Assembly (NCBI GenBank): GCA_964518765.1
Contig: CAZFJC010000005.1
Location: 54,403-118,402, forward strand
DNA: 64,000 nucleotides
DNA from: an uncultured bacterium
GTDB taxonomy: Bacteria; Edwardsbacteria; AC1; EtOH8
Direction of reading: 5' to 3'
Below the pieces are notes generated by a model. The model did no database searches. It saw nothing but the letters and a program-made list of their open reading frames with translations, and was not told the origin of the DNA. The position numbers and the translations under genes are program-made. This document shows, piece by piece, positions 1 to 64,000 of this stretch (within the stretch, counting starts at the first letter, position 1; each line of letters starts with the position of its first letter).

Positions 1-944
1 CCGTCGGCTCGACGGTTCTCGTTCAGAATCCTTTGCCGCAGGTCGGTGCTCTGGATGTCCTCGATCATATAGCGGATGATCTTCTGGTGATCAGGGTACT
101 CGGCGCTCAGGGCCTCGACCGTCTCTTCGACAATGCGTTTGATGGCGTCCTGGCGGTGCTCCTTCTTGGGCAGGACGTTGGCCTGGCGAATGCGCTCCAG
201 CGTCAGCTCCTTAACCTTGCCCTCCAGGGCTCGGTCGATCTCCAGCGGCTTGATCTCACGCTTGGGCTTGCCGCACTCACGGACCAGCTCCTCCTGAACC
301 TCGATGATCCTCTTAATTTCGTTGTGGGCGAAATCGATGGCGTCGGCGATCTCGTCCTCGCTCACCTCCCTGGCTCCAGCTTCGATCATGGTGATCGATT
401 CCTTGGAGCCGCAGACCACTACGTCCAAGCGGCTGTTCTCCAGCTGCTGGAAGGTGGGATTGATCAAGAGCTTGCCGTCCACCTGGCCCACCCGAACGGC
501 GGCGATCGGCCCGTTAAACGGTATATCGGATATGGCCAGGGCCGTCGAGGCCCCCACCATGCCCAGGACGTCGGCGTCGTTCTCCTGATCGGCCGAGATG
601 ACATAGCAGACCACCTGGACCTCATTGCGGAAATCCTCGGGAAAGAGCGGCCTGAGGGGCCGGTCTATCATCCGGGCCGAGAGTATTTCCTTGTCCCGCG
701 GCCTTCCCTCTCGCTTGAAGAATCCGCCGGGTATGCGGCCGGCAGCGTAGGCCTGCTCCCGGTACTCCACCGTCAAGGGGAAGAAGTCGATCCCCTCCCT
801 CGGTTCGTCGGCCGCCACCGCCGTCACCAGCACCATGGTGTCTCCATAGCGCACCGTAACCGAGCCGTCGGCCTGCTTGGCCATGCGGCCGGTCTCGATG
901 GTCAGGGTCCGGCCACCCAGTTCCAGTTTCTTGATGATCGCCAT
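1..944 (-). CDS. pnp: polynucleotide phosphorylase (PNPase), 3'-partial: N-terminal ~314 aa in window, C-terminus lies beyond the window start
   Basis: Reverse translation of 1..944 gives MAIIKKLELGGRTLTIETGRMAKQADGSVTVRYGDTMVLVTAVAA..., the canonical PNPase N-terminus. AGGAGG RBS at 951-958 (complement). rpsO lies immediately upstream, the conserved rpsO-pnp arrangement. The + ORF 33..950 is an antisense artefact. Confidence 0.95.
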   Translation of the reverse strand, partial: MAIIKKLELGGRTLTIETGRMAKQADGSVTVRYGDTMVLVTAVAADEPREGIDFFPLTVEYREQAYAAGRIPGGFFKREGRPRDKEILSARMIDRPLRPLFPEDFRNEVQVVCYVISADQENDADVLGMVGASTALAISDIPFNGPIAAVRVGQVDGKLLINPTFQQLENSRLDVVVCGSKESITMIEAGAREVSEDEIADAIDFAHNEIKRIIEVQEELVRECGKPKREIKPLEIDRALEGKVKELTLERIRQANVLPKKEHRQDAIKRIVEETVEALSAEYPDHQKIIRYMIEDIQSTDLRQRILNENRRAD

Positions 945-1021
945 TGGTAAATAACCTCCTGCCCGGCCCCTAGCCGGGCCTTCCCGACGCCCCTGGTAAA
1001 AGGCGCGGGGAAAGATGAAGT

Positions 1022-1078
1022 GAGCGTCCGTACTCCCTCAAACCAACGGTCTTTACCAGCAAGGGAGCTCGGACGCTG
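1022..1078 (-). promoter_or_regulatory. long imperfect hairpin in the rpsO-pnp intergenic leader (7-bp + 5-bp stem around a ~25-nt loop)
   Basis: On the minus strand GCGTCCG..TCCCT / AGGGA..CGGACGC are complementary. Position is analogous to the RNase III-processed hairpin of the E. coli pnp leader. Confidence 0.35.
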
Positions 1079-1187
1079 TTTTTAAACGATCCACCGATGA
1101 ACACGAATCCACACCGCTGTCGCCGATATCAAACAAGCTTTCCTGGTATTAGGGTTAATCAGTGTTCATTGGTGGATGGGTTTTGCT

Positions 1188-1457
1188 CTATTTGCGTAGG
1201 TCAAGCTTCTCCACGATGGCCCGGTATCGGTCCAGATGGCGCTTGGCCAGGTAGTCCAGCAGCCGGCGGCGCCGGCCGACCATCATCAGAAGGCCGCGAC
1301 GGGAGGAATGGTCCTTCTTGTTGCTCTTCAGGTGCTCGGTGAGGTGGTTGATTCGCTCGGTGAGCATGGCGATCTGGACCTCGGGCGACCCGGTGTCGCC
1401 TTCATGCACCCGGTGCTTGCCGATCAGCTCCTGCTTCTTATCCTTTGCCAAAGGCAT
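1188..1457 (-). CDS. rpsO: 30S ribosomal protein S15
   Basis: [75 protein letters not shown]... (89 aa), starting at the internal Met of ORF 1188..1586. Confidence 0.95.
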
Positions 1458-1949
1458 GTCCTTCTCCAAGTTGCGTTTGAAATAACGCCTTACCCCGCGA
1501 AGCGGTGCAGGGCAGGTCTTAAAGTATAAATTATAACCGAATTCGGCCCCTATGTCAACTCGCCCCGCCTGTAAGTGTGATAGCATAATGATTATGTCAG
1601 GATCTAACTGCCGTGTTAAAATGTCAGGATATGAAAAAAGAACACATTACCCCTACCGGGACGGAGTTGAACAGGCTCGACACCGTCCCGCGTTCCCTTC
1701 ACGGGACGCTTACGGCGGCCCGGGCCCCCGACAACCGCTTCCCCTGCCATAATCGCCTCCTTCGATCGTCCCCCGCCTCCCAAACGGCAACATCAGGGCT
1801 GCCCACAAAGACCGGACCATCAAAACCCTCAAAACCCCGGACGGCATCAAGCCTCTGCCTATAATAACCCCTCCCCTTTCCCCGGTGACAAGCGCCCAGC
1901 CGTGGCCTCCCAAGCCTCAACCGCTGCATCCCGACATTTTTACTTCGTA

Positions 1950-1997
1950 GTTAATCCGACATATCGACGTTGCTTCGACGGGTGCCCCTTTTGGCAG
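1950..1997. repeat. AT-rich ACGT/GTCG-periodic element directly 3' of the ribF stop
   Basis: Minus strand reads GTCGAAGCAACGTCGATATGTCGG; same family as 10465-10508, 45039-45091 and 45455-45491. Confidence 0.4.
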
Positions 1998-2924
1998 TCA
2001 CAAGAGTAGCCGGGCGCGGCCGGCGTCCCTGGCCATGGCCCTCACCAGCTCCTGCTGGGAACTGAATCTCTTCTCCGGCCTCAGCCGCACTTTCAATCTC
2101 ACTTCGATATGGCTGGCCCGGGACGGTGGCGGGCCGGTAAGCGAATGGAACTCTATGGACAACATCCCCCGATTGGAAACGGTCGGCCTGGTGCCTATAT
2201 AGAGCAGGCCTTGATAATCCCTCCTGGCGATGATGGCAGAAGCCACATATACCCCGCTGGCCGGGATCAGCTGCTCTTTGTGTGTGAGCTCCAGGTTGAC
2301 GGTGGGAAAGCCTATTTTACCACCCAGGCCCTGCCCTCTGACCACCAATCCCTTCATGGCGTACGGCCTTCCCAGCATCCGGTTGGCCAGATCGATGTCG
2401 CCCCCGAGCAGCGCCATCTTGATCGCGGTGCTGCCGATCTTCAACCCGCCTTCCTTGAGTGGCCGGACCTCGGAGACCCGAAATCCGTATTTTCCGCCCA
2501 GCTTCCGAAGTAATGAAAGATTGCCCGAGCGTCCCCGCCCGAAACCGCAGTCGCTGCCGCAGACGACATGGGAGACCCGGAGCCTCTCCGCCAGGATCGT
2601 CCTCACGAAATCCTCCGGCCCCAGTTTCGCCACCTCCGGGGTGAACCTGATCACCACCAGGACATCCACCCCGGCCCGCTCCAGGATCAGCTCCTTATCC
2701 TTCAGGGAGATGAGGGCCCCCGGCCACCCGGGCTTGCCCAGCACCAGCTGGGGCGAAGGATCGAAGGTGATCACCGCACTGTCGTGGCCCCTCTTCTTGG
2801 CGATGGCTGTCAATGACCTGATGATGGCCATATGCCCCCGGTGCAGGCCGTCGAACACGCCCAGGGCGGCCACCGAGCCCGGCCTCTCCCGTCCGTATTT
2901 GCTGAGCCGCTTGACTATCAGCAT
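1998..2924 (-). CDS. ribF: bifunctional riboflavin kinase / FAD synthetase
   Basis: 308-aa product with the FAD-synthetase N-terminus (ALGVFDGLHRGH) and a riboflavin-kinase C-terminal domain. Confidence 0.9.
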   Translation of the reverse strand: MLIVKRLSKYGRERPGSVAALGVFDGLHRGHMAIIRSLTAIAKKRGHDSAVITFDPSPQLVLGKPGWPGALISLKDKELILERAGVDVLVVIRFTPEVAKLGPEDFVRTILAERLRVSHVVCGSDCGFGRGRSGNLSLLRKLGGKYGFRVSEVRPLKEGGLKIGSTAIKMALLGGDIDLANRMLGRPYAMKGLVVRGQGLGGKIGFPTVNLELTHKEQLIPASGVYVASAIIARRDYQGLLYIGTRPTVSNRGMLSIEFHSLTGPPPSRASHIEVRLKVRLRPEKRFSSQQELVRAMARDAGRARLLL

Positions 2925-2931
2925 CCGTCTT

Positions 2932-3801
2932 TCAGACCGCAGCCGCGAAGACGCATTCCGGACAGATCATGCCATTCCTCTCCCGTCCCACGGCCAGTAG
3001 TTTATCGTTGCACCTTAGGCGAAAGGCGTCTCCCTCGGCCAGCCCGCTGGACCTGGCGACCTGATTGCCGTGGCCTACTTTCACGGCCTCGGATTCGTCC
3101 AGTTCGACAGCCGGAAGGAACGACAGGGCCTTGTCCATCTCCATTCCTTTGGTTAGGACTGTTTTCTCATCCAGGGAGTCAAGCGGAACGGCCTGTTCTC
3201 GGGCGAAAGGCCCCACCGCCGTCCTAATCAACCGAGCCAGCGTCCCTCCGCTGCCCAAAGCCCGACCGATGTCTCGGGCCAGGGCGCGGATGTAGGTCCC
3301 CTTGGAGCACTTCACCCTGATGTCCAGCTCAGTTTCCTCCAATTTTAAGAGGTCTATGGCATGTATCCGCACCTTCCTGGGCGCGGGCTCGACCGGTTTT
3401 CCCTGACGGGCCAGCTTATAGAGCGGCACCCCGTCCTTCTTCAGCGCCGCGTATCGGGGCGGTACCTGGTCTATCTCCCCGACGAAGCCGAACAAAGTCT
3501 TTTCCACCGATCCTCTGTCAAGGGCAGGGACGGGCTTTTCCCCGATGACCGCGCCCTCCAGGTCGTCGGTCTCGGTCTCCACCCCCAGCCTGATGGTTGC
3601 CTGATATTCCTTGGAGAGACACTCCAGATAACGAGCCGCCCTGGTGGCCTGGCCTAGAAGCACCAACAGGACACCGGAGGCCGTTGGATCCAACGTGCCG
3701 GCGTGCCCAGCCCGCACGGCGCGGCAAAGCCGCCGGACCCTGGCCACAGCGGCGAAGGAGGTAGGCCCCGGCGGCTTGTCGATGTTGAGCACCAGGTCCA
3801 T
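2932..3801 (-). CDS. truB: tRNA pseudouridine(55) synthase
   Basis: MDLVLNIDKPPGPTSFAAVARVRRL...GHAGTLDPTASGVLLVLLGQATR, TruB catalytic motif plus C-terminal PUA-like region. Confidence 0.9.
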   Translation of the reverse strand: MDLVLNIDKPPGPTSFAAVARVRRLCRAVRAGHAGTLDPTASGVLLVLLGQATRAARYLECLSKEYQATIRLGVETETDDLEGAVIGEKPVPALDRGSVEKTLFGFVGEIDQVPPRYAALKKDGVPLYKLARQGKPVEPAPRKVRIHAIDLLKLEETELDIRVKCSKGTYIRALARDIGRALGSGGTLARLIRTAVGPFAREQAVPLDSLDEKTVLTKGMEMDKALSFLPAVELDESEAVKVGHGNQVARSSGLAEGDAFRLRCNDKLLAVGRERNGMICPECVFAAAV

Positions 3802-3819
3802 GGCCGGTTCAACTATCGG

Positions 3820-5691
3820 CTAACGACACAGGAAATCCTTGATCTGGTCGGCGATGCCTTCCTCGTCCAGCCGATACTTGGCCAGCAGTTCCGCCCTGGA
3901 GGCATGGGGAATGAAAGTATTGGGCAGGCCCAGTCTGAGTATGCGACAGGCGGCCCCGGCCTCCTGGGCCAGCTCATCTATGGCCGAGCCGAAGCCGCCG
4001 GCCAGCACGTTCTCCTCGACGGTCACCACCTTTCGATGTTTTTTGAAAATCGACAGGTAAAGCTCCACGTCCAGAGGACGGCAGAACCTGGCGTTGACCA
4101 CCTGCAGGAAGATGCCCTCTTCTCTGAGTCTGATTGCCGCCTGCCTGGCCAGGGTGGCCATGATGCCGATGCCGATCACTGCCCCATTGCGACCTTGCTC
4201 CAAAATCTCGGCCTTTCCTATCTCCAACCTGGCCGGCTCGGCCGGGACAGCGCCGAAGCCCGCCCCGCGGGGGTAGCGGATGGCCGATGGCTGGTCCAGC
4301 TGCAGGGCGGTGAATAGCATGGAGCGCAGCTCCTGCTCGTCGCGAGGGGACATGACCACCAGATTCGGCACCAATCGAAGGTAGGAAAGGTCGAAGGCCC
4401 CATGGTGGGTTGGCCCATCCTCTCCCACCACTCCGGCCCGATCCAAGGCCATCACCACCGGCAGCTTCTGCAGGGCGATGTCATGGATGATCTGGTCAAA
4501 GGCCCGCTGCATGAAGGTGGAGTAGATGGCCACCACCGGACGCATCCCGCCCCTGGCCAGGCCGGCGGCGAAGGTCAGGGCGTGCTGTTCGGCGATGCCT
4601 ACGTCGTAGAACCGCTCCGGGATCTTCTGGCGAAACAGGTCAAGCCCGGTGCCCTCGGGCATGGCCGCGGTCACGGCCACGATCCTCCGATCGTCCCGGG
4701 CCATCTCCACCAGCGCCTGCCCGAAGATCTGGGTGAAGGTGCAGACGCCTCCGCACTGCCGGGCGTCGCCGGTCTCCGGGTCGAAGGCCCCCACCCCGTG
4801 GAACTTCTCGGCATCGTGCTCCGCCGGCTGAAAGCCCTTCCCCTTGACCGTCAGCACATGAAGCAGGGTCGGCCCCGGCAGCTCGCGTATCCTCTGCAGC
4901 AGCTCGATCAAAGCCGGAAGATCATGGCCGTCGACCGGCCCCTCGTAATGGTAGCCCAGCTCCTCGAAGGTCAGCCCGGGTACGATCAGATTCTTGAATC
5001 CCTCCCGGATGCGGCGGAAGAGCAGACGGGTCGGTTGGCCCAGGTCGGTAGGGAGCTTGCCCAGGAGCTCCCAAACACCCTTCTCCAGGCCGGTGTAGGT
5101 CTGGGTGGTGGTGATCCTGGTCAGGTACTGCCCGAAGGCCCCCACCCTCTTGGAGATAGCCATGGAGTTGTCGTTCAGCACCACCAGCATGTTCTTCTTG
5201 AGCTGGCCGGCGTGGTTCAGGCCCTCGAAAGCCATGCCGCCGGTCAGCGAGCCGTCGCCGATGACCGCCACCACCTTGTGTCTTTCCCCTGAAAGGTCCC
5301 GGGCGCAAGCCATGCCCAGGGCGGCCGAGATGGAGGTGGAGGCATGGCCGGTGCCGAAAGCATCGTAGGGGCTCTCCTCGATCTTGGGAAAGCCGGAGAG
5401 CCCACCGGCTTGGCGGATGGTGTTGAAGCGGCGGCGGCGGCCGGTCAGCAGCTTGTGGGCGTAGGTCTGGTGGCCGACGTCCCAAATGATCTGGTCCCGG
5501 GGGGCGTCGAACACATAGTGCAGGGCGATGGTCAGCTCCACTGTTCCCAGGCTGGGCGCCAGGTGCCCCCCGTTGCGGGAGATGACGTCGATGATCTCGG
5601 AGCGGATCTCGGCCGCCAGCTGCGTCAGCTGCTGGACATCCAGCCGCTTGAGGTCATCCGGGTTTTCAATATTGTCCAGAAGGCTAGGCAT
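3820..5691 (-). CDS. dxs: 1-deoxy-D-xylulose-5-phosphate synthase
   Basis: 623 aa with thiamine-PP motif GDG...NDN and transketolase-like C-terminus. Conserved ispA-dxs context. Confidence 0.95.
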   Translation of the reverse strand: MPSLLDNIENPDDLKRLDVQQLTQLAAEIRSEIIDVISRNGGHLAPSLGTVELTIALHYVFDAPRDQIIWDVGHQTYAHKLLTGRRRRFNTIRQAGGLSGFPKIEESPYDAFGTGHASTSISAALGMACARDLSGERHKVVAVIGDGSLTGGMAFEGLNHAGQLKKNMLVVLNDNSMAISKRVGAFGQYLTRITTTQTYTGLEKGVWELLGKLPTDLGQPTRLLFRRIREGFKNLIVPGLTFEELGYHYEGPVDGHDLPALIELLQRIRELPGPTLLHVLTVKGKGFQPAEHDAEKFHGVGAFDPETGDARQCGGVCTFTQIFGQALVEMARDDRRIVAVTAAMPEGTGLDLFRQKIPERFYDVGIAEQHALTFAAGLARGGMRPVVAIYSTFMQRAFDQIIHDIALQKLPVVMALDRAGVVGEDGPTHHGAFDLSYLRLVPNLVVMSPRDEQELRSMLFTALQLDQPSAIRYPRGAGFGAVPAEPARLEIGKAEILEQGRNGAVIGIGIMATLARQAAIRLREEGIFLQVVNARFCRPLDVELYLSIFKKHRKVVTVEENVLAGGFGSAIDELAQEAGAACRILRLGLPNTFIPHASRAELLAKYRLDEEGIADQIKDFLCR

Positions 5692-6139
5692 AATGAAACA
5701 GCAACGCCCAGGCCAGTCCGATCAGGGCGCCGGCGAACACCTCGACGGGCGTGTGCCCCAAGAGCTCCTTGAGGGTCTCGCCTCCGGCCCTCTTCTTCAT
5801 AGCCCGGCTTTCTATTATCCGGTTGAGGATGATGGACTGCCGGCCCACCGCCCGCCGCACCCCGGCCGCGTCGTACATAACCACGAAGGCGATGTAGGCC
5901 GCCATTGTAAAGCCGATGCTTCCAAAGCCCTGTTGGAGACCGACCATGGCGGCCAGGGTGACCGAAGAGGCCGAATGGGAGCTGGGCATGCCACCGGCCT
6001 CCAGCACCCGGTGCCAGTTCAACCGCTTCTCCCAGATGATCGAGGCAAAGGCCTTCATGATCTGGGTCGACAGCCCGCTGGCCATCACCGCCCACAGCGT
6101 CCTGTTCCCCAGCAATTCATATAAGATGGCGGCATTCAT
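5684..6139 (-). CDS. divergent PAP2 / DUF212 (YuiD-like) membrane protein
   Basis: 151-aa hydrophobic protein with GMPSSHSA (PAP2-like) motif; overlaps the dxs start by 8 nt. Confidence 0.7.
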   Translation of the reverse strand: MNAAILYELLGNRTLWAVMASGLSTQIMKAFASIIWEKRLNWHRVLEAGGMPSSHSASSVTLAAMVGLQQGFGSIGFTMAAYIAFVVMYDAAGVRRAVGRQSIILNRIIESRAMKKRAGGETLKELLGHTPVEVFAGALIGLAWALLFHYA

Positions 6140-6170
6140 GATTTCCCCGGTCTTGCCCTAAGGCGTTCCT

Positions 6171-7322
6171 TTAGAATTCGCGGTTGATCATATAGTTGGC
6201 CCAGGAAAGCAGCAGCTTCTTGTAGTCGGAGAATGGTAGGGGCTCCAATGCCGCCAGGGCTTTGCGCACGTACTTCTGGGCCAGCTCGGCGGTGTAGGTC
6301 AGGCTGCCCGACTCCTCCAGTATCCTGGCGGCCCGTTTGACCTCGCCAGCGGTGGCCTTGGGGTTGCCCAGGGTGCGCAGCAACTGACGTCGGTCGGCGG
6401 CCCCGGCCTCGCCCAGGGCGTGGTGGACGATGACCGTCCTCTTCCCCTCGCGGATGTCCGAGCCCACCGGCTTTCCCAGCTTCCTCTCGTTGCCGATGAT
6501 GCCCAGGATGTCGTCCTGCAGCTGGAAGGCGATCCCGCAGCTGGAGGCGAAGGTGGACAGAGCCTCCACCGCCGGATGCCGAGCGTTTGGCTGGTCGATG
6601 CCGATCATGGCCCCGGCCCGGCCGGCGAACTGATAGAGGGCGCCGGTCTTCTTCCACAGCATGTCGATGATCTTGTCCTCGGTCAGCTGCTGGATGGGCA
6701 GCTTGGAGTAAAGTACGTCCAGGGCCTCGCCCTCTATCAGGGCGCACTGGACGTCCACCTCCAGGTCAAGTATCAGCTGCAGGGCCAGGATGGGGTTGAC
6801 GCCCTTCTCCCTCACCAGCTCGCAGAGCAGCGAGATGGTCCATCCCTGCTGCAGGTCGCCGGCCAGCACCGCCATCGACAGCCCGTAGTGGGCGGCCTCG
6901 GCCTCCTTAAGGCCTAGCTTCTTCATGGCCTGGCTCTTGATGTACTGGTGGACGGTAGGAATGCCCCGCCGCAGCTGGTCGCGGTCGATGATGTCGTCAT
7001 GGACCAGAGTCCAGGTGTGGTAGACCTCCACCGCCGCCGCCGCTGGAAGGGCCCGGTCCTCGCTGCCCCCGGCCGCCCCACAGCTGAAGAGGAGCACCGC
7101 CGGCCTCAGCGACTTGCCCCCGGCCCCCAGGTAGCTGTGGACCCCGCGGTAGATGTCATCCGGCTTGAACCGGTCCGGCCGGTCCTTGTCCTTGAGGTAC
7201 TGGTGCACCAGCATCTTTCGCTTGGCCACCTCCTCCAGCAGCAGGGCCAGCCCCTGGTCGGCCGTCCGGCTCGATTTTTGAACCGGCGTTTTGGCCTTGA
7301 CGGTCTTCCGCTTGGCGGTCAT
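6171..7322 (-). CDS. ispA: polyprenyl diphosphate synthase (FPP/GGPP synthase family) with Lys-rich N-terminal extension
   Basis: Has both DDIIDxxxxRRG and FQLQDDILG aspartate-rich motifs. ATGA overlap with the xseB stop. Conserved xseB-ispA-dxs order. Confidence 0.85.
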   Translation of the reverse strand: MTAKRKTVKAKTPVQKSSRTADQGLALLLEEVAKRKMLVHQYLKDKDRPDRFKPDDIYRGVHSYLGAGGKSLRPAVLLFSCGAAGGSEDRALPAAAAVEVYHTWTLVHDDIIDRDQLRRGIPTVHQYIKSQAMKKLGLKEAEAAHYGLSMAVLAGDLQQGWTISLLCELVREKGVNPILALQLILDLEVDVQCALIEGEALDVLYSKLPIQQLTEDKIIDMLWKKTGALYQFAGRAGAMIGIDQPNARHPAVEALSTFASSCGIAFQLQDDILGIIGNERKLGKPVGSDIREGKRTVIVHHALGEAGAADRRQLLRTLGNPKATAGEVKRAARILEESGSLTYTAELAQKYVRKALAALEPLPFSDYKKLLLSWANYMINREF

Positions 7323-7570
7323 CTCTGCATCTCCTCAATGTCCGTATCCTCGGTGCGGAATCCCCGGCCGTCCCGCACCAGCTTCTTTATCTTCTTCTGG
7401 GTTTCGTCCAGCACCCGTTGGCACCGGTCCATTAGCTCCGAGGCCTCCCGATGCAGGGCCAGGGCCTGCTCCAGCTCGGCCTCGCCCGATTCCAGCTGCT
7501 CCACGATCTTCTCGATCCTCTCCAGCGCCCGCTCGAACTTGAAGCCTGTTTCCCTCCTAGTTCTAGCCAT
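7319..7570 (-). CDS. xseB: exodeoxyribonuclease VII small subunit
   Basis: 83-aa helical protein, FERALERIEKIVEQLESGE... Confidence 0.9.
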   Translation of the reverse strand: MARTRRETGFKFERALERIEKIVEQLESGEAELEQALALHREASELMDRCQRVLDETQKKIKKLVRDGRGFRTEDTDIEEMQR

Positions 7571-8780
7571 GGACCTCCTCCACCTTCATTGACGCCTCGC
7601 CCTTCCAGAACCTGATCCGAGCCCTGTCTCCCTTCGCCAGCCTTCCAGCCTCCCTGACCGCTTTTCCCCTCCGGTCGAAGCAGATGCTGTAACCCCTCCC
7701 TAACACTGCCGCCGGGTCCAGGGCCGACAGCAGTGCTTCCATCCTTGAGGTTTTAAACACGGCCGCCTGGTAGCTGCCGAGGATACCGGCATTAGCCCTG
7801 GAGGCAAGCACATCCAGCGTTTGGCGCTTCTGGTCGATCATAGAAACCAACAGGTTCATCCCGTGGCTTCGTCGGAGCGAATCAAGTCGGGAACGGTATC
7901 CGTCTACCATGCCCTTCAGCGCCAGTTCCATCCTCTCACGGCTCCCGTCCAAGGAGCTCTGCACCTCCTCCCGGCTTGGTACCGCCATCTCGGCCGCGGC
8001 CGAGGGCGTCGGCGCCCGGAGGTCGGCGGCGAAGTCGGCCAGGGTGAAGTCCACCTCATGCCCCACCGCCGAAATGACAGGCAACCTGGAGCCGGCTATG
8101 GCCCGGACCGTCTCCTCCTCGTTGAAGGCCCAAAGGTCCTCCATCGATCCCCCGCCCCGGCCGACTATCAGCACGTCCACCCGTTCGAATTCGTTGAACT
8201 CAGCAATGGCCCGGGCTATCTCCGCGGCCGCCCCCGTCCCCTGGACCGGCACCGGATTGAGAATGAGCTCTATGCCCGGCCACCGCCGCCTGGCCACCTT
8301 GATGATGTCGCGGACAGCCGCCCCGGTGGGCGAGGTGACGATGCCGATGGCGCGCGGCAAGGCCGGGATCGGCCTTTTCCTGGCCTGGTCGAAAAGCCCC
8401 TCGGCCTCAAGCTTGCGCTTCAGGCGCTCCAGGGCCAGGGCCAGCTCCCCCTGCCCGGCCGGCTGCAGCTGTTGCACATTGAGCTGGTATTGGCCAGCCC
8501 GCTCGAAGACTGTTATATCGCCCTGAGCCAGCACCTGCATTCCGTCCTGGGGAAAGATGCGCAACGTCTGGGCCGCGCCCCGGAACATGACGCAGCGCAG
8601 CTGGCTGGCTGAGTCTTTGAGGGTAAAGTACAGGTGGCCCGAAGAGTGGGCGGTGAAATTGGAGACCTCGCCCCGCACCCACAGCCTGGGAAACCCGGAC
8701 TCCAGCGCCTGTTTGACCCGTGAGGTCAGCTGGGAGACGGTCAGTATGTTTCTGGTTTCTTCGGGCATGTGGCTGACCAC
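7563..8780 (-). CDS. xseA: exodeoxyribonuclease VII large subunit
   Basis: 405 aa with an OB-fold N-terminus (LWVRGEVSNF) and the ExoVII catalytic core. Overlaps xseB by 8 nt. Confidence 0.9.
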   Translation of the reverse strand: MVSHMPEETRNILTVSQLTSRVKQALESGFPRLWVRGEVSNFTAHSSGHLYFTLKDSASQLRCVMFRGAAQTLRIFPQDGMQVLAQGDITVFERAGQYQLNVQQLQPAGQGELALALERLKRKLEAEGLFDQARKRPIPALPRAIGIVTSPTGAAVRDIIKVARRRWPGIELILNPVPVQGTGAAAEIARAIAEFNEFERVDVLIVGRGGGSMEDLWAFNEEETVRAIAGSRLPVISAVGHEVDFTLADFAADLRAPTPSAAAEMAVPSREEVQSSLDGSRERMELALKGMVDGYRSRLDSLRRSHGMNLLVSMIDQKRQTLDVLASRANAGILGSYQAAVFKTSRMEALLSALDPAAVLGRGYSICFDRRGKAVREAGRLAKGDRARIRFWKGEASMKVEEVHG

Positions 8781-8783
8781 CCC

Positions 8784-9695
8784 TTAATCCCCTCCTTGCC
8801 AAGGAGGGGAAATAGAGGAGGTGGCCGCCTTGACGCAGTTGCGCAGCAGCATGGCCCGGGTCAGCGGCCCCACCCCGCCCGGCACCGGAGTTATATAAGA
8901 GGCGATTTTCTCGGCCGACTCGAAGTCAACGTCTCCCACCAGCCGGAAGCCGCTCTTGGCCGAGGGGTCCTCGATCCGATTGACCCCCACATCCACCACC
9001 ACGCAATTGTTGTTCAGCATGTCCCCGGTGATGATCCCCGGCGAGCCGGCGGCGGCGATGACGATGTCCGCCTGCTTGGTGTAATAGGCCAGCCCCCGGG
9101 TACGGGTGTGACAGACGGTGACCGTGGCGTCCCCCCGGTCCGACTTCTGGGTCAGCATGTTGGCCAGGGGCCGTCCTACGATGTTGGAGCGGCCCACGAT
9201 TACTATATATTTTCCCGGTATCTCGATCCCGGTCCTGACCAGTATCTCCACCACCCCGGCCGGGGTGCAGGGCAAAAAGCGGGGCCGGCCCTGGGTCAAA
9301 AGGCCCACGTTCTCAGGATGGAAGCAGTCAACGTCCTTGAGCGGCGATATCTTCCGGAAGGCTGCCTGCTCGTCCAGGCCCTTGGGCAGTGGCGACTGGA
9401 CAAGTATCCCGTGGATGGTTGTATCTTTGTTAAGCTTGTCGACCTGGGCAAGCAGTTCGTCCTGGGTGGTGGTCTCCGGCATCTCGATAACCGTGGACTT
9501 GATGCCGGTCTCCTGGCAGTCCTTGTGCTTGTTGCGCACGTAGACCTGTGAGGCCGGGTCCGAGCCCACGATGATGACGGCCAAGTGGGGCTCTTTCCCC
9601 TTTGCCCTTAATCCTTGGACCTCTTGGGCAACCTCCCCCTTGATCTCGATCGCTATTTTCTTGCCGTCAATTACTATTCCCATATCGGCTTTCAA
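8784..9695 (-). CDS. folD: bifunctional 5,10-methylene-THF dehydrogenase / cyclohydrolase
   Basis: Typical FolD sequence (HLAVIIVGSDPASQVYVRNK...GILVQSPLP...). Alternative start 12 nt downstream at MGIVIDG. Confidence 0.9.
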   Translation of the reverse strand: MKADMGIVIDGKKIAIEIKGEVAQEVQGLRAKGKEPHLAVIIVGSDPASQVYVRNKHKDCQETGIKSTVIEMPETTTQDELLAQVDKLNKDTTIHGILVQSPLPKGLDEQAAFRKISPLKDVDCFHPENVGLLTQGRPRFLPCTPAGVVEILVRTGIEIPGKYIVIVGRSNIVGRPLANMLTQKSDRGDATVTVCHTRTRGLAYYTKQADIVIAAAGSPGIITGDMLNNNCVVVDVGVNRIEDPSAKSGFRLVGDVDFESAEKIASYITPVPGGVGPLTRAMLLRNCVKAATSSISPPWQGGD

Positions 9696-10464
9696 GGGCC
9701 AAGCTCTCTATTTTTCGAGAAAAGCTGTTTCGATCATCGATCTCCACCACCACCGCATTCAGCCTGACCTCCCCCTCGGCCGTCTCGAACTTCTGCGGCA
9801 TCCCGGTCAAGAAGCGCCTGAGCACCGCCTCCTTCTGCATGCCGATCACCCCGTCGAAGCCTCCGGTCATGCCGACGTCGGTGATGTAGGCCGTGCCATT
9901 GGGGAGTATCCTCTCGTCGGCCGTCTGGACGTGGGTGTGGGTTCCGATGACCGCCGTGGCCCGTCCGTCGAGATGCCAGCCCAAGGCGACTTTTTCCGAC
10001 GTAGCCTCGGCGTGGATATCGACAACGATGATATCAGTTTCCTTCCTGATTTTTTCGACCATCTCGGTGGCCTTGCGGAAAGGGCAGTCCAACGCCTGCA
10101 TGAACACCCGGCCCTGCAAACAGAAGACCCCGACCCTGGCTCCATTTCTGGCTTTAAAGATGCCGGACCTGGCGCCCACCGCTCCCTCCGGGTAATTGGC
10201 CGGGCACAGTATCCTGGGCTCCTTGGCTATATACCACACGGAGTCCTTCTTGTCCCACAGGTGGTTTCCCCCCGTCAGGACGTCTATCCCCAGGCTGAGC
10301 AGTTCACGTCCCACGCTCTCGGTGATGCCGAACCCGGCCGCCGCGTTCTCTCCATTGGCGATGACGAAGTCGATCCCGTGCCTCTCGGCCAGCCCCGGCA
10401 GCAGCTGTTTGACCGCCTGTCTCCCCGGCCGCCCGATAATATCGCCGATGAATAATACTTTCAA
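9667..10464 (-). CDS. ymdB: TIGR00282-family metallophosphoesterase (YmdB-like 2',3'-cNMP phosphodiesterase)
   Basis: MKVLFIGDIIGRPGR...GENAAAGFGIT...GGNHLWD. Sits next to rny as in the B. subtilis rny-ymdB operon. Confidence 0.85.
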   Translation of the reverse strand: MKVLFIGDIIGRPGRQAVKQLLPGLAERHGIDFVIANGENAAAGFGITESVGRELLSLGIDVLTGGNHLWDKKDSVWYIAKEPRILCPANYPEGAVGARSGIFKARNGARVGVFCLQGRVFMQALDCPFRKATEMVEKIRKETDIIVVDIHAEATSEKVALGWHLDGRATAVIGTHTHVQTADERILPNGTAYITDVGMTGGFDGVIGMQKEAVLRRFLTGMPQKFETAEGEVRLNAVVVEIDDRNSFSRKIESLALESRYGNSN

Positions 10465-10508
10465 ACTGACGTTCGACGTACCACGTTCAACGTATTAACG
10501 CTAATACG
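10465..10508. repeat. AT-rich ACGT-periodic element filling the rny / ymdB intergenic gap
   Basis: Minus strand reads ACGTtgaACGTggtACGTcgaACGTcag: four ACGT units at 7-nt spacing, i.e. ACGTNNN repeated four times. Confidence 0.45.
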
Positions 10509-12071
10509 TTACTTGGCGTAACCGATCCCCCGCGTCTCCCGGATGACCGTCACCTTGATCTGCCCGGGGTACTGCAGGGAGCTTTCTATCTTCTGGGCGA
10601 TCTCGTTGGCCATATCCGTGGTCCGGGCGTCGTTGACCTCCTCCGGGGTGACGATGATGCGCACCTCGCGCCCGGCCTGGATGGCGTAGGCCTTGCTAAC
10701 CCCCTTGAAGGAGTAGGCCACCTCCTCCAGCTTCTCCAGCCGCTTGATATAGGCCTCCAGAGACTCGCGACGGGCGCCGGGCCTGGCCCCGGAGATGGCG
10801 TCGGCCGCGGCCACCAGCACCGAGATGGGCGAGATAGCCTCGATGTCCTCGTGATGGGCCCCGATGGCGTTGACCACCACCGCGTTCTCCCCGTATTTCT
10901 TGGCCAGGTCCATGCCGATCTGGCTGTGGGTGCCCTCGACGCTATGGTCCACTGCCTTGCCCAGGTCGTGCAGTAGGCCGGCCCGCTTGGCCAGGGCCTG
11001 GTCCAGCTCCAGCTCGCCGGCCATGGTGGCCGCCAGGAAGGCCACCTCCTTGGAGTGCTGTAGAACATTCTGCCCGTAGCTGGTACGGTACTTCAGCCTG
11101 CCCAGCAGCTGGATGACCTCGGGGTGCAGTCCGGGCACCCCCACCTCCAGGGCCACCGACTCTCCCGCCTCTTTGATGGAGCGGTCGACCTCGCCTTTGG
11201 CCTTTTCGATGACCTCCTCTATTCGGGCCGGTTGGATACGTCCGTCGGCTATCAGGCGCTCCATGGCCATCCGGGCCACCTCCCGCCGCACCGGGTCGAA
11301 GGCCGAGATGACGATGGCTTCGGGGGTGTCGTCTATCAGCACCTCCACCCCGGTGGCCGCCTCAAAGGCCCTGATGTTCCGGCCCTCGCGGCCGATGATC
11401 CTCCCCTTCATCTCGTCCGAGGCCAGCGGCACCACGCTGACGGTGGTCTCGGCGGTGTGCTCGCCGGCGTAGCGCTGGATGGCCTGGACGATTATCTGCT
11501 TGGCCTCGCGCTCGGCGTTCTCCCTGGCCTCGTCCCTGATGTTCTTGATGAGCTGGGCCGCCTCGTGCCTGGCCTGGACCTCCAAGTTCTGCATCAGGAT
11601 CCTCTTGGCCTCCTCCTGGGTGAGCCCGGCGATCTGCTCCAGCTTGGTGTTCTGCTCGTCTATCAGGGTGGTCAGCCGCTCGTCCTTGGCCCGCAGCACC
11701 CGCTCCTTGGCAGTGGCCTCGCGCTCCCGGTTCTCCACCTCCCGCTCCTTGCGGTTGACGATGTCCACCTTGTGGTCGATCTGCTTCTCCCTCTCGATCA
11801 GCCGCCCCTCCAGCTCCTTGAGCTCCGCCTTCTTGGCCTGGGTCTCCTTCTCGAAATTCGACTTTAGCCGGTACCACTCCTCTTTGGCCTGTACCTGGGC
11901 TGCCTTCTTGTAGGTGGCCGACTCTCGTTGGGCCTCGGCCACGATCTTCTCGGCCAGCTTCTCGGCCCCGGCCAGCCTGGCCTCGCCCATCTTCTGGTGC
12001 AGCAGATAGCCCAGAAAAAAACCCAGGGCCGCACCTAACACCGATATGATGATCCAGATCACCACTCCCAT
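10509..12071 (-). CDS. rny: ribonuclease Y
   Basis: 520 aa with an N-terminal TM helix, coiled-coil, KH domain and HD domain (LLHDLGKA). Confidence 0.95.
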
Positions 12072-12097
12072 ATTGCCTCCCTTCCGATGCTTATATG

Positions 12098-12286
12098 TAA
12101 AATTCCCCGCCTGTGCCGGGCAGGCGAACGTTTTGAACCCGTTAAAAAGTGGTGCCGCCTCGAACGCTTTAGGCTTCCCCGCGCCGGCGGGGCGTGCACA
12201 CCACGTCCGAAGGTTATGGCCCTTGATAACAGGTGTTGGCTCAAAAACTGTCCGCGAGCTTCGGGCACTGCAGGGAATGCTTGCTC
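12098..12286 (-). ncRNA. ssrS: candidate 6S RNA (SsrS), ~190 nt, between zapA and rny
   Basis: Promoter TTGAAA-N17-TATATT at complement(12293..12321) lies directly after the zapA stop. Transcript 5' segment (GCAUUCCCUGCAGUGCC) pairs with the 3' segment (GGCAC..GGGGAAU) to give a closing helix, followed by UUUU. Internal GAAGCCUAAAGCG and GGGUUCAA resemble the E. coli 6S 3' strand. Position downstream of zapA matches E. coli and many other bacteria. Confidence 0.45.
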
Positions 12287-12328
12287 AAGACAAATATACC
12301 ACCAGGCCGGACCGATTTCAAGGGGGAT

Positions 12329-12598
12329 CTAGTCGTCGACCAGCTTCAGCCTCTCCGCCAGGGCGGCCAGGGCCTTCTCCCGGTCCTCCCGCTCCCGGAA
12401 CAGCTCGTCGGCGATGTTGATGGCGGTCAGGATGGCCAGCTTGGAGACCGAGCCGGTGGACGACGCCTGGGCCAGCTGCTGCATCTTACCGTCCACGTAG
12501 GCGGCCACCCGGCGGATGTACTCGGCGTTGGCCTCGCCCTTGATGCGATACTCCGCACCGAAAATCTCGACCTTGGTTCCCGTTTTGGCCTGCGTCAT
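12329..12598 (-). CDS. zapA: cell division protein ZapA
   Basis: 89 aa starting at the internal Met (MTQAKTGTKVEIFGAEYRIKGEAN...), ZapA family. Confidence 0.8.
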   Translation of the reverse strand: MTQAKTGTKVEIFGAEYRIKGEANAEYIRRVAAYVDGKMQQLAQASSTGSVSKLAILTAINIADELFREREDREKALAALAERLKLVDD

Positions 12599-12644
12599 TT
12601 TACTATCGCTTCTTGAACAGTGCTTCCCCGCAGCGCCCGGCCGG

Positions 12645-12920
12645 CTACTCCTGGAATTTCTCCAGTTTGGCCACAATGTCCGCCAGGCGGCGTTTGGCCT
12701 CTTCCTGGGCCTGGCTCAGGCGCTGGTTCTCCTCGGCCAGGGACTTGTCCTGCTGGGAAGCCTTGGTCAGCTCCGCCAGCTGGTCCTGCAGCCGCTTGTT
12801 CTCCCGCCTGAGCTGCTGTATCTCTTTCTGTTGCTGCTCCTTCTCGGATCTCAGGGTGCCGATGACGGCCAAAGCCTTGTTGACCTTGTCCTCCAGCACC
12901 GCCAGTGGGTCGGTTGTCAT
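12645..12920 (-). CDS. zapB: ZapB-like coiled-coil cell division protein
   Basis: 91-aa all-helical coiled coil with Q/E/K/L-rich heptads, adjacent to zapA. Confidence 0.55.
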   Translation of the reverse strand: MTTDPLAVLEDKVNKALAVIGTLRSEKEQQQKEIQQLRRENKRLQDQLAELTKASQQDKSLAEENQRLSQAQEEAKRRLADIVAKLEKFQE

Positions 12921-12950
12921 ACTTGTGTCCGTTTATCTTTGTTGCTTTAT

Positions 12951-15008
12951 TTATCTGATCTCGGCGCCCAGCTTCTGCCTCAGTGCCTCGACTATTCTTT
13001 GGTGGGCCCGGGAGACATCCTGGTCGGAAAGCGCCCGGTCGTCCAGCCGGTAGCGCAGGGTCAGGGCCAGGCTTTTCCTGCCCTGGCCCGCCTGCTCTCC
13101 CCGGTAGAGATCGAAAAGCTCGGCGTCCTTCAGCTCCGGGCGGCCAGCCTCCAGCACCGCTTTGTGAATCGAACCAAAGCTGGTTGCTTCGTCCACCGCT
13201 AGGGCCAGATCGCGCCTTATGGCCGGAAATTTGGGGATGCTCCGGTACCGTTTGTCATCCGAAGCCAAGGCCACCAGCACCGGTCCCAGCTCCATCTCCA
13301 GACAGCAGGCCCGACCCTCGATCCCTAGAGCCCGGGCTATTTTGGGGTCAAGCTCGCCCAGGAAGCCAATCTTTTTGCCGTCCAGGATCAGAGCCGCCGC
13401 CCGGCCGGCATAAAGCCAGTCAGGATCTCCCTCTCCGGCTGGCGTCATCAGGTACTTCATGCCCAGAGAATCGAGGAGCAATTCGGCCGCTCCCTTTAGG
13501 TCGAAGAACTCGAAATCCCTTGGCTTGCCGTCCCAAAAAACTGGAGCGGCGGTGCCGATGGCCGCCCCGGCCAGCATCAGGCATTCCTCCGGGGCCTGGC
13601 CGCTATTGCCCAGATAAACCAGGCCGATCTCGAACAGCCTGACGTCTGAAGTCCCGTTGTTCCGGTTGAAGGCCAAAGCCTCCAACAGGCCGGGCAACAA
13701 GCTGGGCCTGAGCACCGACAGCTCCGAGGACATGGGGTTAGCCAGCTTGACGAGTTCCTTGCCGGAAGATAGCTTGAGGGCCAAATCCGGGTCAGACATC
13801 GGCAGGCCGTAGTGCTCCGAGAAACCCAGCCCGACCATGATCCGGGCGATGGCGCGGAGGTTGAGGTCCTTGGACCTGGACCTGGCCGGAACGGACCAGG
13901 CTGGCGCATGTTCGTCAGGCAGCTGGTCGTATCCATGGACTCGGGCTATCTCCTCAATGAGGTCCACCTCGCGCTCCAGGTCGCGACGGAAGCTGGGGAC
14001 GGCAACCGTAATCTTTCCGCCCGTACGTTCCGCCTTCAGCTCAAGAGCCTTCAGTATCTCCAGCATCCTTTCGACAGAGACGGAGATGCCCAAAAGCTTG
14101 TCGACCCTCTCCGGCCTGAGCTCCACCTGCCAGGATCCGGGGAATTGTTTCGCCGAGACATCTATCCGCCCTTTGGCCACCTGGCCCCCGGCCACCTCGG
14201 CGATCATCCTGGCCGCGCGGTCGGACGCCCTCTCCAGAGCCAAGGGGTCGGCCCCGCGCTCGAATCGGTAGGAGGCGTCGGACTTTAGGCCCAGAGCTCG
14301 GCTGCCCCGGCGGATGAGTTTGGGATCGAAATAGGCGCTTTCCAGGAGCACGTTCTTCGTCGAACCCGAGATCTCGGTATCAGCGCCGCCCATGATGCCG
14401 GCCAGGGCCACCGGGCGTTTGGAGTCGGCTATCACCAGGTGATCGCCTGTCAGCTTACGTTCCACACCGTCCAGGGTGGTCATGGCCTCCCCGGCCTTGG
14501 CCCTTCGGACCACGATGGTCTTGTCGGCCAGCCGGTCAAGGTCGAAGGCGTGAAGGGGATGCCCCATTTCGTATAAAACAAGATTGGTGACGTCGGCCAC
14601 GTTGTTGATGGGGCGCAGACCCACGCTCTCTATCTTCTCCTTTAGCCACTGGGGCGACTCGGCCACCCTGACCCCGGTCACCACCCTGGCCACATAACGG
14701 GGACACCCTTCCTTATCCTCTACGACAACCTTGGCCAAGGTGCCGACATCCGTCCCCGTTTCCTTAACTGTGCAGTCCGGCTGCTCGATCTCCCCGCCGC
14801 ACAAAGCCCTGATCTCCCGGGCGATGCCCAGCATGGACAGACAGTCGGGCCGGTTGGGCGTCACCTCCAACTCCAGCTGCCAGTCCTGGTCTCCGCGCTT
14901 TTCCACGGCCTCCACCTCCACCCCGGCGTAGGTCAGCCGGTCGGCCAGCTGGTGGACGTCCAGGTCGAAGGGTATCAGCTCACGGAGCCACTTGTAGGAG
15001 ATTTTCAT
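12951..15008 (-). CDS. pheT: phenylalanine--tRNA ligase beta subunit, short form lacking the N-terminal OB-fold tRNA-binding domain
   Basis: 685 aa. B3/4, B5, catalytic-like and FDX-ACB domains are recognisable. The sequence jumps from GVEVEAVE straight to the VTPNRPDCLS region. Confidence 0.95.
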   Translation of the reverse strand: MKISYKWLRELIPFDLDVHQLADRLTYAGVEVEAVEKRGDQDWQLELEVTPNRPDCLSMLGIAREIRALCGGEIEQPDCTVKETGTDVGTLAKVVVEDKEGCPRYVARVVTGVRVAESPQWLKEKIESVGLRPINNVADVTNLVLYEMGHPLHAFDLDRLADKTIVVRRAKAGEAMTTLDGVERKLTGDHLVIADSKRPVALAGIMGGADTEISGSTKNVLLESAYFDPKLIRRGSRALGLKSDASYRFERGADPLALERASDRAARMIAEVAGGQVAKGRIDVSAKQFPGSWQVELRPERVDKLLGISVSVERMLEILKALELKAERTGGKITVAVPSFRRDLEREVDLIEEIARVHGYDQLPDEHAPAWSVPARSRSKDLNLRAIARIMVGLGFSEHYGLPMSDPDLALKLSSGKELVKLANPMSSELSVLRPSLLPGLLEALAFNRNNGTSDVRLFEIGLVYLGNSGQAPEECLMLAGAAIGTAAPVFWDGKPRDFEFFDLKGAAELLLDSLGMKYLMTPAGEGDPDWLYAGRAAALILDGKKIGFLGELDPKIARALGIEGRACCLEMELGPVLVALASDDKRYRSIPKFPAIRRDLALAVDEATSFGSIHKAVLEAGRPELKDAELFDLYRGEQAGQGRKSLALTLRYRLDDRALSDQDVSRAHQRIVEALRQKLGAEIR

Positions 15009-15058
15009 CTGAATCCGAAGGAGATCAAATTAAAGGCTTATACTTTATAAAATGGCGA

Positions 15059-16096
15059 TCAGAACTGCTCCAAAAATCTCAAGTCCCCTTGGTAAAACAG
15101 CCTGATGTCGTCTATCCCGTAGCGCAGCATGGCCACCCGCTCCAGACCCATGCCCCAGGCGTAGCCGGTGTAGGCCTCGGGGTCGTAGCCCACATTGCGG
15201 AAGACGTTGGGGTCCACCATCCCGGCCCCGGAGATCTCCAGCCAGCCCGACTGCTTGCACACCCGGCAGCCGGCGCCTTTACAGAAGACGCAGGAGAAGT
15301 CGTACTCGACGCTGGGCTCGGTGAAGGGGAAGAAGTGGGGGCGGAACCTGATTTTGACATCCGGGCCCAGCAGCTGTCGGGCGAAGTAGGTCAAAGTGGC
15401 CTTGAGGTCGGCCAGCGAGACGTTGCGGTCGACGTACAGACCTTCGCACTGGTGGAACACCGGCATGTGGGAGGCGTCGATGGCGTCCCGGCGGTAGCAG
15501 CGGCCCGGAGCGATGATCCGCACCGGCGGCCTCTGGGACTCCATTACTCTGATCTGCACCGGAGAGGTGTGGGTGCGCATCAGAAGGTCGGGGGGCTTTT
15601 CGAGATAAAAGGTATCCTGCAGGTTCCACGAGGGGTGGTCGCGCGGCGTGTTCAGGGCCTCGAAGTTGTGCCACTCGGTCTCGCAGTCCGGCCCCTCGGC
15701 CACCGAGAATCCCAGACCGTGGAAGATCTCCACCACCTCGTCCATTAGCTGAGAAAGGGGATGTCGATGCCCAGCCCAGACCCTCCGCCCCGGCAGAGTG
15801 ACGTCTAGGGACTCGGCTTTCCGCTTGGCGGCGTCGGCCTGAGCCAGAAGCTCAGCCTGGCGGGCCTCCAACAGGGAAGACACCTCTTGCTTGGTCCGAT
15901 TGGCCGCGGCCCCGTAGGCCGCCCGGCGCTCGGATGGCAGGGAGGAGATCGCCTTCAACATCTCGGTCAGCTGGCCCTTGCGGCCCAGGTAGCGTACTCT
16001 CAGCTCCTCCAGTGCCTCAGGGGAACCGCAGGCGCCTATGGCCGACTTGGCTTCCGCGGCTACGCTAGCCAGCTTGTCTTCCATAAAACTTGTCAA
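15059..16096 (-). CDS. pheS: phenylalanine--tRNA ligase alpha subunit
   Basis: Class II aaRS motifs (FRPHFFPFTEPS, GAGMVDPNV, GWGMGLERVAMLRYG). Confidence 0.95.
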   Translation of the reverse strand: MTSFMEDKLASVAAEAKSAIGACGSPEALEELRVRYLGRKGQLTEMLKAISSLPSERRAAYGAAANRTKQEVSSLLEARQAELLAQADAAKRKAESLDVTLPGRRVWAGHRHPLSQLMDEVVEIFHGLGFSVAEGPDCETEWHNFEALNTPRDHPSWNLQDTFYLEKPPDLLMRTHTSPVQIRVMESQRPPVRIIAPGRCYRRDAIDASHMPVFHQCEGLYVDRNVSLADLKATLTYFARQLLGPDVKIRFRPHFFPFTEPSVEYDFSCVFCKGAGCRVCKQSGWLEISGAGMVDPNVFRNVGYDPEAYTGYAWGMGLERVAMLRYGIDDIRLFYQGDLRFLEQF

Positions 16097-16150
16097 ACCT
16101 ATTCGAACCCATCCAACGGTTGTCGTTGAACCGGTTTACTGCCTGGCAGA

Positions 16151-16498
16151 TCAGGCCTTCGCCGCCTCCACCACCTTGGCGAATACCTCGGGATCCCGGG
16201 CCGCCAGCTCGGAGAGCATTTTGCGGTCGATGGCGATGGAGTTTTTCTTTAGGCCGCTGATGAAGGCGTTGTAGCTGATGCCGTTCAACCGGCAGGCGGC
16301 GTTTATCCTGACGATCCACAGCCGACGGAAGTCGCGCTTCCGATTGCGGCGGTCGCGGTAGGCGAACTGTCCGGCCCTCATCACCGCCTCCTTGGCGATG
16401 CGGTAGAGCTTGCGGCGGCCGCCCCAGAAGCCCTTGGCCTTGCGGAAAATCTTCTTCTTGCGATGCCTGGTGGCTACCGCGCTGGTCACTCTGGACAT
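16151..16498 (-). CDS. rplT: 50S ribosomal protein L20
   Basis: [39 protein letters not shown]... Confidence 0.95.
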
Positions 16499-16531
16499 AC
16501 CTCTATCTTTCCTTTCCTTTGTTTATCGGTC

Positions 16532-16729
16532 CTAGCCGTTGGGCAGCAGACGCCTGATGTTGCCCAGGTTGGCGTTGTCCACGGTCGATCCGTGGCGCAG
16601 TTTTCTCTTGCGCTTCCGGTTCTTGCACGAGAGCAGGTGGCTCTTACCCGCCCGGTTCCTGCGGACCTTGCCGCTGCCTGTCAGCCTCAGCCTCTTGGCC
16701 GCCGATTTGCTGGTCTTTATCTTGGGCAT
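16532..16729 (-). CDS. rpmI: 50S ribosomal protein L35
   Basis: MPKIKTSKSAAKRLRLTGSGKVRRNRAGKSHLL... (65 aa); AGGAGG RBS upstream. Confidence 0.9.
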   Translation of the reverse strand: MPKIKTSKSAAKRLRLTGSGKVRRNRAGKSHLLSCKNRKRKRKLRHGSTVDNANLGNIRRLLPNG

Positions 16730-16849
16730 ATCTCCTCCTTTTGATTGGTACCTATCCTGTGGCCGCAGCTCCCCGGCCGCGGCGGCTGCCGGTCCTTTAT
16801 CCCACCGGGTTATTCCCGTTCGGGGCACACGGATGACGTCTAAAGCAGG

Positions 16850-17356
16850 CTATTTCGGAGAGATGAGCATGTGCATTATCCTCCCCTCCATCCGTGGGCT
16901 CTGCTCCACCGTGGCTATCTCAGTAACATCCTTGACGAATCTTTCCATCAGTTTCTGGCCCAGGTCGATGTGGTTCATCTGACGCCCCCGGAATCGCATG
17001 GAGATCTTCACCTTGTCCCGCTTGGATAGGAATTCCTTGACCAGGTTGAGTTTGAACTGGTAGTCGTGTTCGGCCATCTGGGGACCGAAGCGCATCTCCT
17101 TGACCTTGGTCTGGTGCTGCTTCTTGCGGGACTCCTTGAGCTTCTTCTCCTGGGCGTAGATAAACTTGCCGTAATCGATGATCTTGCACACCGGGGGCCT
17201 GGCCTCGGGAGCGATCTCCACCAGATCCAGACCGGCATCCTCAGCGGCACGCAGGGCCTGTTTGATGTCCATGATGCCCAGCTGGCTTCCGTCCGGGCCG
17301 ATGACCCGAACCTCTGGCACCCGAATGCGGTCGTTGATACGGTGCTCCTTGATAAT
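16850..17356 (-). CDS. infC: translation initiation factor IF-3, initiating at an in-frame AUU codon
   Basis: ORF track begins at GTG (VPEVRVIGPDG). Upstream in frame, with no intervening stop: AGGGAGG - 7 nt - ATT ATC AAG GAG CAC CGT ATC AAC GAC CGC ATT CGG, i.e. IIKEHRINDRIR, which aligns to E. coli IF3 (RINGEIRAQEVRL). AUU is the classic autoregulated IF3 start. Confidence 0.8.
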   Translation of the reverse strand: MIKEHRINDRIRVPEVRVIGPDGSQLGIMDIKQALRAAEDAGLDLVEIAPEARPPVCKIIDYGKFIYAQEKKLKESRKKQHQTKVKEMRFGPQMAEHDYQFKLNLVKEFLSKRDKVKISMRFRGRQMNHIDLGQKLMERFVKDVTEIATVEQSPRMEGRIMHMLISPK

Positions 17357-17609
17357 AGGTTTACCTCCCTTGCGGTTTGTGGTTGACCCGGATTTCGACA
17401 GCCGGATGCCGTGGTGCCGGGCCTGTTTTTTTTCGCCTGAGGGACCTTTTGATGAAAAAAGGAAAGGCCGGTGACCGGAAATACCCGACCACCCGCCTCA
17501 AGCTGGTTGACCTCGGCTGGCAAATAAATGCCGCGCTTACGGCAAGGGCCGCCGGGTGAGAAGCTTTCCCCGGTAAGGGGGCGGATGGCTTCTTCTTTTC
17601 TATTCTATT
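17357..17609 (-). promoter_or_regulatory. ~250-nt structured 5' leader of infC with an internal hairpin and U-run (attenuator-like; candidate L20-responsive leader)
   Basis: Minus strand has CCGGTCACCGG followed by CCUUUCCUUUUUUCAUC, then further GC hairpins before the RBS. Confidence 0.35.
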
Positions 17610-17616
17610 TGCCGGA

Positions 17617-17645
17617 ATTATACCAATTTCCGGCACGATTTTCAA
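17617..17645 (-). promoter_or_regulatory. sigma70-type promoter for the infC-rpmI-rplT operon (TTGAAA-N17-TATAAT)
   Basis: Minus strand reads cTTGAAAatcgtgccggaaattggTATAATtcc. Confidence 0.5.
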
Positions 17646-17649
17646 GTCT

Positions 17650-18954
17650 TCAGATGGATTCGCCGATCAGCTCTGGAATGCCCGGTTTCTCCCGGCTTAT
17701 GGAAATCGACCTGCCCAGCCTCTTTACCGCCGTCTCCCCCAGTGCCCTGTCGTTGGCCAGGACCGTTACCAATGTGTCACCCTCGGCCACCCAGTCCCCG
17801 ATTCGACAATGGAAAATGAATCCCACTGCCGGATCCACTGCGTCCTCCATCCTCAGCCGGCCGCAGCCCAAGCCCACCCCCGTTATACCTATCTCCCTGG
17901 CGTCCATGGAGTTGATGTATCCGCCCCGATCGGCTTTTAGTTCCAGCGCATGCCTGGCCTGGGCCAAAACCTTTTGGGGCTCGTCAGCGACCTTAGGATT
18001 CCCGCCCTGGGCCAAGACCATCTCCCGGAACTTCTCCAAGCCCTGCCCCGAGGAAATGGCCTGCCGTAGTATCCGTTCGCCTGAATCGAGGTCGGACGCC
18101 CGCTCGCCCATCACCAGCATCTCAGCCCCCAGCCGATAGGTGACGGCCATCAGGTCCTCGGGCCCCGAGCCCTTGAGACACTTGACGCACTCCTCGATCT
18201 CAAGGGCGTTGCCCACCTTTCTTCCCAGCGGCTGGTTCATGTCGGTGATCACCGCCCGCATCCTGCGTCCCAGCCCCCGGCCGATGGCCACCATGGTTTC
18301 GGCCAGTTTCTTCGAGTCTTCGAGGTTTTGCATGAAAGCCCCGGATCCGGTCTTGACATCAAGGACCAATCCGTCGGATCCCTCGGCCAGCTTCTTGGAC
18401 ATGATGCTGGCGGCTATCAGCGGGATGCAGTCCACCGTGGCGGTAACGTCTCGCAGGGCGTAGAGCTTTTTGTCGGCCGGGGCCATGTCTGCGGTCTGGC
18501 CCATCATGGCCAGGCCGGTGCGAGCCAGGATGCGGTGGAACTCGTCAAAGCTCAGGCCTGTCCTGAACCCAGGTATGGACTCCAGCTTGTCCAGCGTTCC
18601 GCCGGTGTGGCCCAGCCCCCGGCCCGAGACCATGGGCACCGGCACCCCGGCCGCGGCCACCAACGGCGCCAGGATGATGGACACCTTGTCCCCCACCCCG
18701 CCGGTGGAGTGCTTGTCCACTTTGATCCCGGGGATGTCGGAAAGGTCGAATACCCGGCCTGAGTTCATCATGGCCATGGCCAGGGCGGTGGTCTCGGCGA
18801 AGTCCATGCCCTTGAGAAAAATGGCCATCAGCAGGGCCGCCGCCTGGTAGTCGGGGATGCGGCCGGCGGTGTACTCGGCCACGAACCAGCCTATCTCCTC
18901 GGAGGATAGCTGTCCGCCTTCCCGCTTTTTGTAGATTATCTCGTAAGGGGTCAT
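17650..18954 (-). CDS. deoA: thymidine / pyrimidine-nucleoside phosphorylase
   Basis: Glycosyl-transferase family 3 motifs (DKHSTGGVGDK, SGRGLGHTGGTLDKLE). ATG with AGAGG RBS, 6 nt downstream of the GTG called by the track. Confidence 0.9.
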   Translation of the reverse strand: MTPYEIIYKKREGGQLSSEEIGWFVAEYTAGRIPDYQAAALLMAIFLKGMDFAETTALAMAMMNSGRVFDLSDIPGIKVDKHSTGGVGDKVSIILAPLVAAAGVPVPMVSGRGLGHTGGTLDKLESIPGFRTGLSFDEFHRILARTGLAMMGQTADMAPADKKLYALRDVTATVDCIPLIAASIMSKKLAEGSDGLVLDVKTGSGAFMQNLEDSKKLAETMVAIGRGLGRRMRAVITDMNQPLGRKVGNALEIEECVKCLKGSGPEDLMAVTYRLGAEMLVMGERASDLDSGERILRQAISSGQGLEKFREMVLAQGGNPKVADEPQKVLAQARHALELKADRGGYINSMDAREIGITGVGLGCGRLRMEDAVDPAVGFIFHCRIGDWVAEGDTLVTVLANDRALGETAVKRLGRSISISREKPGIPELIGESI

Positions 18955-19085
18955 AAACACCTCTAGAATCTATGTCATCCCGATAGCGGCTCCTTGCCAC
19001 ACAAGTTGAGGAATGACATTAACTACATCGTTTACCCTTCAACTTGCCAAGCATGGAGCCCTGCTCAGGGTGACCTGCGTATAGG

Positions 19086-20258
19086 TCACATCTCCCCGGC
19101 CCGGATCACCGAGCGTTTCCCGTACTTCTTCCTCAACCTGTCCACCGCCTGGTCCACCCGCCGCTCCCTGTCACGGCATATGGCTTCATCGTGGAACAGC
19201 TCAAGCTCCGGTTCCGCCGCGGTGAAGTTGGAAACAGAAATCCCCAGCAGCCTGACCTTCCTCCCGTCCTGGTAGTTCTCTCGGAACAAGCCCTCGGCCA
19301 GCTCCAGCAGCTCCCGGTAGGCGTCGGTCGGCTTGGGCAGGGTGTGGCGGAAGGTATGGGTCTCGAACGATTCGTAGCGCAGCTTCAGGGTGACGGTGCG
19401 GCCGGCCGTCGCCGCCGCCCGCAGCCCGGCCGCTACCCCATCGCAGAGATAGACCAAGGTTTTGTGGATCTGCTTAAGGTCCGAGGTATCCGTATCGAAG
19501 GTCGTCTCCCGGCTGATGGACTTGGTCTCGCCCCCTCCCCCTACCGGATCATCGTCTCTGCCTTTGGCCCTGGCCTGCAGGTATCGGCCCATCAGTCCGT
19601 ATTGGCGCTCCAGTCGCTCGGGCGGGATCCCGGCCAGCTCTCCGACGGTGGCAACGTGGAATATTTTCTTGAGCGACTCCTCGGTCTTGGGGCCGATGCC
19701 CCAAATGCAGCGGATGGGCAGGGGGGAGAGGAATTCAGCCGCCTGGCTTTCTTCGACCACCACCAGCCCGTCTGGTTTCTCCAAGTCAGAGGCCACCTTG
19801 GCCACCAGTTTGTTTGGGCCTATGCCCACCGAGGCCGTCAGCCCGGTCGCCTCCCTCACCGCCAGTTTGATCTTCATCCCCATATGGCGCGGATTTCCCA
19901 GCAGCCGGCCGCACCCGGTTATATCCAGGAAAGCCTCGTCCACAGAAATCTGTTCTACCAGAGGGGTAAAGCCGGACAGAACCTCCATCACCTGTTCCGA
20001 GACCTCCTGGTACCTGGACATCCTGCCGGGCAGGTACACCCCGTGGGGGCAAAGCCGATAGGCGACGGATATGGGCATGGCCGAGTGCACCCCGAACTTG
20101 CGGGCCTCGTAGGAGGCGGCTGATACCACCCCCCGCCCCCGGCCGCTTTTAGGGTCGGCTCCTACGATCACCGGTTTGCCCAAAAGCCCGGCATCGTCCA
20201 GCACCTCCACCGCGGTAAAGAAGCTATCCATGTCAACATGGGCTACCAGCCTGTCCAT
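19086..20258 (-). CDS. dinB: DNA polymerase IV (Y-family)
   Basis: VDMDSFFTAVEVLD...VSAASYEARKFGV...SVDEAFLDIT, Y-family polymerase motifs. Confidence 0.9.
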   Translation of the reverse strand: MDRLVAHVDMDSFFTAVEVLDDAGLLGKPVIVGADPKSGRGRGVVSAASYEARKFGVHSAMPISVAYRLCPHGVYLPGRMSRYQEVSEQVMEVLSGFTPLVEQISVDEAFLDITGCGRLLGNPRHMGMKIKLAVREATGLTASVGIGPNKLVAKVASDLEKPDGLVVVEESQAAEFLSPLPIRCIWGIGPKTEESLKKIFHVATVGELAGIPPERLERQYGLMGRYLQARAKGRDDDPVGGGGETKSISRETTFDTDTSDLKQIHKTLVYLCDGVAAGLRAAATAGRTVTLKLRYESFETHTFRHTLPKPTDAYRELLELAEGLFRENYQDGRKVRLLGISVSNFTAAEPELELFHDEAICRDRERRVDQAVDRLRKKYGKRSVIRAGEM

Positions 20259-20288
20259 AACCCCTCAACGATAAAACGACCCCCAGCG

Positions 20289-20984
20289 TCAGCGCCTTAT
20301 GGCCGTCTCGGTCTTGTCCGGAGGGATCTCCCTGTCCGGCTCGCCGTCGCCGTTGGAGTCCCAGGAAAGGGTGAAGTCGTCCATCTCGGCGCTGATGTCA
20401 AGCCCGCCCTCCTGCCCCGCTCCGGCCGAGAAATCGTAGCTTGCCGACCGTACCCTCCCCCTGTCCCATACCGTGACCGTCATCCTGAAAACTGCATACT
20501 CAGATGAGGTCACCTTCATGTCCAGCTCCTCGCCCCCCCGGTAGGTCGCCCGCGACGTCCCGGCGGCCGTTTGATAATCGAGGTTCGCTATCCTGCGGGT
20601 GACCGCCATACCAGAGGCGCTGCCGGTGCGCCGGATCTGCTCCCGCATCCTCTCCAGGCCAGCCCTCTCCTGCTCATGAAGCGATGGATTTCTCAAGGCC
20701 GCCTCCAGCACCGGCAGGTACTCCTCGGCCGTGGCCGGTCCGGTATGGCGCCCCTCCTCGTCGGTAAAGTGTAGCTCGGCCGGCCCGGACAGCTCGACTG
20801 AAAATCCAAACGGGGCCTGGTAGGGGGCAGGAGCCTTTTGGGCGGTATCGGCGGCCGGGGCCGGCCCGCTTTCCGAGGGAACCGCGCCCACAGGCTTCAG
20901 GGCCCGGAAGCCGTCGTCCCAGTTGGCCGGGACACAGCCGGCCGCGGCCAGTGCCGCCGCCAGGATGGCCATCGTCTTTTTCAT
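20289..20984 (-). CDS. hypothetical lipoprotein
   Basis: Signal peptide with lipobox (MKKTMAILAAALAAAGC); no recognisable domain. Confidence 0.55.
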   Translation of the reverse strand: MKKTMAILAAALAAAGCVPANWDDGFRALKPVGAVPSESGPAPAADTAQKAPAPYQAPFGFSVELSGPAELHFTDEEGRHTGPATAEEYLPVLEAALRNPSLHEQERAGLERMREQIRRTGSASGMAVTRRIANLDYQTAAGTSRATYRGGEELDMKVTSSEYAVFRMTVTVWDRGRVRSASYDFSAGAGQEGGLDISAEMDDFTLSWDSNGDGEPDREIPPDKTETAIRR

Positions 20985-21641
20985 CTAATGACCCTTCACA
21001 TATGGACAGTTTTTTCGAAGACAGCATCTAGGGCAAGCCGGCCTGCTGGAACGGCAAACCCTTCTTCCGTGCTCGATCAGGTTCAGATGAAAAGAATAGA
21101 CCAGGTCGTCCGGGACCAGCCGGCGGAACCTCTCCTGGAAATCCTCCCTTCCCTCCCCGGGCCTAACCCAACCGAGACGGCCGCATACCCGGTAGATGTG
21201 GGTGTCCACGGGAAAGAGCGGCATGCCGGCGCCGAACAGGAGAGTGCAGGCGGCGGTCTTGGGCCCGACACCGTCGATCTCCTTCAGTGCCCGGTAAGCC
21301 GCCTCAGGCTCCATTACCCTTAGGTGCTCTAGGGTCGGCCGACCCTGTTCCCTCCGGAGGCCGCGTACGATCTCCACGAGCCTCCTAGACTTGATGTTGG
21401 CCAACCCTCCCTGTCTGATGGCCTCGGCCACCTTAGGAACCTCAGCTTCGGCCAGTCTGGCCCAGCTAGGAAAAGCGCGCCTCAGGCTGGCGTAGGCCCT
21501 CAGGCTGTTGGCATCGCTGGTGTTCTGTGAAAGGATGGTCTCTATCAAGATGTCCAACAGCGGCCGTTTGGACCGTGGGGATGGCCGGCCGTAGCATTCC
21601 GCTAGGATTCTTTCGACTTTGGCAATGGACGGCGCCCTCAT
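20985..21641 (-). CDS. nth: endonuclease III (HhH-GPD, 4Fe-4S)
   Basis: HhH-GPD motif LKEIDGVGPKTAACTLLFG and a C-terminal CX6CX2CX5C cluster. Start at internal Met MRAPSIAK; ATGA overlap with the upstream gene's stop. Confidence 0.85.
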   Translation of the reverse strand: MRAPSIAKVERILAECYGRPSPRSKRPLLDILIETILSQNTSDANSLRAYASLRRAFPSWARLAEAEVPKVAEAIRQGGLANIKSRRLVEIVRGLRREQGRPTLEHLRVMEPEAAYRALKEIDGVGPKTAACTLLFGAGMPLFPVDTHIYRVCGRLGWVRPGEGREDFQERFRRLVPDDLVYSFHLNLIEHGRRVCRSSRPACPRCCLRKNCPYVKGH

Positions 21642-22663
21642 CTTCTGTCGCCCCGGTTTAGGATCTCCTCCAAGGCCTCGGAGGCAGTGGAGACCGGGAT
21701 GCCCCTCATGCATTTCGGGTCCCTGCAGTCGGTCCGGTTGCATACCAGGCAGGCCAGAGATTCGTCCCGCAACACCCGGTGGCCCTCACCCCACGGTCCC
21801 TGGGATCTGGGGCTGGTCGGACCGTAGAAGGAGACCACCGGCACGCCCAGGGCGGTGGCGATGTGCAGCGGCCCGGTGTCGTTCCCCACCACCGCGGCGC
21901 AGCCCGAAAGCAGAGCCGCCATCTGGCGCAACGTGGTCGTCGGCGCCATGGCCGCTTGGGGCCCTATCCCCCGGACTATCCTCTCCGCATCCTTCTTCTC
22001 GTACCTGTTTCCCCAGAAGACTAGGTATTTTCTCCCGGTCCGCCCGCCGCCCAGGCGGCCGAGCTCCGAAAAGTTCTCCGCCGGCCAGCGTTTGCAGGGC
22101 CAGCCGCCGGTGGGAAGGAACCCAACCACCGTCTCCCCTCGATCATAGCCTAGCTCCTGCCACACCCTGATTCGGTATCCCCTCTCCTCTGGGGTAAGGT
22201 TGTATACCAGCTCCCGGCCGGCCTCCGACAGCCCCAGCTCCCTAAGGATATAAAGATTGAACTCCACCTCGTGCCCGTAGTTGGCCTCCCTGGCCGAAAG
22301 CACCCGGTTGTAGAAGAGCCGCCGGTAGCCGAAGTCAAAGCCGATCCGGATGCCGGCTCCGCTAGCCAGCGACTGGATGGCGGTGCGCGGCGTGCCAACC
22401 AGGTCGATGCTTAGTCCGCAGCGCCTTGCCTTGATCTCGCCAAGGAAAGCAATCTGTCTCCGAAGGCCGCCGCCTTTGTAGACTAGGAGTTCGTCGATGT
22501 CCTGGTTGTTCTCCAGCACCGGAGCGCAGGATTCTCGGACCACATAGTGGATCTTGGCCTGGGGAAGGCCGCGGCGCAGGGCCTTAAGCAGAGGCGTGGT
22601 CCAAAGCACATCACCCACCCCGCTCATCCTGAGCACCAGGATACTCTCAGGGACGGGCGTCAT
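21638..22663 (-). CDS. GT9-family glycosyltransferase (LPS heptosyltransferase-like)
   Basis: Start at Met41 (MTPVPESILVLRMSGVGDVLWTTPLL). GT9 core with C-terminal GNDTGPLHIATALGVPVVSFYGPT motif. Confidence 0.8.
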   Translation of the reverse strand: MTPVPESILVLRMSGVGDVLWTTPLLKALRRGLPQAKIHYVVRESCAPVLENNQDIDELLVYKGGGLRRQIAFLGEIKARRCGLSIDLVGTPRTAIQSLASGAGIRIGFDFGYRRLFYNRVLSAREANYGHEVEFNLYILRELGLSEAGRELVYNLTPEERGYRIRVWQELGYDRGETVVGFLPTGGWPCKRWPAENFSELGRLGGGRTGRKYLVFWGNRYEKKDAERIVRGIGPQAAMAPTTTLRQMAALLSGCAAVVGNDTGPLHIATALGVPVVSFYGPTSPRSQGPWGEGHRVLRDESLACLVCNRTDCRDPKCMRGIPVSTASEALEEILNRGDRR

Positions 22664-23759
22664 CCAAGGCCTTCCGGTAGGTCGCCTCGTAGCCGGCCAG
22701 CATGCCGGCCTCGGAGAATTTCGTTTCGACAGTTTTCCTGGCCGCCCGGCCAAGCTTTTCCGCCAGGGCGGCATCCGAGACAAGCTTGAAGAGCTTCTCC
22801 CTCAGGTCCTGAGGGTCCCTTACCCTGGCCCTTAGGCCATTGACCCCGTCCTCGACGATATCCAGCACCCCGTCCTTGGCGTAGGCCACGCAGGGCAGTC
22901 CGGTGGCCATGGCCTCGCACAGTGCCAAGCCGAATGACTCGGCATGGGAGGGGAAGGCAAAAATGTCCATGGCCCGCAGGTACCTTTCCCTGTCCGGCCT
23001 GAAATCCAGGAAGACCAGCTTTGGCCCAAGCCGCGCTACCGCCTTCTCCTTTAGGCTGACGGCGTAGGCCTCCTCGCCTCGGCTGGCCCCGCCTATCATC
23101 AGGAAGCGCAGTTGCGGCGAGCCGAGCCCCGAGGCCGCTTCCAGGAAATCTTCGAAACCCTTGCCCGGCGACAGCCGGCCCATCATGCCGATCACCACCT
23201 CCCCTGGCTTAAACCCCAGCTCCCGGCGCATCTGATCCCTGGCGGCCGGCTGGGGCGAGAACTTGCTGGTGTCCGTACCCAGATAGACTAGGTCGATCCG
23301 GTCACGCTTAAGAGACGTGGTCTCCTCCAGATTGTCCCGTATGAACGAGGAGATGGCGGTGGCCCGGGTTACCTTCGAGTAGAGGAAGCGGTGCCATGGC
23401 CCGCGCTTGGCCACGGCCGATCCCAGCTGCTTGGTTAATATCAGCGGCCGTCGCCCGGACATCAGGTTGGCCGGCACCGCCCGGTGCAGGTCTTTCGAGT
23501 AGTGGACATGTAACACGTCGGGTTTGAATTCCACTAGAGCGCAGGTCAGCCGCTTCGTCCCAGCCAGGTCCCAGGGGCCAGATTCCCGAAAGCCGATCAA
23601 TTCGACTGATGACCTTTCCGCCTGGTCCCATAGAGGACAACCCTCGGTCGTAGCCAATTTTATGGAATGCCCTGCCGTCTGCTGCAGCTCGGCCAGCCGG
23701 GCCACGCTGATCTCCATGCCGCCCCAGGAGCGCGAGCTGCAGACGTGGAGTATCCTCAC
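22647..23759 (-). CDS. GT4-family glycosyltransferase
   Basis: GTG start (VRILHVCSS) overlapping the upstream stop as GTGA. GT4 motifs (EAMATGLPCVAY...GVNG). Confidence 0.8.
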   Translation of the reverse strand: MRILHVCSSRSWGGMEISVARLAELQQTAGHSIKLATTEGCPLWDQAERSSVELIGFRESGPWDLAGTKRLTCALVEFKPDVLHVHYSKDLHRAVPANLMSGRRPLILTKQLGSAVAKRGPWHRFLYSKVTRATAISSFIRDNLEETTSLKRDRIDLVYLGTDTSKFSPQPAARDQMRRELGFKPGEVVIGMMGRLSPGKGFEDFLEAASGLGSPQLRFLMIGGASRGEEAYAVSLKEKAVARLGPKLVFLDFRPDRERYLRAMDIFAFPSHAESFGLALCEAMATGLPCVAYAKDGVLDIVEDGVNGLRARVRDPQDLREKLFKLVSDAALAEKLGRAARKTVETKFSEAGMLAGYEATYRKALDDARP

Positions 23760-24517
23760 GGCGTTCGCCCCGCGTTCTCCCGGAGTTCCCTGAGCTTCAG
23801 GTACTTCATCAGCACGTAATAGCCCGATAAGATGCAAAGGAGAAGGCCCTGGGTGCCGTCCCTAAAGCCCTGCTTTACAACATACATCTTGAGAAAGGTG
23901 GCCAGAGGCGAAAATACCAGTCGGCTCCAGCGGCATGGTTTATTGCCCTTTGCCAGCTCTTTGGCTGCTATCGAAGTATAGGAGTTCATTCGATCAAGAT
24001 AGACATCTAACGAAGGGTAAGTATAATGGAGCAGGGGGTGGCGGAACCGGCCGGTGCGGCCTTCTATTTTCACGATGTCGTGCGGGTTCATCCCCCCGAA
24101 CCTTCCCCGGTCCTTCCTGAAAAGGCGGAGATGATGGTCAGGCCTCCATCCGCAGTGTTCCATCCACCGCCCCATGAAAAGCGAGCGCCTAGGCAGATAG
24201 TAACCATCAAGGCCATCGAAATCGCGTAAACGGGCGGCCCGTATCTCGGCTTTCAGCTCCGGGGTCACCTCCTCATCGGCATCAAGAGCCAAGATCCAGT
24301 CGCCGGTGGCACGCTCGATAGCCAGGTTCTTCTGCTGGATGTGGCCCGGCCAGGGATTTACGTGGACATGGGGGGTGAATTTAGCAGCCAATTCTACGGT
24401 ATTATCACTGCTTTGGGCATCAACCACTACGATCTCATCCACAAAATCCAATGCGGCCAGGCACCTGACGATGTTAGCCCCCTCGTTCTTGGTGATTATG
24501 GTGGCCGAGAGCTTCAT
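23756..24517 (-). CDS. GT2-family glycosyltransferase, paralogue 1 of 3
   Basis: MKLSATIITKNEGANI...VVVDAQSSDNT...LALDADE...; ~250 aa, WaaE/KdtX-like. Confidence 0.8.
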   Translation of the reverse strand: MKLSATIITKNEGANIVRCLAALDFVDEIVVVDAQSSDNTVELAAKFTPHVHVNPWPGHIQQKNLAIERATGDWILALDADEEVTPELKAEIRAARLRDFDGLDGYYLPRRSLFMGRWMEHCGWRPDHHLRLFRKDRGRFGGMNPHDIVKIEGRTGRFRHPLLHYTYPSLDVYLDRMNSYTSIAAKELAKGNKPCRWSRLVFSPLATFLKMYVVKQGFRDGTQGLLLCILSGYYVLMKYLKLRELRENAGRTP

Positions 24518-25338
24518 CCTTTGCCGCCCCTTCTCGTCAGATAATCCTCCCATCTGGCCGGCCGGTTCCTCTCCAACCACCTGCGGTGCCAGGCCTTGGA
24601 CAGCCTGAAGAACCAATAGGCGGCCATGGAGGCCGCGTTCATGAAGCCATGGGCCCCGTCGCGGAAGCCCTGTTTGACCACATAACATTTCCACCACATG
24701 CTCAGAGGTGACAGGGCCACGTGCCAGATGGAGGGATCGTATCCCTGGGGCAGCCGCTCCTCGACGTCCAGGTCGGAATAGCGGTTTATTTTTTCGAAGA
24801 ACTCGGCCGGGGTGGCGTAGCAGTCGTGCCACAAGGGCTCTTTGATTCGGAGGATGGCCGGCTCGCCCCCCTCCACCTCCATATAGGTGTGGGCGTGGCC
24901 CACCCACCGGCACCGGCTGCGCCTGGCCAGCCTGGGCTGGTAGCTGGGGTTATAGTTGCCGTAGTTGATCCGTTTCCCCCAGAAATGCTCGATGCGCCTG
25001 ATCCAACCGGCGTTGTAGGTGCGATATCTCTCCGGATCGGAACAGATCTCTCTCAACCTCGCTGCCAGCTCCGAGGTGATGTACTCGTCCTGGTCTAGTA
25101 TCAAGATCCACTCGCCCCGACACCTGGCCATACCGAACTCCCGCTGGGCCCGATACCCTGGCCAGGGATTGACGTGCACCTCCCCAGTGTATTTTTTTGC
25201 CAGGTCCAGCGAGCCGTCGGTGCTGCCGGAATCCACCACCACGATCTCATCCGCCCATTTCGCGGATTCCAGGCAAAAACCAAGCTTTTGGCCGCCGTTG
25301 AAGGTATTGAGCATCACCGAGAGCCTATCAACGGGCAC
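24514..25338 (-). CDS. GT2-family glycosyltransferase, paralogue 2 of 3
   Basis: VVVDSGSTDGS...LILDQDE motifs. GTG start with GGGAGG RBS; 4-nt overlap with the downstream gene. Confidence 0.8.
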   Translation of the reverse strand: MPVDRLSVMLNTFNGGQKLGFCLESAKWADEIVVVDSGSTDGSLDLAKKYTGEVHVNPWPGYRAQREFGMARCRGEWILILDQDEYITSELAARLREICSDPERYRTYNAGWIRRIEHFWGKRINYGNYNPSYQPRLARRSRCRWVGHAHTYMEVEGGEPAILRIKEPLWHDCYATPAEFFEKINRYSDLDVEERLPQGYDPSIWHVALSPLSMWWKCYVVKQGFRDGAHGFMNAASMAAYWFFRLSKAWHRRWLERNRPARWEDYLTRRGGKG

Positions 25339-26077
25339 GGCCGGCCTCCCAGAGCTTGGCGTCGGTTATGAACTTATACAGGGCCGTCAGATGGGCCAGG
25401 GCGTAGCCCCGCCAGCCCTCCCGCCAGCCCTGGTGATGGACATATACTTTCCAGAACTCGGACAGCAGATCGAAGACCATCTTGGCCGGTCCGGCCCGCC
25501 TGCCTGCAACCAGCTTCTGCCGGGCCTCGAGCGAGGAGTATCGGTTCAGTTTTTCCAGGTACCGGTATATGTCCGGAGCGGTGTGATGCTCGATGGTCCC
25601 CGGGGCCAGCCTGCTCGTCTTCCCGTCCACTTTGACCCCCTCGTGCACCTGGACCTCGGGGACGCTGGCCGACCCGCACCTGAAAAGCCGCAGCTGCCAG
25701 TCGCCCTCCCATCGGGCATGTTCCATGGGTCTGCCCAGGAAGTAGTTCCTGCGACGCAGGTAGAATCCGTCGATTTCGGGCGAAGGCGAGAACGAGGGCA
25801 ACGCCTCCTGCAGCCCCTTGTCCAGCGCCTCGTCGGCGTCCAGGAACATGGCCCACTCGGTCCTGGCCATGCCGATGGCCCGTCTTCGCTGGGCGGCGAA
25901 GCCGGGCCAGTCGGTGGCCACCACCTCGGCGCCCAGGCTTTTGGCTATCTCCGCCGTCCGGTCGCGGCTCCCGGAGTCCAGTACCAATACCCGATGCAAT
26001 CCCCTGGCGCTGGACACCGCCCTTCCGATATTAGCCTCCTCGTCCCTGGCTAATATCAATACGGTTATGAGCGCCAT
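25328..26077 (-). CDS. GT2-family glycosyltransferase, paralogue 3 of 3
   Basis: MALITVLILARDEEANI...LVLDSGSRDRT...LFLDADE. Confidence 0.8.
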   Translation of the reverse strand: MALITVLILARDEEANIGRAVSSARGLHRVLVLDSGSRDRTAEIAKSLGAEVVATDWPGFAAQRRRAIGMARTEWAMFLDADEALDKGLQEALPSFSPSPEIDGFYLRRRNYFLGRPMEHARWEGDWQLRLFRCGSASVPEVQVHEGVKVDGKTSRLAPGTIEHHTAPDIYRYLEKLNRYSSLEARQKLVAGRRAGPAKMVFDLLSEFWKVYVHHQGWREGWRGYALAHLTALYKFITDAKLWEAGRAR

Positions 26078-26640
26078 CGGCTCTCCAGCTCCCCCAAGAT
26101 CCAAGATACCGCTCCGCCAAGGTCCTGGGCGATGCATTCAGGACGAAGTACGCGTACCCAGGGTTCGTCGCCTTGGCTATGCCCGGTGAGCACCAGGGCC
26201 GTCCTGGCCCCTATATTCCTGCCGAACTCGATGTCGGACCAGTTATCGCCTACCACAAAGCTCTTTCTCAGGTCCAACCCGAACCGCTTTTTGGCCTCCA
26301 GGGCCATGCCAACCCCCGGCTTCCGGTAGATCGATCCCTCGTCGGGGTGATAGGGACAGTAGTAGACCGCGTCCAGCCGGGCGCCCTGGCGCCCGAGGCC
26401 CTGCCGCATCTTCTCGGTCATCCTGTTAAGGGTTCCCATGGTCAGGTAGCCGCGGGCCACGCCTGACTGATTGCTGGCCACGATAACCCTGACGCCGGCG
26501 CGGTTCAAGGCCCTGATGGCCCGGCCTACTCCCGGAAGCAGCCGGAATTCCCCGAGCCTGCGGACGTAGTCTCTCTCGAAGTTGATGGTGCCGTCGCGGT
26601 CAAGAAAAACAGCGATGTTTTTTCGGTTCTTTCTTTTCAC
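26065..26640 (-). CDS. gmhB: D-glycero-D-manno-heptose 1,7-bisphosphate phosphatase (HAD-IIIA)
   Basis: FLDRDGTIN...SNQSGVARG...YCPYHP...YRKPGVGM...VGDNWSD. Confidence 0.8.
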   Translation of the reverse strand: MKRKNRKNIAVFLDRDGTINFERDYVRRLGEFRLLPGVGRAIRALNRAGVRVIVASNQSGVARGYLTMGTLNRMTEKMRQGLGRQGARLDAVYYCPYHPDEGSIYRKPGVGMALEAKKRFGLDLRKSFVVGDNWSDIEFGRNIGARTALVLTGHSQGDEPWVRVLRPECIAQDLGGAVSWILGELESRWRS

Positions 26641-26644
26641 GACG

Positions 26645-27838
26645 TTATCGGCAGATCCTGCGGAAGAGACGGCCGGACTTGAGCAGCCTCTCCTCCTCCA
26701 AGCCTATCTCCTCTTTCTCGTCGGTTATCCTGCGGTCATCCACGTGGACCGCACCCTGTCTCACCAGCCGGCGGGCCTCGGAATTGGTCTTGGCAATGCC
26801 GGTATCAACCAGGGCCTTGATTATCCAAACCTGTGGCATTCCAAAGGAATGGCGGGCGATTTCGTCGGGCAGGCCCCTCCGGCTGAATACCCTGGCAAAC
26901 TCCTCTTCGGCCTGTCTGGCCTTCTCCGGTCCATGGTAAACTTCCACGATGGCCCGGGCCACCTCAGCCTTGAGATCCCTGGGATTTTCGGACTTGAGGC
27001 GCTTCTCCAGCCTTCCGAGTCTCTCATCGTCATAGAATGCGGCCAGCAGGGCGTAGTCGCGGATGGAGGAATCGGGGATGGACATGGTTTTGCCGAACAT
27101 CTCGCCGGGGCTGTCCTTGATGGCGATGTAGTTGCCCAGCGATTTGCTCATCTTCTGCAACCCGTCGGTCCCGGTGAGGATGGGCATGGTCAGGCAAACC
27201 TGCGGCTCCTGGCCCAGCTCCTGCATCAACTCCCGGCCAGCCAGGAAATTAAAGTACTGGTCCGAGCCGCCCATCTCCACGTCGGCCTCCAGGTGCACCG
27301 AGTCGTAGGCCACCATCACCGGGTAGAGGAATTCGTGGACGCCGATGGCCGTCTCGCCCCTGAATCGTTTGGAGAAGTCGTCGCGCTCCAGCATCCGGGC
27401 CACGGTAAAGGCCGAGGTCAGCTTCAGGATCTCGGCCATGGTGAGCCTGCCCAGCCAGTCGTTATTGTAGACCACTCGGGTTCGCTCCCGGTCCAGCAGC
27501 AGGTAGACCTGCTCCATGTATGTCCGGGCGTTCTCCTTCACCTGCTCGGCCGACAGGGGCTTTCGGGTCTCCGACTTGCCGGTGGGGTCGCCGATGCGGG
27601 CGGTGAAGTCGCCGATGACGAAGACCACCTGGTGGCCCAGGTCTTGGAACTCCCGTAGCTTGCGGAAGCAGACGGCGTGGCCCAGGTGCAGGTCGGGTGC
27701 CGAGGGATCGGCCCCGTACTTGATTTTGAGCGGCTTGTTCTCCTTTAGGGACCGCTCCAGTTTCAGCATTAAGAGCTCTTCGGGCACCAAGTTCACCGTG
27801 CCCCGCTTGATGATGTCGAATTGTTCCTTGGCGTTCAT
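26645..27838 (-). CDS. tyrS: tyrosine--tRNA ligase (type 2, Thermus-like)
   Basis: HLGH and KMSKS motifs (PDLHLGHAV..., KMSKSLGN) and a C-terminal S4-like domain. Start at MNAKEQFDII. Confidence 0.9.
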   Translation of the reverse strand: MNAKEQFDIIKRGTVNLVPEELLMLKLERSLKENKPLKIKYGADPSAPDLHLGHAVCFRKLREFQDLGHQVVFVIGDFTARIGDPTGKSETRKPLSAEQVKENARTYMEQVYLLLDRERTRVVYNNDWLGRLTMAEILKLTSAFTVARMLERDDFSKRFRGETAIGVHEFLYPVMVAYDSVHLEADVEMGGSDQYFNFLAGRELMQELGQEPQVCLTMPILTGTDGLQKMSKSLGNYIAIKDSPGEMFGKTMSIPDSSIRDYALLAAFYDDERLGRLEKRLKSENPRDLKAEVARAIVEVYHGPEKARQAEEEFARVFSRRGLPDEIARHSFGMPQVWIIKALVDTGIAKTNSEARRLVRQGAVHVDDRRITDEKEEIGLEEERLLKSGRLFRRICR

Positions 27839-28015
27839 GTCAGTTTTCAGACCGCTTCCCACTTTTGTTAGGAATCCAGGAATGCATGAATTACTTTGAA
27901 TTATTCAATTTGCCGAACAGCTCTTGGTGATAAGCATATTCGCATGATGGGAATTGAGATTGCCGGCGGTTTTATCTTCCTGCGTTCCTGGCTTCCTTAT
28001 AGAATAGAAACGAGA

Positions 28016-29374
28016 TCAATTGATTTTCTGCTCCACCGCCGGCCTGCCCTTCAGCGCCTGGCGCCGGCCTACGATCCTGGAGAAGTCGTTGAACAAGGTG
28101 TAGGCCACTAGCAGCAGCAGCAGGGTCACCCCCACCTGCTGGATAACGGCCTGTACCTTGCCCGGCAGTGGCCTTTTTCTCGCCCCCTCTAGCAACGAGA
28201 AGAAGATGACTCCGCCGTCCAGCACCGGCAACGGCAGTAGGTTGAGGACGAAAAGGCTGACCGACAGCACCGCCATCAGCTGCAGCAGGTCGGACAGCCC
28301 TTTCTTGGCCGACTGCCCGGCCATCTGGCCGATCATCACGAACCCCCCCAGCTGTTGCGAGGCCGCCTTGGGCCTGGTAACCAGCTGTCCCAAAAAAACG
28401 TAGGTCCGCACTGTGGCCGCCAGGGTGTTGGCCGTCCCTAAAAGGACCGCCTGGTGAAGAGGCCACCTTACCGTGTAGCTGCCGTAGGAAGGCGGTGAAA
28501 TGCCGATGACCCCCACCGTGCCCTGTCCCGGAAGCTGCTGGGGTATCGGCGTCACGTCTATATTAATGGTGTCGGCCCCGCGCTTTACCTTCAGCCTGAC
28601 CGTTCTCTCGGAGTTGGCGTAGATTATGGTCCGCATCTCGTCCCAGGTGGCCACCGGTTTGTCGTCGATGGCCAGGACCAGGTCGCCTTTCTGCATGCCA
28701 GCCTGGTAGGCCGGCGCTCCGACCACCAGCTCACCCAGCTCCGGCTCGATGGCCGGGCCCATGGATCCCAGGAGTTCCTCCCTGCCTGCGGTCGGCACCA
28801 TCACCCCCAGCTCGGCGCCGCCGCGCCGCAGGACCAGGGCCAGGCTGTCGCCTATCCCCTGGAGGCCTCTGGGCCAGGCCTCCTCAAGCTGATGCCAGGT
28901 GCTAACCGGTGTCCCGCCGAGGGAGACCACATAGTCGCCGGGAAGAATGCCGGCTTTTTCTGCTAAGCTTCCTTTTTTCACGGTCCCCACCAGCGTGGCA
29001 TAGTCGGGAAGCCGCACGCCGATGACGCCCACCAGTGACAGCAGCAGAAAGGCGGTGACCAGGTTGGCCCCGGGGCCGGCGAAGGCCATCAGCACCCGGC
29101 CCCACCAAGGTGCGGCCATGTAGTCGCCCGGCTTGGCAGCGTAGCCCACGTCGAAGGCTTCCTCCCCGGCCATCTTGACGTAACCGCCGAAGGGCACGGC
29201 CGAGATCTTGTACATGGTCTCACCGCGTCTGAAGCCCAGGATCTTCGGCCCGAAACCCAGAGAGAAGGTAAGCACCTTTATCCCGATCCTCCGGGCCGCC
29301 CAGAAATGGCCCAACTCGTGGACGAAGATGAGGATGCCCAGCACGAAGGCGGTGGATAAAACGGTAATGGCCAT
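28016..29374 (-). CDS. rseP: RIP site-2 metalloprotease RseP
   Basis: HELGH motif in TM1, PDZ domains, LDGG motif. Confidence 0.9.
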   Translation of the reverse strand: MAITVLSTAFVLGILIFVHELGHFWAARRIGIKVLTFSLGFGPKILGFRRGETMYKISAVPFGGYVKMAGEEAFDVGYAAKPGDYMAAPWWGRVLMAFAGPGANLVTAFLLLSLVGVIGVRLPDYATLVGTVKKGSLAEKAGILPGDYVVSLGGTPVSTWHQLEEAWPRGLQGIGDSLALVLRRGGAELGVMVPTAGREELLGSMGPAIEPELGELVVGAPAYQAGMQKGDLVLAIDDKPVATWDEMRTIIYANSERTVRLKVKRGADTINIDVTPIPQQLPGQGTVGVIGISPPSYGSYTVRWPLHQAVLLGTANTLAATVRTYVFLGQLVTRPKAASQQLGGFVMIGQMAGQSAKKGLSDLLQLMAVLSVSLFVLNLLPLPVLDGGVIFFSLLEGARKRPLPGKVQAVIQQVGVTLLLLLVAYTLFNDFSRIVGRRQALKGRPAVEQKIN

Positions 29375-29408
29375 TTGGCTTTTTCTTTATATTAATCCGA
29401 TTTTGGTA

Positions 29409-31283
29409 TCAACGAATCTCCATGAGAAACCCAATTTCCGTCTGCCTGGAGGATTCTAACTGGTATTGACGCTGCAGGTAGGCCAGCTTCAATTCGGCGC
29501 TCAGCAGTTCGGCATGGATGTAGCGTATCAGTATCGCGTCGCGCCTGCCGGCCCCAAACAGGGGATGAAAGGACCCGCTTCCCCTCAGCTCCGGTTCGTT
29601 TTGATAGATGGCAGCCTCGTAACTGTCGGTGCGGAACAGCGAGCTTTGGGCCCGCAGGTGGAAGGAATTGCCGCCCCTCCATCCAAAACCGGCCGAAAGC
29701 ATCTCTCCGTTTTCGATATCTCCCCGGGATGGCCGGTGCCGGCTAGCCGCGTAGTCGGTGGAGATAACGAATCCCCGGCCCGCCGTCCAGTCCATAGAAC
29801 CTCTGACCGTTTGCCGACGTTCCCTCGCCTCCCACCACCAGCCATCGGATTCCTCCAGGCGTTCCTTCTCACCGATCTTGAGACGAAAAGCGGCCTTCAA
29901 ATTTTTTATTATACCATTATCCATTTTAAAATCCAATAGAAAACCGCCGTGCCCGCCTTCTACGGCCGAGGAGGCGGACCAGGGTCGGAACCAATGGAAC
30001 AAGGCGGAGATCGTCGTAGCTGCCGGCAGCCAGGATTTGTGGAACAGGGCCGCCCCTTGTTCGTCGTCGCCGCCGTAAACCTGGTAGCTATTGAACCTCG
30101 GCGCCAGGTACCCTGGCTGGTAGGCATAGACCAGCAGGGCGGCCTCGGTGTTCGAAATCCTCGAACCGGCCACCGCGCTGAAGGCGCCCCTGCTTCCGTC
30201 GTTGGCGGCCGCCTCGAATGACAGGTGCCCGGCCCCGCCCCTTATGCCCCCGGAGACGCTTGCCCCGCCGCGGTAGTCAAGCGATTCGGCCGTCTGCGGA
30301 CGGTATGAGCAAACGTAGGCCAGGCTACCCAGCCAAAGGCTTCCATCCGTCTCCCAGTGCAGCGATATCGTCCCCAGCCTCTCCTCGGCGTTGTTTTTCC
30401 TGGACAGCTCCGTCTCGGTCCGGTGGTATCCGTCCCGGTAGAGATGGGCTAGCCGTCCGTTGCTGTCGACGCGGGAGTCCACCCGCCTTGACGAGGCCGA
30501 GGCCAAGAACCTCCAACCGCCCATCCTCAACCAGCCAGCTCCGCCGCGCAAAGCCGACCATTCGTTGGCCGAAGTGTTTATGGCCAGCCTTGTTTTCCCA
30601 GCCGGCCTGGGGAGGCAGCCGGGATAAAGAAAAGTTGGCGAGGAGCCTCCGAAGGCTAGGCCCAGGCCCGAAATTAGCTGGTAATCCCCGGCCACCGCCT
30701 CGAAACTGCCCCGGCGGCCCCGGTAGCCGGCGGCGGCAGACCAGTAATCCAGCCAGTTCCCCTCCCCCCTGTCCTTCTGGGTCTGCAGGCAGGCCGACCA
30801 GCCCTCCTGTCCGATCAAGCTCAGGCGCTGCCTGTTGCCCCAAGGCTCGGGCTCGGCCGTGTAATCAGCACTCCATGACCTCTGCCACCAAGTGGCCAGC
30901 GAAGGTTTTTCGCCTCGGCGCGTTTTTCCTTCTATATATATATAGGGTAGGATCGCCTCCATCGTGGCCTGATCGACCACCCCCTCGTCCGTCAGCCGGT
31001 AGGGGTCGGAGACCGGCCCGCCCCTAAGGCGGTTGTAGATACGCAGCGCCTGGGCCGGGCTCAGCCAGGGGATCAACATCATCTCCTCGGGGGTGGCCCG
31101 ATTGAGGTCGATGGGGTTGTCCAGCAGGTATTCCAGCAGCTCGGACAGCTCCTCGGAATCGGTCTCGGCCTCCATCTCCGGAGCCTCCTGGCCCCAGGCG
31201 GCCGATGCCAAAAGCAAAACCAGTATGGCCATGGCCGCCATCGTTGGATCGAGTGGGATTCTTATCATCGACTGGCTGGACAC
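29409..31283 (-). CDS. secreted hypothetical protein with an N-terminal ComEA-like helix-hairpin-helix motif and a large C-terminal domain of unknown function
   Basis: Signal peptide MAAMAILVLLLASAAWGQ, then IDLNRATPEEMMLIPWLSPAQALRIYNRLRGGP (ComEA/HhH_3-like), then ~480 aa rich in G/W/Y/R with no recognisable family. Confidence 0.6.
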   Translation of the reverse strand: MSSQSMIRIPLDPTMAAMAILVLLLASAAWGQEAPEMEAETDSEELSELLEYLLDNPIDLNRATPEEMMLIPWLSPAQALRIYNRLRGGPVSDPYRLTDEGVVDQATMEAILPYIYIEGKTRRGEKPSLATWWQRSWSADYTAEPEPWGNRQRLSLIGQEGWSACLQTQKDRGEGNWLDYWSAAAGYRGRRGSFEAVAGDYQLISGLGLAFGGSSPTFLYPGCLPRPAGKTRLAINTSANEWSALRGGAGWLRMGGWRFLASASSRRVDSRVDSNGRLAHLYRDGYHRTETELSRKNNAEERLGTISLHWETDGSLWLGSLAYVCSYRPQTAESLDYRGGASVSGGIRGGAGHLSFEAAANDGSRGAFSAVAGSRISNTEAALLVYAYQPGYLAPRFNSYQVYGGDDEQGAALFHKSWLPAATTISALFHWFRPWSASSAVEGGHGGFLLDFKMDNGIIKNLKAAFRLKIGEKERLEESDGWWWEARERRQTVRGSMDWTAGRGFVISTDYAASRHRPSRGDIENGEMLSAGFGWRGGNSFHLRAQSSLFRTDSYEAAIYQNEPELRGSGSFHPLFGAGRRDAILIRYIHAELLSAELKLAYLQRQYQLESSRQTEIGFLMEIR

Positions 31284-31325
31284 GAGGAAGATGCTTATCT
31301 CTTTATCGAGAACACGTTTGGACCG

Positions 31326-32219
31326 TTAGGATGCAGTCGCCGAAAGATAAACTCCGGCCAGAATGAGGACGCCCCCGGCGATCTCTCTCGTAGTGGGCGC
31401 CTGCCCCAGCAGCAGGAAGGCCAGGACCGTGGCCCCGATGGGCTCGGCCACGATCATCATGGCGATCCTGGAGGCCGGCAGGAATCTCAGCCCCCAGTTG
31501 AAGACGGTGTGGCCCAATATCTGGGGCCCCAGGGCCAGGGCCAGGAACAAACTCCAGGTGCGGCCGTTGAAGCCCCAGAGCCTTTCGCCCGCAGCCAGGC
31601 CGGCAGCTAGTAGAAGCAGGGCGGTGGCCGTGTAACAGACGGTGGCATATCCGACCACCCCCAGACCCTGTCTCATCCTTCTACCGGCCAGCAGGTAGAG
31701 CGAGGCCATCAAGGCCCCGCCCAGAGCCAATAGGTTTCCGGCCATCGCCCTTCCGCCGGCCTGGATGGCCCCGCCGCCTATCAGCAATCCCCCGGCTATC
31801 ACCAGCACTATGGCGGCCCCCAGCCTCCAGCTTACCCTCTCCCCCAGAAACAGCCAGCCCAGTATCCCCACGAAGAGCGGGTTCAAGGTCACCAGGACTA
31901 CCGAGCTGGCCACGGTGGTAAACTCCAGGGAGTAAAGCCACAGCCCAAAGTGCATGGCCAGGAAGAGGCCGGACAGCAGGGCGCCGGTGAGCTTTTTCCT
32001 GTCGAACGAACTCCATCCCCTATTCGCCATAAAGGCTGGCCACAGCATCAGGCTGGCCAGACCCAGGCGATAGAAGGCCACCGCCAGGGGCCCCGCCCGG
32101 CAGAGCTTGATGAGGACGGCGGCGCTGGAGATGGAGGCTATTCCCAATGCCATCATCGCCCAAAGGTAGGGGGGACTTTTTCCCAATGTTGGCTGACGAG
32201 CAGAGGAGATGGCCTCCAT
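31326..32219 (-). CDS. EamA-family (DMT superfamily) transporter
   Basis: Ten predicted TM helices in two EamA repeats. Confidence 0.8.
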   Translation of the reverse strand: MEAISSARQPTLGKSPPYLWAMMALGIASISSAAVLIKLCRAGPLAVAFYRLGLASLMLWPAFMANRGWSSFDRKKLTGALLSGLFLAMHFGLWLYSLEFTTVASSVVLVTLNPLFVGILGWLFLGERVSWRLGAAIVLVIAGGLLIGGGAIQAGGRAMAGNLLALGGALMASLYLLAGRRMRQGLGVVGYATVCYTATALLLLAAGLAAGERLWGFNGRTWSLFLALALGPQILGHTVFNWGLRFLPASRIAMMIVAEPIGATVLAFLLLGQAPTTREIAGGVLILAGVYLSATAS

Positions 32220-32244
32220 CTCCTCTGCTCCTGCTCCCTTTGAT

Positions 32245-33825
32245 TTACAGATCCTTTCGCCTCACCAGGGAATCCCGGAGCCATCTGGCATCGTCCTGGA
32301 CCGGGTGGTCCTGGTTATAATGAAGGCCTCGCGACTCCAGCCTGGCAGCGGCACACTCGATCACCAACCTGGCCACGGTGGAGATGTTCCTGAGCTCGGC
32401 CAGCTCCTCGGCCACCCGGTATCGCCAGTAGTAGTCCCGAATCTCCTCCTCGATCACCGCCAGCCTCTGCCCGGCCCTGAACAGCCGCTCATCGCTGCGG
32501 ACCACCCCTACGTAATCGGACATCAGCTGCCTGATGCTCTGGCGGTTGTGGCGGACCACCACCTTCTCCCGGCTGGGCACCGATCCCACGTAGTCCCATC
32601 CTGGCGCAGAGGCGGAAGGCCGATCTTCCTCCATGGCCGCCAGGGCCGCCCGGCGGGCGAAGACCAAGGCCTCAAGAAGCGAGTTGGAAGCCAGGCGGTT
32701 GGCGCCGTGCACCCCGTGGCACGCCGTTTCCCCGGCGGCATACAGCCCTTGGATATCGGTCCGACCGAAGAGGTCGGTCCTCACCCCGCCGCAGATGTAA
32801 TGGGCGGCCGGCACCACCGGTATCCGCAGTTTCTCAAGATCGATGCCGCGCTCCCGGCAGCCCTGGGTGATGTTGGGAAAACGCCTCTGGAAGCGCTCCA
32901 GTCCAATGGGTGAGATATCTAGTTCGACGCAGGGGTCCCCGGTGGACTTGAGCTCTGTGTCTATGGCCCGGGCCACCACGTCCCGTGGCGCCATCTCCCG
33001 CCGCTGGTCGTAGACGTCCATGAAGGCCTTGCCCCGGCGGGTGCGCAACACCGCCCCCTCGCCTCTCACTGCCTCGGATATCAGAAAGCAACGTTCGTTC
33101 TCGTCCGGCAGGCTCTGGTAGAGGGCGGTGGGGTGGAACTGGACGAACTCCATGTTGGCCACCGTGGCCCCGGCCCGGTAGGCCATGGCGATACCGTCTC
33201 CGGTAGCGATGGGAGGGTTGGTGGTATGCAGATAGGTCTGTCCCATGCCCCCGGCCGCCAGCAGGGTCCGGCCCGAATCCAGGGTCTCCATCTCCTGGGT
33301 ATTTGGGTCGAGCACGTAGGCTCCCAGGCAGCGGGTCCGGCCTCCGCTCCGGTCCACGATCAGGTCGACCGCCAGGTGGTGTTCCAGCATCCTGATATTG
33401 GAGCAGGCCCGGGCCCGCTCCACCAGCACCCGCTCGATCTCCCGCCCGGTGTAGTCTCGGGCGTGGACGATGCGGCGGTGCGAATGCCCGCCCTCGCGGC
33501 CAAGGTCGAAGCTGCCGTCCGGTGCCTGGCTGAACCCCACCCCCATCTTGAAAAGCTCGCGCACCAGGATCGGGCCCTCGGCCGCCATGGCCGCCACCGC
33601 CTCGGGGTTGGAAAGTCCGCAGCCGGCCCTGATGGTGTCCTCGATGTGGGAGCGGACGTCGTCGTCCGGCCCCATCACCGCCGCCACCCCGCCCTGGGCG
33701 AGGTTGGTGTTGGAGTCGCTGCCGGCCTTCTTGGTGACCAGGGCCACCGTCCCCCGCTCGGCCGCCTTCAGGGCGAACGACAGGCCGGCGATGCCGGAGC
33801 CGATGACCAGGAAGTCGCTTTTGAT
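32245..33825 (-). CDS. nadB: L-aspartate oxidase; N-terminus extended beyond the track ORF to an apparent AUC start
   Basis: FAD Rossmann fold DFLVIGSGIAGLSFAL lies upstream of the GTG called by the track. Between the cdsA stop (TAA) and that motif there is no in-frame ATG, GTG or TTG. GGAG sits 7 nt before ATC AAA AGC GAC TTC CTG GTC ATC GGC. Body has NadB motifs (RGEGA, HY.CGG). Confidence 0.8.
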   Translation of the reverse strand: MKSDFLVIGSGIAGLSFALKAAERGTVALVTKKAGSDSNTNLAQGGVAAVMGPDDDVRSHIEDTIRAGCGLSNPEAVAAMAAEGPILVRELFKMGVGFSQAPDGSFDLGREGGHSHRRIVHARDYTGREIERVLVERARACSNIRMLEHHLAVDLIVDRSGGRTRCLGAYVLDPNTQEMETLDSGRTLLAAGGMGQTYLHTTNPPIATGDGIAMAYRAGATVANMEFVQFHPTALYQSLPDENERCFLISEAVRGEGAVLRTRRGKAFMDVYDQRREMAPRDVVARAIDTELKSTGDPCVELDISPIGLERFQRRFPNITQGCRERGIDLEKLRIPVVPAAHYICGGVRTDLFGRTDIQGLYAAGETACHGVHGANRLASNSLLEALVFARRAALAAMEEDRPSASAPGWDYVGSVPSREKVVVRHNRQSIRQLMSDYVGVVRSDERLFRAGQRLAVIEEEIRDYYWRYRVAEELAELRNISTVARLVIECAAARLESRGLHYNQDHPVQDDARWLRDSLVRRKDL

Positions 33826-33842
33826 GTCGGATCTCCGAGCTT

Positions 33843-34727
33843 TTATAATACTATCTTAATATACCAATAAACTGCCGGGGCGGCGAACATCATACTGTCG
33901 AACCGGTCCAGCACCCCGCCGTGGCCCGGCAGCAGAGACCCCGAGTCCTTGACGCCAGCCGCACGCTTCAGCCTGGATTCCACCAGGTCCCCCAGAGTTC
34001 CGAAGGCGGTCACTATCACCGCCAGCGCCAGGGTGTGCCATGGACCCAGACCCAGGCGCCACCTGGCCTCAAGGCCGACGGCCGCGGCCGCGGTGGCCAG
34101 AAGCCCGCCGGCCAGGCCCTCCACCGTCTTGTTGGGGCTGATGTCTGGAGCTAGCTTGCGGCGACCGAACAGCAGGCCGGTGAAGTAGGCCCCGGTGTCC
34201 CCTATCCAGACCAGGGCCATGGTCCAAAACAGGAGCCAGAAGCCCCTCTCGTGGGATCCGGTTTGCAGCAGATGGGTCAGGAATCCCCGGGGCGGGGTTA
34301 ATTCCCGCAGCAACAATAGATGTCCCAGCATGGCTGGGATGTAGGCCAAGCCCAACAGGCAAAGGCCCGCCTCCTTGGCTGAATCCGTTCGCCCGTCATT
34401 GGCCAGAACCAGTGCGAGCAGGACCAGCACCCACAGCACCGCGGCTCCGATGGGCAAGCCGGGAGAGTTAAAATAGGTTAGAGCCAGCAGGACCCCGGAC
34501 GTTCCCCACAGCCAGACAGGCCTCCTTAAACCGCCGCCGAACAAGCTGGCGAATTCCTGGAAGCCTATGAGCGACAGGGCCAGCGCCAGGCCGAAAAGCC
34601 ACCAGCCGCCCAGCCAGGCGGCCCCGGCCATCAGCGGGATGCCCAACGCGGCCACCGCCAGCCGCACCCCGAGGGTGTCGAACCTGCCGCCTTGGCGCCC
34701 CGCCCCTCCGCTTCCACTGTCAGCCAT
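33843..34727 (-). CDS. cdsA: phosphatidate cytidylyltransferase
   Basis: CTP_transf_1 signature (SPNKTVEG...GDLVES.LKR...KDSG...PGHGGVLDRFDS). Confidence 0.85.
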   Translation of the reverse strand: MADSGSGGAGRQGGRFDTLGVRLAVAALGIPLMAGAAWLGGWWLFGLALALSLIGFQEFASLFGGGLRRPVWLWGTSGVLLALTYFNSPGLPIGAAVLWVLVLLALVLANDGRTDSAKEAGLCLLGLAYIPAMLGHLLLLRELTPPRGFLTHLLQTGSHERGFWLLFWTMALVWIGDTGAYFTGLLFGRRKLAPDISPNKTVEGLAGGLLATAAAAVGLEARWRLGLGPWHTLALAVIVTAFGTLGDLVESRLKRAAGVKDSGSLLPGHGGVLDRFDSMMFAAPAVYWYIKIVL

Positions 34728-34763
34728 TATTCTTCTGCTTAACTAGGTTGCTCATCAAGGGGA

Positions 34764-35513
34764 TCATATTTTTCCGAAGCGCCGCTCCCGGCCCCGGTAG
34801 TCGTCCAGCGCCTTGAGCAGCTCCTTGCGGTCGAAGTCTGGCCAGAGCGTCTTGGTGAAGTACAGCTCCGTGTAGGCGCCCTGCCAGATGAGAAAGTTCG
34901 ACAGGCGGTATTCCCCCGAGGTTCTGATGATTAGGTCAGGGTCCGGTATCTCAGGGTGATACAGACTGCGGGACACCGCCGCTTCGTCGATCTGTTCCGG
35001 CTTCAGCTTTCCAGCGGCCACCTCGGAGGCCAGGGACTTGAAGGCGTCCACCAGCTCCGCCCGGCCGCCGTAGGACAGGGCCAGGTTGAGCACCAGGCCG
35101 AGGTTGCCGGCCGTTCTATCCATGCCCTTCTGAAGCAGTTTCCGGGCGTTGGGCTCGATGTCGTCCAGCCGGCCGCTGACCACCACTTTGACCCCCTTGG
35201 CGTCCAGCTCGTCGATCTCCCTGACCACGCTCTCGCCCAGAAGGCGCATCAAGCCGCTGACCTCGGCCCTGGGCCGCATCCAGTTCTCCACCGAGAAGAC
35301 GTAGATGGTCAGGTATTTGATGCCCAGCTCGCCGCAGGCGGTGACGATCCTCTTGACCGCCCCCACCCCGGCTCGGTGACCAGCCAGACGGGGCAGCCCG
35401 CGCTTTCTGGCCCAGCGCCCGTTGCCGTCCATGATGATGGCTATGTGGACCGGCATGCTGGAACGGCCCTGGGGCCGGCGGCCTAGCTTTGTTCTCTCAG
35501 CTTTAAAGTCCAT
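34764..35513 (-). CDS. uppS: isoprenyl transferase (undecaprenyl-PP synthase)
   Basis: HIAIIMDGNGRWA...SVENW.RP motifs. Confidence 0.9.
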   Translation of the reverse strand: MDFKAERTKLGRRPQGRSSMPVHIAIIMDGNGRWARKRGLPRLAGHRAGVGAVKRIVTACGELGIKYLTIYVFSVENWMRPRAEVSGLMRLLGESVVREIDELDAKGVKVVVSGRLDDIEPNARKLLQKGMDRTAGNLGLVLNLALSYGGRAELVDAFKSLASEVAAGKLKPEQIDEAAVSRSLYHPEIPDPDLIIRTSGEYRLSNFLIWQGAYTELYFTKTLWPDFDRKELLKALDDYRGRERRFGKI

Positions 35514-35594
35514 AAGCGAAAAGCGCTACCCCTCGCCGGCCCTGTTCCTCCACCCGGCCGGTCGGAGCGCGCCCCTTCGGAATCGGTTCTGTCC

Positions 35595-35762
35595 TCAGCT
35601 CTCTTTGATGGCGTTGACCGGGCAGCTGTCCACGCAGGCGCCGCAGTCCACGCAGTCGTCGGTTATCTCGTACCGGTCCTCGCCCTCGATAATGGCCCCG
35701 TTGGGGCAGGAGTCAACGCAGCTGCCGCAGGAGACGCAATCCTCGGTGATGACGTATGGCAT
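35595..35762 (-). CDS. small 2x[4Fe-4S] ferredoxin (55 aa), not in the ORF track
   Basis: Minus-strand translation MPYVITEDCVSCGSCVDSCPNGAIIEGEDRYEITDDCVDCGACVDSCPVNAIKES carries two CxxCxxCxxxCP motifs; AGGAGG RBS 6 nt upstream. Confidence 0.75.
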   Translation of the reverse strand: MPYVITEDCVSCGSCVDSCPNGAIIEGEDRYEITDDCVDCGACVDSCPVNAIKES

Positions 35763-35771
35763 GAACCCCTC

Positions 35772-36329
35772 CTATACCTCCATGATCTCTTTTTCTTTCT
35801 TGGCCAGCACCTCGTCTATTCCCTTGATGGCCTTGTCGGTCAGCTCCTGGGTCCTCTCCAGCGCCTTCTTGGACTCGTCCTCGGAGATCTTCTTATCCTT
35901 TTCCAGCTTCTTTATTTCGTCGTTGGCCTCGCGCCTGATGTTGCGCACCGCCACCTTGTGGTCCTCGGCCATCTTCTTGACCACCTTGGAGAGCTCCCGC
36001 CGGCGCTCCTCGGTGAGGGTGGGGATGGGCAGTCGGATCACCCGGCCGTCGTTCATCGGGGTCAGCCCCAGCTCCGACTTGAGAATGGCCTTCTCGATCT
36101 CGGGCAGCATGTTCTTGTCCCAAGGCTGGATGACCAAGAGCCGCGGCTCGGGCACCGACACCCCAGCCACCTGGTTCATGGGCACCAGGGCCCCGTAGCT
36201 CTGCACTTTGATACCCTCCAGCAGGGCCGGGTTGGCCCGACCGGTGCGGATGCCGGCGAACTCGGCCTTCAGGGCCTCGGCCGCCTTGGCCATCTTCCGC
36301 TCCATCTCCTGGTACACCTGGTTCAGCAT
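35772..36329 (-). CDS. frr: ribosome recycling factor
   Basis: 185 aa, RRF family. Confidence 0.95.
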   Translation of the reverse strand: MLNQVYQEMERKMAKAAEALKAEFAGIRTGRANPALLEGIKVQSYGALVPMNQVAGVSVPEPRLLVIQPWDKNMLPEIEKAILKSELGLTPMNDGRVIRLPIPTLTEERRRELSKVVKKMAEDHKVAVRNIRREANDEIKKLEKDKKISEDESKKALERTQELTDKAIKGIDEVLAKKEKEIMEV

Positions 36330-36333
36330 CTGG

Positions 36334-37056
36334 CTACTCCTTGACGATAGTGCCCAAGGGCTCGCCCAGCACGATCCTCTTGAGCGTGCCCGGGGCGGTG
36401 AGGTCGAATACGATGATCGGCATCCGGTTCTCCATGCACAGCGAGACGGCGGTGGCGTCCATCACCCCCAGTTTCTGGGCCAGCACTTGCCCGTAGCCCA
36501 GCTCCGAGTACCTCTTGGCCGATTTGTTGACCACCGGGTCCGAGTCGTAGATGCCATCCACCTTGGTGCCCTTCAGCAGGGCCTCGGCCCCGATCTCCAC
36601 CGCCCTCAGGGCGGCGGCGGTGTCGGTTGAGAAGTAGGGGTTGCCGGTGCCGGCGGCCATGATCACCACCCGCCCCTTATCCAGGTGGCGCAGGGCCCGG
36701 CGCCTGATGTAGGGTTCGGCGAACCTGGGCATATCGGCGGCGCTCATCACCCGGGTCTGGCAATTATGCGACTCCAGCACGCTCTGCAGGGCCAGGGAAT
36801 TGATGACCGTCCCCAGCATCCCCATCTGGTCGGCGGCCACCCTGGCGATCCCCCCGTCCCCGACCTTGGCCCCGCGTATCAGGTTGCCCCCTCCCACCAC
36901 GATGCCAATGGAAAGGCCCAGCCCCTGTATCGAAAGCACTTCGTCTGCCACCGCCCTCATGGCGGAAACATCGATCCCCCGGCCGTCCGGGCCTCCCAGG
37001 GCCTCGCCCGACAGCTTGAGGAGCACGCGCTTGAATTTAGGGGCTGGGTCTGCCAT
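36334..37056 (-). CDS. pyrH: UMP kinase
   Basis: KRVLLKLSGEAL...VVGGGN; start at internal Met MADPAPKFKRVL. Confidence 0.95.
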   Translation of the reverse strand: MADPAPKFKRVLLKLSGEALGGPDGRGIDVSAMRAVADEVLSIQGLGLSIGIVVGGGNLIRGAKVGDGGIARVAADQMGMLGTVINSLALQSVLESHNCQTRVMSAADMPRFAEPYIRRRALRHLDKGRVVIMAAGTGNPYFSTDTAAALRAVEIGAEALLKGTKVDGIYDSDPVVNKSAKRYSELGYGQVLAQKLGVMDATAVSLCMENRMPIIVFDLTAPGTLKRIVLGEPLGTIVKE

Positions 37057-37109
37057 AGCTTCTCTAGCGTGAAGCTGGGCCTTTCGGCCCGGCAAAAATC
37101 GGCCGGTCT

Positions 37110-37940
37110 CTATTCTCCCAAACGGTAACGGACGAATTCGATCCGGCCCAGTTTTCCCTTATAGATCTCCCTGGCGGCCGCCTCCACCGTCTTGGCCGGG
37201 TCCTTGATGTAGGCCTGGTCCATCAGGCAGACCTCGGAGTAGAACTTCTTCATCTTGCCGGCCACGATGTTCTCCACCACTTTTTCCGGCTTGCCCGAGC
37301 CGCGCACCTGCTCCCGGTAGATATCCTTCTCCTTCTCCACCGCCTCGGCCGGGACCTGGTCTCGGCTGACATACAGCGGCGAGGCCGCCGCTACCTGCAT
37401 GGCCAGCTCCTTGGCCAGGGCACGCAGCTCCATCCCGTCGTCGCCCTCGACCCTGATAAGGACCCCCATCTTTCCGCCCAGATGGATGTAGCTTTCGATG
37501 ATCCCCTGACTGGCCGAGAGCCTGGCCCCCCGCCGGAACTTTATATTCTCGCCCAGCTTGGCGATGGCCTCCTTAATCTCGGTTTGCTTGCCCTCTGGCA
37601 GCTTGTCGGCCGCGATATCTCCTTCGGCCTGCTGCAGCGCCCAGCTGGCCAGCGAGGCGGCCAGAGCCTTGAACTGGTCGGTCTTGGCCACGAAGTCGGT
37701 CTCGCAGTTAACCTCGATGATAGCTCCGCTTTTCCTGTCGGGAGAGATGGCGGACTCGACCGCTCCGTCGCCGGTGGCCCTTCCCGCCTTCTTCTCGGCC
37801 GTGGCCACGCCTTTCTTTCTTAAGTATTCCACCGCGGCTTCGAGGCTGCCTCCGCTGGCGGCCAGGGCCTCCTTGCAGGCCATCATCCCGGCCCCGGTCT
37901 TATCCCTAAGTGCTTTTATATCCTCTACGGTGAATGACAT
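37110..37940 (-). CDS. tsf: elongation factor Ts
   Basis: UBA-like N-terminus (LRDKTGAGMMACKEAL) and EF-Ts dimerisation domain. Confidence 0.95.
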   Translation of the reverse strand: MSFTVEDIKALRDKTGAGMMACKEALAASGGSLEAAVEYLRKKGVATAEKKAGRATGDGAVESAISPDRKSGAIIEVNCETDFVAKTDQFKALAASLASWALQQAEGDIAADKLPEGKQTEIKEAIAKLGENIKFRRGARLSASQGIIESYIHLGGKMGVLIRVEGDDGMELRALAKELAMQVAAASPLYVSRDQVPAEAVEKEKDIYREQVRGSGKPEKVVENIVAGKMKKFYSEVCLMDQAYIKDPAKTVEAAAREIYKGKLGRIEFVRYRLGE

Positions 37941-38046
37941 TTTTTATTTTCTCCTATCCCGGAAAGTCAACGTTGAACTGGAAACCGCTGGCGCGGCGCA
38001 ATCCTTAGATTCCTGGATTCCTAAGCGGTCTGCCGGCGGCGATCGG

Positions 38047-39006
38047 TTATTCCTGGGGTGCCTCTTTGGCCGGAGGCCTGGAATCCGGCTTGGCGGTCTC
38101 CGGCGCCGCTGGCCTGGGCGGCCTAGACCCTGTGGTCCGCGGCCCTCTGGGTGAAGACGGCCGCTCTCCGCTGCGCCTGGGTCCCCGGTCGCCCTGGCCC
38201 CTTCTGGGCTCTCCACGTCCTCCAGCCGAACGCGGCTTATGGTCGGTAAGATGGCGTACCGTGCGGCCCGGGGTGCCCTCACCACCCGCCTGCTGGGCCT
38301 GCTGGGCGGCCTCCTGCTCCTTCTGGTACTTGGCCCGCCCCTCGAGCACTGCCTCGGTCACCAGGTAGGTGATCAGCTTTATGGAGCGCAGGGCGTCGTC
38401 GTTGGCCGGGATGGGGAAGTTGATCGGATCGGGATCGATGTTGGTATCCACCATAGCCACCACCGGGATATCCAGCTTCCGGGCCTCGTCGATAGCCAGC
38501 TTCTCCTTCTTGCAATCCACCACGAAGATCATGGCCGGCAGCCGGTACATGTTTTTCACCCCGCGCAGCACCTTGTCCATTCTGAGCCGTTCGTGCTCCA
38601 GCCGCAGGGCCTCCTTCTTGGTGTATCCTTGGTAGCCGCCCTCGGCCATCTTCTCCAAGTCTTTGAGGCGTCGCACGCTCTTCTGAATGGTGGCGAAGTT
38701 GGTCAGCATCCCGCCCAGCCAGCGCTCGTTGACGTGGTGCATGCCGCAGCGGTCGGCCTCCTCTTTTATCAGGTCGGCGGCCTGGCGCTTGGTGCCGACG
38801 AAGAGGAATTCCCCGCCTTCCTCGGCGGTGCGGCGCACCTGGGCCAGCGCTGTGTCCAGGCACTTCATGGTTTTGTGCAGGTCGATGATGTGGATGCCCT
38901 CGCGCTCGTCGAAGATGTACTTCTTCATCTTCGGATTCCAGCGCGGCGCCTGGTGGCCAAAGTGGACCCCGGCCTCCAGCAGATCCTTGATGGTGTAGGT
39001 TACCAA
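38047..39006 (-). CDS. rpsB: 30S ribosomal protein S2 with a ~90-aa Pro/Arg/Gly-rich C-terminal extension
   Basis: Conserved S2 core ([10 protein letters not shown]...) followed by [10 protein letters not shown]...[53 protein letters not shown]. Confidence 0.95.
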
Positions 39007-39253
39007 GTGACCGAACCTCCTAAGTTAAGCTGGTTTTCCCCGGCCTGCCAGAAGCTTCCTGGGCCGAGGCCTCCGCCCCCCAGCCGCCGGGATCCCTTCT
39101 CCGGGGACACCGCCGTCGGCATTTTGACAGGGCGTGTGGAATATGGTTGGTTTATTTTCCCTGATCCTTATTGCCCAAAACTCGCCGGCTGCCTAGATTT
39201 GCGGGATTTGGCATCGGGATCTTTGGTCTTCGGCCTTTAGCCAAAGATGGATT

Positions 39254-39646
39254 TTAACGCTTGGAGAACTGGAACCGCTTGCGGGCCTTTTTCTGGCCGT
39301 ACTTCTTTCGCTCCTTCTCCCTGGGATCGCGGGTCAGCAAGCCGGCCGACTTCAGCGGCGGCCTAACCCCTTCCTGGGCCAACAGCAGCGCCCGGGAGAT
39401 GCCCAGCTTGAGCGCCCCGGCCTGGCCGGCGATGCCCCCGCCGTCAACCTTGGCCCAGACGTCGTACTTGCCCAGCCCGCCCACCAGCTCCAGGGGCTGC
39501 TTGACCAGCATCACCAGGGTCGGCCGGCAGAAGTAATCCTCGCAGGTCCGGTTGTTGACGGTGAATTTGCCATCGCCCGGGCTCAGGCGCACCTGGGCTA
39601 CCGATGATTTCCGCTTGCCCGTGGCCTTGAAAACCTCTTGGGTCAT
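39254..39646 (-). CDS. rpsI: 30S ribosomal protein S9
   Basis: 130 aa ending ...KKYGQKKARKRFQFSKR. Confidence 0.95.
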   Translation of the reverse strand: MTQEVFKATGKRKSSVAQVRLSPGDGKFTVNNRTCEDYFCRPTLVMLVKQPLELVGGLGKYDVWAKVDGGGIAGQAGALKLGISRALLLAQEGVRPPLKSAGLLTRDPREKERKKYGQKKARKRFQFSKR

Positions 39647-39694
39647 TCCTTCTCCTCGTATCCTTGAGAGTGGTTGAATTGCTGACGGCCCGAC

Positions 39695-40123
39695 CTATAT
39701 CTCCAGGACCTTGGGCCCCTGGGCGGCGTGGGGGTGCTCCGGCCCAGCGTAGACATGCATCTTGCGGATCATCAGACGCCCCAGGTTGGTCTTGGGCAGC
39801 ATCCCCTTGACCGTCATCCGCAAAGCCTGGGACGGCCGCGAGGCCAGCAGCTTGCCGTAGTCGATGGTCCTCAAGCCGCTCTGGTGTCCGCTGTGGCGAT
39901 AGACCCTCTTGGACTCGGCCTTGCGTCCGGTGAGCTTAATCTCCCTGGCGTTCACTATAACCACATGGTCCCCGCAGTCGACGTGCGGGGTGTACTGCGG
40001 CTTGCCCTTTCCCTGCAGCAGCCAGGCCACTCTGGTGGCCAGACGGCCCAGCGGCTTGCCCTTGGCGTCCACCAGGTGCCAGCGATGTTTGATGTCGCCC
40101 TTCTTGGCAACGTAGCTCCTCAT
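39695..40123 (-). CDS. rplM: 50S ribosomal protein L13
   Basis: 142 aa, L13 family (YTPHVDCGDHVVIVNA). Confidence 0.95.
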   Translation of the reverse strand: MRSYVAKKGDIKHRWHLVDAKGKPLGRLATRVAWLLQGKGKPQYTPHVDCGDHVVIVNAREIKLTGRKAESKRVYRHSGHQSGLRTIDYGKLLASRPSQALRMTVKGMLPKTNLGRLMIRKMHVYAGPEHPHAAQGPKVLEI

Positions 40124-40142
40124 CTTCCCTCCGAAATGCGAC

Positions 40143-40170
40143 TAAAAAGCCCTCAAACCTCTTGAGGGCT
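40143..40170 (-). terminator. intrinsic terminator downstream of mnmA
   Basis: On the minus strand AGCCCTCAA-gaggt-TTGAGGGCT followed by TTTTT. Confidence 0.55.
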
Positions 40171-40220
40171 TGTTGAAAACCCAGAAGTGACGTAAGTATA
40201 ACCCAAAAAATAATTTCCTG

Positions 40221-41318
40221 TCAAGAGGCTGGGAGATTTTTCTGCTGGGTCCCGATGACCCCTCCCCCCAGCACCAGGTCGCCTTGGTAGAACACGGCCG
40301 ACTGGCCCGGTGTCACCGCCCTTTGGGGCGTGTCGAAGCTGACCTCGGCCCTATTTATAGATAGCGCTATGACCGTAGCCGGGGCGGCGGTGTGGCGGTG
40401 GCGTATCCTGACCCGACAGCGGACGGGCCTCATCGGCTTGGACAGGATCCAGTTGACCCCGCCGACCAGACATCCGGCCGCCCTCAGCTTATGGTCATCG
40501 CCGACCACTATCCGGTTGCGCTTGGTGTCGATCCCCAGAACGTATAGCGGATAGCCCGCCGCGATCCCCAATCCCTCCCGCTGGCCTATGGTGTAGTTGG
40601 CGATGCCCCGGTGCCGGCCCAGTACTTTACCTTCTTCATCCACTATGTCGCCCGATTCCAATGGGAAATGACCCTTGAGGAACTCGACGTACGATCCTTT
40701 GACGAAGCATATCTCCTGGCTCTCCGGGCGGCCGGCCGCCGTCAGCCCATACGCTTTAGCCTTATCCCTAACGCGGTCCTTCGTCATGCTGCCCAGGGGG
40801 AAGATGACATGGCCGAGCTGGCGTTCGCCCAGCGGCCAAAGGAAATACGACTGGTCTTTGCCCTTATCCGCCCCCATGGCCAAAGCTGGACGACCTTTTC
40901 TGCTTACTATCTTGGCATAGTGTCCGGTGGCTAGCCCGGTACATCCCAACGTCAGGGCCTTGTCCAACAGGGCGCCGAACTTGACGTGCCGGTTGCACTC
41001 CACGCAGGGATTGGGCGTCCGGCCCTTTTGATACTCGGAGACGAAGTAGTCGACGACCTTCTCCTGGAAAACCCGGCGGCAATCTACCACATAATGTTGG
41101 ATGCCCAGCCTGTCGGCCGCCTGCCGGGCCGAATCCACCGGGTCCAGCTGGCAGCGGCTCCGGTCGCAGCCCGCCCCGGATTGGTCGAAAAGCCGCATGG
41201 TCAGACCGATCACCCGGAAGCCCTTCTCCACCAGCAGGGCCGCCGCCAGGCTGCTGTCCACCCCGCCGCTCATGGCCACAGCGACGGTATGAATATTTCT
41301 TCTTGTTCCGATGGTCAT
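40221..41318 (-). CDS. mnmA: tRNA 2-thiouridine(34) synthase
   Basis: PP-loop AMSGGVDSS, catalytic Cys, MnmA C-terminal domains. Confidence 0.9.
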   Translation of the reverse strand: MTIGTRRNIHTVAVAMSGGVDSSLAAALLVEKGFRVIGLTMRLFDQSGAGCDRSRCQLDPVDSARQAADRLGIQHYVVDCRRVFQEKVVDYFVSEYQKGRTPNPCVECNRHVKFGALLDKALTLGCTGLATGHYAKIVSRKGRPALAMGADKGKDQSYFLWPLGERQLGHVIFPLGSMTKDRVRDKAKAYGLTAAGRPESQEICFVKGSYVEFLKGHFPLESGDIVDEEGKVLGRHRGIANYTIGQREGLGIAAGYPLYVLGIDTKRNRIVVGDDHKLRAAGCLVGGVNWILSKPMRPVRCRVRIRHRHTAAPATVIALSINRAEVSFDTPQRAVTPGQSAVFYQGDLVLGGGVIGTQQKNLPAS

Positions 41319-41455
41319 GACGACTTCTGGCGATATGGGTCAGGTCCGGCGATATAAAATCAGCCGGATCTCAATACGGCCGCACTTGGAGTAGAGCCGG
41401 AAGCCGTTTCCTATCGAGAAGGCGGCCACTCGGCCACCGGAGGTTTCCCCGGCCG

Positions 41456-41878
41456 CTACTCCAGCGGCACCTCATAGACGAAAATATCCTCGAGCTTCCG
41501 GTGGTCATTGAAGCACAGATGCAGTTTGCGGCCAGCCATGATCCGGTCGCGACGGTAGCGGTTGAAGTACACCAGGTGCAGGCCACCCGATCCGTCACCG
41601 AAGACGCCCGCCAGCCGCCAGCCCTCGCCTGCCTCCCGCGCCGAAAACTGGCAGGCCGAGGCCAGCGAGTCCAACACCACCGGCCTTCTGGCGAGAAGGC
41701 GCTCCACCTCGGCCGCCAGCAGGCTGTCGCCGCCACTGGGCTCAAGGTAATTGAGGGCAACCCTGGGCCGTTGGCATTTGACCTCGCCCCGAAATTGGCT
41801 CAGGAGGTCGAACCCTTTCTCCCTTCGGCAGCCGGCCAGCATCAGGCAGGCCAGAAATATCGGCCAGGTCCGTCTCAC
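41456..41878 (-). CDS. hypothetical small lipoprotein
   Basis: GTG start overlapping the HIT stop as GTGA. Signal peptide with lipobox (RRTWPIFLACLMLAGC). Confidence 0.45.
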   Translation of the reverse strand: MRRTWPIFLACLMLAGCRREKGFDLLSQFRGEVKCQRPRVALNYLEPSGGDSLLAAEVERLLARRPVVLDSLASACQFSAREAGEGWRLAGVFGDGSGGLHLVYFNRYRRDRIMAGRKLHLCFNDHRKLEDIFVYEVPLE

Positions 41879-42366
41879 TTTACCCCCAGCTCTTTCCTGA
41901 GCCTCCGGTAGGTCCGCCCCAGCCCCTCGGAGATGACCTTGGTCCCGGCCAGCACCGGCATGAAGTTGGTGTCCCCGTTCCACCGCGGCACCAGATGGAG
42001 ATGTATATGGTCGACGATGCCGGCCCCGGCGGTCCTCCCCAGGTTGAAGCCCAGGTTGAAGCCGTCCGGCCGCATGGTGGCGGCAATGGCCCGCTGGCAT
42101 TTTCTGGCCAAGTCCATCATTTCGAGCAATTCCGAGTCTCTTAGCTTCTCGAGTTCTCCTACATGCCTATAGGGAGCGACCATCAGGTGCCCGTTGTTGT
42201 AGGGGAAGAGGTTCATGATGACGAAGGTCTCCTTCCCCCGAAGCACGATTAGGTTCTTCGCATCCTGCTTCTGCCTGGGCTTGAGGCAGAAGATGCAGCC
42301 CTTTTCCTTCTCCTGCGATTCGCCCGTTATGTAGGCCATGCGCCAAGGCGCCCAGAGACGTTTCAT
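41875..42366 (-). CDS. HIT-family hydrolase
   Basis: Histidine-triad motif HIHLHLVPR; start at MKRLWAPWRM. Confidence 0.85.
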   Translation of the reverse strand: MKRLWAPWRMAYITGESQEKEKGCIFCLKPRQKQDAKNLIVLRGKETFVIMNLFPYNNGHLMVAPYRHVGELEKLRDSELLEMMDLARKCQRAIAATMRPDGFNLGFNLGRTAGAGIVDHIHLHLVPRWNGDTNFMPVLAGTKVISEGLGRTYRRLRKELGVK

Positions 42367-42388
42367 TCGTTCTTCCAATACAGGTTTT

Positions 42389-43633
42389 TCAGAACAGCTC
42401 CATCTGCTCCTTCTTGCCGGCCGTAGGTTTCTTCGCCTTGGGCTCGAAGAGCTCGATCCTCCCGTACTCCCCGTCGTAGCCCGGCTCCACATGCACCTGT
42501 CCCCGGCGCACCGCGGCTATCCCCTGGGCCACCTTCTCCTCGGCCACCTCCAGGATCTCGGACTCGTTGGCGTCCATCAGCACCGTGAACTCGTTGCCGA
42601 ATCGGGCCACCAGTTGTCGGTATTCGTAGTTGACGGACTGGGTTCCCACCCCCACCCCCAGAGCGGCGGCGATGATCTCCTCCAACGGCACCAGGCTGAC
42701 GTAGTCGATGGCGTTCTCCGGCCGCTCCCCGGCCCTCCGGTCGGCCAGATCCTCCACCCGGTGCAGCACCCCCGGGGAAAGCTTCCTACCGCACTGGGGG
42801 CACTTGTTGCCGTGCTGGATGGCCTCCTTCGGGGTCAGCCTTTTTCCGCAGGCCCGGTGTCCGTCGTAGTGGTACTTTCCCTCCTCGGGGAAGAACTCGA
42901 TGGTGGCCCTGAGCCTTCTGGGGTCCTTATCCTTCAGGGCTTCCCGGATCTCGGAATAGTCCAACTTGCAGTCGAAGATGACGGCCTCTCTCCCCAATTT
43001 TGACGGGCTGTGGGCATCTGAGCAGGAGATAAGGGAGTAGCGGTCCAGGGCGGAGAGCCGCCAGTTCATGGGCGGGTCGGACGAGAGGCCGGTCTCCAGG
43101 GCGAAGATCCGGTCGGTGTACTCCTCGTAGCAGTCCTCTATTTTGTCAAAGCCGGAGCTGGATCCGAAGACCGAGAAGTGGGGGGTCCAGACGTGGGCCG
43201 GTATCAGCATGCATTCCTCGGAGACGCCGAAGACGATCTCGGCCAGGCGCGAGGCGTAGATGGGCAGTATCGGCCGGCCGTCGATGGAGAGGTCCCCGAA
43301 TTTCTTAAGCCGGGCCGAGACCTCGGCCGCCGCCTCCAGGGACGGGGCGGCGATGACGTGATGCACCTTACGGCTGCGGCCGTTTTTGGTGAAGATGGTG
43401 TTGACCTCGGCCGTGGGCATGAAGTGCACCCCCTTGTAGCGGTAGAGTCCACGGCCGTTGGGCTCCAGCTTGAAGCGCAGCTCCTTGAACCACTGGGGGT
43501 GGGTGAAGTCCCCGGTGCCCAAAAGCTCCAGGCCCTTGATCCTGGCCCACTCGGTAATATGCTCCAGGTCCATCTCCGGGCTGGTGGCCCTGGAGTATTT
43601 GGAGTGGATGTGGAGGTCGGCGATGAAGCGCAT
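42389..43633 (-). CDS. PHP-domain protein of the TIGR00375 / endonuclease Q-like family
   Basis: N-terminal PHP motif (ADLHIHSKYSRATS), central region and a C-terminal CPQCGRK zinc-finger-like motif; 414 aa. Confidence 0.65.
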   Translation of the reverse strand: MRFIADLHIHSKYSRATSPEMDLEHITEWARIKGLELLGTGDFTHPQWFKELRFKLEPNGRGLYRYKGVHFMPTAEVNTIFTKNGRSRKVHHVIAAPSLEAAAEVSARLKKFGDLSIDGRPILPIYASRLAEIVFGVSEECMLIPAHVWTPHFSVFGSSSGFDKIEDCYEEYTDRIFALETGLSSDPPMNWRLSALDRYSLISCSDAHSPSKLGREAVIFDCKLDYSEIREALKDKDPRRLRATIEFFPEEGKYHYDGHRACGKRLTPKEAIQHGNKCPQCGRKLSPGVLHRVEDLADRRAGERPENAIDYVSLVPLEEIIAAALGVGVGTQSVNYEYRQLVARFGNEFTVLMDANESEILEVAEEKVAQGIAAVRRGQVHVEPGYDGEYGRIELFEPKAKKPTAGKKEQMELF

Positions 43634-43634
43634 C

Positions 43635-44387
43635 TCAGGCCTTGGCGATTATCATGGCTCTATCGGTTTCTGTGTCGGGTGGCTCAACGGTCCCATGTTT
43701 GAATATCCGGATTTCCCCGAACCCGGCATCGTTAAGATATGCTTCGATTTCAGTCATCTCGTACCCCCGCTCCACGTGGACCTCGCGCAGCTTCCGGTAG
43801 CCGCCGTTGCCGTCGGGGCTGAATACCGTCAGCTCCATCCGGGCGGTGCGGTCGCAGGGGCGGTAGGAGCTGCGCCAGATGGAGTGGACCTCGCCGTCCT
43901 GGCGGACCTTAGTGCCGTTGCCCCAGTTTTTCGACAGGGCGTGGATGGTGTTCATGTCGAACAGAAACATCCCTCCGGGCTGGAGAGTCTTCCTGACGCA
44001 GGCGAAGCAATCCAGCAGCTCCTTTTCTCTGGCCAGATAGTTGACGCTGTCGAACAGGCAGATGGCCGCGTCGACCGGTTCATCCAATTCGAACCGCCTC
44101 ATGTCCCCCAGCCGCCAGTCGATCTTGGCCCTTTTCGCCTCGGCCTTGGCCCGGGCGAACGCCAGCATCTCGTCCGATATGTCAAGGCCGGTCAGGCTGA
44201 ACCCGGTCTCAGCCAGGAGCAGGGCGGCCGTGCCGGTGCCGCAGGCCAGGTCCAGCACCCGGGCTGGGGGAACGATCCTATGTTTGGATAGTATGGACTC
44301 AACGTAGGCGGCCCAGGCCGGGTAGTCCACCTCCCCCATCAGGGTGTCGTAGACGGGGGCGATCTGGGAGTAGGGAGTTGGCTCCAT
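43635..44387 (-). CDS. class I SAM-dependent methyltransferase
   Basis: VLDLACGTGTAALLL (motif I), small-molecule MTase fold; adjacent to the PHP gene with 1-nt spacing. Confidence 0.8.
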   Translation of the reverse strand: MEPTPYSQIAPVYDTLMGEVDYPAWAAYVESILSKHRIVPPARVLDLACGTGTAALLLAETGFSLTGLDISDEMLAFARAKAEAKRAKIDWRLGDMRRFELDEPVDAAICLFDSVNYLAREKELLDCFACVRKTLQPGGMFLFDMNTIHALSKNWGNGTKVRQDGEVHSIWRSSYRPCDRTARMELTVFSPDGNGGYRKLREVHVERGYEMTEIEAYLNDAGFGEIRIFKHGTVEPPDTETDRAMIIAKA

Positions 44388-44465
44388 AGCGGAACGCCTT
44401 CTAGAGGCCCAATCCTAATCCCTTCCCCGCTGGGGAAGGGGAGAGAGGGGTTTGGTCCCCAGTCT

Positions 44466-45038
44466 TTAGCATCCCCGGCCCAGCTCGAAGGCCTTCCTGT
44501 TCATCTCCACCGTCTTGGGCGGAACCCGCCTGGTGATAACCTCAAGCCACTTGTCGGTCGGAAGCTCCAGCCTTTTGGAGAGCGCCCCCAAAAGCACCAT
44601 GTTGATGGTCTTGGGACTGCCCGCCTGCTCCGATAGCCTCAGACCGTCGCAGAGCACCGTGCCCGGGACCTGGGATTTGATGCGGTCGATGATGTCTTGC
44701 GGGTACTCGGCCTTGCCGGTGGCCACCGTCATCGGCATCACCTGCTGTCGGTTGATTATTACGGCGCCGTCCCTCTTCAGGAAGTCCAGGTAGCGGGCGG
44801 TCTCCATCTCCTCGAAGGAGAGGACGACGTCGGCCTCGCCCTGGCGGATCAGCGGCGAATGGACCCTGTCCCCGTAACGCACGTGGCTGACCACGCTGCC
44901 GCCCCGCTGGGCCATGCCGTGGACTTCTGATTTCTTGGCGTCGAATCCGCAGGCCATGGCCGTCTCGGCGATGATGTCCCCGGCCAAGAGCACCCCCTGA
45001 CCCCCGACGCCGCAGATGACTATGTTTACGGTTTTCAC
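44466..45038 (-). CDS. iorB: indolepyruvate:ferredoxin oxidoreductase beta subunit
   Basis: GTG start (VKTVNIVICGVGGQGVL) with AGGAG RBS 7 nt upstream. Confidence 0.85.
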   Translation of the reverse strand: MKTVNIVICGVGGQGVLLAGDIIAETAMACGFDAKKSEVHGMAQRGGSVVSHVRYGDRVHSPLIRQGEADVVLSFEEMETARYLDFLKRDGAVIINRQQVMPMTVATGKAEYPQDIIDRIKSQVPGTVLCDGLRLSEQAGSPKTINMVLLGALSKRLELPTDKWLEVITRRVPPKTVEMNRKAFELGRGC

Positions 45039-45091
45039 TTGTCGGCTCCTTGTTCGTGGCAACATATTAACGTTGGACGTTTGACGTAACG
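45039..45091. repeat. ACGT-periodic AT-rich element 3' of the 4HB gene; direct repeat of 45455..45491
   Basis: Plus strand ATTAACGTTGGACGTTTGACGTAACGCTATGACCGTTTTC versus the upstream copy ATTCAACGTTACTACGCCTAACGTTACTACGTTCACCGTTTC. Confidence 0.5.
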
Positions 45092-45454
45092 CTATGACCG
45101 TTTTCTCAAGCTTTGTTGCAGCCCCTTCAGCATCACGCTGATCTCGATCGCTTCCTGTTGATTGCACCGGTATTCTTCGGATCCCAGGAAACCGATTTCT
45201 TTCGCTATATCTAATCCTGCCATTACCTCGAAAGTTGAACGCTGAGCGATGTCTAGGAACCTTATAAACTCCTTGGTCGATCTGCTTCCCGCTCCCTCCG
45301 CGATATTCAAAACGATGGAGTAGGCCGCCCGGCGCAACTGTGAGGTTAATCCCAGAACTTCGCTTTTCGGAAACTTGGCAGTCAATTCATAAATAGTCTT
45401 CGTATAAGCGACCGCCTTCTGATAAACTCGAAGGTCCCTGAACTTGTTCATCAC
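45092..45454 (-). CDS. four-helix-bundle protein (TIGR02436, 23S rRNA intervening-sequence protein family)
   Basis: 120 aa (KFRDLRVYQKAVAYTKTIYELTAKFPKSEVLGLTSQLRRAAYSIVLNIAEG...). Inserted between iorA and iorB. Confidence 0.8.
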   Translation of the reverse strand: MMNKFRDLRVYQKAVAYTKTIYELTAKFPKSEVLGLTSQLRRAAYSIVLNIAEGAGSRSTKEFIRFLDIAQRSTFEVMAGLDIAKEIGFLGSEEYRCNQQEAIEISVMLKGLQQSLRKRS

Positions 45455-45491
45455 TCTACATTCAACGTTACTACGCCTAACGTTACTACGT
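45455..45491. repeat. ACGT-periodic AT-rich element 5' of the 4HB gene, overlapping the iorA stop region
   Basis: See 45039..45091. Shared 3' block ACCGTTT(T)C coincides with the C-terminal codons of iorA (...KR*) and of the 4HB gene (...KRS*). Confidence 0.5.
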
Positions 45492-47246
45492 TCACCGTTT
45501 CATCGCCTTCTTGGGGCACAGCGACGCACACACCTCGCACCCGGTGCAGAAGATGGGGTCGATGTGCGATTTCTTCCTCTTGGCGTCGAAGGAGATGGCC
45601 GGGCAGCCCAGCTTGAGGCACAGCCTGCAGCCCACGCATTCATCTTCGTCAACGTGCAGGGGCGGCTTGAACTTCTTGTCTATCAGGATGCAGGGCGACT
45701 TGGCGATGACCACCGAGACACCGTCGTGGCTCGCCGCCGCCTTGAGCGCCGCCTCGGTAGCCTTGAGGTCAAGCGGGTCCACGGTTTTGACGTCCTTCAC
45801 CCCGCACGCCCGGCAGATCTCCTCCAGCGACAGCACCGGAGCCGGTTGGCCCTGGAGTGTTTTCCCCGAGCCCGGGTTCTCCTGGTGGCCGGTCATGGCC
45901 GTGATCCGGTTGTCCAGTATCACCACCGTGCCCCGGGCGTTGTTGTAGACCATGTCGATCAGGCCCGTTATCCCGGAGTGGAAGAAGGTAGAGTCGCCGA
46001 TGACGGCCACTGTCTTTTGGGCCATCTCCGGGCCTAGGGCCTTCTCCAGGCCCATGGCCGCGGTCACCGAGCCGCCCATGCAGATGACGGTGTCCATGGC
46101 CTCCAGCGGCTCCATCATCCCTAAAGTGTAGCAGCCGATGTCGCCGGTGGCCGTCAGCTTCAGCTTGTTGATGGCGTAGAACACTCCGCGGTGCGGACAG
46201 CCGGGACAGAGCACCGGCGGCCGGCCCGGCAGCTCCATGTTCTTATAGGTCGGCTCCGCCTGTAGGCCGAAGGCCCGGGCCACCGCCGTCGGGTCCAGCT
46301 CGCCGACGATAGGCACCCTGTCCTTCCCGGAGATCGGCCTGTCGAACTGGCACTTGCCCTTGACGGAATAGCCCTGGGCCTTTATCTGCTCCTCCAGGAA
46401 CGGGTCGTTCTCCTCGATGACATAGACCTCGTCCACCGACGAGATGAAGTTGGCAATCAGCTTGCCGGGCGGCGGGTAGGTAAGTGCTAGTTTTAAATAG
46501 GAGGCATCCGGGAAGACTTCTTTGGCGTACTGGTAGGAGATACCGCTGGTGATGATGCCCAGCTTGGTGCTCCCCCTTTCAATCTTGTTCCCCTGAAAAG
46601 TCTCGCCGTACTCGGCCAGCTTCTTCAGCCTCTCCTCAACCTTGACGTGCAGCTTCCTGGCATGGGCCGGAATGGTTATCCTTTTTTTGATATCCTTGAC
46701 GTATCCCATCGGCTTGTGCTCCCTCCTCTCACCCGGCTCCACCGCCCCCTTGGAGTGGGAGATGCGGGTGGTCAGCCTTAGCAGCACCGGGGTGTCGAAC
46801 TTCTCGGAGATCTCGAAGGCCAGCCTGGCGTACTCCAGGCACTCCTGGGAGTCCGAAGGCTCCAGGCAGGGTATCTTGGCCATCTTGGCGTAGTAGCGGT
46901 TGTCCTGTTCGTTCTGAGAGGAGTGCATGCCCGGGTCGTCGGCCGACACCACCACCAGCCCCCCGGTGGCCCCGATGTAGCCCATGGAGAACAGGGGGTC
47001 GGCGGCCACGTTCAGGCCCACGTGCTTCATGCAGGTCAGGGCCCGGGCTCCGCCGAAGCTGGCCCCGGCCGCCACCTCCAGGCCCACCTTCTCGTTGGTT
47101 GCCAGCTCGGCGTAGACCTCCTGGTACTTGGCCAGGTTCTCCAGTATCTCGGTGGAGGGCGTCCCCGGATAGGCCGAGACCACGTTGACCCCGGCCTCCC
47201 AGGCCCCCCGGGCCACCGCCTCGTTTCCGGAAAGGAGTACTTTCAT
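45492..47246 (-). CDS. iorA: indolepyruvate:ferredoxin oxidoreductase alpha subunit
   Basis: 584 aa with a TPP-binding domain and a C-terminal 2x[4Fe-4S] region (CVGCRLCLKLGCP, CTGCEVCASLCP). Confidence 0.9.
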   Translation of the reverse strand: MKVLLSGNEAVARGAWEAGVNVVSAYPGTPSTEILENLAKYQEVYAELATNEKVGLEVAAGASFGGARALTCMKHVGLNVAADPLFSMGYIGATGGLVVVSADDPGMHSSQNEQDNRYYAKMAKIPCLEPSDSQECLEYARLAFEISEKFDTPVLLRLTTRISHSKGAVEPGERREHKPMGYVKDIKKRITIPAHARKLHVKVEERLKKLAEYGETFQGNKIERGSTKLGIITSGISYQYAKEVFPDASYLKLALTYPPPGKLIANFISSVDEVYVIEENDPFLEEQIKAQGYSVKGKCQFDRPISGKDRVPIVGELDPTAVARAFGLQAEPTYKNMELPGRPPVLCPGCPHRGVFYAINKLKLTATGDIGCYTLGMMEPLEAMDTVICMGGSVTAAMGLEKALGPEMAQKTVAVIGDSTFFHSGITGLIDMVYNNARGTVVILDNRITAMTGHQENPGSGKTLQGQPAPVLSLEEICRACGVKDVKTVDPLDLKATEAALKAAASHDGVSVVIAKSPCILIDKKFKPPLHVDEDECVGCRLCLKLGCPAISFDAKRKKSHIDPIFCTGCEVCASLCPKKAMKR

Positions 47247-47389
47247 GCGTTCTCCATTTAATATTCGCCCGATTTCTTGCCTGTCTCTCTTTGACTTTTA
47301 TTATAACCCATGCCTGGGCCGAAGTCAAAGCAGAAAATGAAAAGCCCGGACGGCTGACGTCCGGGCTGGGCTGCTTTCGCCTGTTTCTG

Positions 47390-47438
47390 ACCACCCCTCG
47401 CTCCCCTCCTTAGAAAAGGAGGGGATTAAGGGGTGGTT
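47390..47438. repeat. REP-like palindromic element, copy 1
   Basis: ACCACCCCT-cgc-TCCCCTCCTT-agaa-AAGGAGGGGA-ttaa-GGGGTGGT. Confidence 0.55.
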
Positions 47439-47473
47439 GGTTATATGCTCTTCGAAGTTCTCGGCCGTCCCCC

Positions 47474-47510
47474 GTTCCACTCCTTGATTAAGGAGGGGAT
47501 AAAAGGGGAG
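47474..47510. repeat. REP-like palindromic element, partial copy 2
   Basis: CCACTCCTTgattAAGGAGGGGAtaaaAGGGGAG. Confidence 0.45.
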
Positions 47511-47511
47511 G

Positions 47512-48741
47512 TCAGTGTCCCGCCCCCTCGTCCGGCTTGGTGATCTCCAGCGCCTTGGCGATCACCTTGACTGCCCAGTCCACGTCCCGCTTGGATATCA
47601 CCAGCGGCGGGGCGAAGCGGATGGTCTGCTCGTGGGTGTCCTTGGCCAGTATCCCGGACTTCATCATGGCCAGGCAGTAGGGCCGGGCCCGCCCCGCCTC
47701 CAGCTTCAGCTCCATGCCGGTCAGCAGGCCCATGCCCCGGACCTCCTTGATCTTGTCGGTCTTGATCTTCAGCAACTGCTTGCGGAAGTAGTCGCCCAGC
47801 GACCTGGCCCGCTGGTCCAGCTTCTCGCGCCTGAGCACGTCCAGGGCGGCCATGCCGATGGCGCAGGCCAACGGATTGCCCCCGAAGGTGCTGCCGTGCT
47901 GCCCGGGCCCGATGACGTCCATCACCTCCCAGCAGGAGAGCACCGCCGAAACCGGGTAAAGCCCGCCGCCCAGCGCCTTGCCGACGATCAGGACGTCCGG
48001 CTTGGCCCCCTCGTGCTGCCAGCAGAACGGTTTTCCGGTGCGGCAGAATCCGGTCTGCACCTCGTCCAGCATGAAGAGGACGTTGTTGCGGTCGCAGATC
48101 TCCTTGCATCTGGTCAGGTACCCCTTGGAGGGCACCTTGACCCCGGCCTCGCCCTGGATGGGCTCCACCATGAAGCCGGCGGTGTTCTGGTTGATGGCCT
48201 TCTCCAAGGCCTCGGGGTCGTTGTAGGGTATGATCTTGAAGCCGGGCATGGCCGGCCCGTAGCCGCCGTAGGCGTCGGGATCGGTGGAGAAGCTGACGAT
48301 GGTGCTGGTGCGGCCGTGGAAGTTCTCGGAGCAGACGATGATCTCGGCCTTGTCCTTGTCGATGCCCTTCTTCTCGTAGCCCCACTTGCGGCAGAGCTTG
48401 ATGGCCGTCTCCACCGCCTCGGCCCCGGTGTTCATGGGCAGGGCCACCTCCATCTGGGCGTACTGGCACAGCTTCTGGAGGAAGACCCCCAGCTTGTCGT
48501 TATGGAAGGCCCGGCTGGTCAGGGTCAGCTTGTCCGACTGCTGCTTCATGGCCCGGATGATGGCCGGGTGGCGGTGACCCTGGTTGACGGCCGAGTAAGC
48601 CGACAGCATATCCAGGTACTTCTTCCCTTCCACATCCCACACCCAGATCCCCTGTGCCTTGGCGATGACCACCGGCAGCGGATGATAGTTGTGGGCCCCG
48701 TATTTCTCGGTAAGGTTGATCAGGTCCTTGCTTTTGGCCAT
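47512..48741 (-). CDS. rocD: ornithine aminotransferase (class III PLP aminotransferase)
   Basis: 409 aa, AT-III fold with PLP lysine region. Confidence 0.8.
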   Translation of the reverse strand: MAKSKDLINLTEKYGAHNYHPLPVVIAKAQGIWVWDVEGKKYLDMLSAYSAVNQGHRHPAIIRAMKQQSDKLTLTSRAFHNDKLGVFLQKLCQYAQMEVALPMNTGAEAVETAIKLCRKWGYEKKGIDKDKAEIIVCSENFHGRTSTIVSFSTDPDAYGGYGPAMPGFKIIPYNDPEALEKAINQNTAGFMVEPIQGEAGVKVPSKGYLTRCKEICDRNNVLFMLDEVQTGFCRTGKPFCWQHEGAKPDVLIVGKALGGGLYPVSAVLSCWEVMDVIGPGQHGSTFGGNPLACAIGMAALDVLRREKLDQRARSLGDYFRKQLLKIKTDKIKEVRGMGLLTGMELKLEAGRARPYCLAMMKSGILAKDTHEQTIRFAPPLVISKRDVDWAVKVIAKALEITKPDEGAGH

Positions 48742-48901
48742 TTGCTTTTCTCCTTTTCGGTTCGGGCCTGAATATCACTGAAAAGACGATGGTATCACCC
48801 TGAGCCCGGCATCGTGGCTGTCAGGTTGAAGGGTGGCGCTGTCATCCTTCAATTGGTCAGACAGAATGCTTTCCCAGGATGACATCGAGCTCATCTGTTT
48901 C

Positions 48902-49804
48902 CTACCTCTTTCCCCCGAAGAGGTCCTTCCTGATGCCCAGGTAGTTGGCGATGTTGGCCCTTTTGTCGATCACCGGGGCTATCCTCCCGATCCTGGAGGT
49001 TAAGACAGTGGTCACCCCCGGCCCGTGCCCGGCCAGGACGCAATCCGAATGAACCACCACCCCGATGGACACCGAGCCCTTGCGGAAGCAGCGGCCGTAG
49101 CAGTTGTCGGTGTTCTCCAGGGCGACGATGTCGCCGAAGCGCACCTTGTCGATGCCCAGCCTCCTCAGCGTCTCCTTGTCGGCGGTGGTGATGTCGTAGT
49201 CGCCGCTGGCCACCGAGGCCGATCCCAGACCCGAGCCCATCAGCTCGGCCGGTATGGAGCAGACCACCGGGACCTCCAGCATCCTCCGAGAGTTGACCCG
49301 CGCGCCCAGTTTGTGAAGCAGTCTGGGATCTATATTGAAGACCCGTATCTCCGGCAGGTCCAGCAGGGCCAGGCCCAGGCCGTAAGACTTTATCTGGATC
49401 TTATCTCCGATGACCAGCTGCTCCAGCACCTTCCAGTCGAAGTCCACCAGCACGTGCTCGATGCCGCCGTGCTTGCCGGTGACCCATCCCTTGGCGCCCT
49501 TGGCGGCGCCGCTGACCAGGGTGGCCTCGTTGCCGATGCAGGCCAGGGTGTTCAGGCCGGCGTTCTCCGGGCTGGATGGCTCCTTGCTCTCCCGATTGCT
49601 TATAGAGACTCCGGGCTCCATGTGGTCGGCGGCCCAGCCGAAGGCCGGATCGCCCACCCGGATGTTGAAGGTGATGCCCCCGGTTCCGGGCAGGATCATG
49701 GCCTGGCCCTCATGGCTCACCCGGTAGGGCGAGCGGAACTTGGGCGAGGTGATCTCTCCGATCACCGACTGCATCACCAGCTGTTTCTCGTTGGTCTTTA
49801 ACAT
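48902..49804 (-). CDS. DUF4438-family protein of unknown function
   Basis: 300 aa, no assigned function. Confidence 0.55.
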   Translation of the reverse strand: MLKTNEKQLVMQSVIGEITSPKFRSPYRVSHEGQAMILPGTGGITFNIRVGDPAFGWAADHMEPGVSISNRESKEPSSPENAGLNTLACIGNEATLVSGAAKGAKGWVTGKHGGIEHVLVDFDWKVLEQLVIGDKIQIKSYGLGLALLDLPEIRVFNIDPRLLHKLGARVNSRRMLEVPVVCSIPAELMGSGLGSASVASGDYDITTADKETLRRLGIDKVRFGDIVALENTDNCYGRCFRKGSVSIGVVVHSDCVLAGHGPGVTTVLTSRIGRIAPVIDKRANIANYLGIRKDLFGGKR

Positions 49805-49816
49805 CTCAGCATCTTT

Positions 49817-50380
49817 CTAAATCGTGTGTCTGCCTTTCCAGCCCCAGACCGCCAGGGCCGCTATCCCGGCCTTGGCTATATCGCCAGTGAGGAAGGGGAG
49901 CGCCCCCATCTGCAGGGCGCGGCTTACGTCGAGATGGAGAAGGGCGGCTAGCCAGGCAGAGCCCGCGGAAAGTATCAACACGGACCCGAGAGCCATGGCG
50001 CCTATCGTCGTTCCGATCCCCCGCCTTGCCTCGAGCATCCCGCCGATGCTGTAAGCGGCGGCCACGAAGCCCAGGAGATAACCCCCGGTCGGCCCTAGCA
50101 GATGTCCGATGCCGCCGGCCGCGCCCTGGAACACCGGCAGGCCGGCCGCTCCGACAGCCAAATATAGGGCCTGCGAGGCCGCCGCCCTGCGCCCCAGGAA
50201 GCCGGCCGACAGCAGGACGGCCAGCGTCTGCAGGGTCAGCGGCACCGGGGTGAACGGCAGCGGCACCCGGACGAAGGCCGCCAGGGCGGTCATCAGGGCG
50301 AAGGCGGATATGCCCAGGGCGTCGGCCAGCGCCTTCGGGGCCTCGACCGGCCGGGCCAGGGCTAGCTGGATGTTTTTCAT
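49817..50380 (-). CDS. bioY: BioY-family biotin transporter component
   Basis: Start at Met28 (MKNIQLALARPVEAP...); six TM helices. The first 27 codons of the track ORF are the translated palindrome. Confidence 0.8.
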   Translation of the reverse strand: MKNIQLALARPVEAPKALADALGISAFALMTALAAFVRVPLPFTPVPLTLQTLAVLLSAGFLGRRAAASQALYLAVGAAGLPVFQGAAGGIGHLLGPTGGYLLGFVAAAYSIGGMLEARRGIGTTIGAMALGSVLILSAGSAWLAALLHLDVSRALQMGALPFLTGDIAKAGIAALAVWGWKGRHTI

Positions 50381-50418
50381 AGAGGTGTCTGTAAAAATCA
50401 TAACTCTTAGGAATGGAT

Positions 50419-50474
50419 CCCGACCACCCCTCGTTTCCCTCCTTGATGAAGGAGGGGACAAAGGGGTGGTCGGG
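50419..50474. repeat. REP-like palindromic element, copy 3
   Basis: CCCGACCACCCCT-cgtt-TCCCTCCTT-gatg-AAGGAGGGGA-caa-AGGGGTGGTCGGG; near-perfect 55-bp palindrome. Confidence 0.55.
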
Positions 50475-50477
50475 TGA

Positions 50478-51848
50478 TTACGGTCCGAACTCCAGGTCCG
50501 GCCCCTTGAAGTGGCGGTGCTCCACCACCGTCAGCACGTGGTCCAGAATCTCCAGGCCGGCCTTGGCCTCCTCGCGGCTTAGGACCAGCGGCGGGCAGAT
50601 CCTCAGGGTGTTGGTGCCGCAGCCCAGCATCAAAAGTCCCCGCTTGAAGGCCTCCTGGATGACCGCCTCCATGGCCTCGTGGGCCTTCTCCCGGGTCCTT
50701 TTATCCTTGACTATCTCCACCCCGATCATCAGACCCTTGCCACGAACGTCACCCATGGAGCAGTGTTTCTTCTGCATCCGCCGCAGCTCGGCCGTCATGT
50801 ACTCGCCCACCAGCTGGGCGTTTCGCATCAGACCCTTGTCGATGAGGTCCATGGTGGCCAAAGCGGCGGCGCAGCACACCGGGTTCCCGCTGAAGGTGTT
50901 GCCGTGGGATCCCGGCTTCCAGTCCATTATCTTCGAGGGGGCGATGATGGCCCCCATGGGTAGGCCCGAGGCGATGCCCTTGGCCGCGGTGATGATGTCC
51001 GGCCTCACCCCGAAGTGCTCGATAGCGAACCATTTGCCGGTGCGGCCCATGCCCGACTGGATCTCATCGGCAATCATCAGGATACCGTGCCGGTCGCACA
51101 GCTGGCGCAGGGCCTTGACCGCCTCGGCCGGAGGCACTACGTAGCCGCCCTCTCCCTGGATGGGTTCTAATAGCAGTCCGGCCACCTCCTCCGGGGGGAC
51201 GATGGTCTTGAGGACCACATCCTCGATGTACTTGACGCACTCCAGCGAGCAGCCGGGATAAGACTTGTTGAAGACGCAATGGTAGCAGTTGGGATAGGGC
51301 ACGTGGGTGACGCCCGGCATGGTGGGAAAGAAGCCCTTCTTCTGGGTGGGCTTGGAGCCGGTGCAGGAGACGGCCCCCATGGTCCGGCCGTGGAAGGCCC
51401 CGATGAAGGCCAGGAACTGCGGCCGCTTAGTGTGGTAGCGGGCCAGCTTCAGCGCCCCCTCGATGGCCTCGGCCCCGGAGTTGCAGAAGAAGACCTTGCT
51501 GTCGCGGCCGGTGGGCGACACTTGCCGGAGCCTCTCGGCCAGCTCCACCTCGGGCAGGTAGTAGAAGTCGGTGCCCGAGTAGTGGATGAGTTTTCCCGCC
51601 TGGTCGGCGATGGCCTTGACCACCTTGGGATGACAGTGGCCGGTGGAGTTGACGGCGATGCCGGCGCAGAAGTCCAGCAGCTGGTTGCCGTCGACGTCGG
51701 TCAGCCACACCCCCTGGCCGCGGTCGATGACCGCCGGGTAGGCTCGGGTGTACGACGGGGAGAGCGACTTCCGATCCCGGCCGACGATAGCCCTGGCCTT
51801 GGGACCGGGGAAGTTCTTGCTTATCTGGGGGCGCTTTCTTATCGGCAT
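50478..51848 (-). CDS. class III aminotransferase (4-aminobutyrate / omega-amino acid aminotransferase-like)
   Basis: 456 aa, AT-III family (LIADEIQSGMGRTGKWFA). Confidence 0.85.
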   Translation of the reverse strand: MPIRKRPQISKNFPGPKARAIVGRDRKSLSPSYTRAYPAVIDRGQGVWLTDVDGNQLLDFCAGIAVNSTGHCHPKVVKAIADQAGKLIHYSGTDFYYLPEVELAERLRQVSPTGRDSKVFFCNSGAEAIEGALKLARYHTKRPQFLAFIGAFHGRTMGAVSCTGSKPTQKKGFFPTMPGVTHVPYPNCYHCVFNKSYPGCSLECVKYIEDVVLKTIVPPEEVAGLLLEPIQGEGGYVVPPAEAVKALRQLCDRHGILMIADEIQSGMGRTGKWFAIEHFGVRPDIITAAKGIASGLPMGAIIAPSKIMDWKPGSHGNTFSGNPVCCAAALATMDLIDKGLMRNAQLVGEYMTAELRRMQKKHCSMGDVRGKGLMIGVEIVKDKRTREKAHEAMEAVIQEAFKRGLLMLGCGTNTLRICPPLVLSREEAKAGLEILDHVLTVVEHRHFKGPDLEFGP

Positions 51849-51851
51849 AGT

Positions 51852-53093
51852 CTACTTCTTGGGATAGGAGATCGTTTCCAGAATGTTTATCCTCCTCTTC
51901 TTGAGCTCCTTCATGAAAACCGGGTAGAGCTCGCTGTCGACGGCGTCCTCCGGAGCCACGATCCCCTTCTGGGATATCTGCCCCCTGGCCACCATCCGGG
52001 CGGCGATGGCCACCGGAAAACCGGTGACCCGCATCATCGAGGAGATATTGTTCTTCTTGTCGGCCGCGTCCCACATGTGGTACTCGATCTTTATCCTGCG
52101 GCCCTTCCTCTTCCCGACCACCGTGTTGTACATGACGCAGACATCGGTCTCGCCCGGGCCGGCCACCAGCCTGGGGGTGATGCGGGACAGCAGGAACTCG
52201 CGGGGCGATATCTTAATCCCCTTGAAGTCCACCGGCTCCAGGTCCAGCATACCGCACTCCTTGAGGGTGAGCACCCCGGGCCAATGCCCTGGCCAGCGCA
52301 CCGTCTTCTCGGCGAATTCCTTCAGCTGGGGCCGGGTGTAGATGAAGCTGGGCATGCCCGGGGTGACGGCGCACTGCAGCTCCTCGTTCTTGCCCAGCTT
52401 GTTGAACACGAATGTCTCCAGATCGGTGGCCGCGTCGACTTCCACCACCTTGCCATTCTTCACCACCTTCAGCTTGATCATGTACTCGCGCAACACGTGA
52501 TCGAAGGCCCAGGTGATCATGTAGCGCAAAGGGTGGTTGGCGCTGTCCTTCTTGGAGGGCACCCCGCCCACCCGGGCGATGGCCACCTCGGCCCGGTCCA
52601 TCTTGCGGATGGCCTCGCCCACCGTGACGTTGCTCAGGCCCGGAGCAAAGCCCATCCCGTCCAGGAAGGTGACCTTGTTTTTTATGGCCGTCTCGTGCAG
52701 CCAGTCGCCGTACTGGTCCAGGGTCATCCCCTGGGGCAGCTCCAGTCCCTCCACCTCGTAGGCATCCGGCCGGCGATGGTACTCCTCCAGCATGTCCACG
52801 ATGTTCAGGCCGGCCTCGACCGCGTAGTGGGCGATCTTGTAACTGCGGCGTCGGTCGGGCAGGGCCAGCACTCCGACGTCGTACTGCTTCATCAGCGACT
52901 TGACGGCCGCCTCGTCAGCCACGTCGGCGGTGTGGATGGCGACACGGTCGCTGCCCAACCAGTTCTTGACCTTCTGCAGCGACTCGGCGTTGCGGCCCAC
53001 CAGGCCGATCTGCTTGACCTCGTCGTCCTTGGCCAGGTCCCAGGCCACGGCCGAGCCGATCTTGCCCGAGCCCCCGAAAACCAGCACCTTCAT
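51852..53093 (-). CDS. saccharopine dehydrogenase-family NAD(P)-binding oxidoreductase
   Basis: Rossmann MKVLVFGGSGKIG at the N-terminus; start at the third Met, with AAGGAG RBS 6 nt upstream. Confidence 0.8.
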   Translation of the reverse strand: MKVLVFGGSGKIGSAVAWDLAKDDEVKQIGLVGRNAESLQKVKNWLGSDRVAIHTADVADEAAVKSLMKQYDVGVLALPDRRRSYKIAHYAVEAGLNIVDMLEEYHRRPDAYEVEGLELPQGMTLDQYGDWLHETAIKNKVTFLDGMGFAPGLSNVTVGEAIRKMDRAEVAIARVGGVPSKKDSANHPLRYMITWAFDHVLREYMIKLKVVKNGKVVEVDAATDLETFVFNKLGKNEELQCAVTPGMPSFIYTRPQLKEFAEKTVRWPGHWPGVLTLKECGMLDLEPVDFKGIKISPREFLLSRITPRLVAGPGETDVCVMYNTVVGKRKGRRIKIEYHMWDAADKKNNISSMMRVTGFPVAIAARMVARGQISQKGIVAPEDAVDSELYPVFMKELKKRRINILETISYPKK

Positions 53094-53255
53094 GGCCATC
53101 TCCTTGATTAAAAACATATAAACATATAATTTTACCAGATTTTTACCGAACTGTCAATGATTTGGATCAAACGCCTTCAGTTCCGGGCCATGACATCTAA
53201 TCCTTTGCTATGCTTGATGTTGTCTAGATTTCTTACTACCCTCTGACAATGGTCA

Positions 53256-53285
53256 TTGACAATAGGGCGATTATTAGTATATAAT
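53256..53285 (+). promoter_or_regulatory. near-consensus sigma70 promoter (TTGACA-N18-TATAAT) upstream of the truncated tRNA copy
   Basis: ggtcaTTGACAatagggcgattattagTATAATtaat, in an AT-rich region also flanked by tgacaatgg / tcattgaca inverted repeats. Confidence 0.45.
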
Positions 53286-53307
53286 TAATATTCTTGGGGT
53301 TTTTCTC

Positions 53308-53360
53308 TGGGGGATCGTCCAACGGCAGGACACGTGGCTCTGGACCACGGTATCGGGGTT
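53308..53360 (+). pseudogene. truncated or disrupted duplicate of tRNA-Gln
   Basis: 53 nt identical to 53500..53552 (acceptor 5' strand through T-stem 5' strand), followed by ~76 nt of unrelated GC-hairpin sequence and a degenerate T-arm/acceptor remnant (CGGGGAATCCCTGTCCatgCCCCA). Confidence 0.55.
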
Positions 53361-53499
53361 CTCAGCCTGACGCCCGGCAAGGGGTCGGGCGGCGGCTGAC
53401 CCGCCGCTTATCATGCCTTATATCATTGCTCAGGCGGGGAATCCCTGTCCATGCCCCATCTCGTTTTTGTTAATCGTCGGAAAACTTGTAAAAAATAAC

Positions 53500-53574
<75 letters not shown>

Positions 53575-53580
53575 AAAATA

Positions 53581-53616
53581 GAAGAGGCGACCCATTGGGT
53601 CGCCTCTTCTTTATTT
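53581..53616 (+). terminator. intrinsic terminator of tRNA-Gln
   Basis: GAAGAGGCGACCC-attg-GGTCGCCTCTTC followed by TTTATTT. Confidence 0.7.
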
Positions 53617-53639
53617 ACCGGATGCCTTTATTCCCTCCG

Positions 53640-54053
53640 TTACCCGTGCTCCTGGATCGCCGGTCGGCCGACGGGGCACCGCTTTTCCCTGGGAATGGTC
53701 CGCAGCATCAAAAGGTGCAGGCTCACCCCGAGGCCGATCGCGCCCAGCAGCAGTTCCACCCAGGGGCTGTCCATGACCAGCACGGACGCCCCCAGCGAGG
53801 CCCACAGCAGCGCCAGCGAGGAGATTTTTGTGGAAAGCGGCACCGCCCGTTGCTCCAGGTAGTTCCTCAGGTGAGCCCCGCAGATACGGTTGTCCAGGAG
53901 CCAGCGGTGCAGCCGTTCCGAACTGCGGGCGAAGCAGAACAGGGCCAGCAGCAAGAAGGGCGTGGCCGGGAGGAGCGGTAGGAAAATCCCCGCCGCTCCC
54001 AGGCCGGCCGCCGCCAGGCCGGCCACGACCAGCAACCGGCGTTTCACCGCCAC
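53640..54053 (-). CDS. DUF454 / YbaN-family inner membrane protein
   Basis: GTG start (VAVKRRLLVVAGLAAAGLGAAGIFLPLLPATPF); two TM hairpins. Confidence 0.65.
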   Translation of the reverse strand: MAVKRRLLVVAGLAAAGLGAAGIFLPLLPATPFLLLALFCFARSSERLHRWLLDNRICGAHLRNYLEQRAVPLSTKISSLALLWASLGASVLVMDSPWVELLLGAIGLGVSLHLLMLRTIPREKRCPVGRPAIQEHG

Positions 54054-54069
54054 CGCCCCCTGGCTGACC

Positions 54070-55503
54070 TCACTTCCAGCCCAGCGCCTGGCGCACCCCC
54101 TGGGCGTAGGCCGGGTCGGCCTTCCGGAAGTTCTCCAACTGGCGCTCGATGATCTCCCTGGGCACGCCCTGCATCGACCCGGCGATGGCCGCATGCAGCC
54201 GGTCGCGCTCGGCCTGCGGCATCAGGCGGTAGAGGTTGCCCGCCTGGGTGTAATCATCGTTGCCCTTCCGGTGGTCGTAGCGGTCGGCGTCGCCGCTGAT
54301 CCGCAGCGGCGGCTCCTTGAACCGCGGATCCTCGGCCGGCCCGCCGAAGCTGTTGGGCTCGTAATTGACCGCGCCGCCACCGTTGCCGTCGAACCGCATC
54401 CCGCCGTCCTTGTAGTAGTTGTTCACCTCGCAACGGGGTTTGTTCACCGGCAGGCTCTGATAGTTGACCCCCAGCCGGTAGCGCTGGGCGTCCGCATAGG
54501 AGGTCATCCGCAGCTGCAGCATCTTGTCCGGGCTGTGGCCGATGCCGGGGGGCACGTCCTTGGGGCAGAAGGCCGCCTGCTCCACCTCGGCGAAATAGTT
54601 CTCCGGGTTGCGGTTCAATTCGACAATGCCGACGTCGATCAGCGGGTAATCCTTGTGCGGCCAGACCTTGGTGACGTCGAAGGGGTGGTAGGGCACCTTC
54701 TCGGCGTCCAGCTCGGGCATGATCTGGACCTGCATTTTCCACTTGGGGAAGTCACCCTTGGCGATGGACTCGAACAGGTCCCGCTGGTGGCTCTCGCGGT
54801 CCGCGGCGATGACCTTGGCCGCCTCGTCGTCGGTCAGGCACTGTATGCCCTGCATGGTCCGGAAGTGGAACTTGACCCAAAACCGCTCACCCTTGTCGTT
54901 GAACAGGCTGAAGGTGTGGCAGCCGAACCCGTGCATGTGGCGGTAGCTTTTGGGGATGCCGCGGTCCGAGAACAGGATGGTCACCTGGTGCACCGACTCC
55001 GGCGACAGCGACCAGAAGTCCCAGGCGGCGGTGGCGCTGCGCAGGTTGGTCTTGGGGTCGCGTTTCTGGGTGTGGATGAAATCCGGGAACTTGTAGGGGT
55101 CGCGGATGAAGAACACCGGGGTGTTGTTGCCCACAATGTCCCAGTTGCCTTCCGAGGTATAGAACTTCATGGCGAAACCGCGCACGTCGCGCTCGGCGTC
55201 GGCCGCGCCCCGCTCCCCGGCCACGGTGGAGAACCGGAAGAAGCACTCGGTCTTGGTCCCGGGCTTGAACACCGCTGCCTTGGTGTACTTGGTGATATCG
55301 CCGTCGATGGTCAGGATGCCGTAGGCGCCCGAGCCCTTGGCGTGCACCACCCGCTCCGGGATGCGCTCCCGGTTGAAGTGGGCGTGCTTCTCGAACAGTT
55401 GCCAGTCCTGCGCCAGCAGCGGGCCCCTGGGGCCGGCCGTCAGGGAGTTCTGGTTGTCGGCTACCGGGATTCCGGCGTCGGTGGTCAGTTTCTTTTTCAC
55501 CAT
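54070..55503 (-). CDS. katA: monofunctional haem catalase
   Basis: Start MVKKKLTT with AAGGAGG RBS. Catalase motifs ([27 protein letters not shown]). Confidence 0.95.
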
Positions 55504-55517
55504 TCTCCTCCTTTCGT

Positions 55518-55988
55518 TCATTCTTTGACCTGGGTGGTGAGGAAGGTGGGGAGCGTCATCTGGCCTATCTGGTCGCGCAGCTCCTCGATCTCGTCCAGGT
55601 GGCGGTCCTCGTCGCCCAGGATCCTCACCAGCATCTCCCGGGTAGCGTGGTCCCTGACCTCGCCGGCCAGGGCGATGGCGTCGTTGTAGGCCTTGATGGC
55701 GCCGGCCTCGGCCGCCAGGTCGTTCTCCAGCTGGGCGGGCACGGCGTCCCCGATGGATATCTTGTTCAGACTTGACACCGTCGGTCTGCCCTCCAGGAAC
55801 AGGATGCGGCCGATCAGCGCCTCGGCGTGCTTCATCTCGGCGATGGCCCGCTTCTCGAAGTGCTGGTGCAGCTTGCCGTAGCCCCAGCTCTCGCACATCT
55901 CGGCGTGGACGATGTACTGGTTGATGGCCGTCAGCTCGTCGGCCAGCAGCGAGTTGAGGGCCTCGATGAGTTTGGGGTTCCCCTTCAT
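55518..55988 (-). CDS. bfr: bacterioferritin
   Basis: 156 aa, ferritin-like di-iron motifs (EL.AINQY..HA, E..HAE). Confidence 0.9.
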
Positions 55989-56007
55989 GCCGTCCTCCTC
56001 AGGATGG

Positions 56008-56733
56008 TTACTTTTTTCCCTTTTTCAGGGCCTCCTCCACCTTCTCCTTGGGCAGCTTCTTGGTGCAGAAGAACCAGTCGTAGCACTTGATGTCCTGGTC
56101 CTTGCCGTCCATCCGCTCCTTGGCCGTTCCGCATGACCCGGCCGGCGGAACGATGACGTCGTCCCCCGGCTGCCAGTCGGCCGGCATGGCCACCGAATAG
56201 GCGTCGGCCGCCTGCAGGGCCACCAACACCCGGTAGAGCTCGGCGAAGTTGCGCCCCAGGCTCAACGGGTAGTAGATGATGGTCCGGATGATCCCCTTGG
56301 GGTCGATGAAGAATACCGCCCGCACCGCCTTGGTCTGGCTCTCGCCGGGCTGGATCATCCCGTATTTTCTGGCCACCTCCATGGTGATGTCCTCGATCAG
56401 GGGGAACTTGACCTCGACGTTCTTCATCCCCTTGTACTCGATCTTCTCCTTGATGGTCCTCAGCCAGGCGATGTGGCTGTACAGCCCGTCCACCGACAGC
56501 CCCACCAGCTTGCAGTTGGCCTCGGCGAACTTCTGCTCCATGGAGGCGAAGGTCATGAACTCCGAGGTGCAGACCGGGGTGAAGTCGGCCGGGTGGGAGA
56601 ACAGGATCACCCAGCTGCCGGCGTACTGGTCCGGGAAGTTGATCTCGCCCTGGGTGGTCACCGCCTTAAAGCTGGGGGCCTTGTCCCCGATGCGGGGCAT
56701 GGTCACGGTTTGGTTCTGGGTCGGCTGTTCCAT
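56008..56733 (-). CDS. peroxiredoxin (Prx6 / 1-Cys-type)
   Basis: FSHPADFTPVCTSE peroxidatic Cys motif; AAGGAG RBS 7 nt upstream. Confidence 0.9.
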   Translation of the reverse strand: MEQPTQNQTVTMPRIGDKAPSFKAVTTQGEINFPDQYAGSWVILFSHPADFTPVCTSEFMTFASMEQKFAEANCKLVGLSVDGLYSHIAWLRTIKEKIEYKGMKNVEVKFPLIEDITMEVARKYGMIQPGESQTKAVRAVFFIDPKGIIRTIIYYPLSLGRNFAELYRVLVALQAADAYSVAMPADWQPGDDVIVPPAGSCGTAKERMDGKDQDIKCYDWFFCTKKLPKEKVEEALKKGKK

Positions 56734-57188
56734 GGTCGGTCTCCTTTTTTATTGGTTGGTTTATTTACTACCTCTTTTGTCGTGGCAGCTGCCTTGGTGC
56801 AGTTGACGCAGATCCCGTAGAACTCGATGGTGTGGCCCTTGATGTCATGTTTCGTCCGCCGTCGGGCCTCGGCTGTTATGTCGTCCATGAGCGGCAGTTT
56901 CAGGTCGCTGACCGCCCCGCACCTCTCGCAGATAAAATGGCTATGAGGCGAGATGATGGCGTCGAAATGCTCCAGGCCGTCCCGCAGCCTTTTCCTGGCC
57001 AGCCTGCCCTCCTCGGCCAGTATCGACAGGTTTCGGTAGACATTACCTAAACTGGCGCCAGGCGATTCCCAGCGCATTCGGTCGTGGACTTGGATGGCGG
57101 TGGGATGGTCGTTGTGGGCGGCAACTATCCGGTATATACGTTCGCGCTGGGCGCTCCGCCGCCTGGCAAGTCTTTTATTAGTATTCAT
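56703..57188 (-). CDS. perR: Fur-family regulator, PerR-like
   Basis: DNA-binding helix (RERIYRIVAAHNDHPTAIQVHDRM), HFIC..CG and CVNC metal sites. ~30-aa basic C-terminal tail overlaps the prx start by 31 nt. Confidence 0.8.
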   Translation of the reverse strand: MNTNKRLARRRSAQRERIYRIVAAHNDHPTAIQVHDRMRWESPGASLGNVYRNLSILAEEGRLARKRLRDGLEHFDAIISPHSHFICERCGAVSDLKLPLMDDITAEARRRTKHDIKGHTIEFYGICVNCTKAAATTKEVVNKPTNKKGDRPWNSRPRTKP

Positions 57189-57198
57189 TCTTATTATT

Positions 57199-57227
57199 AA
57201 TATACTACCGAACTGGCCGAAAGTCAA
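57199..57227 (-). promoter_or_regulatory. putative perR promoter (TTGACT-N17-TATATT) with an AT palindrome over the -10; near-leaderless
   Basis: Minus strand TTGACTttcggccagttcggtagTATATTAATAATAAgaATG; TATTAaTAATA palindrome. Predicted TSS within a few nt of the ATG, no SD. Confidence 0.35.
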
Positions 57228-57307
57228 TACCCCGGAGCCATTATTTATTGTTCTGAAGGACCGCCAGGCGTGGACGCCAGCCCGGCTCGGTCCATCTTGA
57301 AACCAAT

Positions 57308-57336
57308 AGAGGGGCAGCCCTTTGGGCTGCCCCTCT
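57308..57336 (-). terminator. GC-rich perfect hairpin downstream of the GGDEF gene (terminator-like)
   Basis: AGAGGGGCAGCCC-tttg-GGCTGCCCCTCT. Confidence 0.4.
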
Positions 57337-57354
57337 ATTTTCGGCCCTCGTCAG

Positions 57355-58854
57355 TCAATCGCTGGTGCTGTAAACCCGGTTCCGGCCGTATCTCTTGGCC
57401 TTGTACATGGCCACGTCGGCCCGTTTGAGCAGGGACTCGATGCTGTTGTCGTCCTCGTTCAGGGCCGACACCCCGATGGAGACGGTGAACGGCACCCGCT
57501 CCCCCCCGGCCAGCTCGATGTAGGTCTCGGACAGCTTATCCCTCAACCTCTCGGCCACCGTCCGGGCCTGCTCCAGGTTGGTCTCCGGTAGGACGATGGC
57601 GAACTCCTCCCCCCCGATACGGCCGAAGACGTCGATGTTCCTGATCATCCCCTGGCTGGTCAGGCACAGGGACTTCAGCACCTCATCCCCGGCCCCATGC
57701 CCGCACTTGTCGTTGATCTTCTTGAAGTGGTCGATGTCGAGCATCAGCAGGGCTAGGGGCTTCTCCGAGCGTCGGGCGCGCATCAGCTCGCGCTCTGCCA
57801 TCTCGAAGAAGTGGCGGCGGTTGCTGATGCCGGTGAGGACATCTGTCTTGGCCTGATGCTCCAGCTCGATGGCCTGGACCTCCAAAAGGTTCTTGGCCTT
57901 GAGGAGCCTGCCGGCCAGCAGGGCTGTGCCCATCAGAAGCAGAATGATGACGGCCATGCCGATTATATGATAGCGCAGCTGGGAGCGCCACTGCCCCAGG
58001 TCCTCCCTCAACAATGAGGAGATCACGATGGTGTAGGGCAGGTCCTCGGCCCGGTGGAAGGCGCTGATGCGGCGTTGTCCATCCCAGGGGGAGAGGGTGA
58101 TGCTCTCGTATTGGCTCTGGCCGGTGGGCAGAAAGGCGTCCAGCTCCGGGTAGTTGGCCCTTTGACCGGCCGCCTTGGGGATCTGGGGCAGGTGAAGCAG
58201 TAGACGGCCCGAGCCGTCGACCACAGCCACCGCCCCGCTTTTGGCGAAGCCGGCCTCCCCGAAAAGGGCCGCCATCTGCTTGGCGTAAAGCCCGGCGTAG
58301 ATCACCCCCTGGAGCCCGGGGCGCCCCCTGACCCTGATGGCCCTCGAGAAGGCGAACCAGACGTCCTTGGTGTTCAGCTCCTGAAAGGCCCCGGAACAGT
58401 GGATCTCTTCCTGGGGATGAGCCGCCAGGTGGGCGAAATACTCCCGATAGGAACGGTCCGCCCCGATGCTGCCCTTGACCGGCCCTTCCCGGTCCACCCC
58501 GGCCACGAAGATCCCCCGGGCGTTCATGATGCCGAAGCCGAATATCCAAGGATGGGTGACTATTTTTCTTTCCAGGATGTCGTTAAGGCGGCGGGCCGCC
58601 TGCCTTCTGGGTCCGTTCCTCAGCGCCGGCATCAACCCACAGACATCATCGTGGACGTCGCGCATGATATAGTCTATCTCCCGCAGGGCGCCCGACAGCC
58701 GCTCGGCCGATATCTTAGCGATGTTGGCGTTGCGTTGCTTGGCCACCTCCACCGCCTCCCGGAAGGAGCGGGTCAGTAGATATGCCTCGGCGGCTACCAG
58801 CATCAAGGCGGCTAGCGTCGCTAGCAAGATGAAGTAATTTCTTTTTACGGACAT
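57355..58854 (-). CDS. sensor diguanylate cyclase (periplasmic Cache-like domain, TM, GGDEF)
   Basis: N-terminal TM, ~270-aa periplasmic region, second TM, C-terminal GGDEF (RIGGEEFAIVL). Confidence 0.85.
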   Translation of the reverse strand: MSVKRNYFILLATLAALMLVAAEAYLLTRSFREAVEVAKQRNANIAKISAERLSGALREIDYIMRDVHDDVCGLMPALRNGPRRQAARRLNDILERKIVTHPWIFGFGIMNARGIFVAGVDREGPVKGSIGADRSYREYFAHLAAHPQEEIHCSGAFQELNTKDVWFAFSRAIRVRGRPGLQGVIYAGLYAKQMAALFGEAGFAKSGAVAVVDGSGRLLLHLPQIPKAAGQRANYPELDAFLPTGQSQYESITLSPWDGQRRISAFHRAEDLPYTIVISSLLREDLGQWRSQLRYHIIGMAVIILLLMGTALLAGRLLKAKNLLEVQAIELEHQAKTDVLTGISNRRHFFEMAERELMRARRSEKPLALLMLDIDHFKKINDKCGHGAGDEVLKSLCLTSQGMIRNIDVFGRIGGEEFAIVLPETNLEQARTVAERLRDKLSETYIELAGGERVPFTVSIGVSALNEDDNSIESLLKRADVAMYKAKRYGRNRVYSTSD

Positions 58855-59119
58855 CCTCTAGTTTAGGAAAAACCCCTCAATATTTATCTTATCGTTATTA
58901 TTTCCCTTATTTATGGTTAATGCTATCACTTACTTGCCAATTTGTCAATATATTTTATTGCTGTTTTGTAACTTATTATTTTACAAGTTAGTTTTTGCAT
59001 TTTTTACAACATGAAAGAGGCGCCCGCATTGGGGCCGCCCCTAACATACTATGGATCTTGCTCGTTCCTGAACAGAAATGTTTTTATTGTCTTATACGGC
59101 GATCGCCTAAGCGACTTAT

Positions 59120-59947
59120 CTAATTAGACTCGACAACCTCCCCAACCCTGCCCTCGATTACTTTACCGCCGAGCTTGCTTTGCAGATAACCGACCGCTCT
59201 CTTGCCCGTGCAATGGCACGCCACTACCAGGTCGGGCGACATTGCCTCTAACGCTGCGGCTGTCAGCTCCAACCTCCTCTCCGTTGCCCCGCCCAAGTGA
59301 AACCCCCCGATGATGGCGCTTATTCTCTTCCGGCCATTGGTTTTTATAATATGGCCTAGCGTGTTCACCAAACCGGCATGGGCGCATCCGGTGATGACTA
59401 CCAATCCCTTCGCGGTTTCTATCCACAGGCCCAGGTCGTCTTCCAGTCTGTCAGATATCCCGCCGTCTTGGTCCTGGAAGAACGGACCTCCGATGTCCTC
59501 GTAGTCGTTGATTCTAGGAATTGGTCCTGTTAGTCCTATCCCTGGGGCGATCATCGTTGGTTCTACGATATAGCCGAGCCGATCAGGAGGCTGGCCCTGG
59601 AGCATATCCCGCGCGTCCGCGGGCATTCCGATATATCGGGCAGAGCCTTGGCGAACGCTGTACTTCGCCTTTAGGGCCGAAGGGTGGAGATAGACTTTCG
59701 CCCGGCTGGCCAGGGAGATTACAGCCGCCAGCCCGCCGGTATGGTCGTAATGGCCGTGGCTCAGGACTACGGCGTCGGTGCCGGAAAGGTCCACCCCGAG
59801 TTTCCGAGCGTTAGCCAGCAGCGCCCCGCCCTGTCCGGTATCGAACAGGATTCGTATCCCCGCGGCCTCGATCCACAGCGCCAGCCCGTGCTCGGCCGAA
59901 AGCCCCGGGCCGTCCCGGTCGTCCACCAACACCGTTATCTCGGCCAT
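59120..59947 (-). CDS. MBL-fold metallo-hydrolase
   Basis: HGHYDHTGG motif; start at MAEITVLVDD. Confidence 0.8.
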   Translation of the reverse strand: MAEITVLVDDRDGPGLSAEHGLALWIEAAGIRILFDTGQGGALLANARKLGVDLSGTDAVVLSHGHYDHTGGLAAVISLASRAKVYLHPSALKAKYSVRQGSARYIGMPADARDMLQGQPPDRLGYIVEPTMIAPGIGLTGPIPRINDYEDIGGPFFQDQDGGISDRLEDDLGLWIETAKGLVVITGCAHAGLVNTLGHIIKTNGRKRISAIIGGFHLGGATERRLELTAAALEAMSPDLVVACHCTGKRAVGYLQSKLGGKVIEGRVGEVVESN

Positions 59948-59975
59948 TCCGATAGGATACACCAGCTGGCGGAGA

Positions 59976-60314
59976 TCAGTGGTCGCAGGCGTTGTCGCCG
60001 GTTTGCAGGGAGCCGGCCAGGTAGTCGCTGACTATCCTTTCCGGCGTCTCGACCGGGGCGCCCACCACCACCTTGATGCCCTGCTCGGCGAACAGGGATT
60101 GGGCTCTCTGCCCCATGCCCCCGGCGATGATGACGCCGGCGCCCTTGCTAGCCAAAAAACGCGGCAGCAGGCCGGGCTCGTGCGGCGGGGATTCTATCTC
60201 CTCCTGCCTGATGATCTTTTTTTGGACCTCGTCGACCTCCACCAGGGCGAATCTCTCGCAGTGCCCGAAATGAAGCGAAAGCTTTTTCCCGGCCATGGGA
60301 ATGGCGATCTTCAT
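59976..60314 (-). CDS. NifX / NifB C-terminal-like FeMo-cofactor-binding-fold protein (COG1433)
   Basis: 112 aa (MKIAIPMAGKKLSLHFGHCERFALVEVD...GVIIAGGMGQRAQSLF...). Confidence 0.75.
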   Translation of the reverse strand: MKIAIPMAGKKLSLHFGHCERFALVEVDEVQKKIIRQEEIESPPHEPGLLPRFLASKGAGVIIAGGMGQRAQSLFAEQGIKVVVGAPVETPERIVSDYLAGSLQTGDNACDH

Positions 60315-60336
60315 CCTAGCCTCCTATGCTGTTTTT

Positions 60337-61230
60337 CTATTGGCTCTTACCCCTCGATGACAGCACCGCCCTGACCATGCCGACCATGGCTTGTGAGGTA
60401 GGGCTGTCGGGATTATGTTTAAGATAAATCCATCCGCTGTCCCCGGACTCGGCCAGGGCCGGGTCTATGGGTATGGACCCCAGGAAGGGCACGCCCATGC
60501 CGTCGGAGATCAGCTTGCCTCCGCCGGATCTCAAAATAGGGGTGACCCGGCCGCAGTGGGGACAGGCGAAGCCGCTCATGTTCTCCACCACCCCCAGCAC
60601 CGGCACCTCCAGCAACCGGCAGAAGGTGATCGACTTTCGCACGTCCACCGCCGCCACCCGCTGGGGGGTGGTGACGATCACCGCCCCGTCGGGTTTGACC
60701 AGCTGGCAGACCGAGAGCGGCTCGTCTCCGGTGCCCGGCGGCGAGTCTATTACCAGATAATCGAGATCACCCCAGTCCACGTCCTTGAGGAACTGCTTGA
60801 TCATCCCGTACTTCATGGGGCCCCGCCAGACCACGGCGTGATCCTGGCTCTCCAGAAAGAAGCCTATGGACATGACCTTGAGGCCGTCCACCTCCACCGG
60901 GATCATCCCCCCCTCCGGCCCCGAGATCTTGGATCCCTCCAGCCCCAGCATGGTGGGCAGGCTGGGGCCGTGGATGTCGATGTCCAGCAGGCCCACCCGT
61001 TTGCCCCCGGCCGCCAGGCCCGCCGCCAGGTTGACGGCCACCGTGCTCTTGCCCACCCCGCCCTTGCCGGAGAGGACCACTATCTTGCTGCCGATACGGC
61101 ACATTCTAGAAGCCAGCTTCTGCCGGTCTAGGAAATCCTCTTGGCTCTCTTGAGGCTGGCGTGTTTTGGCCTGGCAGTCGGTCTTGCCGCAGGCTTGACA
61201 GTTGCTCGTCTTCCCTTTTTCTTCTGACAT
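60337..61230 (-). CDS. Mrp / NBP35 / ApbC-family Fe-S cluster carrier ATPase with Cys-rich N-terminus
   Basis: Walker A GKGGVGKST; N-terminal NCQACGKTDCQ; C-terminal CPHCG. Confidence 0.9.
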   Translation of the reverse strand: MSEEKGKTSNCQACGKTDCQAKTRQPQESQEDFLDRQKLASRMCRIGSKIVVLSGKGGVGKSTVAVNLAAGLAAGGKRVGLLDIDIHGPSLPTMLGLEGSKISGPEGGMIPVEVDGLKVMSIGFFLESQDHAVVWRGPMKYGMIKQFLKDVDWGDLDYLVIDSPPGTGDEPLSVCQLVKPDGAVIVTTPQRVAAVDVRKSITFCRLLEVPVLGVVENMSGFACPHCGRVTPILRSGGGKLISDGMGVPFLGSIPIDPALAESGDSGWIYLKHNPDSPTSQAMVGMVRAVLSSRGKSQ

Positions 61231-61253
61231 TCCGCCTTTTCTTCTTTTCTCTT

Positions 61254-62123
61254 TTACTGATTTATCGCTTTCCAGACTTCCCTGATATCATCAGCCGAAG
61301 GCGCCTCGGTCTCCACCACGGCCTTGGCATCCATCTGGGCCCTGGTGATCGCCGGATCATAGCGTATCCGGCCGGCTATTTTGGCCCCGCCCTCCCTGGC
61401 CCTCACCTCGATCCTGTCGGCCATCTCCTGGTTAAGATCCCACTTGTTGACGCAGACCGCGGCCGGCACCCCGAAATGCCTGGCCAGCGAAAGGACCCTG
61501 GCCAGGTCGTGCTCGCCAGACACCGTGGGCTCGGTGACCACCAAGGCCTGGGAGGAGCCGGTGAGAGAGGCGATGACCGGACAGCCGATGCCCGGAGGCC
61601 CGTCGGTGATCATCATGGTTCTACCCGACTGCATCGCCAGCATCTTGGCCTGGGCTCGGACTATAGAGACCAATTTGCCTGAATTCTCCGCCGCCGCCTC
61701 CAGCCTGGCGTGGACCATGGGGCCGCACCGGGTGTCGGAGATCATCCACTCCCCACAGTCCCTCTCCGGGAAGTCTACGGCTCCGGCCGGGCAGAGCCTG
61801 ACGCAGACGCCGCAGCCCTCGCAGGCCTCGGGCGAGATAGAGTAACGGCCCGCGCTTTCCGAGACAGCCAGGAATCGGCAATGCTTTAGGCACAGTCCGC
61901 AGCCGATGCAACGTCCGCTTTCGATGACCGCCAGGTTACCGCTCAGGAACCTCTGTCTCTCCCTGACCTGGGGGGTTAGTATCAGGTGCAGGTCGGCCGC
62001 GTCCACGTCGCAGTCGGCCACCACGGCCTTTCCCGCCAGGATCGCCAACGATGCCGCCAGGCTGGTCTTGCCGGTTCCGCCCTTGCCGCTGATGATGGTT
62101 ATCTCTCGAATATCCTTCGGCAT
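61254..62123 (-). CDS. MinD/ParA-superfamily P-loop ATPase with an inserted 2x[4Fe-4S] ferredoxin domain (COG1149-like)
   Basis: Walker A SGKGGTGKTS plus CIGCGLCLKHC and CEGCGVCVRLCP. Confidence 0.8.
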   Translation of the reverse strand: MPKDIREITIISGKGGTGKTSLAASLAILAGKAVVADCDVDAADLHLILTPQVRERQRFLSGNLAVIESGRCIGCGLCLKHCRFLAVSESAGRYSISPEACEGCGVCVRLCPAGAVDFPERDCGEWMISDTRCGPMVHARLEAAAENSGKLVSIVRAQAKMLAMQSGRTMMITDGPPGIGCPVIASLTGSSQALVVTEPTVSGEHDLARVLSLARHFGVPAAVCVNKWDLNQEMADRIEVRAREGGAKIAGRIRYDPAITRAQMDAKAVVETEAPSADDIREVWKAINQ

Positions 62124-63077
62124 CTATCCTTTTTTCCCATCCTGGCCGATGGGTTGATAATAGCATCGGCCGTCGCGTTCGCTCTTTTGGATCGAACCTC
62201 TCTTTACCATGGATTCCAGCTCCTTGAGAGCAGAGAGGCGATGCTTGCCCAGGCCCTGGGCCACATCTTCCGAGGTGCAGGGTCGTCGGCGAAGCAGGGC
62301 CATGATCTCTTCCCGGTAATCTCCTTCGTCGGATGATGATTCAGGGCTTAAAACTCCTGCCGATAGCGAGATGATGTCCGCCGGCATCGAAAAGAAGCCT
62401 GAAAGCTTCAGCAGCCGTTCGTATGCCAAAGGCCGGACCCCAGGCTCGGCCGGCGGCCTGACCGCGGTGTTCAGCTGCACTCGATCTGGCCTCATCCTGC
62501 CGGCTATCTCCGCTATCTTTTTTACTTGCTCCACGCCGTCGTTCCAACCGTCCAGAAGCATCACCTCCAGCCAGATCCGCCCCTTGTATCCCTCTCTGAA
62601 GGAGATCAGCCCCTCCACCATGCGCTCGAATTCGATCCCGCCGTACGGCCGGTTTATCCTCTGAAACATCTGTTTATCCCCGGCATCCAGCGAAGGGATT
62701 ACCAGGTCGGCCCCTAAAAGCGATTCCGCTACCCGGCGATCCCAGAGCAGCGAACCGTTGGTGATGACGGCCACCGGGATGCGGGTTTTTTCCTTGATGT
62801 CTCCGATCAGGCGCCCCACGCCCGAGTTCAGGGTAGGCTCGCCCGAGCCGGCCAGGCTGATGTAATCCGGTTTGTCGCCCTCGGCCAGCTTGCGGCCCAG
62901 CTCCTCCAGCACCTCGTCGACCGGCACGTACTCTTTGAGCATGATCGTTTTGTCGGTCGTCCGTCCCAGCTGGCAGTAGACGCAGTCGTAGGTGCACGTC
63001 TTGTACGGCACCAAGTCGATCCCCAACGACCGACCCAGCCGCCGCGAGGGCACCGGGCCGTAGAGGTACTGGCTCAT
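62124..63077 (-). CDS. radical SAM protein
   Basis: CTYDCVYC (CX3CX2C) after a GPVPSRRLGRSLGI N-terminus; abuts the downstream gene with no gap. Confidence 0.8.
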   Translation of the reverse strand: MSQYLYGPVPSRRLGRSLGIDLVPYKTCTYDCVYCQLGRTTDKTIMLKEYVPVDEVLEELGRKLAEGDKPDYISLAGSGEPTLNSGVGRLIGDIKEKTRIPVAVITNGSLLWDRRVAESLLGADLVIPSLDAGDKQMFQRINRPYGGIEFERMVEGLISFREGYKGRIWLEVMLLDGWNDGVEQVKKIAEIAGRMRPDRVQLNTAVRPPAEPGVRPLAYERLLKLSGFFSMPADIISLSAGVLSPESSSDEGDYREEIMALLRRRPCTSEDVAQGLGKHRLSALKELESMVKRGSIQKSERDGRCYYQPIGQDGKKG

Positions 63078-63095
63078 ATCGATCGGAAGCCTCCG

Positions 63096-63965
63096 TTATC
63101 TGCCATCCTGCGGCGTTTTCTCGTCTCCCGGCCGGCCCTTCCTGCGTTCCATTATCCTGGCCACCGCCTCCCGCACTGATTCCTCCCGAAAGCCCGGCAA
63201 TCTATTCCTAATTTCCTTGATCCTGGTGTCCGGCGGAACGTCGGACGCCTTGACGCCCAGTTCACGGTAGATCTCTCCGATATCGATGCTGAATGTTTTC
63301 CCCACATCGCGAAGGGTCATGAAACCCCTGATACTTTGAGGATCCAGGGAGCCGTCCCTGGTCACCACCGCCTCCAGTGTCGGCTCCAGGGTCCTCCACA
63401 TACCGGTGGCCATGGCCAGGCCGATGATGCCCAGGAACAGTGCCAGACCGGCCGACCCTACCACCAACGGGCGGAGGCTCCTTCCCATGATCCTTGTCTT
63501 GAGCGTCTCCTTCCCGGTGGGGCAGACTGCGACGCATTCCAGGCAGCTGATGCACTCGGCGCTGTGCACGGCGTCCAGGTCGGCCACCGGGATGTCCACC
63601 GGGCAGGCTTTGGTGCACCGGTTGCACTTGATGCAGGTGTCCCTGTCTCTGGTAATCCTGAACAGGCTCAGCTTTTCGACCAAACCCAGGAACGCGCCCA
63701 GGGGACAGAGGTATTTGCAGAACACTCGGTCGTAGAAAAACGACAGGGCCATGGAGGCGGCTAGAACGACAAGCCCTATCAGGAACTCGTCGGCCAGTTC
63801 ACCCCAGCCGGCCGGGATGTGGGCGTAGGCGGCGAAGGGATCATAGGGCGCTATCACCAGGTCGCCCAGCCTCCAGGTGAAGAACAGGATCGCGGCCAGT
63901 GCCAGATATTTGAGGCCACGCAGCGGCCGGTCGATCCTCGGCGGCACGGACGGCCTTCTCTTCAT
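63096..63965 (-). CDS. NapH / MauN-like membrane polyferredoxin; possibly 5'-partial, open to the window edge
   Basis: TM helices, CKYLCP motif, two CxxCxxCxxxCP ferredoxin motifs. No in-frame stop between 63965 and 64000. Confidence 0.6.
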   Translation of the reverse strand: MKRRPSVPPRIDRPLRGLKYLALAAILFFTWRLGDLVIAPYDPFAAYAHIPAGWGELADEFLIGLVVLAASMALSFFYDRVFCKYLCPLGAFLGLVEKLSLFRITRDRDTCIKCNRCTKACPVDIPVADLDAVHSAECISCLECVAVCPTGKETLKTRIMGRSLRPLVVGSAGLALFLGIIGLAMATGMWRTLEPTLEAVVTRDGSLDPQSIRGFMTLRDVGKTFSIDIGEIYRELGVKASDVPPDTRIKEIRNRLPGFREESVREAVARIMERRKGRPGDEKTPQDGR

Positions 63966-64000
63966 CAGCCTTCGCCCCAGCCTGCCGGGCAGCTCCTGCA

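What the first reader, a model, noticed from the sequence alone, without database searches (positions are those of the whole stretch)
47512..53093. Cluster of two class-III aminotransferases, a DUF4438 protein, bioY and a saccharopine-dehydrogenase-family enzyme: candidate uncharacterised amino-acid / polyamine pathway
Minus-strand gene order is saccharopine-DH-like, gabT-like, bioY, DUF4438, rocD-like, running into iorAB. Saccharopine-dehydrogenase-family enzymes include carboxy(nor)spermidine dehydrogenase and lysine / ornithine / diaminopimelate-type dehydrogenases, and two omega-aminotransferases alongside one suggest a diamine or basic amino-acid route. The DUF4438 member has no assigned role and would be a candidate for the missing step. 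The shared 3' palindromes described above hint that the two aminotransferase genes are co-regulated.
Basis: inference. Interest (0 to 1): 0.5.

Follow-up and report, generated by a model that had tools for sequence, protein, structure and literature searches.

The report
Lineage-specific ornithine/lysine aminotransferase operon carrying DUF4438
The genes are there as described and probably form one operon for removing the side-chain amino group of ornithine or lysine, but the protein of unknown function (DUF4438) sits beside these enzymes only in this small bacterial lineage, so it is more likely a passenger than a missing pathway step.

Summary
The minus strand at 47512-53093 encodes a saccharopine-dehydrogenase-family protein, a gabT-like class-III aminotransferase, BioY, DUF4438 and a rocD-type ornithine aminotransferase, with iorA/iorB downstream.

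- **Dehydrogenase:** it ranks with archaeal L-lysine 6-dehydrogenase PH1688, not with carboxy(nor)spermidine dehydrogenases.
- **gabT-like enzyme:** it is closest to the P. horikoshii ornithine/lysine delta-aminotransferase.
- **Pathway reading:** a basic-amino-acid theme holds. The polyamine reading does not.
- **DUF4438:** it is widespread and about 55-60% identical across phyla, with no conserved neighbourhood. Among 119 flanking genes from 31 non-Bathyarchaeia genomes, no Pfam family recurs more than four times. A class-III aminotransferase was found in only one of them by BLAST, and no saccharopine dehydrogenase homologue in any.
- **Synteny:** the order aminotransferase-(BioY)-DUF4438-aminotransferase is kept only in Edwardsbacteria/UBP2 relatives (74-100% DUF4438 identity). 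The dehydrogenase is a recent addition.
- **Palindromes:** the shared 3' palindromes are copies of a dispersed repeat. They are missing at the same sites in two relatives and occur in at least 120 unrelated metagenome contigs.
- **iorAB:** it lies behind a terminator-like hairpin and has its own promoter-like site.

Overall this is ordinary and of low to moderate interest.

The parts
53129..53157 (-). Sigma-70-like promoter candidate (TTGACA-17-TAAAAT with TG) upstream of the SDH-like gene
   Evidence: 11 of 12 matches. Consensus match only; function is inferred.
51852..53093 (-). Saccharopine-dehydrogenase-family oxidoreductase, 413 aa, LysDH-like
   Evidence: best PDB match is PH1688/3abi at 120-122 bits; gene callers give 413 aa, and orthologues are about 70% identical in several FCB phyla. 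An AAGGAG precedes the ATG.
50478..51848 (-). Class-III aminotransferase of the PRK05769 family, nearest to archaeal ornithine/lysine delta-aminotransferase PH1423
   Evidence: It starts 3 nt after the SDH-like stop codon.
50419..50474 (.). 56-nt palindromic repeat copy A, 4 nt after the gabT-like stop codon and about 40 nt before the bioY ATG
   Evidence: -44.5 kcal/mol, z -6.9. Absent in L084, where the gabT-bioY gap is 21 nt.
49817..50380 (-). BioY, the biotin-transporter S component (187 aa)
   Evidence: Absent from relatives L086 and L001.
48902..49804 (-). DUF4438 protein, TM1086 family (300 aa)
   Evidence: It starts 12 nt after bioY.
47512..48741 (-). RocD-type ornithine--oxo-acid aminotransferase (409 aa)
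   Evidence: TIGR01885 above cut-off. B. anthracis OAT 2e-145 and human OAT 9e-138.
47459..47507 (.). Palindromic repeat copy C (degenerate), starting at the rocD stop codon
   Evidence: -24.2 kcal/mol.
47389..47440 (.). Palindromic repeat copy B
   Evidence: -40.2 kcal/mol, z -7.4.
47343..47367 (-). Intrinsic-terminator-like hairpin plus U tract, the likely end of the operon
   Evidence: The same stem (GCCCGGACG...CGUCCGGGC) is kept after rocD in L084.
47300..47328 (-). Separate promoter-like site for iorA (TTGACT-17-TATAAT)
   Evidence: 11 of 12 matches.
45492..47246 (-). iorA, a neighbouring and probably separate transcription unit
   Evidence: TIGR03336 729 bits against a cut-off of 651.
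44466..45167 (-). iorB. The ORF as listed is probably too long; the family match begins near residue 44 and callers in relatives give 190 aa.

Best explanation
This is a five-gene operon, specific to one lineage, in an Edwardsbacteria/UBP2-type bacterium. Its enzymatic content is the removal of the omega-amino group of basic amino acids.

- A PH1423-type ornithine/lysine omega-aminotransferase and a RocD-type ornithine aminotransferase would convert ornithine (and probably lysine) to glutamate-5-semialdehyde/P5C or to 2-aminoadipate-6-semialdehyde/P6C.
- A LysDH-like member of the saccharopine-dehydrogenase family is translationally coupled to the first aminotransferase. It would make or consume the same kind of semialdehyde using NAD(P).
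- BioY and DUF4438 are co-transcribed, but they are most likely passengers inherited with the block rather than pathway steps.
- The strong hairpin repeats after the two aminotransferase genes are copies of a dispersed repeat. At most they act as mRNA 3'-end or segment stabilisers.
- iorAB is a neighbouring unit.

Shown here: gene identities, family ranking, synteny range and repeat distribution. Inferred: substrates, direction of the reactions, co-transcription, and the passenger status of DUF4438.
For: - The PH1423 substrates (L/D-Orn, L/D-Lys) are taken from PMC9986279.
- Gaps are short (3, 97, 12 and 160 nt). There is one promoter-like site upstream and one terminator-like site downstream, and the terminator stem is conserved in L084.
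- The core order gabT-like-(BioY)-DUF4438-rocD-like is kept in the window, L084, L001, L090, L092 and L086, at 74-100% DUF4438 identity.
- The SDH-like gene is present only in the window and L084. Its roughly 70%-identical orthologues in Zixibacteria, Hydrogenedentes and Aminicenantes stand alone.
- A WOR-3 homologue of the gabT-like enzyme (59% identical) sits 17 nt after an aldehyde dehydrogenase. That is the usual omega-aminotransferase/semialdehyde pairing.
- DUF4438 has no conserved partner. BLAST over 80 genome loci found class-III aminotransferases only in close relative L001 and in L017, and no SDH homologue. Among 119 neighbours from 31 non-Bathyarchaeia loci there were 158 Pfam families, none in more than 4.
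- In Bathyarchaeia the neighbours are housekeeping genes such as rpS26e, CBS-domain proteins and thermosome.
Against: - DUF4438 stays wedged between the two aminotransferases with 38-64 nt gaps across the whole clade. This could reflect a functional tie rather than inheritance.
- The dehydrogenase is only about 120 bits from PH1688 and hits no curated NCBIfam model, so its substrate is open.
- The PRK05769 family also contains amino-acid racemases.
- No P5C reductase or dehydrogenase, arginase or lysine-pathway gene was found among the window ORFs scanned, so the route is incomplete locally.
- Only 80 of at least 587 genome loci carrying DUF4438 were seen.
Confidence: 0.55

Rival explanations
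1. DUF4438 is a real, still unrecognised enzyme of amino-acid catabolism. It might act on the cyclic imine or semialdehyde products P5C/P6C, or on a 2-oxo acid. In this lineage it has been captured in the operon it serves.
For: - It sits between two omega-aminotransferases with short gaps in all six relatives.
- Independent hints occur elsewhere. A four-subunit 2-oxoacid:ferredoxin oxidoreductase operon ends 11-58 nt upstream in L002, L025 and L045.
- M55 and M20 peptidases flank it in L041.
- A class-III aminotransferase lies 813 nt upstream in L017.
- The alignment has many invariant His, Asp, Glu and Cys residues, as expected of an enzyme.
Against: - No family recurs in more than 4 of 119 neighbours across 31 lineages.
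- At 69% identity (L091) the context is an ABC transporter and a metallophosphoesterase.
- In 28 Bathyarchaeia loci it sits 47 nt upstream of rpS26e among housekeeping genes.
Confidence: 0.15
2. This is a polyamine route. The SDH-family protein is a carboxy(nor)spermidine or CAPA dehydrogenase, and a class-III aminotransferase supplies a diamine precursor, as in the Vibrio dat/ddc-CANSDH-CANSDC cluster.
For: CASDH, CANSDH, CAPADH, LysDH, saccharopine reductase and homospermidine synthase all belong to the same Pfam family (PMC10599626). An aminotransferase next to a member of this family recalls the norspermidine cluster, but that comparison rests on my own knowledge.
Against: - CASDH 8deb scores 22.7 bits (E 4e-4) against 121.7 bits for PH1688.
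- CAPADH 4RL6 is not hit at E<=1e-3, although CAPADH, CASDH and CANSDH share about 40% identity with each other.
- No carboxynorspermidine decarboxylase was seen in the scanned window ORFs.
- Orthologues of the dehydrogenase stand alone in other phyla.
Confidence: 0.05
3. The gabT-like protein is a PLP-dependent amino-acid racemase or epimerase, not an aminotransferase. The cluster would then deal with D-amino acids.
For: The same family includes Ala/Ser racemase (9wqz, 364 bits), isoleucine 2-epimerase (328 bits) and a broad-specificity racemase (313 bits) (PMC6047364).
Against: - The best match by a clear margin is the aminotransferase PH1423/7vno at 448 bits. PH1423 showed no racemase activity.
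- A WOR-3 homologue is paired with an aldehyde dehydrogenase.
Confidence: 0.1

Closest known systems
L-lysine 6-dehydrogenase PH1688 of Pyrococcus horikoshii (PDB 3abi)
   Same: It has the same two-domain Sacchrp_dh architecture and an N-terminal GxGxxG motif. It is by far the best solved relative at 120-122 bits.
   Different: The similarity is only moderate and comes in two alignment pieces. The window protein is about 50 residues longer (413 aa against 365 aa). No curated NCBIfam model is hit, and activity is unknown. That PH1688 is LysDH rests on my own knowledge of the 3abi entry.
Ornithine/lysine delta(omega)-aminotransferase PH1423 / TK2101 of Thermococcales (PDB 7vno)
   Same: It is the best solved relative of the gabT-like protein (448 bits, E 3e-133). 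The NCBIfam PRK05769 score is above the cut-off. Its substrates are L/D-Orn and L/D-Lys with 2-oxoglutarate (PMC9986279).
   Different: The host here is bacterial. Specificity is untested, and the family also holds racemases. Identifying 7vno with PH1423 rests on the matching 454-aa description.
RocD / mitochondrial ornithine aminotransferase
   Same: TIGR01885 equivalog scores above its cut-off. E-values are 1e-145 to 1e-137 against B. anthracis and human OAT.
   Different: NF003145 (PRK04073) falls below its own cut-off (585 against 656). There is no rocA or rocF-type partner nearby.
TM1086 of Thermotoga maritima (PDB 3dcl, 3n99), the DUF4438 family
   Different: Nothing is known of TM1086's function. 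No paper in the searchable library mentions the family.
REP/BIME-type and MITE-like intergenic palindromic repeats
   Same: Short, strong palindromes. They are dispersed in many copies, mostly intergenic, often just after stop codons, and sometimes in tandem. They are absent from orthologous sites in close relatives.
   Different: No RAYT-type transposase was seen. The core is found in contigs spanning 31-63% GC, which is unusually broad for a REP family. It contains a Shine-Dalgarno/anti-Shine-Dalgarno-like pair (CCUCCUU/AAGGAGG). A DUF559-like ORF is adjacent in 6 of 80 loci.

Membership tests
L-lysine 6-dehydrogenase (EC 1.4.1.18, PH1688 type) | Sacchrp_dh_NADP plus Sacchrp_dh_C two-domain architecture with a GxGxxG dinucleotide motif | tested here: met
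   N-terminus MKVLVFGGSGKIGSAV.
L-lysine 6-dehydrogenase (EC 1.4.1.18, PH1688 type) | Closer to characterised LysDH than to other subfamilies of the saccharopine-dehydrogenase family | tested here: inconclusive
   The PDB ranking favours PH1688: 121.7 bits, against AASS 46, saccharopine reductase 36 and CASDH 22.7. However, no tree with bacterial LysDHs was built, and no NCBIfam equivalog is hit.
L-lysine 6-dehydrogenase (EC 1.4.1.18, PH1688 type) | NAD(P)-dependent oxidative deamination of the epsilon-amino group of L-lysine | not testable with these tools
   Needs an enzyme assay.
Carboxy(nor)spermidine / CAPA dehydrogenase | About 40% identity to CASDH, CANSDH or CAPADH (PMC10599626) | tested here: not met
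   8deb scores 22.7 bits, E 3.7e-4. 4RL6 is not among the hits at E<=1e-3.
Carboxy(nor)spermidine / CAPA dehydrogenase | Partner carboxy(nor)spermidine or CAPA decarboxylase gene | tested here: not met
   None was found in the cluster or among about 45 window ORFs scanned with Pfam. The rest of the genome could not be seen.
PH1423/TK2101-type ornithine/lysine omega-aminotransferase (NCBIfam PRK05769) | Curated family model above its cut-off, and nearest characterised relative is the aminotransferase rather than a racemase or GabT | tested here: met
   651.6 bits against a cut-off of 552. 7vno scores 448 bits, against racemases at 364 and 313 and PuuE at 312.
PH1423/TK2101-type ornithine/lysine omega-aminotransferase (NCBIfam PRK05769) | Transamination of the omega-amino group of Orn/Lys with 2-oxoglutarate | not testable with these tools
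   Needs an enzyme assay.
Ornithine--oxo-acid transaminase (RocD/OAT, TIGR01885) | Equivalog model above its trusted cut-off | tested here: met
   564.6 bits against a cut-off of 378.4. PDB OATs score 1e-145 to 1e-137.
DUF4438 / TM1086 family | Both Pfam halves (PF14505, PF20999) and the TM1086 fold | tested here: met
   By BLAST over 80 genome loci, class-III aminotransferases were found only in close relative L001 and in L017, and no SDH homologue anywhere. In 31 non-Bathyarchaeia loci no neighbour Pfam family recurs more than 4 times among 119 genes. The co-occurrence is met only inside the Edwardsbacteria/UBP2 clade.
REP/MITE-like dispersed palindromic repeat | Many dispersed copies in unrelated contexts, variable between close relatives | tested here: met
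   At least 120 metagenome stretches, with several copies on single large contigs. No homologue of any cluster gene occurs in 420 kb around 80 of them. The repeat is absent at the orthologous sites in L084 and L086.
REP/MITE-like dispersed palindromic repeat | Associated transposase (RAYT) or terminal inverted repeats with target-site duplication | tested here: inconclusive
   No recurrent transposase-like ORF was found among the flanks. A DUF559-like ORF is adjacent in 6 of 80 loci. Target-site duplications were not examined.

The most novel reading that the evidence does not exclude
DUF4438 (the TM1086 family) is an unrecognised enzyme of anaerobic amino-acid catabolism. It might act on P5C/P6C or on the semialdehydes made by omega-aminotransferases. 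The Edwardsbacteria/UBP2 operon would then be the first genomic context to reveal its pathway. The OFOR-linked and peptidase-linked copies in other phyla would be further traces of the same role.
Probability: 0.12. Interest if true: 0.6.

Novelty: new member of a known kind. Interest (0 to 1): 0.25.

Why it matters
DUF4438 is a large and very conserved family. It has more than 7000 clusters at 90% identity, occurs in at least 587 species genomes, and is 55-60% identical between archaea and bacteria. Crystal structures have been available since at least 2009, yet no function is known. A reliable genomic context would therefore be valuable.

This locus gives only a weak, lineage-restricted hint. 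Its main value is negative. It shows that the family has no stable operon partner, so its function will have to come from phyletic profiles or biochemistry.

The enzymatic part adds a bacterial example of the archaeal-type Orn/Lys omega-aminotransferase. Here it is paired with a LysDH-like dehydrogenase whose orthologues are highly conserved across FCB candidate phyla and are uncharacterised.

Tried and rejected
- **Literature:** searches for DUF4438, PF14505, PF20999, TM1086, 3N99 and 3DCL found no functional paper. The one PF14505 hit was a mislabelled accession in an ECOD paper.
- **Weak Pfam matches for three DUF4438 members at E<=10:** nothing beyond the two DUF halves.
- **Fold search:** it gave no functional lead.
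- **Rfam scan of the palindromes:** only sub-threshold miRNA-like hairpin matches, rejected as chance.
- **A regulatory reading of the palindromes:** rejected because of their distribution.
- **BioA-type reading of either aminotransferase next to BioY:** rejected. TIGR00508 scores 229 against a cut-off of 405 for rocD-like, and it is not among the top hits for gabT-like.
- **Other window ORFs:** no proline, arginine, lysine or polyamine genes were found. Those scanned are housekeeping, including Dxs, IspA, XseA, RNase Y, PheT, DinB, EF-Ts, PyrH, CdsA, RseP and MnmA.
- **Greedy ORF calling in this 62% GC DNA:** it picks antisense ORFs such as 47515-48771(+) and 51279-53111(+). These were ignored.


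Full report
**1. What is there**

| Gene | Coordinates | Evidence |
|---|---|---|
| Saccharopine-dehydrogenase-family protein | 51852-53093 | 413 aa from the ATG behind an AAGGAG. Gene callers on identical metagenome contigs give the same start. |
| Class-III aminotransferase, gabT-like | 50478-51848 | NCBIfam PRK05769, 651.6 bits against a cut-off of 552 |
| BioY | 49817-50380 | Pfam BioY 1e-37 |
| DUF4438 | 48902-49804 | Both Pfam halves |
| RocD-type ornithine aminotransferase | 47512-48741 | TIGR01885, 564.6 bits against a cut-off of 378.4 |

Downstream lie iorA (45492-47246), a 23S_rRNA_IVP four-helix-bundle gene (45092-45454), iorB, a methyltransferase and a TIGR00375/MJ0043_C protein. 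Upstream lie two tRNA-Gln genes on the plus strand, then a catalase, AhpC, a Fur-family regulator and a GGDEF protein.

**2. Transcription units (inferred from consensus scans)**

- A promoter-like site (TTGACA-17-TAAAAT) lies at 53157-53129.
- A strong terminator-like hairpin with a U tract lies at 47367-47343, after rocD.
- A second promoter-like site (TTGACT-17-TATAAT) at 47328-47300 precedes iorA.
- The terminator stem is conserved after rocD in the 86%-identical relative L084.
- Intergenic gaps are 3 nt (SDH to aminotransferase), 97 nt (aminotransferase to bioY, filled by a palindrome), 12 nt (bioY to DUF4438) and 160 nt (DUF4438 to rocD).

The five genes therefore look like one operon, and iorAB looks like a separate unit.

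**3. The three enzymes**

The dehydrogenase's best solved relative is PH1688 of P. horikoshii (3abi). It scores 120-122 bits, E about 1e-34, over both domains. That 3abi is L-lysine 6-dehydrogenase rests on my own knowledge of the entry. Other members of the family score far lower: human AASS 46 bits, saccharopine reductase 36 bits, carboxyspermidine dehydrogenase 8deb 22.7 bits. The CAPA dehydrogenase structure 4RL6 named in PMC10599626 is not hit at all. This places the protein on the LysDH side of the family and away from the polyamine enzymes. At this similarity orthology is not shown, and no curated NCBIfam model matches.

The gabT-like protein is closest to 7vno, a 454-aa P. horikoshii protein (448 bits). 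This corresponds to PH1423, reported as an ornithine delta-aminotransferase that accepts L/D-Orn and L/D-Lys (PMC9986279). PH1423 showed no racemase activity (PMC6047364). Racemases and GabT/PuuE score lower, at 364, 313 and 312 bits. A 59%-identical WOR-3 homologue sits 17 nt after an aldehyde dehydrogenase, the classical omega-aminotransferase/semialdehyde pairing.

The third enzyme matches bacterial and human ornithine aminotransferases at 1e-145 to 1e-137.

All three point to omega-deamination of ornithine or lysine to the semialdehydes P5C and P6C. No proline, glutamate, arginine, lysine or polyamine partner gene was found among the other window ORFs scanned. Those are housekeeping genes.

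**4. DUF4438**

- **Family size and conservation.** There are more than 7000 clusters among the 8000 candidates scored. Members are 55-60% identical between the window protein and members from Bathyarchaeia, Atribacteria, Clostridia, Scalindua and WOR-3.
- **Invariant residues.** The alignment has many invariant Gly, His, Asp, Glu and Cys residues, for example in ADHxEPGVS, GKHGGIEHVL, GDYDI, HSDC and GHGPGV.
- **Literature.** No paper in the searchable library discusses the family.

**5. Does DUF4438 travel with these enzymes?**

Eighty species-level genome loci were fetched.

- BLAST with the window proteins found class-III aminotransferases only in the close relative L001 (UBP2 UBA4780) and, at 29% identity, in L017. 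It found no saccharopine dehydrogenase homologue.
- In 31 non-Bathyarchaeia loci, the 119 flanking genes hit 158 Pfam families. None occurs more than four times: Aminotran_5 four times, then Mn catalase, M20 peptidase, protoglobin and rhodanese three times each.
- In Bathyarchaeia the fixed neighbours are rpS26e (a median of 47 nt downstream on the same strand, in 28 loci), CBS-domain proteins, a CDP-alcohol phosphatidyltransferase-like protein, dihydroorotase and thermosome.
- Scattered contexts with an amino-acid flavour do exist. A four-subunit 2-oxoacid:ferredoxin oxidoreductase operon lies directly upstream in L002, L025 and L045. M55 and M20 peptidases flank the gene in L041. A galactokinase-like kinase occurs in four loci.

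**6. How far the arrangement goes**

| Locus | DUF4438 identity | Arrangement |
|---|---|---|
| Window and identical contigs | 100% | SDH-AT-BioY-DUF4438-AT |
| L084 | 86% | SDH-AT-BioY-DUF4438-AT |
| L090 (Edwardsbacteria) | 78% | AT-x-BioY-DUF4438-AT (x, an unannotated 170-aa ORF); the rocD-like gene is present but uncalled |
| L092 | 75% | AT-BioY-DUF4438-AT |
| L001 | 89% | AT-DUF4438-AT |
| L086 | 74% | AT-DUF4438-AT |
| L091 | 69% | Unrelated context |

The core block is therefore specific to the Edwardsbacteria/UBP2 lineage. BioY is variable, and the dehydrogenase is a recent addition. Its roughly 70%-identical orthologues in Zixibacteria, Hydrogenedentes and Aminicenantes stand alone.

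**7. The palindromes**

Three copies exist in the window: 50419-50474, 47389-47440 and 47459-47507. All follow the two aminotransferase stop codons. Their predicted RNA hairpin energies are -44.5, -40.2 and -24.2 kcal/mol.

- They are absent at the same sites in L084 and L086.
Several copies lie on single large contigs.
- The host contigs span 31-63% GC. None of the 80 loci read carries a homologue of any cluster gene.
- No Rfam family matches.

They are members of a dispersed REP/MITE-like repeat, not a shared regulator of the two aminotransferase genes. A REP-like effect on mRNA segment stability is possible but untested.

**8. Verdict**

The basic-amino-acid reading is reasonable. The polyamine reading and the special role for DUF4438 are not supported. 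The palindromes and iorAB are not part of a common regulon. The locus is a lineage-specific assembly of known enzyme families with a co-transcribed protein of unknown function.

I put 0.55 on the operon-with-passengers explanation. I put about 0.12-0.15 on DUF4438 being a true component of amino-acid catabolism. Interest is 0.25.

Noticed in passing
window 47389-47440, 47459-47507, 50419-50474; loci L093-L172: The palindromic repeat has the consensus RACCACCCCTTnnTCCCCTCCTTnnnnAAGGAGGGGA, often closed by GGGGTGGT. Its core occurs in at least 120 metagenome contigs spanning 31-63% GC. It often lies right after a stop codon and is sometimes in tandem. The central stem pairs a Shine-Dalgarno-like sequence with an anti-Shine-Dalgarno-like one. 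A/T variants in the outer arms are not compensated. A DUF559-like small ORF lies within about 100 nt in 5 of 80 loci and within 600 nt in a sixth. No Rfam family matches.
   Followed up: partly
window 45092-45454 (-): A 120-aa 23S_rRNA_IVP (four-helix-bundle) gene is inserted between iorA and iorB. The same insertion is present in relatives L084 and L086, but not among the genes called in L092.
   Followed up: partly
window 53307-53378 and 53500-53573 (+); 54070-55896 (-): Two tRNA-Gln(CTG) genes and a catalase gene lie between the operon promoter and the AhpC/Fur genes. In relative L084 the GGDEF gene lies about 500 nt from the SDH-like gene. There the gene order is Fur-AhpC-GGDEF, whereas in the window it is GGDEF-Fur-AhpC-catalase. 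This indicates a local rearrangement or insertion.
   Followed up: no
L020-L080 (Bathyarchaeia loci), e.g. L020:10926-11219: In 28 Bathyarchaeia genomes DUF4438 is followed on the same strand, at a median of 47 nt, by ribosomal protein S26e. The weak structural neighbours of DUF4438 are translation-protein-type beta-barrels.
   Followed up: partly
L002:7083-10861, L025, L045: In WOR-3, Latescibacterota and one unclassified MAG, a complete delta-alpha-beta-gamma 2-oxoacid:ferredoxin oxidoreductase operon ends 11-58 nt upstream of DUF4438. In L002 and L045, where downstream sequence is available, V-type ATPase genes follow.
   Followed up: partly
L070:9092-9988 and about 10001-10855: Two DUF4438 genes lie in tandem in one Firmicutes MAG.
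   Followed up: no
L214:4496-7401: The WOR-3 homologue of the gabT-like aminotransferase (59% identical) is paired with an aldehyde dehydrogenase 17 nt upstream. This suggests the family's usual partner is a semialdehyde dehydrogenase.
   Followed up: no
L087, L088, L089: The LysDH-like dehydrogenase is about 70% identical across Zixibacteria, Hydrogenedentes, Aminicenantes, Latescibacteria, Eisenbacteria and WOR-3. It is a solitary gene in the three genomes inspected. It is an unusually conserved, uncharacterised subfamily of the saccharopine-dehydrogenase family.
   Followed up: partly
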